Positions 1 through 33,180 of a DNA stretch of 33,180 bases are shown here, piece by piece (the first letter of the stretch is position 1; every line of letters begins with the position of its first letter). Made by a program: the position numbers and the translations under genes. The notes beneath the pieces are model-generated. The model had not been told where the DNA came from. It saw nothing but the letters and a program-made list of their open reading frames with translations, and ran no database searches. This DNA comes from a candidate division WWE3 bacterium CSP1-7 (GTDB lineage Bacteria; Patescibacteriota; WWE3; 9FT-COMBO-53-11). The DNA lies in assembly GCA_001443395.1 (NCBI GenBank), contig LDXK01000003.1, positions 1-33,180 on the forward strand, in the 5' to 3' direction.

Positions 1-600
1 GGGGCGGAACGAGTAGCGGTTTGCTCCAGCTCGTTTACCGAAACGGACGAGGTGGTGAGCAACGTGGTTTCTTTTGCCTCCTCCGGACCCGCCACGAACG
101 AAGAATCCGTCGGGATTGTTATTTTTGGCAATCCTCCGGTCGTACTTCCCACCGGCTGGCCGGTCGGAAAGGGTTGCATCACCCAAGGACCGGATGGTTC
201 CTACTCCCACGGCGGTACCGAGGCGATCGATATCGGTTCCGTCAGCACCGGAACGGCAGTGCGGGCGACTTTCAATGGGGTGGTGCAAACGGCGTGTTGG
301 GCATCCGGGGACGGATGTGATCCCGACGGTTACGGCAACTACGTGCGCTTGTCATCTCTGAATGGCAACTTCAGTGCCGTCTTTGGCCACTTGGCCACCA
401 CCAGTGTGAAGAGCGGTGACCAGGTCACCGTCGGCCAGCAAGTAGGGACCGTCGACAACACTGGCAACTCTTCCGGCACCCATCTGCACTATGAGTTCCG
501 CAGTTTGCCGATGGCGGAGCCTTATATCCCGCGTGATACGGGTAGCCACGGGAGTATTCGCGGCTGTTCGGATGCCAGTGAGTGCGGTTTGTGTTTTTAA
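1..600 (+). CDS. M23 family metallopeptidase domain protein (5'-truncated by window edge)
   Basis: Frame is open from position 1. Contains GWP, H-x4-AID, GYGNYV, FGHL, GDQVTVGQQVG and GTHLHYE, the M23 Zn-binding HxH signature. Confidence 0.9.
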   Translation, partial: GAERVAVCSSSFTETDEVVSNVVSFASSGPATNEESVGIVIFGNPPVVLPTGWPVGKGCITQGPDGSYSHGGTEAIDIGSVSTGTAVRATFNGVVQTACWASGDGCDPDGYGNYVRLSSLNGNFSAVFGHLATTSVKSGDQVTVGQQVGTVDNTGNSSGTHLHYEFRSLPMAEPYIPRDTGSHGSIRGCSDASECGLCF

Positions 601-602
601 AG

Positions 603-1637
603 ATGAGCTTATCGGACGTTCAAGAATTTATTGCGCGTAATCGCCGCAAACTTTTGGTAGGCCTACTATTGGTGATTATTATTTCTTTGGTTGCGGGATT
701 TATCTGGCGGGAAGCAACAACCTCGGTCCCCGAGGAGGAAAAACTTCCATCCTTCACCCTCGCTCAAGAGCCGGGAAGAGTATTGGGTGTGGTCGATTTT
801 TCCAAGCTCCCCGCGACGGATTTTCCACCCTCCTCCACGGTATACCGGATTGATAAATTGAATCTAACCTTTACTCAAGCGGATGCGGTACAGTGGTCAA
901 AGAACTTCGGATCGCTTTCTCAATCCGGGGAGGTTACTACACCTCTGGGCAAGATTTATGTTTTTGCTAAAAAAGGAGAAGAGTTGACCGTCACCAGCAA
1001 CCCTCGCGCGTTGCACTACACCCGCGAGAGTGGGGGTGGTACGGGGACGTTAGCGGATGGTGCAACTATTATCGGGATGGCTAAAGACTTTTTGGTGGCA
1101 AAAAAACTGCCTAATATCGGCTCGTTCTCCCCAACCGTTAAGTATCTGAGTGCGATTGGCGAGCGCACCGCCGAGACGACCGCTGTGAAGGCCAGCTTCG
1201 CCGAAGTTAACTTTTCCTGGTCGGTAAACGAATTAGATCTCTTGGGAGAGAGTTCTACTGATTCCGCCATCCGCTTGATTTTTGATAGAGCGGGACGAGT
1301 GGTTTACCTAAGCTACCAATTTCTTGATTACTCCTTCTCCGCTGACAAAGATCTTCCTCTTTTGAATTTTGAGCAGGCCAAAGATGCTTTAGGAACGGAA
1401 CCGCAGATCGTTTCAATTCGACCGACAGGGGAAGTCGAAGAATGGACGCTTTCCGAATCTACTAGTCTCGTTGATTTTGCACCTGAGAGCGTGCGGTTGG
1501 TGTACGTGAGGTTGGCCGAGGGCGATCTTCTCTATCCTGTTTACTTGTTCGAGGGTAACGGCAACACCGGCGGGATTGATGTCCGAGCGGCCGCTTATGT
1601 TTTGGCTATACCCGGTCAGTATGCAAAGGAAAATTAG
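603..1637 (+). CDS. Membrane-anchored extracytoplasmic protein (YycI/YcdB/PepSY-like repeats suspected), paralog of 1638..2687
   Basis: ATG at 603 lies 2 nt after the M23 stop. N-terminal basic patch + TM helix; C-terminal LVYV...YPVYLFEG. Aligns by eye with the convergent ORF. Domain assignment is tentative. Confidence 0.8.
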   Translation: MSLSDVQEFIARNRRKLLVGLLLVIIISLVAGFIWREATTSVPEEEKLPSFTLAQEPGRVLGVVDFSKLPATDFPPSSTVYRIDKLNLTFTQADAVQWSKNFGSLSQSGEVTTPLGKIYVFAKKGEELTVTSNPRALHYTRESGGGTGTLADGATIIGMAKDFLVAKKLPNIGSFSPTVKYLSAIGERTAETTAVKASFAEVNFSWSVNELDLLGESSTDSAIRLIFDRAGRVVYLSYQFLDYSFSADKDLPLLNFEQAKDALGTEPQIVSIRPTGEVEEWTLSESTSLVDFAPESVRLVYVRLAEGDLLYPVYLFEGNGNTGGIDVRAAAYVLAIPGQYAKEN

Positions 1638-2687
1638 TTAAGGTTTGATAGCAGAGAGCGCGACGTTTGCATAGACCTCCCCCGCATCAAGTGTTCCCTT
1701 TCCTTCAAAAAGATAAATCGGGATCAGAAATTCCGTTCCTGGGACCTGATAGTAGACGAGACTAATCGTTTGAGGAGTGAACGAAGTCAGATCGTCCGCT
1801 TCAATGAAACGCTCTTTTGCCGCCTCGGTCGGCAGCATAGAGATTACCAGCCCGTTTTCCTTCAGACTTGCCGTGGCTTCCGTGAAGCTTAAGAGGGAGA
1901 TGATTTTAAACTGGGTGAAAGTTTGATCGGTCTCTTTATAGCTCAGAGAGACGACTGTGCCGGTCCGATTGAAGACCACTCTTACCAGGGGTTCGGAGAT
2001 GGTTTTACCCAGAATGTTCTGCCCGACTATTGCCCGGACAAACGATAACTCCAGGGCATTCGCACTTTTGGGATTTTGGGTTTGGGCAACCGCTTCCACA
2101 TCGTAAATCAAGTAGCGGGTATCAAAGAAGACAATGTTGGCGGTGGGGAGGTTTTTGCTTTCCAGATACTCTCTAGCTTTTTGGATTGCGGTGCTCTGGT
2201 TGTAGATCTTTCCGGAAACGTTTTTGGTCTTAGCAACCACATTTTTGAAAGAGTAGCGAATTTCCCGGGGGTAGCTAAACACCGCCATATTTACCTCGTC
2301 CTGCGCGAAAACGAACATCTTTTCTCCATCGGGAAGAAAAACGCGGTTGGTAGGTTCCCGGTCGAAATCGAACCGCTCCGCGATGTCTTGGGCTTGCGGT
2401 TCCGTGATGCTTTCTTTTTGCTCACTAACCTTATAAACCACCGTTTCCTGAGGGAGACTAGTTTCCGCCAGTTTGCCAAGATTCAACTGTCCGGAAATTT
2501 TCCAGGTATCCCCTGCAAAAGAGAAAGTGGGAATCTCCCCCTCATCGTCGGCGGGGCCGGGCTCCTTATTTTTTTGAGAGGACTGCCAGAACAGGAGCAG
2601 TCCTCCGCCAGTAAAAATAATCAGAGTGGCTAAGAGGATCTTTTTTCTGTTCCTTTGCAAAAAATTGCTCAGATCGTTGAGAGTCAT
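1638..2687 (-). CDS. Membrane-anchored extracytoplasmic protein, paralog of 603..1637
   Basis: Start MTLNDLSNFLQRNRKK (2687) matches MSLSDVQEFIARNRRK of the paralog. TM helix; C-terminal LVYY...IPIYLFEG. Confidence 0.8.
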   Translation of the reverse strand: MTLNDLSNFLQRNRKKILLATLIIFTGGGLLLFWQSSQKNKEPGPADDEGEIPTFSFAGDTWKISGQLNLGKLAETSLPQETVVYKVSEQKESITEPQAQDIAERFDFDREPTNRVFLPDGEKMFVFAQDEVNMAVFSYPREIRYSFKNVVAKTKNVSGKIYNQSTAIQKAREYLESKNLPTANIVFFDTRYLIYDVEAVAQTQNPKSANALELSFVRAIVGQNILGKTISEPLVRVVFNRTGTVVSLSYKETDQTFTQFKIISLLSFTEATASLKENGLVISMLPTEAAKERFIEADDLTSFTPQTISLVYYQVPGTEFLIPIYLFEGKGTLDAGEVYANVALSAIKP

Positions 2688-2691
2688 TGAT

Positions 2692-4437
2692 TTACCAACG
2701 AATATTGGGGCAGTTGGGGAAGAGACAGCCGCGGATACCACCACCCCCGTCGTCGGGGATGTAGGGGATCCTCATCTCCAGGGCTCTTAGGCGGAATTCG
2801 TAGTGGAGATGAGTTCCTCCCATTCCGGTATCACCGACCGCTCCGATCACGCTCCCCGGGGAAACCGGTTGACCCCTTCCCACGAAAACTGCCGAGAGGT
2901 GGCCGTAGCGAATTACGGTAGGGACATTGGGGTCGCTGGACTGGAGATCGATATAGTTTCCGTATATTGGGTCGGTTCCGGTCGCCAGGATGTTTCCCTC
3001 GACGGTTGCCAGAACCGCATCCCCCATACTCACGCCGGGGCCGGGACCGATATCAATCGCCTCTACCACTCTGTGAGTGCAGTTGGCACAGGAGGCTTTT
3101 GGACCCTGGAAGATGAAACCGTGATAGGTGGGCCAGCCCAGGAATTTTCCGCTCATCAGCACATCCGCACAGGCTTGTGTTCGGGCGTTGGCAGGGTGGG
3201 CGGTGAGTCCATAGATTATGCAATCTACAGCTTCTCCAACGTTTCCGAGGGAAGCAATTTTTAGAGTGGAGGTAGCGCCGACGGCGCTTTTGAACGTCTC
3301 CCAAAGACCACTCAATCCTCCCGTCTGGGAAAACGACACCCGCGGTTCTTCGCTGTCCTCGGACTTGAAAATTGTCTCCGGTGGCAGGAGGGCAGCAAAA
3401 GCACCGCTGGGTCCCGCCATATTTGCCCAGGCCCCTCCGGCTAGGGAAACTTTTGATTGAATATCCAGATCTCCCGTGGCGGTAAGAACTTCAACTTTAA
3501 TTGGGTTAATGAGTCTGGCGATGCAGCCCAGATCAGTCAAATCGCACTCTTTTATTTCTGCCTTAACGATTTCCTTGGCGCGCCAGATCGCTTTGCGTAA
3601 CCAGGAAACCCCCTCTTTAGGGACAATGGGGCGAGGGCTGTATGTTTCTGCGGGACAACTCACATCGGGTAGTTCGAGTGGTGTATCGGTTGGGAAGGAG
3701 AAGGCCTGCGCCAGAAGCCCGTACCGATCGTAAAGGGGAGCAACCTCGCCGAACTTCCCTTCTAGCTGGTAGTTCTCCTCTCCAACTTGAATTTTTTCTT
3801 CTTGGCCTTCGGTACGAACATCCCAGTAAGGTTTGGTTTGGGTGGGGGCGTGGGTTCCATCGATCTCCAGTTCTCCGCGGTCGGGATGGACACTCACTTG
3901 AATATTGCTTTGATTCTCGACCACCCACCCCTGGGCGAGCTGGCCTTCAGCGTTTGTCAAGGCGATGTTGGGATTCACTTCCTCCCCTTTATCATTTTCC
4001 TGTTTGTAGCCTGGCATAAGAAGTTTGGGGATTGAACCGGTCAACTCTCCCGGTTCGGTGGATTCGGGATCGCCCGAGAGCGTCATTGTTCGGGCCCGGA
4101 TGAGTTCTACGGGCATGTTGGTTGGATTGCTCAAAGCGAGTTGCCCCGCGTTGTTTGTATATGGAAAAGGAAAGTCTACCCCGTAGCACTGGGCTCTGTA
4201 CTTCCCCCGCGTCAAATCTGGAAGAAGTGGCAGACAAACACTTAACTGCCCATATCTCTCTCCAACGACGCTAACGTTTTTCGTCTCCGAGGATAACGAA
4301 GGGGATCCTTCTCTAACAACCGGACAGGTTTGGATCTCTACCGCTGTCGCCGGTTTTACGCTGAGAATTAATCCACTAATCAGGAAAAGCAACGCTAAGA
4401 TGACAGGGGTCGTAGGAAAACGTGTTCTATCCGACAT
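2692..4437 (-). CDS. Secreted protein with C-terminal M23 peptidase domain
   Basis: Signal peptide ending PATA. C-terminal GWP, H-x4-AID, YGNYI, YGHL, GQPVSPGSVIG, GTHLHYEFR. Confidence 0.9.
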   Translation of the reverse strand: MSDRTRFPTTPVILALLFLISGLILSVKPATAVEIQTCPVVREGSPSLSSETKNVSVVGERYGQLSVCLPLLPDLTRGKYRAQCYGVDFPFPYTNNAGQLALSNPTNMPVELIRARTMTLSGDPESTEPGELTGSIPKLLMPGYKQENDKGEEVNPNIALTNAEGQLAQGWVVENQSNIQVSVHPDRGELEIDGTHAPTQTKPYWDVRTEGQEEKIQVGEENYQLEGKFGEVAPLYDRYGLLAQAFSFPTDTPLELPDVSCPAETYSPRPIVPKEGVSWLRKAIWRAKEIVKAEIKECDLTDLGCIARLINPIKVEVLTATGDLDIQSKVSLAGGAWANMAGPSGAFAALLPPETIFKSEDSEEPRVSFSQTGGLSGLWETFKSAVGATSTLKIASLGNVGEAVDCIIYGLTAHPANARTQACADVLMSGKFLGWPTYHGFIFQGPKASCANCTHRVVEAIDIGPGPGVSMGDAVLATVEGNILATGTDPIYGNYIDLQSSDPNVPTVIRYGHLSAVFVGRGQPVSPGSVIGAVGDTGMGGTHLHYEFRLRALEMRIPYIPDDGGGGIRGCLFPNCPNIRW

Positions 4438-4477
4438 TGTTCAGATAAATCTTAACAGAATTGGACGGTCCGGATTG

Positions 4478-4506
4478 TTGACCCCGTCCCTATCTCATGG
4501 TAAACT
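4478..4506 (+). promoter_or_regulatory. Sigma70-type promoter for the zinc-ribbon gene
   Basis: TTGACC - 17 nt - TAAACT with TG extended -10. Confidence 0.55.
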
Positions 4507-4533
4507 ATGGGTTAGTATTAAAAATCGAATAGA

Positions 4534-4559
4534 CCCGCCTACGCCAAGGCTACGGTGGG
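4534..4559. repeat. REP-like imperfect palindrome
   Basis: CCCGCC-TAC-GCC-AA-GGC-TAC-GGTGGG hairpin with an internal mismatch loop, located intergenically. Confidence 0.5.
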
Positions 4560-4581
4560 CAAGGCCAAAAGGAGGCCGGAG

Positions 4582-5541
4582 ATGTCGAAGGAAGGTTTTT
4601 GTCAGCACTGTGGTCACGCTCACCCTTCTTCCAGAGGGGAAGGGGTCGTGAAGTGTTTGCACTGTGGCCTACCCTTGGATTTGACCGATAAGGTCCAGTG
4701 TCCGGGGTGCGGCAATTTGAGCAAGCGCGGAACCCAGTTCTGCGCGGAGTGTGGCAGTGCTCTTTTCAAGATGTGTACCGGTTGCACGAAGCGTGGCCCG
4801 GTCGATGCCACTTTCTGCGCGGAGTGCGGGTCGGCTCTGCTGGACTACCAGACCTACTTGGCTCGTAAGAAGTCCGAGCAGGAAGAGCTGGATCAGCAGA
4901 CTCGCCAAGCGACTTCCCGCCGGGCGTTGGCGTCGGTGTTCATCATCGCCGCGTTGCTTGCCGGGGCCTGGTTCTTCTGCATCTTGCCCCTCATCGGATG
5001 GGTTGGGCAGACCGGTGACGGTTCTGTGATCCGGGCCGTTCAGATGTCGCAGGCCCAAATTCAAGCAACCCAGCAGGCCGAGATCGCCGATCGCACAAGA
5101 GCCTTCGAGGATATCGTTGTCGAACTTGGTCCGATCGTGAGTCGAGAGTATGTGGTGGGTCACGGACCGATTAGCGGTGAAGCGTTAGATCTTTACGTGG
5201 TCGCCGAGATTGTGGTCCGGAATGAAGGGGATGTTCCTCATCGAGCCCTCCTTTCCTACCAGATCACTTCTTACGGCAGCGGAACAGAATACAGGAATGT
5301 GAATCTTCCTGCCCACGGAGAGCTCTCCTTCCCGGTTCGGGTTAGGATCGGTGACAACATCGTCAGCGGCGATATCACTAACCCTTACACCACCAGGAAT
5401 CTCGTGTGGATTTCCGTCGTGGTGGAGGAAGTTGATGATGTTCTGCGTGAATACACCACTTGGAAAGACAGATGGCAGGATTGGGAACTCTCGATTGCCG
5501 ACGACGCTCCACTTAGCGAATATGTCAGGGTGGAGAAGTAA
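4582..5541 (+). CDS. Multi zinc-ribbon (double zinc ribbon-like) membrane protein with extracytoplasmic beta-rich domain
   Basis: AGGAGG RBS upstream of ATG 4582. Six CxxC pairs (CQHC, CLHC, CPGC, CAEC, CTGC, CAEC), a short coiled coil and one TM helix. Confidence 0.8.
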   Translation: MSKEGFCQHCGHAHPSSRGEGVVKCLHCGLPLDLTDKVQCPGCGNLSKRGTQFCAECGSALFKMCTGCTKRGPVDATFCAECGSALLDYQTYLARKKSEQEELDQQTRQATSRRALASVFIIAALLAGAWFFCILPLIGWVGQTGDGSVIRAVQMSQAQIQATQQAEIADRTRAFEDIVVELGPIVSREYVVGHGPISGEALDLYVVAEIVVRNEGDVPHRALLSYQITSYGSGTEYRNVNLPAHGELSFPVRVRIGDNIVSGDITNPYTTRNLVWISVVVEEVDDVLREYTTWKDRWQDWELSIADDAPLSEYVRVEK

Positions 5542-5549
5542 GTTCATGT

Positions 5550-5587
5550 ACCCAGCTTGCGGTCTCCGTGAGCTGGGTTTTTCTTTT
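5550..5587 (+). terminator. Intrinsic terminator
   Basis: ACCCAGCTTGCGG-TCT-CCGTGAGCTGGGT hairpin followed by a T-rich tract, 8 nt after the stop. Confidence 0.8.
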
Positions 5588-5593
5588 GGTTAA

Positions 5594-5899
5594 CTAGGCT
5601 CCGAGGCCGCCGAGGACGGTATTGATGATGAGGATTGCTCCGAAGATAATGATAAGTCCTAGAACCGCGTATGTGATAGTGGATTTGGAGGTGGTGATCG
5701 CTTTCTCGTCTCCTCCGGAGATCATGTATTGAAGTCCTCCGACCACTAACATGATGAAAGAAACCGCTGCCCCTATGCTAAGTAGGTAGTTAATAATATT
5801 AACTAGAACACAGAATATCCCAGAAATCTCGGGTAACCCGGTTGACGGCACACACTGACCCCCGGTATAACTCCCTATGAATCGGTCGATAGGTTGCAT
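5594..5899 (-). CDS. TrbC/VirB2-like pilin (CPR-type T4SS pilin family)
   Basis: Two hydrophobic helices flanking GGLQYMISGGDEKAITTSKSTITYAVLGL. Confidence 0.85.
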   Translation of the reverse strand: MQPIDRFIGSYTGGQCVPSTGLPEISGIFCVLVNIINYLLSIGAAVSFIMLVVGGLQYMISGGDEKAITTSKSTITYAVLGLIIIFGAILIINTVLGGLGA

Positions 5900-5915
5900 C
5901 TAAATAAACCCAGTC

Positions 5916-6254
5916 TTAGATCAGCGGCTTCCCCGTCAAGATATTTCCAATGAAGTTAATTACCAACCAAGCACCGAAGACGATTACTAACCCCACAACT
6001 GCGGAGGTGATGCGCCCTCTGGCCTGCTCAACGGCGATCTTGTCACCGCCGGAGGTCATGTACTGAATTCCGCCCAAGGCCAATAGAATTAGGGCCAACG
6101 CCCCCACGATTCCTAATATTGCGTTGAAGACTAAACCGATGAGTCCGGGAATATCTTCAGCCGCGGTAATTGGATTTTCGATTGCGAAAATCGGTAGAGC
6201 CGAAAATATCAGTGCCGTTGCTGATGCCGCGATTGTTTTTACTGTTTTAAGCAT
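5916..6254 (-). CDS. TrbC/VirB2-like pilin
   Basis: Signal peptide (PIFA) and GGIQYMTSGGDKIAVEQARGRITSAVVGL; GGGGGTGA RBS. Confidence 0.85.
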   Translation of the reverse strand: MLKTVKTIAASATALIFSALPIFAIENPITAAEDIPGLIGLVFNAILGIVGALALILLALGGIQYMTSGGDKIAVEQARGRITSAVVGLVIVFGAWLVINFIGNILTGKPLI

Positions 6255-6270
6255 TAAAATTCACCCCCCC

Positions 6271-7017
6271 TCAGATACCAAATAACTTGATATCAATTCC
6301 TATGATACCTCCAATTGTACGCAAGATTATCGCTGTGAGCAAGATAAAGAGTAAACCTGTGATCGCAGCGGTGATTTGACCCTTGGCTTTTTCCAGGTTT
6401 TCGGGATTTCCGCCGGAAGTGGCGACCCCGAATCCCCCAATTATTATGAACAATACTGTAATCAACATTCCCAAGCCGGTTCCGAAATTAAGGAACCACT
6501 GAGCGAAAAGAGCCGGATCCAAGGGGATGTCACCCAACGGAGTGGAAATTGATCCAGGTACCGTAAGGTCTATCGGTTCTCCGCCGGCGTTTCCCCCTCC
6601 ATCCCCCCCGTCGCCGCTTCCGTCCGAGCTTTTGCAGAGGCCGGTAGGATCGGTGGCTTTCACTCTCTCACATTTGGCCGAAGTTCCTTCATCACAAGTC
6701 TGTCCCCCCGTGCAGTCGGTGTCACTGCTGCAATCGCATCGAGGGGTGCCGCCACTACCTGGGGAATCGGGACAGGTGTAAGTTGTTGCCTGGCAGGTGG
6801 CCGGAGACCCAAGCAGGGGTACATCTTCGCACGGATTAGGAGATGGTGTACAGATAGTGAGATTAGCTCCGCAATTGTAAACACCTGCTCTGTTAATAGT
6901 CGCTACGCAATTGTTAGTTGAAGCATTGGCAGTTTGTGGAGCTACCAGACCAGTTCCAACCAAGGCAAAACCTATAAGGGCTAAGAAAATAAGGGTTATC
7001 CCAAAGAATTTCCTCAT
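6271..7017 (-). CDS. TrbC/VirB2-like pilin with N-terminal Cys-rich extracellular domain
   Basis: Start MRKFFGITLI at 7017; signal peptide (TANA); about 12 Cys; Gly/Asp-rich linker; C-terminal GGFGVATSGGNPENLEKAKGQITAAITGL. Confidence 0.85.
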   Translation of the reverse strand: MRKFFGITLIFLALIGFALVGTGLVAPQTANASTNNCVATINRAGVYNCGANLTICTPSPNPCEDVPLLGSPATCQATTYTCPDSPGSGGTPRCDCSSDTDCTGGQTCDEGTSAKCERVKATDPTGLCKSSDGSGDGGDGGGNAGGEPIDLTVPGSISTPLGDIPLDPALFAQWFLNFGTGLGMLITVLFIIIGGFGVATSGGNPENLEKAKGQITAAITGLLFILLTAIILRTIGGIIGIDIKLFGI

Positions 7018-7105
7018 TACTGACCGTAGTCTAGCAAAATGTAATATTAGACGGCCTATACTATATGTATAGAGACTAGTTTTAGCTCTGCTAAAATAAG
7101 GTAGA

Positions 7106-8902
7106 GTGTTTTTTAAACTGCCCCAGGTGCGCAAGCTTTTAACTTTTGTTTCTCTCCTAATTCTAACGATAGTGGTTATATTCTTGGTGACACCTTCCCG
7201 GGCGGATGAGGATCTGGACGATGTCACCTCCCAGCTCAACAAGCAGCAGAAACAGCTCGCCGATCTGGAGAAACGCCAGCAGCAGCTCTCCCGGGATATC
7301 TCCTCCGCCTCCCTCTCCCTCTTCCAGGTTTCCGCCGAGCTCACCGCCGCCGAAAAAGAGCTATCTGCCATCGAGAAAGACCTCGATGAGAAAGAGGACG
7401 AGCTGGCGGGTTGGGAATCCGACCGGGATGTGCTGGTCCGTGAGCTCTACAAACAAAACCGCGTCTCCTCCATCGAGATAATCTTTTCGGCCGACGACAT
7501 GGAGGGGTCGGCCCACCAGTTCCAGTACTACAACGAGAGTCTCCGCAGCCTGAGCGAGAGGATTGCCCAACTCGCCGGCCAGGTGGCCGTTTTCAAGAGC
7601 AACCGGGCGGCCGCAAAAAAGCTGCGCGACGAGCTGGCGACGCTCCGTTCGCAGTACCAGGCCAGTCTCTATTCCTCCCAAAGCCAACTTTCTTCCACCT
7701 CTTCTCAGCTGTCCTCGGTCAAATCCTCGATTAAAAACCTGACCGCCAAACAAGAGCAGCTGATCTTGGAGAAGTTCGCCGCCTCCGGCGGAAGCGAGAC
7801 GATCGGGGAGAGCGCCCCGTCTTCTAAAAAGCTTCCTCCTTCCCCGTTCTCCCCTTCTTGGATGGTCGGAACCTACGGCTTCCCCCATCGGGTGGGGATG
7901 AATCAATACGGGGCATACGGTCGAGCTATAGCTAATCCTCCTCAGAACTACTCCACGATTCTGAAGGCCTACTACAAAGGTGTGACTGTCGGTAAATACT
8001 CGGTCCCGAGCACCATCAAGGTTTCGGGCTACGGTACCATCTCCTTTGAGAATGATTACTTAAGAGGAATCTCGGAGATGCCTCGGAGCTGGCCGATGGA
8101 GGCGCTCAAGGCCCAGGCGGTAGCGGCCCGGACATACGCCCTCAACTGGATCCGAAGCAACCCCGGAAAATCAATCTGTACCAACCAGAACTGCCAAGTT
8201 TACAACGGTACCAGTGATCGACTTTCCTGTAGCGGCACCTACAACAAGCGATGGTGTGATGCAGTGAACGCAACCCGAGGCGTTGTGATCACCTACGGGG
8301 GTTCGCCGATTGCAGCTTACTATTCCTCCACCGCCGGTGGGTACACGCTTTCTACCCAAGAAGTCTGGGGCGGCTATCGGGCTTGGGCGGTGGGGATCAA
8401 GGATTACGGACCTCAGGGCGCTTACGACGGTCCCAACTATGGTAAATCCCCCTGGTACCACGCCGGCTGGGGTGATCGGTACCGGAGTGGCGGCTACAAC
8501 CCCTGGATGAATACGGAGGAACTAGCGGACATCTTCAACTCATTTCTCTTGTGTGGAGCTAAGAACATCTCTGGGGTTTATGAATTGAAGCCTGACTGCT
8601 CGTATATGCAGTATCTCTCACCGATTGATCGGGGCGGTTGGGCTATGTCCACCGTCCGCAGTAAAGTTTCGGGCGTCGCCCCAGTGACCACGATTTCGAG
8701 GGCGTTTAAAACCTTCACTTCAAACGGGGCCAACACCGCAAACGTTTATGTCGTCGGTGCTCACGGTACCTACGCTTTTTCCGGCCGCCATTTCCGCGAC
8801 ATCTTTACCCTCCGAGCGAAAGGTCTTTGGAGTCCCACCTACCGTTTCGATATCGGCTATTGCTCCAGCTCCGGCTGCACCAACCCCGATTATTTTAGGT
8901 AG
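7106..8902 (+). CDS. SpoIID/LytB-domain cell-wall hydrolase with N-terminal coiled coil
   Basis: Signal/TM, long PcsB-like coiled coil, YLRGISEMPRSWPMEALKAQAVAARTYA, CQVY, YYSSTAGGYT and HRVGMNQYGA motifs. Confidence 0.85.
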   Translation: MFFKLPQVRKLLTFVSLLILTIVVIFLVTPSRADEDLDDVTSQLNKQQKQLADLEKRQQQLSRDISSASLSLFQVSAELTAAEKELSAIEKDLDEKEDELAGWESDRDVLVRELYKQNRVSSIEIIFSADDMEGSAHQFQYYNESLRSLSERIAQLAGQVAVFKSNRAAAKKLRDELATLRSQYQASLYSSQSQLSSTSSQLSSVKSSIKNLTAKQEQLILEKFAASGGSETIGESAPSSKKLPPSPFSPSWMVGTYGFPHRVGMNQYGAYGRAIANPPQNYSTILKAYYKGVTVGKYSVPSTIKVSGYGTISFENDYLRGISEMPRSWPMEALKAQAVAARTYALNWIRSNPGKSICTNQNCQVYNGTSDRLSCSGTYNKRWCDAVNATRGVVITYGGSPIAAYYSSTAGGYTLSTQEVWGGYRAWAVGIKDYGPQGAYDGPNYGKSPWYHAGWGDRYRSGGYNPWMNTEELADIFNSFLLCGAKNISGVYELKPDCSYMQYLSPIDRGGWAMSTVRSKVSGVAPVTTISRAFKTFTSNGANTANVYVVGAHGTYAFSGRHFRDIFTLRAKGLWSPTYRFDIGYCSSSGCTNPDYFR

Positions 8903-8925
8903 CGCAAACTGTTATCATAATCCTG

Positions 8926-10953
8926 ATGGCTCAAGGAGCAGAAGAACAGGAAAAAACTGGTCTTGAGGTCAAGGTTTCCAAGCTGGAAAGCTCTCCCACC
9001 ACCGAGCGCGGGAAATTTGTGTCGGTCTTCGGAGCAACCCCGCGCGAAGAATATCCCCCCGAAAGGGGGCGTCTTTTTGCGGTTGTGGACTTGAAGATCG
9101 ACCCCGGCGAAGACGCCGCCATCGCCGGCCGGCTGATCTGGGATACCCTCTCCGAAGAGTACTACGCTCCCGAAGACGAGACCCCGGTCTCGGCCCTGGA
9201 ACGGGCGGTCTATGCCGTTCGCGACAAGCTCCAACATCTTTCTCCCGCCGCCACCCTGGAGCTGGGGGCGGTGGCTTTCCGAGGCGAGGTCGCCTATCTG
9301 GCACGGATGGGTAAGCCGGCCCTCTATCTCCGCCGCGGCACCGAAACTCTAGAGCTGCTGACCGGCGAAGAAGGCGTGAACATTGCCTCCCAGATTCTGG
9401 AGGAAGAGGATACCGTTGTTTTGGGGTCCCCGGTTTTTGCCCGAAATTTCCCCCCGGCCGATCTCCCCCGGACCGAATTTCTCGAGAAGCAGTTTTCTTC
9501 CGGTGAAAAGATCCCCGGTTTCGCCGCCCTTTTGCTGACTCTGACCAGCTCCCGGGAAGCCCGGGAGGAAGCGGTGGCGAAATCCCGTTCCTCTCGCCAG
9601 TTCTGGGGCAAGATTTCCGGAGCAGGGGCCTGGATCAGCCGCCAGGCCAAGCAGCTGGTGCAGGCGCTGCGCACCCCGAAGCAGCTCAAAGGTAAAATCG
9701 CGGCTGCCTGGAAGAAACGGCTTTCCCACGGAGAAGAGTTGGCCAAAGTGAGAGAAGAGATTAGTGAACAGCAACCAGGGATCAGTGAGGAACAAAAAAC
9801 GGAATTGGAGCAAAAGGTGAAAGAGCCCAAGAAAGGATTCAAACTTCCGGTCCTTCCTAAGATCAAAGGGCTTTCCCTGCCAAAGGTGATTGCGGTCCTG
9901 GTTTTGATCCTCGGAATTTCGGTTCTCTTTACCACTTGGCAGCAGGCCAAAAAAACTCGGGCGGCGGAGTTCGAACGGTTGTTGGCGGTGGCGACGCAGA
10001 GCTTGGATGAAGCCGAGGGGCTAGTCGGACTTTCCAACGAGCGGGCGCGGGAACTGGTGGATGCGGCCAATACTGATCTGGAACAGGCGCGGGAACTATC
10101 CACCGACACCTCCAAGGTTGCTGAACTGTTGGAGAGGTCCGCCAACCTGATCAATTCGATTGAAAAGATCACCCTGGTGGGGGAGGAAAGTCTCAAGTAC
10201 GATCTCAATCTGCAGGCGGAAGGGGCGCAGGGATTGGCGATCGCCGGTTCGGGTTCGGCGACGGCCTTCGCTTTGGAGAGTACTAGGGGGGCGGTTTTCT
10301 CGATCAATTTCTCCGGTTCTCTCCCCTCGGCTACCGCGCTGGGAGAGGGAAAAATTACGGGAGCTCAAGAGCTGGTGGTGGAAGGGGAATATCTCTTCTT
10401 GCGAGGAGTGGACCAGGTTTACCGGATAAAAATAAAGGGTGCGGCGGTGGATGAACCGATTAGCTTCGATCGGATGAACAAGGCGATTGCGATTGATACC
10501 TATCTCGGAAATATCTACCTGCTGGTTCCCGATGAGGAACAGATCTACAAGTTTTGGAACCTGCCCGGAGGCTACGCCCGAGCCCAGAACTGGGTGAAGG
10601 AGGCCGTGCCGATGACGGGAGTGGTGGATATGGCGATTGATGGTGAGATCTGGCTGCTGGGTTCCGATGGCCAGGTCACTCGACTGGCGGGCGGCAAGCA
10701 GGTTCCGTTCGCGGTCTCCAACCTCTCGACCCCTTTCAAAGAACCGATTAAGATATTTACTCAAAAGGGGTTAAAGTATCTCTACATCCTTGACCGGGAG
10801 GAGAATCGGGTTGTGGTCTTGGAAAAGAGCGGTAATTTCCTCCGCCAATTCAAGGGCGACGTCCTCGCCGGCGCCACCGATCTCTGGGTTTCCAGCAACG
10901 AAAAGCTTCTCTTCGTCCTCGCCGGCGCCAAGATCTATCGGATCAGCCAATAG
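8926..10953 (+). CDS. Conserved bitopic membrane protein: degenerate PP2C-like N-domain, TM, helical stalk, C-terminal beta-propeller
   Basis: 675-aa ORF; YLARMGKPALYLRRG resembles a PP2C-fold strand; central TM; NHL/propeller-like repeats (NIYLL, DGEIWLL, YLYILD). Confidence 0.7.
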   Translation: MAQGAEEQEKTGLEVKVSKLESSPTTERGKFVSVFGATPREEYPPERGRLFAVVDLKIDPGEDAAIAGRLIWDTLSEEYYAPEDETPVSALERAVYAVRDKLQHLSPAATLELGAVAFRGEVAYLARMGKPALYLRRGTETLELLTGEEGVNIASQILEEEDTVVLGSPVFARNFPPADLPRTEFLEKQFSSGEKIPGFAALLLTLTSSREAREEAVAKSRSSRQFWGKISGAGAWISRQAKQLVQALRTPKQLKGKIAAAWKKRLSHGEELAKVREEISEQQPGISEEQKTELEQKVKEPKKGFKLPVLPKIKGLSLPKVIAVLVLILGISVLFTTWQQAKKTRAAEFERLLAVATQSLDEAEGLVGLSNERARELVDAANTDLEQARELSTDTSKVAELLERSANLINSIEKITLVGEESLKYDLNLQAEGAQGLAIAGSGSATAFALESTRGAVFSINFSGSLPSATALGEGKITGAQELVVEGEYLFLRGVDQVYRIKIKGAAVDEPISFDRMNKAIAIDTYLGNIYLLVPDEEQIYKFWNLPGGYARAQNWVKEAVPMTGVVDMAIDGEIWLLGSDGQVTRLAGGKQVPFAVSNLSTPFKEPIKIFTQKGLKYLYILDREENRVVVLEKSGNFLRQFKGDVLAGATDLWVSSNEKLLFVLAGAKIYRISQ

Positions 10954-11076
10954 TCGTTACTCCTCTACCCAGTTAAATCTAGTATAGTATACTATATATA
11001 GAGTAACCACCACTTTCCACTCTCACGAGAGACTGGAATTTGCATTTTGCCTTTCCCCGTTTAATCATTATCGTCA

Positions 11077-11772
11077 GTGTTAAAGATTTCTGGATTAATC
11101 AAAGGGCTTTTGGGATTGGTCTACCCGACCCGCTGCGTTTCCTGTGGGGCCGGGGGTGAATTGTTCTGCGGGAAGTGCGCGGCGGAGATGGCGCCGTTGG
11201 AGCGCCTGAACTGCCTCGTTTGCGGCCGCCCCGCTGTCGGCGGGTTGACCCACCCGATTTGCCGGAGCCGGTGGGCACCGGAGCGGTTTCTGGCCGCCTT
11301 TCCCTACCGGGGCCCGGCTCGCCGTTTGGTTCAGGCACTGAAGTATAAGCGCCTGCGGGCGGTAGCCAGGATCATGGCGGGACTTCTGATTGGTGAACTC
11401 CATGAGATGGGAATTGAATTCGGGCCACAGGCCCGGGTGGTGCCGATTCCCCTCTCTTTCTGGCGCAAGAGTTCGCGGGGATTCAACCAAGCCGAGCTCC
11501 TCGCCCGCGCGCTTGGGGAGAGTCTGAGGCTGGATTTTCGGGCGGAGCTTTTGCGCCGGGTCAAAGATACTTCCTCGCAGGTTTCCCTCACTCGGCCGGA
11601 GAGGCAAGCGAACGTGCGGGGAGTTTTTGCCGTGGCGGAAGAGCTTCACGGTGAGGATGTGCTTTTGGTGGACGACGTCGTTACCACCGGCGCAACGGTG
11701 CGAGAAGCGACGAGAGTGCTCAAAAAGGCTGGAGCTGGCCAGGTTTGGGTCCTAGCTTTTGCGAAAGATTGA
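11077..11772 (+). CDS. comF: ComF family competence protein (Zn finger + phosphoribosyltransferase domain)
   Basis: CVSC/CGKC/CLVC zinc ribbon, RGFNQA, VLLVDDVVTTGATV. Confidence 0.95.
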   Translation: MLKISGLIKGLLGLVYPTRCVSCGAGGELFCGKCAAEMAPLERLNCLVCGRPAVGGLTHPICRSRWAPERFLAAFPYRGPARRLVQALKYKRLRAVARIMAGLLIGELHEMGIEFGPQARVVPIPLSFWRKSSRGFNQAELLARALGESLRLDFRAELLRRVKDTSSQVSLTRPERQANVRGVFAVAEELHGEDVLLVDDVVTTGATVREATRVLKKAGAGQVWVLAFAKD

Positions 11773-11895
11773 GGGTAGGTTAGAATAATAGTTACGGAGT
11801 GGTGCCGGACCACCGCCCTTTGCGAGGGCTCACTGGCCGAATTTAGGCTCTTGTGAAAAGAATGAAAGGCTGGTTTTAGGAAAGGGAGCATTAAA

Positions 11896-12951
11896 ATGAT
11901 TAAAATTAGAGTACTGGCAATCGGGATAGCTGTTATCTTGGCAGCGGTAGCTGGATATTTTTTGTATCGTAATTTCTCCAATCAAGACCAGTCACTTAGT
12001 TCAAAAATGCTCTCCTTAATAGAAAGGGGAACGGTTGATTCTGATTTTGAAGTAGATATTTTTAATGAAGACAAAGTTTATCTTGCCAACACTTTGCTTC
12101 CTGACAATCACAAAATCGACAACCCACGAGTCATCGAGATCAACATTTTAGGTGAAGTTATCTGGGAATACCAGCTTCCGGAAGATCTTAAAAAATATAC
12201 TAACCCCGGCTTTGATGCGGAAAAACTGTCAAACGGCAACGTCTTGATTTTGCTGCCGGCTAAAGGAGCTTTTGAGATCGATCAAAATAAAAATATCGTT
12301 TGGTCGTACCTCGATCGCAAGGTCAGTCACGATGCGGATAGACTTCCAGATGAGAACACTCTAATCAGTTTCGGAAATAACGATGGGAAGGAAGATAGCC
12401 AGGTAAAAGAAGTTGATAAAAATGGCTCCATTGTTTGGAGTTGGAGAGCCAAAGATCATTTTGATAACGATGAATTCGGCGGCATCCATAACCAGGGCTG
12501 GACCCATACTAATGCCGTTTCAAGATTGAGCAACGGCAACACCCTGGTTAGCCTGCGGAATTTTGGTTCACTTGTCGAGATAGATCTCTCGGGGAAGGTA
12601 GTGAAAATTTTTGGAAAGGGATTCTTGACCAACCCGCACGATCCGGAAGTTTTGGTAAATGGTAACATCCTCCTCGCCAACCACGGCGAACCGCACCAGG
12701 CGGCAGAATACAACTATCAAACAGGAGAAAAAATCTGGAGTTTTGAGATTTCGGAGAAAAAGAACTGGCCGGTAAGAGATGCGGATCGGCTCCCTAATGG
12801 CAACACTTTAATTACCGGCAGCGTAGAAATCCTTGAGGTTACTCCCGACGGAGAGGTGGTTTGGCGATTCGGTCTAAAAAACCCTGATTTTTCCTCGCCA
12901 CAAGATGCCTCGGCAAAGGGATTTTATAAGGCCCAAAGGACTGTTAAATGA
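11896..12951 (+). CDS. Arylsulfate sulfotransferase (ASST)-like beta-propeller, membrane-anchored
   Basis: N-terminal TM; repeated (H)DA(D/E)xLxNGNxLI blades; WTHTNAV and PHDPE His motifs. Visibly more AT-rich than comF. Confidence 0.75.
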   Translation: MIKIRVLAIGIAVILAAVAGYFLYRNFSNQDQSLSSKMLSLIERGTVDSDFEVDIFNEDKVYLANTLLPDNHKIDNPRVIEINILGEVIWEYQLPEDLKKYTNPGFDAEKLSNGNVLILLPAKGAFEIDQNKNIVWSYLDRKVSHDADRLPDENTLISFGNNDGKEDSQVKEVDKNGSIVWSWRAKDHFDNDEFGGIHNQGWTHTNAVSRLSNGNTLVSLRNFGSLVEIDLSGKVVKIFGKGFLTNPHDPEVLVNGNILLANHGEPHQAAEYNYQTGEKIWSFEISEKKNWPVRDADRLPNGNTLITGSVEILEVTPDGEVVWRFGLKNPDFSSPQDASAKGFYKAQRTVK

Positions 12952-13044
12952 AAAGAAATAAAATTATTACAACTACTTACTCTAACTGTAATAATCGTTT
13001 TGTCATTTAGTTATTCCAACGTCGGCGCCAAACACGTCCAGAAC
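12948..13044 (+). pseudogene. Truncated 5' fragment of a secreted-protein gene (signal peptide only)
   Basis: KEIKLLQLLTLTVIIVLSFSYSNVGA is encoded one base out of frame with an ATGA-coupled ATG at 12948, and runs directly into the comF-like tail. Confidence 0.5.
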
Positions 13045-13086
13045 GGCGCGGGACAGATTTGGGTTTTAGCTTTTGCTCGGGACTGA
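13045..13086 (+). pseudogene. Stranded diverged comF 3' end
   Basis: Encodes GAGQIWVLAFARD* versus GAGQVWVLAFAKD* at 11731-11772; 31/42 nt identical. Confidence 0.85.
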
Positions 13087-13101
13087 TAAACTTAGAAGAA
13101 A

Positions 13102-14331
13102 ATGAAAACAATTGAGAGGGAATTCTTACCGGTTCTACTAGCTAGTGACATTAACACCTACAGTCTTGCCCGTACTTTCCACGAAGAATATTCGGTAAAG
13201 TCGATCGTAATTGGAAAAACCGGCGGCGGTCCCAGTGCCAACAGCAAAATAATTGATTTTAGAACGCACCCCCACCTAGATGAGGAGGAGACTTTCGAAA
13301 AAGTAATCTCCGCAGTATCTAAAGAATTTAATGATAAGACCATCTTCCTTATCGGCTGCGGCGATTCTTACGTGCGGCTAATTGGTAAAAATAAGAACCA
13401 GTTACCCAAGAATGTTATTGCTCCCTATGTAGATTTCCAGAAAATGGAGACGCTGATGAATAAAGAAAAATTTTATGCACTCTGTGATAAATACGACCTT
13501 CCTTACCCTAAAACCTTTATCTACCGAAAATCCATGGGCCAAGACTACAACCTACAATTTGGCTTCCCGGTTATTATCAAGCCCACCAATGGCGTTGAGT
13601 ATTGGGATCATCCCTTCCGCGATCAGAAAAAGGTCTACAAAGCCGACAACCAAAACGAGTTGGAAAAAATCATTAAGGGTATCTACGGCAGCGGGTACGC
13701 CGGCAATTTAATCCTGCAGGACTTTGTTCCCGGAGACGATACTTATATGCGGGTGCTCACTTGTTATTCCGATAAGACGGGCAAAGTTAAATTGGCGGCC
13801 CTGGGGCATGTGCTTTTAGAGGAGCACACCCCTCACGGCCTGGGAAATCATGCGGTGATTATCAACGAGGATAACGAAAAGTTGGTGGCTAAGTTGCGGG
13901 CTTTTTTGGATAGCATCGGTTACGTGGGCTTTTCCAATTTTGACATTAAATACGACGAGCGGGACAACACTTTCAAAGTCTTTGAAGTGAACGTCCGTCA
14001 AGGCAGAAGCAACTATTACGTAACCGGCGCCGGCGCTAACCTGGCTAAATATTTAGTGGAGGATTACCTCCTTAACAAGAAGCTGGATTTCACTTCGGTC
14101 AAAAATAAAACCCTATTTCTAGTTGTACCTCAAAAAGTAGCTTTTGATTACGTGAGATCCCCGTCTTTGCGGGCCGAGATGCGGGCTCTTATAACGGCCG
14201 GTAGAGCGGTCAATCCCCTGTTTTACCCGGGAGATTACGGGTTTAAGAGATTAGGTTATTTAGCAAGAAACCAACTTTCCCATTTTGTGAAATTCAGAAG
14301 ATACTACCGAGGGGCGGGCGCTAATTTATAA
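13102..14331 (+). CDS. D-aspartate ligase (Asl-type ATP-grasp)
   Basis: PVLLASDINTYSLARTFHEEY, GCGDSY, FPVIIKP, LILQDFVPGDD, GFSNFDIKYD, FEVNVRQGRSNYY; adjacent racemase. Confidence 0.88.
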   Translation: MKTIEREFLPVLLASDINTYSLARTFHEEYSVKSIVIGKTGGGPSANSKIIDFRTHPHLDEEETFEKVISAVSKEFNDKTIFLIGCGDSYVRLIGKNKNQLPKNVIAPYVDFQKMETLMNKEKFYALCDKYDLPYPKTFIYRKSMGQDYNLQFGFPVIIKPTNGVEYWDHPFRDQKKVYKADNQNELEKIIKGIYGSGYAGNLILQDFVPGDDTYMRVLTCYSDKTGKVKLAALGHVLLEEHTPHGLGNHAVIINEDNEKLVAKLRAFLDSIGYVGFSNFDIKYDERDNTFKVFEVNVRQGRSNYYVTGAGANLAKYLVEDYLLNKKLDFTSVKNKTLFLVVPQKVAFDYVRSPSLRAEMRALITAGRAVNPLFYPGDYGFKRLGYLARNQLSHFVKFRRYYRGAGANL

Positions 14332-14338
14332 TTAACCT

Positions 14339-15055
14339 ATGGACCAGAAATCAAATCGGAAAAAACTAGGCGTCCTTGGGGGGATGGGTTCGCTGGCGAC
14401 CGCTCATTTTTTCCGGCGGATTGTCGAGTGCACGGAAGCCGCGACCGATCAGGAGCATCTCGACATCATTATTCTCAACCACGCCCGCATCCCCGACAGG
14501 ACGGAAGCGATTCTAAGTAAAAAACATGAGCCCTATCTCTCCTTGATAACTAAGGATGCCAAAGAGCTGGAAAAGCTGGGGGCGGAAAACATCGCCATCC
14601 CCTGCAACACCTCTCACTACTTCTACGACGAGATCCAAGGGAGCGTGAAGATCCCCGTCCTCCACATGGTTCGGGAGAGCTTGGCGTACGCGGCCCAAAT
14701 TCGAAAGGCCAAAATAGTCGGCCTTTTGGCCACTGACGGGACCGTCCAGTCCGGAATCTACCACCGCCCGGCAAAGGAACTGGGATTAAGCGTGGTGACG
14801 CCCGGACCCGAGGGCCAGAAAAAGGTGATGCGCATCATTTACGACTACGTTAAGGGCGGGAAGCAGGGTGGCCGGGAAGAACTACTGGAGTTGATTTCGG
14901 AACTGAAAAATAAGGGGGCGGAGGTTGTGCTCCTGGGCTGCACAGAACTGTCTTGCCTAAACTTTGATCTTCCGGAAGACTGCGTGGATGCGCTGGAGGT
15001 TCTGGTGAAGCGCTCGATCGAAGTTTCGGGGGGGAAATACCAGGGAACTCTCTAA
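14339..15055 (+). CDS. Aspartate racemase
   Basis: LGVLGGMGSLAT, DQEH, IPDRT, and the two catalytic-Cys motifs PCNTSH and LGCTELS. Confidence 0.93.
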   Translation: MDQKSNRKKLGVLGGMGSLATAHFFRRIVECTEAATDQEHLDIIILNHARIPDRTEAILSKKHEPYLSLITKDAKELEKLGAENIAIPCNTSHYFYDEIQGSVKIPVLHMVRESLAYAAQIRKAKIVGLLATDGTVQSGIYHRPAKELGLSVVTPGPEGQKKVMRIIYDYVKGGKQGGREELLELISELKNKGAEVVLLGCTELSCLNFDLPEDCVDALEVLVKRSIEVSGGKYQGTL

Positions 15056-15056
15056 C

Positions 15057-15145
15057 TGGCGGAGGGGGTGGGATTCGAACCCACGTGAGCCGTTAGGCTC
15101 AAGGGTTTAGCAAACCCTCCCGATGGACCACTCCGGCACCCCTCC
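15057..15145 (-). tRNA. tRNA-Ser(GCT)
   Basis: Cloverleaf with long variable arm; anticodon arm AGGGT-TT-GCT-AA-ACCCT; GTTCGAATC; GCCA end. Confidence 0.95.
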
Positions 15146-15204
15146 GTGTCATCTATATTCTATCAGCTGGAAATTCCCAGTAGCGTTTTGTTACATTAAG
15201 ATTA

Positions 15205-15705
15205 ATGCCGGACAAGCAGGATCTCGAGGAGAGAACCCTTTTGGAGTGGGAGGCGCCGGAACGCCTCTACGTTAAAAGGGGGAAAACCTATTTCAAGAAC
15301 CTTTTTACCCTTCTCGGCGTTCTCGCCGCCGTCGCGATTTTCTTTAAGGAGTTCCTTCTGGCCGGAGTTTTGGCGTCCTTCGGGTTCCTGCAGTGGGCCT
15401 TGAATTCGAGCACCCCCAAAATTACCAAGTATCTCGTCACCAACCGGGGAATCCGAATGCACGGTCACGACTACGAGTGGGAACACCTGAAGGAATTTTG
15501 GTTTGCGGAGCACGCCGGACAGAATGTCCTGCACGTCGACACCAAAGCGACCTTTCCCGGTCGCCTCTACCTGCTCCTCGGAAGAGTGAGCAAAGAGGAA
15601 ATCACAGATGTCTTGCGAAATCACCTTCCCTACCAGCAGCAGGCCAAGGAAGACCTGATGGAGAAGATTTCGGTCGAAGTTTCCCGCCGGTTTCCTTTGG
15701 AATAG
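15205..15705 (+). CDS. Conserved hypothetical membrane protein (two TM + small soluble domain)
   Basis: LLEWEAPER, TM hairpin, GIRMHGHDYEWEHLKEFWF; resembles a common CPR family. Confidence 0.75.
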   Translation: MPDKQDLEERTLLEWEAPERLYVKRGKTYFKNLFTLLGVLAAVAIFFKEFLLAGVLASFGFLQWALNSSTPKITKYLVTNRGIRMHGHDYEWEHLKEFWFAEHAGQNVLHVDTKATFPGRLYLLLGRVSKEEITDVLRNHLPYQQQAKEDLMEKISVEVSRRFPLE

Positions 15706-15754
15706 CTCTTTTTTCTCACCCTTCGGTTATAATTAGAACGATTCTTTAATCATT

Positions 15755-15831
15755 GGGGACGTAGCTCAACTGGACAGAGCGTCAGCTTGCGGAGCTGAAG
15801 GTTGTGGGTTCAACTCCCACCGTCCTCACCA
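15755..15831 (+). tRNA. tRNA-Arg(GCG)
   Basis: GGGGACG/CGTCCTC acceptor; anticodon arm TCAGC-TT-GCG-GA-GCTGA; ACCA end. Confidence 0.93.
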
Positions 15832-15846
15832 TTGATTGTTCTCATT

Positions 15847-15936
15847 GGTGGGATGGCAGAGTGGACGATTGCGCGCGCCTTGAGAGCGCGAGTCCGCGCA
15901 AGTGGACCGGAGGTTCGAATCCTCCTCCCACCGCCA
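15847..15936 (+). tRNA. tRNA-Ser(TGA)
   Basis: Anticodon arm CGCGC-CT-TGA-GA-GCGCG; long variable arm; GCCA end. Confidence 0.95.
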
Positions 15937-15944
15937 AGATTTTA

Positions 15945-16032
15945 GGAGGGGTCGCATAGTGGCCTAGTGCGCACGCTTGGAAAGCGTGTTACCCGCAAGG
16001 GTTCGCGGGTTCAAATCCCGCCCCCTCCGCCA
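15945..16032 (+). tRNA. tRNA-Ser(GGA)
   Basis: Anticodon arm CACGC-TT-GGA-AA-GCGTG; long variable arm; GCCA end. Confidence 0.95.
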
Positions 16033-16071
16033 GTTGTCTTCCAAGTTGGCCGAAAGGTACAATGTGAGGTG

Positions 16072-17565
16072 ATGAGAAAACTGGGGATAGTTGCAGGTTT
16101 GATAGCAGTTGTCGCCGTGGCCGCGTTTGGCATTTGGTGGTTTCTTCTCAATCCCGCTCGGGGCCTATTTCCTAAAAAAACCAATCCTCTAAGCGTTACT
16201 CCTGCTTTGTCCAGTTCCAAAACAGCTTCGAAATCGGTTGGTGCCAAAGGGGGCGAAGTGGCCCTTACCACGGATACCGCGGACTTTAAGCTGTCGCTTC
16301 CGGAGAATTCGGTCAACGTTGCCGAAACCGTCAAGATTACCCAAATCACCGGCATTGAAGGCCTACCCGCGGGCGCGGAATTTGTCGCCGGGGTGGTAGC
16401 CGAGCCCGACGGACTGCTCTTGAACGTTTCCGGTTACTTGGACATTACGCTTCCCGCCGCCGCTTCAACCGAAAGCCTGTTAGGTTTTGCCTACGAGGCC
16501 GGCGGCCAAAATTTCCATTACCTGCCGGTTAGAATCAGCGGCAACACCGCCCGCTTGCCGCTCACCGGTTTTAGCGGCTACGGTCTGATTGAGATCCCCG
16601 AATACCAGGTCCCGCCTTACGTGCCTTCAACCACGGCTTCCCAAGCCAAGCAATATATCGCCAATATCGTTCAGGACAATCTTCGGGAGGACCAGCCCCT
16701 GGACGGAGAAACTGACCGGCGAATTATCAATATCCTGAGAGGGTGGTACAACGCCGCCGTTAAGCCCGGCCTTGAGGCCGCTGCCGGAGATGACAGCGCG
16801 CTCGACCAAGCGCTTAGGGAATACATCGAATGGTGGCAGTTAGTCGGCTTTTTGGGATACGACGAAGATCTTGGAAAGGAGCAGGCCGAAGCCGAGGGAT
16901 TGATCGAACGTGCTCTTACCCACGCCGCCGACGAGTCGAGCCGCAAATGCGTTGCCAATAAAGACGTTGACCAGGCGGCCCGCTTGGTCTGGCTTGCCAA
17001 AATCGCTTTTCTCTTCGACGCCGGGGATCCGGAAGGGATCTACGATAAGGCTCTTAACTGCGCCAACTTTGAATTGGTGATGACTTCCTCGATTTCACTC
17101 GAGGGAATCTCCTCCTCAGCCGAAGCTCGAGTTCCCCTTTTCATCGACAGAGAAACCCTTCTGCTCGAGGGTTCCGGCACAATCACTGAGAGCGACCTCG
17201 TGATTGAGGGCGTTTCTTGCAGCGGGGCTCAAACCTACCCGATTACCGTAGATCCTACTCTCTTTTCCGCTGCCGGTTCACCCGGCAGTTACGATATCTC
17301 GGTTCCCATCACGATTGACTCATCCGGTGCAACCTACACGTGTAAAAATCCCGGCTCCACCCTGACGTTGAGAAACTGGGAGTGGTGGTTTGATGATTTT
17401 GATCGGCTCCACGAGGGGGAAAGTTCTATTTCCGAAAGAGGAGTGACGTACGTTATTAGAGATTGGGAACACGTTGGCCAGAACGGCGTGTTTGCCCGCA
17501 AGGTCTACAATCGGGGTTCAACGGAAAACACCACCTTTGAACTTATCCACAAACCTCAGAATTAA
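16072..17565 (+). CDS. Membrane-anchored extracellular protein (ZU5-like beta domain, helical middle, beta C-domain)
   Basis: Start MRKLGIVAG after the tRNA; TM; VGAKGGEVAL...LSLPENSV...EPDGL...GFSGY resembles ZU5-like domains (tentative). Confidence 0.7.
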   Translation: MRKLGIVAGLIAVVAVAAFGIWWFLLNPARGLFPKKTNPLSVTPALSSSKTASKSVGAKGGEVALTTDTADFKLSLPENSVNVAETVKITQITGIEGLPAGAEFVAGVVAEPDGLLLNVSGYLDITLPAAASTESLLGFAYEAGGQNFHYLPVRISGNTARLPLTGFSGYGLIEIPEYQVPPYVPSTTASQAKQYIANIVQDNLREDQPLDGETDRRIINILRGWYNAAVKPGLEAAAGDDSALDQALREYIEWWQLVGFLGYDEDLGKEQAEAEGLIERALTHAADESSRKCVANKDVDQAARLVWLAKIAFLFDAGDPEGIYDKALNCANFELVMTSSISLEGISSSAEARVPLFIDRETLLLEGSGTITESDLVIEGVSCSGAQTYPITVDPTLFSAAGSPGSYDISVPITIDSSGATYTCKNPGSTLTLRNWEWWFDDFDRLHEGESSISERGVTYVIRDWEHVGQNGVFARKVYNRGSTENTTFELIHKPQN

Positions 17566-17616
17566 TTTTTATCTTTTGCGATGTTAAACTGAGCGTAGCT
17601 TAGTGCACGAGATTAG

Positions 17617-17693
17617 GCGCCCGTAGCTCAGTTGGATAGAGCGCTGCCCTCCGAAGGCAGAGGCCAGAGGTTCGAATCCTCTCGGGCGCACCA
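17617..17693 (+). tRNA. tRNA-Arg(CCG)
   Basis: GCGCCCG/CGGGCGC acceptor; anticodon arm CTGCC-CT-CCG-AA-GGCAG; ACCA end. Confidence 0.95.
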
Positions 17694-17744
17694 CGGATCG
17701 AACCAGAGAATTCGCGGTAGCGAATAGCCGCCCCAGGCGGATAA

Positions 17745-17766
17745 TCGACTCCTCTCGGGCGCACCA
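17745..17766 (+). repeat. Direct repeat of the tRNA-Arg(CCG) 3' end (att-like)
   Basis: TCGACTCCTCTCGGGCGCACCA versus TCGAATCCTCTCGGGCGCACCA at 17672-17693; 21/22 identical. Confidence 0.9.
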
Positions 17767-17787
17767 GTTTTGTTACACTCGTTCCAG

Positions 17788-18711
17788 GTGGCAAAAATTC
17801 AGTTGCCGAAATTCAATAAAAAGCTCGCGGCAATCATTGTCGCGATTTTGCTCCTTCTTCTTGCCGTGATTGCCCTCGCTTGGGACCAATTTGGGCCGGA
17901 GCCCGAAAGTCAACCCACCGAACAGCCGGAAGAAAGTCAGGAAACGCCTCCGGTGGAAGAAGGTGCCCTGATCACCAAGGTCTCCGTGTCGGTTTCCCCC
18001 TCGACCTACTCGAGTACCTCCTGCTCTAAAGCCTTTAAGTTTACCGGCAAAATCACCGCCAGCCGGGAGGGAACGGTGAAATATTACTGGGAAAAGAGCA
18101 ACGGCGGCAAATCCACTTCCCAAACCGTTAAATTCACCAAAGCCGAAACCAAAAGCGTTTCCTATTCCTGGACGGTGAACGGGGATTACAGCGGTTGGGC
18201 TCGGCTCAAAACTACCTCCCCGGAAACACTTACTTCCAGCAAGGCCTCCTTTACCGAAACCTGCGTCTTCGCTGTGACAAGCGTGACGGCGAGCGTTTCT
18301 CCGAGTACGAACAACAGCTGCCCCACCGAGACCTACAACTTTACGGGGAAGATTACGGTTAATGAGGCCGGGACGGTCAAGTATAAGTGGGAGCGGGCCT
18401 ACGACGAGGACTTTGACGGAAGCATCGAGACCCTCTCAAGCACCTCAACTAATAACTTAACTTTCACAAAGGCGGGCACAAAAACGGTAAGCCGATCGGA
18501 TGATTATGGCCTTGAGATAGTTTACGCTCCCGATTCTTCGATATTCTCTAGATTTTTGGTCTGGCTTCGGAACTTGTTTAGCCCGGTTGTCAATGCGATT
18601 TTTTATCCTCCAGATGGTCAAGAAGGATGGGAGCGGATCAAAGTTACTTCTCCTAATTCCAAAACATCAAACAAAGCGGAATTTACCTACGACATGAGCA
18701 ATTGTCTCTGA
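17788..18711 (+). CDS. Membrane-anchored Ser/Thr-rich protein with two tandem Ig-like repeats
   Basis: TM, Pro/Glu linker, two copies of SVSPST..C...F/YxFTGKIT...GTVKYxWE...FTKAxTKxVS...GWxRxKxTSP...SxKAxFT. Confidence 0.8.
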   Translation: MAKIQLPKFNKKLAAIIVAILLLLLAVIALAWDQFGPEPESQPTEQPEESQETPPVEEGALITKVSVSVSPSTYSSTSCSKAFKFTGKITASREGTVKYYWEKSNGGKSTSQTVKFTKAETKSVSYSWTVNGDYSGWARLKTTSPETLTSSKASFTETCVFAVTSVTASVSPSTNNSCPTETYNFTGKITVNEAGTVKYKWERAYDEDFDGSIETLSSTSTNNLTFTKAGTKTVSRSDDYGLEIVYAPDSSIFSRFLVWLRNLFSPVVNAIFYPPDGQEGWERIKVTSPNSKTSNKAEFTYDMSNCL

Positions 18712-18792
18712 TTAACGGGAAAGATATTCCTCGAGCGTGACCCCCTTTTTATAGAGTTTTGTTGCGAGTTGGATCCCAACCCAGCGGATGTA
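18712..18792 (-). pseudogene. Stranded diverged 3' end of the VanY-type peptidase gene
   Basis: Minus strand encodes YIRWVGIQLATKLYKKGVTLEEYLSR* versus HIRYVGIKLATQLYQQKLTLEEYLTRE* at the end of the intact gene. Confidence 0.9.
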
Positions 18793-18796
18793 CTGT

Positions 18797-18814
18797 CCTT
18801 CGCTTACGCTCAGG
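18797..18814. repeat. REP-like short palindrome
   Basis: CCTTCGCTTACGCTCAGG; the reverse complement CCT-GA-GC-GTAA-GC-GA-AGG forms a hairpin with tandem GA pairs and a GNRA loop. Confidence 0.5.
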
Positions 18815-18826
18815 TTGTAATTTCGC

Positions 18827-19585
18827 TTACTCCCTTGTTAGGTACTCTTCTAAAGTTAGTTTTTGTTGATAAAGTTGGGTAGCTAACTTAATTCCGACGT
18901 AGCGAATATGCCAGGGTTCGCTGATGTATCCGGTGATGCTTTCTTTTCCGGGCTGATAGGAAACCGTAAAACCGAATTTGTAGGCGTTCTTGGCGACCCA
19001 GCCGGCGGCGGGGCTGGCGGTGAAGCTCGCAAAATCCGAATTCCCTACCAGACCGAGGTCCACGACTGTTCCAAGCTGGTGTTCGGAATGTCCCGGTCGG
19101 GCGGATCCCATTAAAGCGGCGGCGTATCCGGATTGGCTAACCCAGTAGTTAAAGGTTGCAACTTGAGTAGAGTAGGAGCGATAGGCCGAGACTACGGAAA
19201 GGTTGAAACCGGACGTTTTAGCCGCTCCATAAAGTTGATTGAGATAGTTAAGAATGTCGCCGCCGCGGAGATATTCTGTTCCGGTAGTAGGAATGCTAGT
19301 GATCCTGGTGAGCCCGGGAGGGACGTAGCTCGCCGGCAGGGCGCAGCTCTTATTGACGTGGGTGAGAATCATACCCCCTTCTACAGCGAGCACGCACTCT
19401 CCGGCTTGGATGATATCCCTGGTTCCCAGCACGCTTCCCTGGGTAGCCTCACTCGGCGGGATCGTCGCGAACAGCCCCCAGGATTCCTTGGCGACGATTT
19501 TCTGGGGAGACGCGAACCGGTGGCCGACACCCAATCCCAACAGGAAGAAATACCCCAAGATCGGAAAAAGATGTTTTAGCCGCAT
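18827..19585 (-). CDS. M15B (VanY-like) D-alanyl-D-alanine carboxypeptidase
   Basis: SAYRSYSTQ, SARPGHSEHQLGTVVD and EPWHIRYVG motifs; N-terminal anchor; start MRLKHLF at 19585. Confidence 0.92.
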   Translation of the reverse strand: MRLKHLFPILGYFFLLGLGVGHRFASPQKIVAKESWGLFATIPPSEATQGSVLGTRDIIQAGECVLAVEGGMILTHVNKSCALPASYVPPGLTRITSIPTTGTEYLRGGDILNYLNQLYGAAKTSGFNLSVVSAYRSYSTQVATFNYWVSQSGYAAALMGSARPGHSEHQLGTVVDLGLVGNSDFASFTASPAAGWVAKNAYKFGFTVSYQPGKESITGYISEPWHIRYVGIKLATQLYQQKLTLEEYLTRE

Positions 19586-19610
19586 ACTCCCATTATAATA
19601 GAGCAGGCGG

Positions 19611-19698
19611 GGAGGCGTGGCCGAGTGGACTAAGGCGCCGATCTCGAAAATCGGTTGGGCGCAAGCCCTCACAGGTTCGAATCCTGTCGCCTCCGCCA
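19611..19698 (+). tRNA. tRNA-Ser(CGA)
   Basis: GGAGGCG/CGCCTCC acceptor; anticodon arm CCGAT-CT-CGA-AA-ATCGG; long variable arm; GCCA end. Confidence 0.95.
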
Positions 19699-19715
19699 CA
19701 GAGTAAGATGAAAGT

Positions 19716-19871
19716 ATGAAAAACCCAAAATTTACTAACTTAGCAGTTTTTATCATCTTTTTCGGAATTGCCTTGATCGAGGCTTTTCAAAAACAAAATT
19801 GGTTGGAGGCGGCGCTCTTTTTAGCCCTGGGACTGCTATCGCTCTGGGCGGATACTGGAAAGCTCAAATGA
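19716..19871 (+). CDS. Small (51 aa) two-TM membrane protein, not in the ORF track
   Basis: MKNPKFTNLAVFIIFFGIALIEAFQKQNWLEAALFLALGLLSLWADTGKLK*; TAAGAT 6 nt upstream; stop overlaps the next start (ATGA). Confidence 0.7.
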   Translation: MKNPKFTNLAVFIIFFGIALIEAFQKQNWLEAALFLALGLLSLWADTGKLK

Positions 19872-20407
19872 ACGCACTAAACATCGCCGAAGCCGGAATT
19901 CCCGAAGAGGTTCTTTCGGGATGGAGGAACGAATACGGTCACAAAGCCGAGGAGAATTTTGAAACCGCCCTTGGTAAATTGGGCGTAGAGACTGTTCAAG
20001 GAGATCCGGATTCTCGGAAATCCGATAAATTAGTTTCGGAAGGAAAGATCGTTTCCCGCCGCTCTTCCGCTAAAGAAGATTTCGAAAAGGGAATTGATTT
20101 CCATATTTTTAATCCTTTGACCGGTCGAATGGTGCCGGTGGACATCAGTGTTTCCAAAGACCCAGAGGTACATGCCGGTAAGCGAAACCGCGAACTAAGA
20201 GAAGGGATTCGATTTTTGCCTCTCTCAGCGCGGAATCTGGAACTGGCTTCGCGCGGCAGTGAGCGTGATCTTCAGGAGGTTTGGCGAAACGTTAACACCC
20301 TTCTGCTTTCGGATGCGCTGGACCTTGCTCGGAGAGGAAAAGTCCAAATCCCGGAAGCTCAGCTAGTTCGGATCGAACAGAAGCTGGGGATCGCCCCGAA
20401 ACACTAG
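19868..20407 (+). CDS. Hypothetical protein, possible PD-(D/E)XK nuclease fold
   Basis: GHKAEENF helix, EDFEKGIDF, VPVDIS pattern; ATGA-coupled start. Confidence 0.6.
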   Translation: MNALNIAEAGIPEEVLSGWRNEYGHKAEENFETALGKLGVETVQGDPDSRKSDKLVSEGKIVSRRSSAKEDFEKGIDFHIFNPLTGRMVPVDISVSKDPEVHAGKRNRELREGIRFLPLSARNLELASRGSERDLQEVWRNVNTLLLSDALDLARRGKVQIPEAQLVRIEQKLGIAPKH

Positions 20408-20434
20408 ATTAAATTTTGCTACGATAAGATCGCA

Positions 20435-20752
20435 ATGGAAGCCGCTCCCGCAAAGGACGCGAAAGAAAACTCGCTAGCTTCGCCACGCGAAGTTAAACGC
20501 GTAATCGTGGACCGCAATCTCTGCATCGGTGCCGGCAGCTGTGTCGTCGCCGCTCCGACGGTTTTCGAACTCAACGGTGAGAACAAAGCCGTGATCAAAC
20601 AGCAGGGCGGTGTTAAGAACTCCGGCCCGGCCGAGAGAGAAGTGTTGGAAGACCAAGCGATCCCCTATGAAACTCTCCTGGCGGCGGCCCAGTCCTGTCC
20701 CACCAAAGCGATTATCATTGTTGACGAACAAGGAACCCAAATCTATCCGTGA
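20435..20752 (+). CDS. Single-cluster ferredoxin ([3Fe-4S]-type motif)
   Basis: VDRNLCIGAGSCVVAAPTVF ... AAQSCPTKAI. Confidence 0.9.
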   Translation: MEAAPAKDAKENSLASPREVKRVIVDRNLCIGAGSCVVAAPTVFELNGENKAVIKQQGGVKNSGPAEREVLEDQAIPYETLLAAAQSCPTKAIIIVDEQGTQIYP

Positions 20753-21978
20753 ATGAGATTAAGTACCTGATCGTGGGGGGCGGGGTTGCGGGCACGACGG
20801 CGGCCGAAACTATCCGCGCCACCGACAAAGAAGGCAGCATCGCGATCGTCTCCGACGAGCCCTATCGTTTTTACTCTCGAATCCTGCTCTCCAAACCGAA
20901 TTTTTTCCTAGAAAAAATCCCTTTTGACCAGATCTGGCTGAAGGATGAGGCCTGGTATCGGCAAAACCAGGTCAGCCTGATGTTGGGCAAGGAGGCAGCC
21001 AAACTTGATCCGCAGGGCAGAGTGGTCAGTCTCAATGACGGATCCACTTGGCATTACGAGAAGCTTCTCCTCGCGGTGGGGGCCTGCGCTCGCCGTTGGA
21101 GCGTTCCGGGAGCGGAAAAGAAAGGAGTTCTCTCCCTGCGAACCCTGGATGATGCCAAAGAAGTCATCTCCCGGGTCAAAAACATCAAGCAGGCGATTCT
21201 GATCGGCAGCGGGTTTATCAGTTTTGAAATGGCGGATATGCTGGTCATGGCGGGAGTTGATACCACTCTGGTGATCTTGGAGTCCTACTACTGGGAGCCG
21301 GTTTTGGATGAAGCCTCCGGTCGGATGATCGAGAAGGTTTTGATCGAGCACGGGGTTAAGATTCTGCACAAAAGTGAGGTGTTCCAGATCGAGGGTGAGG
21401 AAAACGTGACCGGAGTTGTTCTCAAAGACGGTACCAAGCTTCCTTGTCAGTTGATCGTGGCCGGAATCGGAGTGGAGTGCCCATTGGGTTGGATCAAGGA
21501 GGCCGGGGTGATTGTCAACCGCGGGATTCTGGCGGACGAATATCTGCAGACGAACTTTGCCGATATCTACACCGCCGGCGATTGCGCCGAGTTCAATGAT
21601 CTGGTGTTGGGTGAACGGGTGCTTTTGGGAAATTGGGTTAACGCCCAGGTTCACGGGAGAACGGCGGCGGCCAATATGGTTGGTGGGCACCAGCCTTCTA
21701 AGATGGTTTCCTTCTACACTACTCAGGGAATGGGATTGGCGATCGCCTTTGTCGGGAATGTTCGTGTCACTCCCGATCGGGAGGTAGTGGTCCGGGGGAC
21801 TCTCGAAGCCGGTTCCTACGGGAGATTGATTCTGCACAACGGAAAGCTGGTGGGAGCAACCCTGCTCAATCTCACCCGAGAGATGGGAATGCTGGCGAAG
21901 ATAATTGAGAGAGGAGCTGATCTCACGGCCAAAAAACCGTTCCTTGCTGATCTCAAAAATGATCTCTCGATGATCTAG
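20749..21978 (+). CDS. FAD-dependent NAD(P)H:ferredoxin/rubredoxin-type oxidoreductase
   Basis: GGGVAG FAD site, LLLAVG, IGSGFISFE NAD site, IYTAGDCAE. Confidence 0.9.
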   Translation: MNEIKYLIVGGGVAGTTAAETIRATDKEGSIAIVSDEPYRFYSRILLSKPNFFLEKIPFDQIWLKDEAWYRQNQVSLMLGKEAAKLDPQGRVVSLNDGSTWHYEKLLLAVGACARRWSVPGAEKKGVLSLRTLDDAKEVISRVKNIKQAILIGSGFISFEMADMLVMAGVDTTLVILESYYWEPVLDEASGRMIEKVLIEHGVKILHKSEVFQIEGEENVTGVVLKDGTKLPCQLIVAGIGVECPLGWIKEAGVIVNRGILADEYLQTNFADIYTAGDCAEFNDLVLGERVLLGNWVNAQVHGRTAAANMVGGHQPSKMVSFYTTQGMGLAIAFVGNVRVTPDREVVVRGTLEAGSYGRLILHNGKLVGATLLNLTREMGMLAKIIERGADLTAKKPFLADLKNDLSMI

Positions 21979-21982
21979 TGCA

Positions 21983-22510
21983 ATGATCAAAGAAACACAA
22001 CCTAAAAAAATCAGGATCGGTTGGTTCTCGTTCTCCTGCTGCGAGGACAACACGGTCGTGATGACCGAGGTAATGAACGACCACTGGCAGGAGTGGAAGA
22101 AGCTTTTTGACTTCCGCCACGCCCGGGTTTTAAAGTCCGTCAACACTTTGGACGAGATGGACATTGCCTTTGTCGAAGGGGCAATCGCTTCCGATAAGCA
22201 GGCCCAAGAGCTGAAAGAGATTCGGCGTCTGTCCAAGAAATTGGTAGCGGTGGGAGCTTGTGCGGTAATGGGAATGCCTTCCGCCCAGCGCAACTATTTC
22301 AACGAGAATCAACAGAAGCAGGTCGAGTTCCTCCTCGCCCGTTTCTCGGCGCTTCCTAAAGTACTTAAGGTTTCGGAAGTGGTGCCGATCGACGCGGAGA
22401 TTCCCGGCTGTCCGATGGACCCGAACGATTTCCTCAACAAGGTCAATGCCCTAGTGGCGGAATTTCAGGTGGATTCGGCGAGCCCACCACTAGCAGGAGG
22501 AAAATCCTGA
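21983..22510 (+). CDS. NiFe hydrogenase small (delta-like) subunit, truncated to the proximal cluster domain
   Basis: SCCED, VEGAI, VGACA and IPGCP motifs; 175 aa with no medial/distal cluster region. Confidence 0.88.
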   Translation: MIKETQPKKIRIGWFSFSCCEDNTVVMTEVMNDHWQEWKKLFDFRHARVLKSVNTLDEMDIAFVEGAIASDKQAQELKEIRRLSKKLVAVGACAVMGMPSAQRNYFNENQQKQVEFLLARFSALPKVLKVSEVVPIDAEIPGCPMDPNDFLNKVNALVAEFQVDSASPPLAGGKS

Positions 22511-23802
22511 TGCACACTTTTGATTTGTCTTTGGATCGGATCACCAAGGTCGAGGGTTCCGCTTCCCTGACAGTGAGGGTGGTGGACGATAAGGTTGAAG
22601 AGGTTCACTTCAGCATCGCCGATTTCAAACGCTTCTACACCCAAGCGATGCAGGGCAAGCCGATCATTGCCCTTCCCCAGCTTCTAGCGCGGATCTGCGG
22701 GACCTGCTCCAACGCCCATCTGCTCTGCAGTATCGAGGCGAGTGAGCGCGCCCTGGGAATTACCCCCACTCCTCAGACCAATCTCCTCCGAGTTCTGACG
22801 ATGTACGGTTTGATGATCCGCGACCATGCTCTCCATCTCTATCTTTTCTCAATGCCGGATGTCTTCGGCAGGGATTCTTTCCTGGATTTCGATGAGAACG
22901 ATCCCGTCCAGCACCAGCTCCTGCACGATGCCTTTGAGATCAAGGCCGCCGGCAATTTTTTGGCGACGTTGATTGCGGGGCGGAGCGTGCACGCCCCCTA
23001 TCCGATGATCGGAGGATTCAGCCATTTTCCCGATGCCGCGGGAATTAAAGAAGCGTTGACAAAGCTGGAAGCGATTCGCCCGGCGGTGCTTCGTTTGATT
23101 GACGTTTGGAAAGATGCGCCGTTCCACTTTGACCGAAAGACGAATTTCATGGCGCTGGTCCCTGAGCGCTATGGTTTCCTGAACGGCAAGATCTGCGACA
23201 ACAAGGGTTGCTTGATCGAAGAACAGGAGCTGCGGACCCATCTGGAACGGGTAGTTCTGCCTTATTCTCAGGCTTCGGCCTACAAGCACGAGGGGGAGTC
23301 CTATATGGTCGGTTCGCTGGCGCGGATCAATCTGGCCAAAGACCGACTCCATCCCAAGACCAGAGAAACGCTGGGGAAAACTCTCGATCTTTTCCCATCC
23401 ACCGATATCTTCCAAAATAATCTAGCGCAGGCAATTGAGATTCTGCACTCGGTTGATGATGCGCAAGAGATTCTGTTGAATACCCAATTCAATCCGGAAC
23501 CAATCATCAAAGGCACGCCGCAGGAATCGGTGGGGGTGGGGGTGGTGGAAGCGCCGCGGGGAACGCTCTACCACAAGTACCACCTTCATCCCGACGGGAA
23601 CGTGGTGGAGGGAGAGATTGTGGTCCCGACCGGACAAAATCAGATCAACATTGAAGAGGATATTCACCAGCTTGTCCAAAATCTTCTGCCGGATACGCCG
23701 AAGGAAACCATCACCCTTGAGATCGAAAAGCTGATCCGGGCCTACGATCCCTGCATGAGCTGCGCCGCCCACTTCCTCAAGATCGATTGGCGCGAAGAAT
23801 AG
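22510..23802 (+). CDS. NiFe hydrogenase large (alpha) subunit, group 3b-like
   Basis: TKVEG, L1 RICGTCSNAH, EAPRGTLYH, L2 DPCMSCAAH followed by a 9-aa extension. Confidence 0.93.
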   Translation: MHTFDLSLDRITKVEGSASLTVRVVDDKVEEVHFSIADFKRFYTQAMQGKPIIALPQLLARICGTCSNAHLLCSIEASERALGITPTPQTNLLRVLTMYGLMIRDHALHLYLFSMPDVFGRDSFLDFDENDPVQHQLLHDAFEIKAAGNFLATLIAGRSVHAPYPMIGGFSHFPDAAGIKEALTKLEAIRPAVLRLIDVWKDAPFHFDRKTNFMALVPERYGFLNGKICDNKGCLIEEQELRTHLERVVLPYSQASAYKHEGESYMVGSLARINLAKDRLHPKTRETLGKTLDLFPSTDIFQNNLAQAIEILHSVDDAQEILLNTQFNPEPIIKGTPQESVGVGVVEAPRGTLYHKYHLHPDGNVVEGEIVVPTGQNQINIEEDIHQLVQNLLPDTPKETITLEIEKLIRAYDPCMSCAAHFLKIDWREE

Positions 23803-24154
23803 CCGAAACTTGATCCAGCGTTTTTTTCTCGCCCAACCCTGAAGGGATTCCGATCACCAGAACTTTTTGAACCTTGCCGAGCTTCTGCAGCATCCGCAAA
23901 CTTGCGAGGGCGTCAAAATCGTGAACGCTGTTGCGAGGAGCGCTGACAAAACTTTCCAATCCGTTAAACAACCGCACGTCCTTGATCCCTTCCACCGTGT
24001 CCATCACCGTGATTTGGACGGGAAATTCCAACTCTTCATTGGGATCAACCACTCTAAAATCAACCGCCGGAAAAATCTTTCGAAGCTGGGGGAGAATCCG
24101 GATCGGCAGCGAATCGGCCGGCAGGTCGGGGTTGCCGAAAACGTGAACAATCAT
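23777..24154 (-). CDS. Putative minimal hydrogenase maturation protease (HycI/HybD-like)
   Basis: VFGNPDLPADS, VMDTV, SVHDF and VLVIGI parallel the GxGN...DD, vDA and s.H motifs; adjacent to the large subunit. Confidence 0.65.
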   Translation of the reverse strand: MIVHVFGNPDLPADSLPIRILPQLRKIFPAVDFRVVDPNEELEFPVQITVMDTVEGIKDVRLFNGLESFVSAPRNSVHDFDALASLRMLQKLGKVQKVLVIGIPSGLGEKKTLDQVSAILRANRS

Positions 24155-24882
24155 ATTGTTTGATTGGCCAAATTCAGGTGGCGGAGAGTGTATCGGCGGA
24201 GAAAGTTCAGTTGGCGGGGATTAACAACCTCGCACAAAACGCCCCAGTGGATCGTAACCAGGTCGCCGATTTTGAGCCGGTCGAGATCGGGTTCTTGTTC
24301 CAGCCGGCGAGTGATCGGCCGAAGGGTGGTCTCCCCCAACCGTAGTTTTCGGTTTTCGTAGAGAATCGGCTCGCTTTCCACCATGATTTTGGGGCCGTTG
24401 ATTTCCCGTACCGTTCCCCAGCTGACGCGGCAGGAATCAATGCTTTCCAAAGTGTGTTCCCGCTCCTCGTGTCCGGTGCGCTTCCAAATATCCAGCACGT
24501 GAAAAGAGTGGTGGGGAACGGCGCCCTGCTCGATTTTGGCGGTGAGCCGGTCAAAAGCCTTTCCTCCCAAACGGTCCTTGAGTCGGAGTCCTTCGCGCAG
24601 GTGCCGGTAAAACTGTTTTTGGGAGATGTTTTCCAGCAACTCGTTGCCGACCCAGTAGGCCTCCACGACCCGCTCGTTAAAGGGATCTTTGATCTCATTG
24701 GCATGGGCAATGTGAAGCAGGTAGGGGTACATCGTTTGAAAAGCAGAGAGGAGCTTTGCCAGTCCCGGGTCGGCGACGCCTTCCCGAATGTGAGCGAGGA
24801 TTTCGGCATTGGCGTCGGGCCCGCAGTAATGCAGGCGGTTGGGACCGAAGGCATAACGGCCGGCGCGCAGAAGTCCATCCAT
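24151..24882 (-). CDS. DUF6390-like protein, hydrogenase-associated
   Basis: RYAFGPNRLHYCGP, VVEAYWVGN, PHHSFHV, CRVSWG and GDLVTIHWG motifs; start MDGLLRAG (24882, alternative 24885). Confidence 0.75.
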   Translation of the reverse strand: MDGLLRAGRYAFGPNRLHYCGPDANAEILAHIREGVADPGLAKLLSAFQTMYPYLLHIAHANEIKDPFNERVVEAYWVGNELLENISQKQFYRHLREGLRLKDRLGGKAFDRLTAKIEQGAVPHHSFHVLDIWKRTGHEEREHTLESIDSCRVSWGTVREINGPKIMVESEPILYENRKLRLGETTLRPITRRLEQEPDLDRLKIGDLVTIHWGVLCEVVNPRQLNFLRRYTLRHLNLANQTI

Positions 24883-24940
24883 CATACTGATGATACCAAC
24901 TAGAATGCTATTATCTTTTTTTAGGAGGGGAATGGCAATT

Positions 24941-25837
24941 ATGGAGAGAAAGGGAATAATTTTAGTAGCGGCCACCGCGATCATCTCGGGGATGGCGATC
25001 TTCGTGAGCAAGCTGGGTCTGAAAGACTTTGATCCAGTTCTTTTCACTTGGCTGCGCAACACGATTGTGGCTGTCCTGCTCCTGGGGATCATCGCGGGAG
25101 CGGGAGAGTGGGGAGCGCTCAAAAAGCTCGTCTTTCGGGATTGGTTGCGATTGGCGGCGATCGGTTTGATCGGCGGTTCGATCCCCTTTCTGCTTTTCTT
25201 CCAGGGGCTGGCGCTGACCTCGGCCGCCAACGCTTCGTTCATTCACAAGACAATGTTCGTCTGGGCCGCGTTGTTGGCTGCTCCGCTTTTGGGGGAGCGA
25301 ATGGGGCGGCGATTGCTGCCGGCCGCGGTGCTGCTCCTGCTGGGCAACGCTCTGCTGTTGAAACTTCTTCCCGGCGGGTCGAGCTTTCAGCTTGGCGATC
25401 TGTTGATCCTGGCCGCGACGCTTCTCTGGGCGGGTGAGAACGTACTCTCCAAGCACGTCCTGCGCACCATTCCGCCCAAGATCGTCGCCCTGGGACGAAT
25501 GGGAATCGGGTCGTTGGTCATCCTGGGGGTGCTGATTGCCACCGGCAAGTTGGCGCTCATCAGCCAACTCCCGCCTCTCCATCTGGGTTGGGTGGCGCTG
25601 ACCGCCCTCTTCCCGCTGGGCTACGTTCTGACTTGGTACGCGGGGTTGCGGGAGATCAAGGTGACGACAGCGACCAGCATTCTTCTGTTGGGTTCGCCGG
25701 TTACTACCCTGCTGGTGGCGTTCCAGAGCGGACTACTTCCTTCCTTCCCGCAGGGTTTGGGGATTGCGCTTATTTTGGGGGGATTGGCGGTTCTTCTTCT
25801 CCGACCGCGCCGGAAGATGCAGGTCGCTTCGGCTTAA
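24941..25837 (+). CDS. DMT/EamA family transporter
   Basis: About 10 TM helices in two EamA repeats; AGGAGGGG RBS upstream. Confidence 0.88.
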   Translation: MERKGIILVAATAIISGMAIFVSKLGLKDFDPVLFTWLRNTIVAVLLLGIIAGAGEWGALKKLVFRDWLRLAAIGLIGGSIPFLLFFQGLALTSAANASFIHKTMFVWAALLAAPLLGERMGRRLLPAAVLLLLGNALLLKLLPGGSSFQLGDLLILAATLLWAGENVLSKHVLRTIPPKIVALGRMGIGSLVILGVLIATGKLALISQLPPLHLGWVALTALFPLGYVLTWYAGLREIKVTTATSILLLGSPVTTLLVAFQSGLLPSFPQGLGIALILGGLAVLLLRPRRKMQVASA

Positions 25838-25844
25838 GCTTTTG

Positions 25845-25877
25845 GGCCTCTCGGTTTTGAATCGAGGGGTCTTTTTT
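25845..25877 (+). terminator. Intrinsic terminator
   Basis: GGCCTCTCGGTT-TTG-AATCGAGGGGTC hairpin followed by T6. Confidence 0.75.
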
Positions 25878-25900
25878 CCTTTCGAGTTATACTTACTTTG

Positions 25901-25951
25901 ATGGACGGTTTGCCAACGCAAACCTAACATTTGTACGTCGCAGTTCAAATG
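25901..25951 (+). promoter_or_regulatory. Two-hairpin start-codon element, copy 1 (dnaG leader)
   Basis: ATGGAC-GGTTTGC-CAAC-GCAAACC-TAA-CATTTG-N12-CAAATG(start). Confidence 0.7.
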
Positions 25952-27739
25952 GCAGACCAGATTGAAGAAGTAAAACGAAAGCTCGACATTGTTGAAGTTG
26001 TTTCCTCCTATTTTCCGATCCAGAAATCGGGCAAGAATTACAAAGCCGTTTGCCCGTTCCACTCTGAGAAAACCCCCTCCTTTATGGTTTCCCCCCAGCT
26101 CCAGATTTTCAAGTGCTTTGGGTGCGGCGAAGGCGGCGATGTTATCTCTTTCTACGGCAAAATGGAGGGAGTTTCCTTTAGCGAAGCGCTCCGGGAAATG
26201 GCGAAGCGGGCCGGGGTGAAACTCATCTCCCGAAAGGAGAGCCCGGAGGAGCAGCGCAAGGAGAGACTGCTGGAGCTGAACCGCCTCGCAGCCGACTACT
26301 ACCACTTTTTACTAACTGATCACAAAATTGGTTCAAAAGCGAAAGAATTTTTGAAGAGCCGCGGCGTGAAGGATCAAACGATTGAGGACTTCGAGATCGG
26401 CTACGCTCCCTCTTCTTGGGATAGTCTGGGCCGTTATCTTCTGAAGAAGGGCTACAGTCTTACCGAGCTGTTTCAATCCGGTCTGGCGGTTCGGAAAGAG
26501 GGCGGCCGGGGCTATTTCGATTTCTTCCGCGGCCGGGTGATGTATCCCCTCCGTTCCTCCCTGGGGAAGGTGGCCGGTTTCGCGGGAAGAACTCTTGGTG
26601 ATGACCAACCCAAATACATCAATACGGTCGAGACCTCCGTTTTTGAAAAAGGGCGCTACCTCTTCAATCTTGATCTCGGAAAAACGGAGATCAAAAAGAA
26701 GAGAGAAGCCATTCTGGTCGAGGGGGAAATGGACGCCATTCTTCTCTTTCAGGAGGGGGTCAGGAACGTGATCGCTACCAAGGGAACCGCGTTGTCCACC
26801 TCCCAAATCGTCACCATGTCGAAATTTGCCAAGCGATTGATCATCTGTTTTGACCGCGACGCCGCCGGGTTGGAAGCGACCAAGAAGGGTCTGTTTTTGG
26901 CGCTGGGAGCGGGGTTGGAAGTGGCGGCGGTGCTTCTTCCGGAAGGCAAGGATCCCGATGAAGCGGTTCTGGCGGACCGGGCGGGATTCGAAAAGCTGAT
27001 CAGCTCCGCGCCGCCTCTCTTTGATTTTTACCTTAGTTCGGCCCTCTCGCGTTTTGATCCGAAAACACCGGCCGGCAAGAAAGCTATCTCGGCCGAAATT
27101 CTTCCGGTGGTGAAGAGCTTGGCGAACGAAGTGGAAAAGGCCGCCTATCTTTCTCGGCTGGCGGAGGCGATCGAGATCGAGGAGGATGTTCTCTGGCGCC
27201 AGCTCGAGAAGGAGGAGCCGCTGGAAGAGGCGGGTTCGGCATCGGCCGCTCCGCTCTCACCGCGGGTTTCAGCGAGTAAGAAGGAGCTCTACCTCACCGC
27301 CCTTCTCTTTGCGCTCCCGCCGGAACGGATTAGGGCGGCCGCGCGGCAGATCGCCGAGGGCGATATCACCGATCCGCGGCTGACTCTCGTCATTACCTCT
27401 CTGCGGGATTATCTTAAGAGAATCAAGCGATTTCGTCTGGAGAATTTTTCTGTTAAACTGGATGAGAATTCCCGAGAGGCCCTGCAGGAAGCGGCGCTCG
27501 CTCCCTTTCTAGGTGATCTTCTTCCGGACCAGTTGGAGGAGGAGTTCGGTTACGCCGCCAAGAGTGTTAAGCTCGTTCGCCTGCAAAAGGAGCGCAAAGA
27601 GCTGGTGGCGCAGATCAGGGGGGCGGAAAAAGCCAAGGATGCCCCGGGGATCCGGCGCTCGGAGAAAGAACTTCTCAAGCTCAATGAGAAGATTGAATTG
27701 GTTCGGAACCAAAATGGACGATCGCCCGAGACGACTTAA
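25949..27739 (+). CDS. dnaG: DNA primase
   Basis: CPFHSEKTPSF...CFGC zinc finger, KYINT, TOPRIM VEGEMD and FDRDAAG, KDPDE. Confidence 0.97.
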   Translation: MADQIEEVKRKLDIVEVVSSYFPIQKSGKNYKAVCPFHSEKTPSFMVSPQLQIFKCFGCGEGGDVISFYGKMEGVSFSEALREMAKRAGVKLISRKESPEEQRKERLLELNRLAADYYHFLLTDHKIGSKAKEFLKSRGVKDQTIEDFEIGYAPSSWDSLGRYLLKKGYSLTELFQSGLAVRKEGGRGYFDFFRGRVMYPLRSSLGKVAGFAGRTLGDDQPKYINTVETSVFEKGRYLFNLDLGKTEIKKKREAILVEGEMDAILLFQEGVRNVIATKGTALSTSQIVTMSKFAKRLIICFDRDAAGLEATKKGLFLALGAGLEVAAVLLPEGKDPDEAVLADRAGFEKLISSAPPLFDFYLSSALSRFDPKTPAGKKAISAEILPVVKSLANEVEKAAYLSRLAEAIEIEEDVLWRQLEKEEPLEEAGSASAAPLSPRVSASKKELYLTALLFALPPERIRAAARQIAEGDITDPRLTLVITSLRDYLKRIKRFRLENFSVKLDENSREALQEAALAPFLGDLLPDQLEEEFGYAAKSVKLVRLQKERKELVAQIRGAEKAKDAPGIRRSEKELLKLNEKIELVRNQNGRSPETT

Positions 27740-27808
27740 CATTTGTCCGTCGCTGTTCAAATGGACGACTCGCGATGCGAGATCTAGCATTTTTGCTTTG
27801 CTCAAATG
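27714..27808 (+). promoter_or_regulatory. Two-hairpin start-codon element, tandem copies 2 and 3 (rpoD leader)
   Basis: ATG at 27714, 27761 and 27806 delimit two units of 47 and 45 nt, each ATGGAC-stem-TAR-CATTT-loop-AAATG. Confidence 0.7.
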
Positions 27809-28963
27809 AAACCAACGCTTAAAGATTCACCGCTGGTCGCAAAACTTTTGGAAAAAGGCAAAAGAGAGGGTTACGTAACCCAGGAGGAAGTATTGGAGTT
27901 CTTCCCCGAGGCCGAAGAGGACATCGAGAAGCTGGATGATCTCTACACCCTCCTGATCGAGGAGGGGGTGGATGTTTTTGAAACCGCCGAAGAAGAAGCC
28001 CCGCCGGAGGAAGTGGAGCGGGAATTGGAGGTCCAGGTCGCCCACGACGTGACCGTCACTTCCGACCCGGTGCGAATGTATCTTCGGGAAATCGGTCGGA
28101 CCGCTCTGCTGACCAAAGCGGACGAAGTTACTCTCGCCCAGCAAATCGAGAAAGGAACGGCGGCGGTCTGGCGGCTGAAAAGAGCAACTTCCCGAATGGG
28201 CCGTCCCACCCGCGAGAGAATGAAGGCTCTGGCCCGGATCGGGGATATCGCCCGCGAAAAACTCACCAAAGCGAACCTGCGTTTGGTGGTTTCCATCGCC
28301 AAGAAATACCTGGGGCGGGGGCTTTCGTTTTTGGATTTGATCCAGGAAGGGAACATCGGCCTGATGCGGGCGGTCGAGAAATTCGATTGGAAGCGGGGAT
28401 TCAAGTTCTCAACCTATGCGACCTGGTGGATTCGGCAGGGAATCACCCGAGCGATCGCCGACCAGGCGCGGACGATCCGGATTCCGGTGCACATGATCGA
28501 GACCATCAACAAATTCCACCGGGTGCAGCGTCAGCTGGAGCAAAAACTCGATCGCGAACCCACTCCCCACGAGATCTCCAAGGAATTGGAACTCCCCGTC
28601 GAAAAAGTGCGGGAGATCATCAAAGTTTCCCAACGGCCGACTTCTCTGGAGACGCCAATCGGCGAAGAAAAAGATTCTCGGCTCAAAGACTTCGTTGCCG
28701 ATGAAGAAGTTTCCGCCCCCACCGACGACACCTCCAAGGAGCTTCTCAAACAACAGTTGCTGGAGGTTCTGGGGACGCTCTCTCCCCGGGAGCAAAAAGT
28801 AATCGAACTCCGTTTTGGTCTGCGCGACGGCAAGCCCCGGACGCTGGAAGCGGTCGGGAGGGAGTTTGGCGTGACCCGCGAACGGATTCGCCAGATTGAG
28901 GCCAAGGCAATCCGCAAACTGCGCCACCCCTCCCGCTCCAAGCTCATTAAGGATTATCTCTAG
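27806..28963 (+). CDS. rpoD: RNA polymerase primary sigma factor
   Basis: [52 protein letters not shown]. Confidence 0.98.
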
Positions 28964-29008
28964 TTTTTCTTGCCTCCGATGTCCTATATCTTGTAATCTT
29001 ATTTCTTG

Positions 29009-29914
29009 ATGGATTTGCCCGCCTTTCTGACACCGGCTCTAGTCGCCTACCTCTTTTTGGCCCTGGCGGGCTTGATTGACAAGGTTCTTCTCCAGACCTC
29101 GATTGTTTCTCCCCGGGCTTACGCTTTTTACGTGGGAATTCTGAGCGTGGCGGCGGTGGTCCTTCTCCCTTTCGGGGTGGTGAACATTCCCGATCGCCGG
29201 ATCCTCTTTGCGGCTTTGGTTTCGGGAGTGGCCGGCGTCTACGCCCTCTGGTCCTTCTATAACGCGCTCAAAGAATATGAAGCTTCCCGAGTGATCACCT
29301 CCACCGGGGCGTTGATCCCGGTGTTCACCCTGGTCTTGAGCGTCATCTTCCTGAATGAGTTTCTCGGATTCTTCCAACTATTGGGGTTCTTCATCCTTCT
29401 CCTGGGCGGGGCCGCCGTTTCCTTGAGAGAAAACGTCCGAAAAACTTTCACTTTTGAGCTTTTTAACCACGCGGCGGTAGCAGCAGCGCTCTTCGCCGTT
29501 TCTTTTTCTCTAATGCGTTTCGTTTTTCTGGCAGAACCCTTTCTTAATGGACTCTTTTGGACGAGGATCGGCAGTGTCTTGGGAGCGCTCACAATCATTG
29601 TCATTCCCGAAAACTTCCGCCGCATCTACTGGGCAACCAAAAAAGCGCCCAAAACCGCGCCCGCCCCGTTTCTTTTCAACCAGGGGTTAGGAGGGCTGGG
29701 GGGATTGCTGCAGAATTACGCAATTTCTTTGGGAAGCGCGGCACTAGTTGGGGCGATCCAAGGAGTGCAGTACGCCTTCCTCTTTGTTTTATCCCTCACC
29801 CTGGTTCGCTATTTTCCCCAACTGAAGGAAGTAACTACTCTGCGGCAGAAGGTAGGAAAGGCTTTGGCAATCGTCGCCATCGGATTCGGTCTCTACTTTA
29901 TGACCATAAGATAG
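29009..29914 (+). CDS. DMT/EamA-like transporter
   Basis: About 10 TM helices; LIDK, EASRV, IFLNE, LVGAIQGVQY. Confidence 0.82.
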   Translation: MDLPAFLTPALVAYLFLALAGLIDKVLLQTSIVSPRAYAFYVGILSVAAVVLLPFGVVNIPDRRILFAALVSGVAGVYALWSFYNALKEYEASRVITSTGALIPVFTLVLSVIFLNEFLGFFQLLGFFILLLGGAAVSLRENVRKTFTFELFNHAAVAAALFAVSFSLMRFVFLAEPFLNGLFWTRIGSVLGALTIIVIPENFRRIYWATKKAPKTAPAPFLFNQGLGGLGGLLQNYAISLGSAALVGAIQGVQYAFLFVLSLTLVRYFPQLKEVTTLRQKVGKALAIVAIGFGLYFMTIR

Positions 29915-29917
29915 TCT

Positions 29918-30952
29918 ATGGATAAGAAACGATTTTATCTGAAGATACTTTCAAGAATTATTCTCGGTCTTTTGGGTGTTTTTGCCATTCTGGTGCTGAT
30001 AGCCTATCTCATTTTCGGCCGGGGCGGCGAAGCTCCCAAGATTATTTGGGGCACTTCCTTTGACGCCGCCTACGCCGAGAGCCTAGGTTTGGATTGGAAG
30101 AAGACCTACCTGTCACTGCTTGATGAAGTCGGTGTGGATCGTCTTCGGTTGGTGGCTTTTTGGAACACGGTTGAACCGCAGAGAGACCGGTTTGACTTTT
30201 CAGCACTCGATTTTCAGATGAGCGAAGCCCGGAAACGGGGCATTTCGGTTATCCTGGCGATTGGCCGCCGGCTGCCGCGCTGGCCGGAGTGCCACATCCC
30301 GGATTGGGCGGCGTCTTTTTCGGAAAAAGAACAGCAGGAAGAGGTGACAGGGCTGATTACGGCGGTGGTGAAGCGTTACCGGGATAGCCCTTCTCTGGAA
30401 TTTTGGCAGGTGGAGAACGAGCCCTTCGTCGGCTTTTTTGGGGAGTGTCCCAGACTGAACCGCTCCTTCCTCGAAAGAGAGATTGCGGGCGTGGTCGTGC
30501 TGGACCCGGCTCACCCGGTTCTTCTGACCGATAGCGGGGAGATCTCGAGTTGGTTGGGGGTCTCGGGAGTATCGGAGAACCTGGGGATCTCCATGTATCG
30601 AATGATCTACGACGAGAGCCTGACCAAGCTCTACATCAGCTACCGCCTGTTTTTCCCCCAATGGTACTACCGGATCAAAGCCAACTTCTATCAAAAGATC
30701 GGTCGCCTCAAGACCGTTTTCGTGAGTGAGCTGCAGGCGGAACCCTGGGGGACAAAACCGCTGATCGAAATGTCGAAGGAGGAACAATACGTCAGTTTTT
30801 CTCCCGATCAGTTTCGTTCCAACATCGCCTTTGCCCGTTCCACCGGTTTCGACCGTTTCTACCTCTGGGGGGCGGAGTGGTGGTTCTACGCCCGGGAAAA
30901 GTTGGGAGTTCCTGATTTTGTTGATGAAGCAAAATCGCTCTGGTTGCGGTAA
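29918..30952 (+). CDS. Membrane-anchored clan GH-A glycoside hydrolase (GH5/GH42-like)
   Basis: TM anchor; WNTVEP, WQVENEP (acid/base), SELQAEPW (nucleophile), LWGAEWW. Confidence 0.85.
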   Translation: MDKKRFYLKILSRIILGLLGVFAILVLIAYLIFGRGGEAPKIIWGTSFDAAYAESLGLDWKKTYLSLLDEVGVDRLRLVAFWNTVEPQRDRFDFSALDFQMSEARKRGISVILAIGRRLPRWPECHIPDWAASFSEKEQQEEVTGLITAVVKRYRDSPSLEFWQVENEPFVGFFGECPRLNRSFLEREIAGVVVLDPAHPVLLTDSGEISSWLGVSGVSENLGISMYRMIYDESLTKLYISYRLFFPQWYYRIKANFYQKIGRLKTVFVSELQAEPWGTKPLIEMSKEEQYVSFSPDQFRSNIAFARSTGFDRFYLWGAEWWFYAREKLGVPDFVDEAKSLWLR

Positions 30953-30975
30953 GGCCAATTAATCTGCTACCGTGG

Positions 30976-32172
30976 ATGCGAATGGGTTTGTCGGCAATAG
31001 CTAAAGGCGTTTCTGCTCACAGGAAAGCTCTTCTTTTTGGGGGGCTTATTTTTTTCCTAATTTTGGCGCTAGGAGCGGGCGGTTTTAGATGGTGGAGTCA
31101 TCAGGAGTTCGAGAAGTTCGTCGGGAGGATCGAAGGATTTAGCCAACAAGAGTTGACCCTTATTTTGGCGATGGACAAACTCGAAAAGGACCTAAAGGCC
31201 GAGTTCGATGCGATCTCCTTTAAGGAAGGAGCCAGTCTTGCGGAAAATAAAAAGCATCTGGCCAATGGAGAAAAAACCACCGATGAATTCTACAGCAAGC
31301 AAACGGATGAGTATCTGCCTCTTTTCGAACAGGAAATTGACGAGGTCGACCAGTTTTTGGCCCGCCGCTATCTCTGGCTTTGGGGCAAGGAGAAGGAATT
31401 TCTCAGCCTCATCACTTCGGTATCGGAGAACGCTACGAAAGCAAAGGATGCCGATGCGGTTATCATTGAGCGATCAAAGCTCCTCTCGACGGTTTCGTTT
31501 GTGACTCAATCCGACTCAATTGCTTACCTTGGTTTTATAGGAGATCTCGATAAGATAATTGCCTCGGTTTCCGCCACGACGAAGGCTTTAGCGCCTCTCA
31601 AGAAGTACACCACCGGTTACAAATTCCCGGAAGAGGACCAAATAAAAACGCTTTACCCCGATCTTTATCAAGTTTTGAAAAACTACAAGGCTCTCTACAG
31701 CAAGACTTATGAAATGTTCATCGCTTATGCAAATAAGGATTACGCTAAAACAATGAAGCTTTCCGACGAAATTACCACGATCAGTAAGCGCAATTTTGAT
31801 TTGGTAATTGATTGGGATCCTCTTAACCGTCCTTTTTTCCAATCTGAACTGGACGCGCATTTGCAGGGTCTTGCGGCGGTTAATCTCTATCAAGAAAACA
31901 GACTGGGGAAAGTTTCGCTTGGAGAGCGGAGGTTAGCGGCTTCGGCATTGGTCTGGGCGATCCAGCTTTATTCCCTTGATCACAAAGATAAATACCCCAA
32001 GGCGAGTAACATCGATGCTGCCGTTAAGGTTTTGACGGAAGGGAAATACCTTCCCACGGACTTAAGTTTTGACCAAACAACTTTCTCCCTGTCTTCGAGC
32101 GAAAAAGAGTATCAGCTCAACTTCACGGATGAGGTAACGGGGGAAGTGGCATCAATCACCGCAAGTAATTAG
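30976..32172 (+). CDS. Membrane-anchored alpha-helical protein with C-terminal pilin/pseudopilin-like domain
   Basis: N-terminal TM, long helical body, C-terminal AIQLYSLDHKDKYP...LTEGKYLP. Confidence 0.65.
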   Translation: MRMGLSAIAKGVSAHRKALLFGGLIFFLILALGAGGFRWWSHQEFEKFVGRIEGFSQQELTLILAMDKLEKDLKAEFDAISFKEGASLAENKKHLANGEKTTDEFYSKQTDEYLPLFEQEIDEVDQFLARRYLWLWGKEKEFLSLITSVSENATKAKDADAVIIERSKLLSTVSFVTQSDSIAYLGFIGDLDKIIASVSATTKALAPLKKYTTGYKFPEEDQIKTLYPDLYQVLKNYKALYSKTYEMFIAYANKDYAKTMKLSDEITTISKRNFDLVIDWDPLNRPFFQSELDAHLQGLAAVNLYQENRLGKVSLGERRLAASALVWAIQLYSLDHKDKYPKASNIDAAVKVLTEGKYLPTDLSFDQTTFSLSSSEKEYQLNFTDEVTGEVASITASN

Positions 32173-32208
32173 GCCTCTCATCGCCAGATTTTATTAGAAT
32201 AGAGGAAG

Positions 32209-32252
32209 ATGGACGGTCGGAGAAACGGCCTAGCATTTTGGAGAAAAAAATG
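32209..32252 (+). promoter_or_regulatory. Two-hairpin start-codon element, copy 4 (GH1 leader)
   Basis: ATGGAC-GGTCG-GAGAAA-CGGCC-TAG-CATTTT-GGAGAAA-AAAATG(start). Confidence 0.65.
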
Positions 32253-33180
32253 ACAGAAAAGAATTTTCCGAAAGGGTTTCTTTGGGGCTCGGCAACTTCC
32301 GCCTATCAAGTCGAGGGCGGCAATCGCAACTCCGATTGGGAGGCGCTCTCTTCTCCCAAAGCCGGGGCCGCTTGTGATCACTACCGGCGCTTTGAAGAGG
32401 ATTTCGACCTGGTCAAATCCCTGAATCAGAATGCGCACCGGTTCTCGATCGAGTGGGCGAGAATTGAACCTGAGAAAGGCCGTTTTGACGAGCGGGAGGT
32501 GGCACACTACCGACAGGTTTTGATGGTCCTAAAAAAGCGGAGAATTAGGCCTCTGGTGACCCTGCATCACTTCACCAACCCGCTCTGGGTCTTCCGGCGC
32601 GGCGGTTGGGAAAACCCCGCCACCCCGAGCTACTTCGCCTCCTACGTGCGCTACTTGGTGACCCGGCTGGCAGACCTCTGCGATTTCTGGATAACGGTCA
32701 ACGAACCCACAGTTGCCGCTGCCGAAGGGTATCTCTGGGGTCGATGGTTGCCGGGAAAGCACGACCCGCTCTCCGCCGCGGTGGTGCTGAAGCACTTGCT
32801 TCAGGCACACCAATTAGCTTATTCAATCATTCACAACATTCAGCCGGAGGCACAGGTGGGCTTGTCGCACGCCCTTACCCCGCTCAAAGTGCCGGGAACC
32901 GATAGGGTTTTCCTGCATTTGGACCGACGCAGCATTGATTGGGCGGGAAAACAGGACTTCATCGGAGTCAACTACTACCGCCCGTTTGGAGGAGTAATAA
33001 ATTTACCCAAGAGTGACCTGGGATGGGCAATCTACCCCCAAGGGCTCTACCACATCTTGAACCAACTCCGGAGCATCGGTCTCCCGCTCTATGTGACGGA
33101 GAACGGGATTGCCGATGCCGATGACGATCAACGGGCCGATTACATTGCCGATCACCTCTTCGCCGTTTGGCGTGCGCTTC
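32250..33180 (+). CDS. Glycoside hydrolase family 1 (beta-glucosidase), runs off the window; not in the ORF track
   Basis: MTEKNFPKGFFWGSATSAYQVEG, HRFSIEWARIEP, TLHHFTNP, TVNEP (acid/base), GVNYY, YVTENG (nucleophile). Confidence 0.95.
   Translation, partial: MTEKNFPKGFLWGSATSAYQVEGGNRNSDWEALSSPKAGAACDHYRRFEEDFDLVKSLNQNAHRFSIEWARIEPEKGRFDEREVAHYRQVLMVLKKRRIRPLVTLHHFTNPLWVFRRGGWENPATPSYFASYVRYLVTRLADLCDFWITVNEPTVAAAEGYLWGRWLPGKHDPLSAAVVLKHLLQAHQLAYSIIHNIQPEAQVGLSHALTPLKVPGTDRVFLHLDRRSIDWAGKQDFIGVNYYRPFGGVINLPKSDLGWAIYPQGLYHILNQLRSIGLPLYVTENGIADADDDQRADYIADHLFAVWRAL

Follow-up and report, generated by a model that had tools for sequence, protein, structure and literature searches.

The gene at the centre of this study codes for a VanY-type (peptidase M15B) carboxypeptidase and lies on the minus strand at positions 18827-19588 of the window, i.e. 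the whole stretch of 33,180 nt that was analysed; its stop codon TAA is at 18827-18829 and its coding part at 18830-19588 (ORF list and Pfam). The assignment rests on a match to PF02557 (VanY; E = 1.7e-33, 115.7 bits against a cut-off of 25). The NCBIfam LdcB, VanXY and VanY models also match the protein, but all below their cut-offs, and for this reason no specific enzyme name is given. Residues H167, D177 and H227, which we take to be the Zn ligands, are invariant across eight orthologues, as are E224, P225 and W226, which together with H227 form the EPWH motif (codons at 18908-18919, minus strand). In a class-level search, the orthologue was found in ten genomes of the family and in none beyond.

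The EPWH residues are the last ones common to the gene body, its present end and, in relatives, the stranded remnant, and the left junction of the replaced end falls directly after the His codon of this motif (CAT, 18908-18910). From there on, the gene continues with a replacement C-terminal segment of 26 codons (IRYVGIKLATQLYQQKLTLEEYLTRE, 18830-18907, minus strand; ORF list, sequence and BLASTP), hereafter called the new end. Beyond a spacer of 34 nt (18793-18826) there is a second, diverged copy of the last 25-26 codons of the gene, hereafter the old end or remnant, consisting of 25 codons (IRWVGIQLATKLYKKGVTLEEYLSR) and a TAA stop codon at 18712-18714, and occupying 18712-18789 of the minus strand. 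Minus-strand translation of 18712-18828 gives ...VSEGQYIRWVGIQLATKLYKKGVTLEEYLSR*, and the translated remnant aligns in BLASTP with residues 222-252 of the VanY-type protein (19 identities out of 31, E = 2e-11). When ORF tails were compared throughout the genome, each with the DNA downstream of it, this pair scored 98, while a null made by randomly pairing 2752 tails with other downstream regions has a maximum of 42. The original prediction, made from the sequence alone, of a diverged copy of the gene end 34 nt downstream and of a breakpoint at EPWH was confirmed by these data, the copy having been estimated at about 27 codons.

The remnant faces a convergent ORF of 313 aa (17770-18711, plus strand; ORF list), which has no Pfam or NCBIfam match, and its stop codon is flush against the TGA of that ORF (18709-18711); the zero-gap abutment of the two stops at 18711/18712 had been predicted as well. 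Directly after the EPWH codons, the sequence is occupied by a unit of about 118 nt, composed of the new end with its stop (18907-18827) and of a REP1 hairpin element (18826-18790); the VanY-type gene stays intact, and the old end (18789-18712) is cut off from it. That the old end is the native one, still in its original position against the convergent gene, is less firmly supported. Besides the flush stop, the basis for this is its identity to the working end of the related genome G002, which amounts to 72% (nt) and 77% (aa) for the remnant versus 64% and 69% for the present end. New end and remnant differ at 33 out of 75 nt, with 15 synonymous and 8 non-synonymous codons, and third positions differ in 21 of the 25 codons. 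It should be noted that the 78-nt ends were compared as identity matrices only, the segments being too short to name a donor, and that no recombination boundary could be placed in VanY because sliding identity and third-position matrices were too noisy.

The genome (G000) is a metagenome-assembled draft of 572 kb in 7 contigs, 80% complete, and a misassembly of two strains had been named as one finding that would refute the prediction. This was not borne out: the order new end, spacer, old end at VanY was present in independent Logan contigs of all four sequencing runs, with one contig of run X16 spanning the whole 1801 nt, and of the 24 runs listed, 20 contain the sampled words to a fraction of 0.92 or more. 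The contigs of the four runs all bear the unit, and neither an excision product, a circle junction or an empty site in one population, nor a joined form with the old end directly on the gene body, was seen among them. A low-depth contig of run X17 skips 18681-18956; this and other low-depth diverged pieces derive from related strains and are uninterpretable. Among the listed runs with the VanY stretch there is no RNA dataset. A scan of 80 VanY loci from metagenomes, 68 of them with a readable EPWH-type tail, gave no further cases, the best tail-versus-downstream score (43) being noise; close relatives in it were limited to L048 and to L051, which is identical to G002.

The spacer hairpin and its repeat families

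The VanY spacer contains a tandem-G.A hairpin (CCTGAGCG-TAA-GCGAAGG, 18797-18814), which ends 4 nt before the Tyr codon. Both the presence of a GA/GA hairpin ending 4 nt from the breakpoint and its REP-like nature had been predicted, and both held: the spacer is one copy of a hairpin repeat, REP1, with roughly 20 copies. By family pattern match, the REP1 copy at VanY covers 18790-18826 of the minus strand (core 18791-18818, final C 18790, hairpin 18797-18814), and in a strict parse it shows an outer pair A..T and a paired T/A insertion. A loose REP1 pattern matches 25 times in G000 versus once for a reversed-pattern control, and across four species of the genus the matches number 25, 34, 17 and 13 versus 0-2 for the control. 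The 20 parsed copies divide into 16 with G..C and 4 with A..T as outer pair, without a single mismatch at this pair, and wherever the stem has an insertion it is a paired one (three cases of T/A, one of C/G). Related hairpin families present in the genome are REP2, with 37 matches versus 1 for the control, and REP3.

It is on repetition and covariation, not on thermodynamics, that the VanY hairpin is accepted as real. A 71-nt spacer region folds no better than shuffles (z = -0.61, DNA energy parameters), nor does the 131-nt VanY cassette (z = 0.04), and folding energy was therefore not counted as evidence at this locus. Rfam gave no match at the spacer when the window was searched at gathering thresholds, and none when 18650-18950 was searched with E up to 10. 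Directly 5' of the REP1 core lie 9 nt (GTAAGCGAA, 18822-18830) that overlap the stop codon and are a candidate guide-like segment. The same 9 nt recur as a direct repeat at 18799-18807 (minus strand), and a 23-nt indel polymorphism exists between the two repeats, the stretch at 18799 being absent from the main contigs of runs X20, X17 and X16, not from those of X1.

Stranded ends at other genes

The VanY unit is one of at least nine such units in this genome. The same layout, i.e. new end with stop, spacer, old end with stop, was found at eight more genes of the 572 kb, coding for EF-G, S11, S9, GAPDH, HrcA, a formyltransferase, a Mg-chelatase-like protein and one unnamed product. These loci are on contigs C1 and C5 of the same genome. 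The second scar predicted within 8 kb was not confirmed in the window; the more general claim of a recurrent process with REP-like hairpins as junctions is supported, its enzymatic mechanism being inferred. Six of the further loci have suffix scores of 77, 67, 57, 56, 44 and 42 versus the null maximum of 42; the two shorter cases, with 31 and 29, are below it. A hairpin is present in six of the eight spacers, and at the other two loci there is a remnant but a hairpin-free spacer (5 and 21 nt). Across loci, the distance between new and old ends is 5-80 nt, and the replaced segment comprises the last 5-31 codons of the resident gene. In related species the layout is present in a patchy way.

For two loci, comparison between species shows directly that the downstream copy is the original end, as had been proposed for VanY, where the support is weaker. 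At the formyltransferase, G002 is hairpin-free, and its working end, stop and downstream context match the G000 remnant. At HrcA, G000 and G002 share 0.91 identity over the gene body versus 0.74 over the present end, and the stranded G002 end is identical to the G000 working end at 36 out of 39 positions. In both genes, the stranded copy is the orthologue of the sister species' working end. For EF-G, a remnant in one species is similar to the end now in use in another. No second hairpin was found after any old remnant at the loci examined in G000 and its relatives, which argues against simple tandem duplication at those loci. In G004, HrcA is followed by two nucleotide-identical tandem units, with a hairpin after each, at a contig end; these may possibly represent the birth stage of a cassette.

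Both copies of each pair evolved under protein-level selection. Over 107 pooled codons, new and old ends show 61 synonymous versus 17 non-synonymous differences, and third positions differ in 72. Because the differences are mostly synonymous, both ends must have evolved as working genes. In neutral simulations in which one copy received the same 96 nt changes, the mean was 58 amino-acid changes, none of 20000 runs reached 17 or fewer, and a stop was gained in 98% of them. As a caveat, the pairs were found via protein similarity, and the sample is consequently biased towards conserved pairs.

In many copies, the replaced segment opens with bases to which the sequence directly 5' of the hairpin is complementary. 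When the spacer was searched for its longest reverse-complement match, this match (7-14 nt) was with the start of the replaced segment in 6 out of 17 locus-by-genome cases, for which 0 of 49 upstream control windows reach the match; the control value is 3 of 49 for two more cases, and in the remaining nine the complementarity is not above background. Compensatory changes were observed at the formyltransferase (TTCACTA/TAGTGAA in G000 versus TTCGTTA/TAACGAA in G001) and at HrcA (an 11-14 nt stem in G000 versus ATTTGGC/GCCAAAT in G002), and the HrcA cassette folds with a 14-bp stem plus hairpin (z = -4.2). Inverted complements of at least 5 nt flank 22 of 53 REP2 copies, versus 11.5% for shuffled pairings, and none of the eight REP1 copies tested. 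At VanY itself (G000), the automated test for this guide rule finds 4 nt only, which 41 of 49 control windows also reach. A pairing of GTAAGCGAA with TTCGCTAC (18899-18906), of 8 bp plus a bulge, was noticed by eye at this locus and is unsupported by the automated test and by folding.

A RAYT/HUH gene flanked by the same palindromes had also been suggested. The genome has one RAYT-like Y1_Tnp HUH transposase ORF (C1:146028-146672). With 33.8 bits it passes the 23-bit cut-off of PF01797, and with 56.9 bits it stays under the 80-bit cut-off of NF047646; a REP1 copy lies about 30 nt upstream of it, a REP being present on that side only. The RAYT-like homologues in six other genomes have no flanking REP by the patterns used, and in G002, which has many REPs, no RAYT was detected (genome 83% complete). 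The sole tyrosine recombinase (C3:55532-56023) is untyped and 36 kb from the VanY locus. TnpB/omega-RNA and IS110/bridge-RNA systems were considered and rejected, no such genes having been found in the genome (80% complete), and so was a diversity-generating retroelement, there being no RVT_1 match in the genome and the differences being of all kinds and at third positions.

A proposed gene-end cassette and its rivals

The best reading, to which we give a probability of only about 0.45, is that the units are hairpin-linked, probably guide-directed gene-end cassettes; the mechanism, including cleavage and joining by a RAYT-like enzyme, is inferred. Such a cassette would consist of a replacement end with its stop, a short locus-specific segment x' and the hairpin core K, and would move between diverged alleles as single-stranded DNA. 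Segment x', directly 5' of the hairpin, would be able to pair both with the bases (x) that open the replaced segment and with the start of the stranded copy, and by analogy would act like the guide at the hairpin foot in IS200/IS605 elements. A HUH Y1 enzyme, for which the sole RAYT-like protein is the candidate, would make one cut at the left site, where the pairing occurs, and a second immediately 3' of the hairpin tail, and would then paste the piece at the same site of a cassette-free allele. If the cassette were lost precisely, the stranded end would again serve the gene, and it is proposed that stranded ends stay readable for this reason. The 23-nt deletion seen at VanY in other samples would be later decay of the hairpin.

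A bolder version sees in the hairpin repeats a new selfish element, i.e. a mini-cassette equipped with a guide, which replaces the terminal codons of essential genes by its own synonymous version, homes by base pairing to the same codon across related species, and is able to leave precisely, thereby keeping both ends under selection. We consider it less likely than not. If it were true, it would give REP-type repeats, the mechanism of whose spread "remains to be elucidated" (PMC8266576), the mechanism they are missing. The footprints described here (stranded ends, junction microhomology and the complementary segment) make REP spread testable in terms of cut sites, guide pairing and target choice, and the recurring pattern points to an undescribed way for hairpin repeats to spread or to swap gene ends. 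In these very small genomes, even core genes (EF-G, S11, S9, GAPDH) had their last codons replaced by diverged copies. This is relevant to annotation, in which short 'pseudogene' tails readily go unnoticed, and bears on phylogenies built from these genes and on estimates of gene exchange among uncultured bacteria.

The strongest rival, which remains possible, is import by recombination without any dedicated enzyme, in which the allele of a diverged relative carrying a REP after its stop recombined into the gene. The upstream side would be resolved by homologous pairing in the conserved gene body, and the downstream side would be joined illegitimately where the REP 3' tail has microhomology to the gene. 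Homology-facilitated illegitimate recombination works in this manner, and the hairpin, as a very stable structure, would determine the end of the incoming strand. Divergence at synonymous sites only, and remnants that are native ends, fit this explanation equally well. It is also favoured by the position of the junctions directly after highly conserved motifs (EPWH, EPSHY, PIPHNG and NEWGYS), by the 2-6 nt in which REP tails resemble the stretch of gene that precedes the junction (e.g. TGGCAC in G001), by the many REP copies located directly after stop codons, as the supposed donors require, and by the HrcA divergence between G000 and G002, which begins about 10 codons upstream of the junction. 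However, import leaves unexplained the locus-specific complementarity of x and x' with its compensatory changes, the fact that the donor piece invariably ends with precisely the REP 3' tail, and the joining of different REP families at the same codon of EF-G; moreover, no mosaic boundary is resolvable in VanY.

In-place tandem duplication, by slippage or template switching at the hairpin, followed by long divergence, appears unlikely. According to this reading, the downstream copy would have been kept readable because it also contains signals of another kind, for instance a convergent gene end, a terminator or the next gene's ribosome-binding site. In its favour are the identical tandem units at HrcA of G004, the S11 remnant, which reaches up to the S4 start and has an AGGAGA 8 nt ahead of it, the VanY remnant abutting the convergent stop, and the 23-nt slippage deletion between 9-nt repeats in the population. 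Against it, a neutral copy saturated at third positions should have lost its similarity and gained stops (none of the simulations matched the data, and 98% of them gained a stop); old remnants lack a second hairpin; and remnants match the working ends of sister species (HrcA, formyltransferase), the remnant of one species being the present end of another (EF-G, HrcA).

Very unlikely is a host-level switch, in which the hairpin would alternate two working C-termini at the DNA or RNA level. Protein-level selection on both copies would agree with it, and removal of the stretch from the left junction to the REP tail keeps the reading frame by construction. Nevertheless, the frame of the VanY remnant relative to the gene varies by species (+1 in G000, 0 in G004, +2 in G001), the VanY remnant of G001 has an internal stop, the EF-G remnant of G002 is mostly deleted, the genes are housekeeping genes with near-identical alternative ends, the spacer has no Rfam family or known ribozyme, and the contigs have no joined form. 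The same frames and the internal stop of G001 led us to reject translational recoding, i.e. read-through or frameshift into the remnant. Finally, an assembly artefact in which two strain variants of the gene end were concatenated, which a metagenome-assembled draft with low-depth related-strain contigs in the same runs might suggest, is all but excluded by the concordant per-run contigs of four out of four runs, one of them spanning the whole stretch, and by the presence of the same layout and repeat family in the genomes of other species.

Comparison with known systems

The gene-end cassette favoured above shares features with several known systems and coincides with none of them. In elements such as e14 and phage 21, which integrate in icd, and in integrations into tRNA genes, the integrating element replaces the 3' end of its target. 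As with e14 and phage 21, a working gene has here a foreign, synonymously diverged 3' end and its native 3' end is stranded downstream; those elements, however, place a whole element with its integrase between the two ends, where here there are 5-80 nt (34 nt at VanY). In Rhs/CdiA orphan C-terminal modules and silent pilS cassettes, a new 3' module is added at a conserved motif and older ones lie downstream after serial displacement. Those systems generate toxin or antigen diversity, with immunity genes or many variants, whereas the peptide here stays nearly the same and the genes are housekeeping ones.

Integron cassettes combine a coding piece with a folded hairpin site (attC), and the units stack, older ones being pushed downstream. 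The likeness extends to the way a unit begins: its first bases can pair with the 5' edge of the hairpin site and resemble those with which the following sequence starts. In contrast to integrons, core sequences are here locus-specific, and the cargo is the end of a resident gene; no integron integrase or attI platform was identified, the one tyrosine recombinase of the genome being untyped.

In IS200/IS605 elements, a short guide just 5' of the hairpin foot pairs with the cleavage or target site (PMC8266576). The resemblance of our units to these elements (IS608, ISDra2 and miniature derivatives) lies in a Y1 HUH enzyme, in a guide by the hairpin foot and in a cleavage which at the right end of the IS occurs a few bases 3' of the hairpin; here the enzyme is only a candidate and the guide and cleavage are inferred. 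The analogy is a loose one, because an IS element of this kind is bounded by a hairpin at either end, uses a guide of 4-5 nt whose pairing is partly non-canonical, goes to a target that is fixed for all copies and lacks flanking direct repeats. The units have instead one hairpin, a Watson-Crick complement of 5-14 nt that varies by locus and a gene-end cargo, with no ORF and neither tnpA nor tnpB inside.

A parallel may also be drawn with the REP/RAYT 'REPtrons' (TnpA-REP), since here too there are high-copy short hairpins, mostly just downstream of genes, and a single-copy Y1 HUH gene with one adjoining repeat. Neither a copy of an adjoining gene's end nor a locus-specific segment complementary to it is reported for known REPs. 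To the best of our knowledge, REP-linked duplication or stranding of gene ends is undescribed in the literature searched; the word 'duplication' is absent from PMC3733652, and supplements were outside the scope of the search, although Additional file 3 of that paper, on REPs inside ORFs, may bear on the matter. Further differences from REPtrons are that the RAYT match is below its NCBIfam cut-off and that the host is a bacterium with a very small genome, which we take to be of Candidate Phyla Radiation type. REPs have a GTAG or CGTC tag at the hairpin end, the latter described for one REP superfamily (PMC3733652). Both tags are missing from the ends of REP1, the family at VanY; the end of REP2 reads CGTC(C), seen as CGTCC. 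Copies of REP2 were also observed to adjoin tRNA-like sequence at some sites, and to occur at gene starts.

The replaced end of the VanY-type gene

The VanY-type gene (PF02557, E 1.7e-33) runs on the minus strand from 19588 to its TAA stop at 18827-18829, and is followed by a 34-nt spacer (18826-18793) and, in the +1 frame, by a remnant, i.e. a second, diverged copy of the gene end (YIRWVGIQLATKLYKKGVTLEEYLSR), whose stop at 18712-18714 directly adjoins that of the convergent ORF 17770-18711. The remnant matches the protein's own last residues at 19/31 positions (BLASTP, E 2e-11), and when each ORF tail was scanned against the DNA downstream of it, this pair scored 98, compared with a maximum of 42 for 2752 tails in random pairings. 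The left junction, i.e. the codon where the replaced segment begins, lies immediately 3' of the His codon of EPWH, a motif that is invariant. The gene end has been replaced, in a recurrent process tied to a repeat family, and the native end has been left stranded. Evidence from this locus itself that the remnant is the native end is suggestive only: the remnant is closer to the working end of the sister species G002 (72% nucleotide and 77% amino acid identity) than is the present end (64% and 69%), and it has kept its flush contact with the convergent gene.

All elements of the scar as originally predicted held, except that a second scar had been claimed within 8 kb, and tail scans found none in the window. 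The top match of the tail scan, two adjacent small paralogous ORFs (101 and 112 aa; 5594-6254, minus strand) whose C-terminal halves are hydrophobic and alike, was rejected as a scar, as these are full tandem genes. Misassembly, which would have refuted the original prediction, is ruled out: contigs from 4/4 sequencing runs examined show the gene, then the spacer, then the remnant, and a single contig from run X16 covers all of it.

Of the 24 public runs listed, 20 contained at least 0.92 of the words sampled from 17800-19600. While run X1, which may be the source sample, has the form of the window, the main contigs of X20, X17 and X16 lack 23 nt at 18799. Since two 9-nt direct repeats (GTAAGCGAA, at 18822-18830 and 18799-18807) are offset by exactly this length, the hairpin half of the spacer is being lost in the population by slippage. 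Six tRNA genes (four Ser, two Arg) surround the locus (15057-16032, 17617-17693 and 19611-19698); one of them, tRNA-Ser(CGA), is on the opposite strand, 23 nt ahead of the VanY-type start.

Recurrence and origin of the stranded ends

Recurrence, the genome-wide check proposed with the original prediction, was confirmed: tail-versus-downstream scans revealed the same layout (working end and stop, spacer, second copy of the end and stop) at eight further loci. These are EF-G (suffix score 77, two copies of the hairpin repeat REP3 in the spacer), S11 (67, REP2, remnant stop directly before the S4 start), GAPDH (57, REP2), HrcA (56, REP2), a Mg-chelatase-like gene (44, 21-nt spacer without hairpin), an unnamed gene (42, 5-nt spacer without hairpin), and formyltransferase (31, REP1) and S9 (29, REP2-like), both below the null maximum.

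The distribution among relatives is patchy. The layout was found at VanY in 3/10 family genomes (G000, which holds the window, and the relatives G001 and G004), at S11 in 3/6 (G000, G003, G005), at GAPDH in 1/3 readable genomes, at HrcA in 4/8 genomes displayed, and at the Mg-chelatase-like gene in G004 too. At EF-G it is present in 4/6 genomes examined, representing all four species of the genus, always with the junction H|YE, the hairpin in G003 being REP2 instead of REP3. Runs of N lie exactly over the gene ends in the G003 S11 (L042) and GAPDH (L047) loci, where the present ends are unreadable. No second hairpin was seen after old remnants at the loci examined. In G004, the HrcA locus has two identical tandem units with a hairpin after each, to be taken with caution because they lie at a contig end.

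At recurrent loci, the native end is the stranded one. The sister species G002 has no hairpin at formyltransferase, and its working end and following DNA correspond to the stranded copy and flank of G000, while the G000 working end resembles that of G001, likewise a REP1 carrier. HrcA of G000 and G002 share 0.91 identity over 225 codons and 0.74 over the present end, and the G002 stranded copy matches the G000 present end at 36/39 positions; in G003, without the unit, the flank after the gene end is that found after the G000 remnant. For EF-G, the G001 remnant is like the G000 present end and the G003 remnant like the G002 present end, which looks like serial displacement.

The nine pairs (107 codons) show 96 nucleotide differences, with third positions differing in 72/107 codons; 61 codons are silently changed and 17 have a changed residue (15 and 8 of 25 for VanY alone). 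When one copy was mutated randomly with an equal number of changes, residue changes averaged 58, were 17 or fewer in 0/20000 simulations, and a stop was created in 98%. Although the sample is biased, the pairs having been detected through protein similarity, neutral decay from identical copies cannot give this pattern. Saturated third positions with conserved residues therefore imply that the two copies derive from working alleles that evolved separately, or that the stranded copy is still under selection.

Hairpin families, adjacent complements and a candidate enzyme

The predicted REP-like hairpin in the VanY spacer was borne out as a member of a repeat family, REP1; no Rfam family matched this spacer. 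The REP1 core, RCAACC-(GA-GC-loop-GC-GA)-GGACAGYAY, has 25 matches to a loose pattern in G000 (1 for the reversed-pattern control) and 34, 17 and 13 in the three other species of the genus, with counts close to background in other genera. The hairpin is formed by 20/21 strict matches; of these 20, 16 have G..C as the outer pair and 4 have A..T, with no mismatch, and an inserted extra stem position is always paired (three T/A, one C/G). Nine copies share a longer leader at their beginning, which overlaps the stop codon of the upstream gene. REP2 (CTAG-stem-loop-stem-CGTCC) has 37 strict matches in G000 (control, 1) and 49, 40, 18 and 17 in G001-G004; REP3 is a third hairpin form, behind EF-G. 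Two REP1 units stand in direct tandem with a 43-nt period at C1:172175-172260 of G000, followed by a second copy of roughly 17 nt from the end of the upstream gene (AAGATGATTGGTTACTT).

Immediately 5' of the hairpin core, the sequence is often reverse-complementary to the beginning of the replaced segment. When 17 locus-by-genome cases were tested automatically against 49 upstream control windows, the longest match (7-14 nt) lay at the junction and was reached by 0/49 controls in six cases (GAPDH, HrcA in G000 and G002, the Mg-chelatase-like gene, formyltransferase and S9), and by 3/49 in two more. The other nine did not exceed background, among them VanY in G000, where the match is only 4 nt and the automatic junction was misplaced. 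The pairing partners at formyltransferase change in step (TTCACTA/TAGTGAA in G000, TTCGTTA/TAACGAA in G001), and the long HrcA stem of G000 and G001 is replaced in G002 by ATTTGGC/GCCAAAT. The HrcA unit folds exactly into the 14-bp stem and hairpin (z -4.2); the VanY unit fold is not distinct (z 0.04). Inverted complements of at least 5 nt flank 22/53 REP2 copies, compared with 11.5% in shuffled pairings, and the base pairs vary between copies; none was found in the 8 REP1 copies tested.

A RAYT/HUH gene had also been proposed as something to look for. G000 (572 kb, 7 contigs, 80% complete) encodes a single Y1 HUH transposase-like protein of 215 aa (PF01797, 33.8 bits), which scores 56.9 bits against NF047646, 'REP-associated tyrosine transposase', under the 80-bit cut-off. 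Some 30 nt upstream of the gene, and on this side only, there is a REP1 copy on the other strand. Searches of the 80% complete genome gave one tyrosine recombinase and no TnpB, reverse transcriptase or IS110 transposase.

A putative mobile unit and its rivals

We infer, with a probability of roughly 0.45, that replacement end, stop, complement and hairpin move as one mobile unit between diverged alleles. The complement would act as a guide, by analogy with the one that IS200/IS605 elements carry next to the hairpin foot, and the likely catalyst would be the RAYT-like enzyme, its cleavage and joining activity not having been shown. This reading would explain why the junction is the same across species and why no second hairpin follows old remnants, as well as the silent divergence and the stacking, with the G004 HrcA tandem as a possible birth stage. 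Against it stand the weak VanY signal, the two hairpin-less spacers, and a RAYT under cut-off with a REP on one side only; no excision product was found in the contigs of the four runs.

The main rival, which remains possible, is recombinational import of a diverged allele, ending at the hairpin through microhomology. It accounts for the divergence and for junctions after conserved motifs, but leaves the complement unexplained. In-place duplication with long retention is unlikely, failing the selection test (17 or fewer residue changes in 0/20000 simulations).

The repeats are like REPs in their copy number, their location after genes and, for REP2, the CGTC tag (PMC3733652), and IS200/IS605 guides and integron cassettes follow a similar logic. 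A similar outcome is seen where phages integrate at the 3' ends of genes and in the orphan modules of Rhs/CdiA loci. None of these fits as a family. How REPs spread is stated to be unknown (PMC8266576), and no report of REP-linked stranding of gene ends was found in the literature searched, supplements excluded. While the kind of element is already known (REP-like repeats, HUH enzymes), its behaviour is apparently undescribed; the scar is real and non-trivial, the visible tip of a genome-wide, family-wide process.

REP2 copies also occur elsewhere. One (core 27762-27789, within 27735-27806, minus strand) lies directly upstream of the start of ORF 27806-28963 and has a copy of the start context on each side, GTTCAAATG joined to the hairpin and CTCAAATG at the true start; from sequence alone, we infer that this may be the 5'-end equivalent of the 3'-end scars. 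At gene starts elsewhere, many REP2 copies have this CATTTT/AAAATG arrangement on the other strand. Two REP2-type matches on the minus strand lie between ORFs with the usual AAAATG/CAT flanks (32210-32235) and, apparently in frame, in the first codons of ORF 20435-20752 (20425-20477). Four further G000 copies (C2:55262, C2:78051, C2:37985 and C3:33910, the last just past the window's end) have a 3' flank resembling a reverse-complemented tRNA D-arm (CCACTGA[AG]CTACC) and a matching inverted copy in the 5' flank, and could be insertions at or in tRNA genes.

Follow-up and report, generated by a model that had tools for sequence, protein, structure and literature searches.

Hairpin repeats at gene starts in a WWE3 bacterium: probable miniature mobile elements resembling REP and MIRU repeats

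The dnaG, rpoD and GH1 gene starts

The window analysed here, by which we mean the whole 33,180-nt stretch of DNA from a 572-kb genome (labelled G000), carries dnaG, rpoD and a GH1 gene whose start codons each lie in the last bases of a short hairpin-bearing unit (Table 1). An earlier note on this DNA had marked off four such units from one ATG to the next, at 25901-25948 (48 nt), 27714-27760 (47), 27761-27805 (45) and 32209-32249 (41), and they lie where it placed them. The stems that it listed are present (GGTTTGC/GCAAACC, CTCGC/GCGAG with a bulged A, and GGTCG/CGGCC with one T.G), as is a second pairing, CATTT with AAATG, which falls on the downstream start codon in all four copies. Copy 2, whose first stem was described as weaker, is degenerate, with TTAA for CTAG and 15.0 bits against 29.6-37.7 for the other three. 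The pattern TGGACN{14,19}TARCAT matches exactly the four copies in the window (0.10 expected; 0 of 100 shuffles reached 4), and two shorter words taken alone are not significant there, ATGGACG occurring 6 times against 3.47 expected and TARCATTT 4 times against 1.48. DNA contigs from 4 independent runs cover copies 1-3 with zero differences, so these copies are no assembly artefact.

The terminator-like hairpin ahead of copy 1 closes the upstream gene, and dnaG therefore requires its own promoter within the following ~70 nt; the -10 hexamers reported ahead of copies 1 and 4 are indeed there. At the other end of dnaG the stop codon (TAA, 27737-27739) falls within copy 2, and the final DnaG residues are thus encoded by the element. 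A fifth, variant copy falls inside the first 50 nt of an ORF at 20435-20752.

Table 1. Features of the window (1-based positions). X(up) and X(down) are the two direct copies of the bordering sequence X; X' is complementary to both.
Feature	Position	Strand	Score or remark	Parts
Fifth copy, variant	20453..20480	+	9.8 bits, E 2.7	AAAG, GACG-hairpin-CTAG, CTT
Terminator-like hairpin and T-run, end of upstream gene	25844..25879	+	13-pair stem, then TTTTTT	stem 25844-25872
-10-like hexamer TATACT	25888..25893	+	7 nt upstream of copy 1 first ATG	
Copy 1	25900..25951	+	family model 29.6 bits, E 5e-06	X(up) GATG 25900-25903; GACG 25904-25907; hairpin 25907-25924 (7 bp, loop CAAC); CTAA (CTAG variant) 25924-25927; X' CATTTG 25928-25933; X(down) CAAATG 25946-25951
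dnaG coding sequence	25949..27739	+	NCBIfam dnaG 419.8 bits	start codon 25949-25951, within copy 1 X(down)
Copy 2, degenerate	27714..27763	+	family model 15.0 bits, E 0.084	ATG 27714-27716; GACG 27717-27720; weak stem; TTAA in place of CTAG; X' CATTTG 27740-27745; X(down) CAAATG 27758-27763, common to copy 3
Copy 3, tandem with copy 2	27761..27808	+	family model 31.1 bits	ATG 27761-27763; GACG 27764-27767; hairpin 27767-27784 (bulged A); CTAG 27784-27787; X' 27788-27795; X(down) CAAATG 27803-27808
rpoD coding sequence	27806..28963	+	NCBIfam RpoD models	start codon 27806-27808, within copy 3 X(down)
-10-like hexamer TAGAAT	32195..32200	+	8 nt upstream of copy 4 first ATG	
Copy 4	32209..32252	+	family model 37.7 bits	ATG 32209-32211; GACG 32212-32215; hairpin 32215-32230 (loop GAGAAA); CTAG 32230-32233; X' CATTTT 32234-32239; GGAG 32240-32243; X(down) AAAATG 32247-32252, with GH1 start codon 32250-32252

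A repeat family and its architecture

The four window copies are part of a larger repeat family, which numbers at least 40 in the genome, an extent that the earlier note had understated. The expression TGGACGN{11,18}CTAGCA has 37 exact matches in G000 and 0 in the control, and a strict detector finds 40 copies in G000, 45 in the related genome G002 and 2 in a reversed-genome control. A covariance model of the family has matches in 8 of the 9 other genomes of the same taxonomic family (19-43 per genome in the genus, 0-11 elsewhere) and none in the 124 genomes taken from the rest of the class. No Rfam model matches at the copies even at E <= 5, only tRNAs reaching the gathering score, in keeping with the remark that no known riboswitch or ribozyme could be recognised; an Rfam-type riboswitch was rejected on this ground and on the functional incoherence of the downstream genes.

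The conserved unit consists of X, a GACG-hairpin-CTAG segment, X', a loop and a second X, and X' is complementary to both X sequences, the one directly upstream and the one that closes the unit. The ATG...ATG borders originally described hold for the window copies but are only the commonest case of X, since TTG, GTG and the first 18 nt of tRNA genes are also found; among 37 copies the first triplet changes in concert with the last one and with the base that follows CTAGCA (A/T/ATG in 20, T/A/TTG in 9, G/C/GTG in 2). The fixed parts are limited to a 3x3 internal loop, GAC/TAG, with its closing G-C pairs, and both the hairpin and the X:X' helix covary. The covariation of the first stem, suspected from the window copies, is borne out over 72 copies (score 0.432 against 0.151 when shuffled, with 0 of 500 shuffles as high, and 0.07-0.14 when the partners were slid). 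Pairing of X with X' past the fixed bases beats every shuffle at positions 3 and 4, and the hairpin of X' with X(down) has means of 6.0 and 6.7 contiguous bp against 2.8 shuffled. Hairpin length ranges over 12-19 nt while the GACG and CTAG boxes stay in register. As direct repeats, the two X sequences measure 3-8 nt where the target is a start codon and 14-21 nt where it is a tRNA gene (0-32 nt overall), and the functional start codon or 5' end of the tRNA is in the second X. The X and X' arms differ among copies, each fitting its local target, and X' in tRNA-leader copies follows each tRNA's own 5' sequence. Units form tandem head-to-tail arrays, and inverted doublets also occur.

The predicted position bias to start codons is seen genome-wide, with 23 of 37 copies in G000 and 26 of 40 in G002 ending at the initiation codon of a reading frame of 50 aa or more. 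By rough gene calls, 34 of 48 copies face a gene on the same strand and 14 are antisense, and element orientation tracks local gene orientation rather than GC skew. Many copies lie within operons, 3-14 nt past the upstream stop codon, and -10-like hexamers cluster 5-12 nt ahead of the first NTG. The downstream genes are unrelated (prfB, RNase Y, S9, S11, L29, L20, NusA, FtsK, UDG, RpoD, DnaG and GH1 among them). The loop of the element is purine-rich; selection for some part in expression might account for this, as for the sense bias and the precise coincidence with start codons.

Presence and absence at orthologous sites

When the 5' regions of dnaG and rpoD were compared, as the earlier note had proposed, the element was absent from all 9 rpoD orthologues, from all 7 dnaG orthologues that had 150 nt readable (G006 gave only 22 nt, also without the element, and G003 was masked) and from all 9 GH1 loci. 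The observation that removal of one unit would leave an ordinary leaderless-looking gene is matched by the element-free dnaG orthologue of G002, which reads TAGAAT, 9 nt, ATG. For 36 of the 48 copies in G000 both flanks lie on a single G002 contig; the spacing agrees within 8 nt at 6 of these sites, is shorter in G002 by at least 27 nt at 21 and is longer by at least 21 nt at 9. Automated calling gave 12 sites that are filled only in G000 and 8 that are filled only in G002, and comparison of G000 with its congener yields many clean filled and empty sites with exact borders. Some of these display an X' specific to the target, as in CCTAAATG / CATTTAGG against the empty site CCTAAGTG, and in a second case TCAATCTTG against the empty TCAATCCTG. 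One orthologous site can hold a wholly different hairpin in another genome.

Sites 14 and 19 have orthologous copies kept between species, an observation that is also compatible with function.

The absence of the element from sister rpoD, dnaG and GH1 loci, taken with the filled and empty sites, indicates recent gain of a small repeat at the level of DNA and no conserved regulator of these genes. Among the explanations offered at the outset, that of a mini mobile element directed at start codons thus fares best, given the orthologue absence, the precise filled and empty sites, the tandems and the single-family range. We judge, at a probability of roughly 0.68, that the copies are lineage-specific, miniature, non-autonomous mobile hairpin repeats of a REP/MIRU-like kind, which would enter genes at their 5' ends and restore the interrupted start.

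Alternative explanations

A competing account, which we regard as possible though rather unlikely, holds that duplication has spread a functional RNA module acting in cis. As a 5' leader it would have two states, X' being paired with the decoy X upstream, which frees the start codon or the 5' end of the tRNA, or else with the X downstream, which buries the start; a factor bound to the GAC/UAG internal loop and hairpin might set the state. The complementarity of X' to both copies of X is what such a leader would have, as are the sense-strand X:X' pairs (38 G.T against 19 C.A), the sense bias, the -10-like boxes directly upstream, which would put the element at the transcript 5' end, and the conservation of certain orthologous copies. 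The minimum-energy fold of copy 4 (-12.5 kcal/mol, z -3.64) has X(up) bound to X', with GGAG and AUG unpaired, and in the fold of copy 1 the start codon is paired; the folding of copies 1-3 is, however, unremarkable (z -0.6 to -1.6), and a good Shine-Dalgarno word occurs in just 7 of 48 loops. Against this account also stand the lack of any Rfam match and the absence of the four window copies from the closest genomes, where those genes consequently work without the element. A dedicated cis-regulatory RNA is unlikely in view of the unrelated downstream genes and the antisense placement of 14 of 48 copies. A switch driven by a uORF, as once suggested, is not supported, since the frames are not conserved: unit lengths modulo 3 are spread 12/12/15, the uORF stop falls anywhere between -51 and +149 nt, counted from the start, and an ATGA overlap is found in only 7 of 39.

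It is very unlikely that the unit is a portable promoter of sigma-70 type giving short-leader transcripts, in which TGGACG would be the -35 box and TAGCAT, 15-19 nt away, the -10 box; the possibility was raised in the earlier note, and such a unit would resemble Neisseria REP2. Each box fits the sigma-70 consensus at 4 of 6 positions, the TGGACG-CTAGCA spacings are 12-19 nt (mostly 14-17), the start codon follows TAGCAT by 14-20 nt, and a terminator-like hairpin precedes copy 1. Yet the invariant final T of a -10 and a sequence-neutral spacer are both lacking: the putative -10 ends in T, A or C, a position that covaries with one lying 15-25 nt downstream, tRNA-leader copies have TAGCCA, and the supposed spacer is the covarying hairpin. 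A promoter scan of 25700-32400 returned 0 sites, distinct -10-like boxes lie immediately upstream of the element (that of dnaG being in the same place in element-free G002), and many copies sit inside operons just past a stop codon. Least probable of all, to a degree that leaves it scarcely credible, is a device acting in RNA, whether a micro-intron, a self-cleaving RNA or translational bypass between matched ATG codons. The direct repeats at the borders mean that removal of a unit restores the ancestral sequence, and removal would give DnaG a C-terminus like that of its orthologues. A micro-intron is nevertheless unnecessary, since presence and absence are visible in genomic DNA and every copy leaves its gene or tRNA complete; antisense copies exist, no ribozyme family matches and uORF frames are random. 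The ribosome hop envisaged earlier is not supported at copy 2, where the first ATG (27714) is outside the dnaG frame and there is no frame to hop from.

A proposed model for the element and its mobilization

On the mobile-repeat reading, what is recognised would be a folded single strand, as suggested by the constant register of the boxes despite hairpins of 12-19 nt and by the recurrent top-strand C.A mismatch, which is a G.T wobble on the bottom strand. On that strand CTAG lies 5' of the hairpin foot, as in REPs, which further supports single-strand recognition. If a folded single strand is indeed recognised, movement in trans by a host single-strand DNA enzyme is probable. X' may be copied from the target or may select it; we know of no mechanism that gives a direct plus an inverted copy of a target. 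Once inserted, the element would be read from the promoter that the gene already had, the former start triplet becoming a short unconserved uORF or part of an untranslated 5' hairpin, and translation would restart at the regenerated ATG.

The genome has a single RAYT-like HUH gene (C1:146028-146675; Y1_Tnp 33.8 bits against a cut-off of 23, and NCBIfam REP_Tyr_transpos 56.9, under its cut-off of 80), which is a candidate mover only. There is no element copy in the 1.8 kb around this gene, and the ~3.3-kb RAYT-like loci of G003 and G004 hold no exact GACG-hairpin-CTAG with a paired stem. Y1_Tnp occurs in 6 of 9 family genomes and also in 20 of 31 genomes of other families without the element, and was not found in G002 despite its 45 copies. 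A retroelement-derived repeat is not supported, the RVT_1 reverse transcriptase being found in 0 of 4 genus genomes and 2 of 10 family genomes (assemblies 80-85% and 80-92% complete, respectively).

Comparison with known repeat systems

Elements of the IS200/IS605 type follow the replication strand, and have 4-nt guides 5' of two different hairpins and no copy of the target inside the element. The present repeat differs in its one hairpin, its 3-18-nt complementary arms and an orientation independent of GC skew. The likeness, as set out in the relevant part of PMC6006769, is that a single-strand hairpin is known by its shape, that an internal sequence base-pairs with the target or cleavage site, and that target choice is encoded in the element, with insertion exactly 3' of the target. 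MITEs are set apart by conserved terminal inverted repeats and a fixed-length target-site duplication, neither of which the element has. Neisseria REP2 and Borrelia IR-A/IR-B, in the part of PMC3184786 that deals with them, resemble it in lying directly upstream of genes with two stem-loops, a ribosome-binding region and an ATG; REP2, however, is described there as 120-150 bp long, promoter-containing and a mark of a co-regulated gene set, whereas the element is ~45 nt, has no promoter by scan and precedes unrelated genes.

With REPs, as REP and REPIN are defined in the portion of PMC6006769 concerned, the family shares a short GC-rich imperfect hairpin with a fixed tetranucleotide at its foot; the bottom strand of the element reads as 5'-CTAG plus hairpin, its mismatch becoming a G.T wobble. 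It is likewise numerous (tens of copies), extragenic and specific to a species or family, with inverted doublets. RAYT genes are typically single and flanked by their REPs; the RAYT-like gene here is single, and no copy lies in the 1.8 kb around it. The architecture is the same and the word differs, GACG (top) and CTAG (bottom) standing where REPs have GT[AG]G (PMC6006769, same portion). Unlike REPs, the element lies gene-oriented at 5' rather than 3' ends, and it has X/X'/X target repeats, which are not described for REPs.

MIRUs, in the passages of PMC12548453 and PMC3184786 that describe them, are mobile repeats of 40-100 bp at ~40-50 copies per genome which insert at start codons with little disturbance of expression; like the element, they are intergenic in operons, gene-oriented and often tandem, and they leave filled and empty sites with short direct repeats. 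They are transcribed with the genes, as the element would be. The two kinds of repeat agree in lying at start codons, filled in some relatives and empty in others. MIRUs as portrayed there carry a small ORF coupled to the flanking genes, overlapping their stop and start at fixed spacing, whereas frames in the element are random. The two share no sequence similarity and come from different phyla; the element also targets tRNA genes and reaches direct repeats of 18-32 nt. Its defining feature, which MIRUs do not share, is the covarying GACG-CTAG hairpin with target-complementary arms.

Abundance and Range of the Element Family

The element family is real and abundant. The sequence that the earlier note described at four places in the window is as described, and the bipartite pattern TGGACN{14,19}TARCAT has four matches in the 33-kb window, precisely at those places (0.10 expected); either box taken singly shows no significant excess there. 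The window is C3:1-33180 of the host genome (572-kb in 7 contigs, 53% G+C, estimated 80% complete); the host's rpoD has at most 59-60% identity to named relatives, and the host was assigned to a small-genome, CPR-like lineage. The host genome has 37 matches to TGGACGN{11,18}CTAGCA, and the pattern read backwards has 0. A strict detector, for which both boxes must be exact (GACG, CTAG), no fewer than 4 of 5 hairpin positions paired and no fewer than 3 pairs present in the flanks, counts 40 copies in the host and 45 in its congener G002; on a reversed genome, as a control, it counts 2. The element makes up ~0.3-0.5% of the host genome. A covariance model of 72 copies (40 from the congener and 32 of the 37 pattern matches of the host) served for the scan of relatives that had been proposed from the sequence; with up to 48 candidates per genome scored, it detected the element in 8 of the 9 other genomes of the same family and in none of 124 further genomes of the class. 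Under the same scoring, the four genomes of the genus hold at least 38, 43, 42 and 19 copies, and genomes of other genera 0-11. Pattern matches in viral contigs are single per contig, and of the 80 loci retained only 2 reach E <= 0.01 with the family model (28.4 and 23.1 bits), no more than chance would give among sequences chosen for having both boxes. Contigs from four independent DNA runs span copies 1-3 with no differences and with no joint deleting an element; one low-depth joint among them, from 27468 to 27818 (X7), comes from a divergent record.

Copies of the element, scored with the family covariance model, and other features discussed in the text
Feature	Location	Family model
Copy 1 (dnaG)	window 25901-25948	29.6 bits
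Copy 2 (rpoD, tandem), a decayed copy	window 27714-27760	only 15.0 bits, E 0.084
Copy 3 (rpoD, tandem)	window 27761-27805	31.1 bits
Copy 4 (GH1)	window 32209-32249	37.7 bits
Variant copy within predicted coding sequence	window 20453-20480; model hit 20450-20482	9.8 bits
Second-hairpin loops of copies 1 and 2	window 25931-25948, 27746-27757	
Part of copy 2 supplying the end of dnaG	window 27714-27739	
Six-tRNA cluster (Ser x4, Arg x2) without element copy	window 15057-19698	
tRNA-leader locus L188	host C3:33868-34024, just past the window	
tRNA-leader loci L187, L189	host C2:54974-55300, 77945-78100	
Inverted core doublets	host C3 about 51686-51760; host C5 about 18200-18260; congener L154 about 6127-6185	
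Copy inside a 339-aa ORF	host C3:54917-54935, outside the window	
RAYT-like gene	host C1:146028-146675 (L186:529-1173)	

Anatomy of the Element

Each unit consists of a target word (X), a hairpin set between GACG and CTAG, an arm complementary to X (X'), and then a second X, which carries the working start codon or tRNA 5' end. The only invariant parts are the two boxes, GACG and CTAG, and a G-C pair on each side; the sequence, loop and length of the intervening hairpin all vary. The covariation that the earlier note saw in this first stem is borne out on the 72-copy alignment, where the score is 0.432 as compared to 0.151 for shuffled alignments (0 of 500 as high) and falls to 0.07-0.14 when the partners are slid, and where three of the hairpin pairs show 3-4 pair types each with no more than 2 unpaired cells. 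One hairpin position is C.A in 43 of the 72 copies, and over the whole hairpin there are 50 C.A mismatches versus 5 G.T, so the stem pairs better on the opposite strand.

Outside the hairpin, X (5' of GACG) pairs with X' (3' of CTAG), copy-specifically past the fixed bases, and X' pairs also with the second, downstream X. The latter is the second stem that had been noted over the downstream start, and it holds across the copies of both genomes: the mean number of contiguous pairs is 6.0 in the host and 6.7 in the congener, as compared to 2.8 after shuffling. Three parts of the unit covary, namely the triplet that precedes GACG, the base that follows CTAGCA and the closing triplet, in the classes A/T/ATG (20/37), T/A/TTG (9/37) and G/C/GTG (2/37). 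The ATG...ATG bracket of the earlier note is accordingly the commonest class and a special case only, TTG and GTG occurring as well. The common start-codon subtype has a conserved tail, CATTTTGAAGAAACAAAATG with close variants, which suggests that this subtype probably moves as an intact unit into target sites whose last bases are AAATG; such spread would account for head-to-tail arrays too.

Some copies may carry traces of a second core. The second-hairpin loops of copies 1 and 2 hold CGTC(C), the complement of the GACG box, with which the loop of copy 2 pairs in the predicted fold; it may be a remnant of an inverted core. Inverted core doublets with one common arm, which resemble REPINs or BIMEs, are found at two places in the host and one in the congener.

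Position at Gene Starts and tRNAs

The bias toward start codons noted in the window extends genome-wide, with 23 of 37 host copies and 26 of 40 congener copies having a second X whose end is the start codon of an ORF (50 aa or longer). Our gene calls, which are rough, have 34 of 48 copies facing a same-strand gene or tRNA and 14 in antisense, several of the latter within the ribosomal-protein operon. We found no replication-strand bias, both orientations occurring in a single negative-skew stretch of contig C1 and tracking the local genes. The genes after flush copies are unrelated and include those for RF2, RNase Y, S9, S11, L29, L20, NusA, FtsK, uracil-DNA glycosylase, a flavoprotein oxidoreductase, RpoD, DnaG and GH1, among others. 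Upstream of 77 copies, -10-like hexamers number 11 in the 8 gap positions that lie 5-12 nt before the first NTG and 5 in the remaining 47 gap positions; promoter-proximal copies therefore begin at about transcript +1. A terminator-like hairpin directly upstream of the dnaG copy fits such a start there, as does the TAGAAT that stands 9 nt before the ATG of the congener's dnaG, which has no element.

Where the target is a tRNA gene, the first X repeats positions 1-18 of that tRNA, up to and including the D-loop GTGG; X' repeats the same stretch imperfectly and in inverted orientation, in step with the sequence of the tRNA concerned, and the intact tRNA comes after the element. In front of the host tRNA genes Asn, Gly-gcc, Gly-ccc and Leu-cag stand, in this order, a duplicate of the tRNA's initial 7-18 nt, the element and an imperfect inverted copy of that stretch; the congener's tRNA genes Gln, Asp and Gly-tcc have the same layout. 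Seven independent tRNA cases have direct repeats that start at +1 to -4 of the tRNA; at leaderless-type promoters the repeats start close to the predicted +1. In the long cases the length of X' (12-17 nt) follows that of the repeat (14-22 nt), with the exception of the congener's rpmJ, where an X' of 8 nt goes with a 32-nt repeat.

Gain and Loss Between Genomes

At rpoD, dnaG and GH1 the comparison of orthologous 5' regions shows presence in the host and absence in every readable orthologue. None of 9 rpoD orthologues of the family has the tandem copies, and in the congener (RpoD identity 98%) the end of dnaG runs directly into the ATG, without an element. Upstream of dnaG, the 150 nt that can be read in each of 7 orthologues hold no element, and neither do the 22 nt available from G006, a further genome of the family; this count leaves out another, G003, whose upstream stretch reads N (L193, G003 C11). 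At GH1 the element is present at 0 of 9 loci. Both flanks of 36 of 48 host copies lie on a single congener contig, and their spacing there is within 8 nt of that in the host for 6, shorter by at least 27 nt for 21 and longer by at least 21 nt for 9. Alignments of the two genomes show exact 39-50-nt units absent or added, extra tandem units, some orthologous copies with a wholly different hairpin, and a 58-nt inverted doublet that lies just upstream of a TTGACA/TATATT promoter in the congener and has no counterpart in the host. In two clean cases (sites 47 and 8) the empty site already has an 8-9-nt word complementary to X'.

Insertions also reach into coding sequence. The congener's rpmJ (L134, orthologous to host C1 about 83100) has a unit 32 nt inside the L36 coding sequence, and those 32 nt are duplicated after the unit, the duplicates differing at two synonymous positions. 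The last ten codons and stop of the host dnaG are supplied by the degenerate copy 2, and the congener's dnaG ends instead within the first codons of rpoD, so the DnaG C-terminus has been rewritten by insertion. The copy inside the 339-aa ORF adds ~42 nt relative to the congener, apparently in frame.

These gains and losses with exact borders support one of the readings put forward in the earlier note, that of a mini mobile element targeting start codons, and on the genome comparisons the mobile-repeat reading is well supported. A micro-intron, which would leave the RNA, had also been proposed; given the DNA polymorphism and the intact regenerated starts, such excision is not needed, and the element is not necessarily an intron. 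A conserved uORF acting as a switch is contradicted by the reading frames, which divide 12/12/15, and by scattered stop positions, and a ribosome hop by the lack of an in-frame take-off.

The element is also not a promoter, for a scan of window positions 25700-32400 found 0 sites, the final base of the supposed -10 is T, A or C and changes together with a base downstream, the spacer is the covarying hairpin, and -10-like boxes are found upstream instead. Nor is it a riboswitch or other known RNA: the downstream genes are unrelated, and in Rfam only tRNAs reached the gathering score, with nothing at the copies at E-values up to 5. A portable Shine-Dalgarno sequence would suit the canonical 16S 3' end, yet among 48 flush copies the loop holds a good word (GGAG/GAGG/AGGA) in only 7, a weak one (GAAG/AGAA) in 20 and none in 21.

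A Possible Mechanism and a Candidate Enzyme

We infer that the form recognised is a folded single strand, because the two boxes stay in register for hairpins anywhere between 12 and 19 nt long, and because the recurrent C.A mismatch turns into a G.T wobble on the strand that has CTAG ahead of the hairpin. That strand, with CTAG 5' of the hairpin, matches the layout of REPs as outlined in PMC6006769, with a tetranucleotide before the hairpin foot. The host has a single 215-aa HUH Y1 (RAYT-like) gene with HFH and a Y..H..NP-type motif. It is a candidate only, because it scores below the NCBIfam cut-off, because no element copies flank the RAYT-like genes at the loci of the host, G003 and G004 (the last two being further genomes of the family), and because such genes are not family-specific: 26 of 41 genomes of the class have them, frequently more than one, and carrying such a gene does not go together with carrying the element. 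A search of the four genomes of the genus, which are 80-85% complete, turned up no reverse transcriptase.

A more radical possibility, which we consider rather unlikely, is that the arms are made anew from the target at each insertion, by a new mechanism that leaves a potential two-state leader. On this view the conserved core would attach behind a short word (...TG or ...TGG) where the 5' part of a transcribed gene is single-stranded. From there the 3' end of the core would fold back to copy that part as far as its 5' limit, which would make X', and synthesis would then switch to the other strand and re-make the part as the second X. That this limit coincides with the RNA 5' end, at the seven tRNA cases and at the predicted +1 of leaderless-type promoters, suggests that an R-loop or RNA template might define the target. 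The product, if this is true, would be a "programmable" cis-antisense module, able to bury or free the start of any gene.

Significance and Comparison with Known Systems

The ultra-small genomes of uncultured bacteria are usually held to be poor in mobile DNA. Here a young, active-looking micro-repeat occupies the starts of core genes (dnaG, rpoD and those for ribosomal proteins, RNase Y, NusA and release factor 2) as well as tRNA leaders. Such copies mislead annotation, giving spurious start codons, N- and C-terminal extensions and "conserved motifs", and they could be taken for riboswitches or promoters; they also offer a ready strain-typing marker for the lineage.

We did not find the element described in the literature searched on repeats of Patescibacteria/CPR and on hairpins at start codons; the REP tables of PMC6006769 might list atypical REP words. 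None of REP/RAYT, MIRU, MITE, IS200/IS605 ends or REP2 explains the kind of insertion chemistry that is suggested by the target-complementary arms and by repeats starting at RNA 5' ends. MIRUs are described as mobile and inserting at start codons (PMC12548453, PMC3184786), and the REP2 repeats of Neisseria and IR repeats of Borrelia as supplying stem-loops, a ribosome-binding site and the ATG (PMC3184786). The element has its way of life in common with MIRUs, its hairpin-plus-tetranucleotide logic with REP/RAYT and its position with REP2 and the Borrelia IR repeats, and from each of these systems it departs in one or more defining features. After MIRUs, it is the second case, and an independent one, of a repeat that persists because it restores the start into which it inserts.
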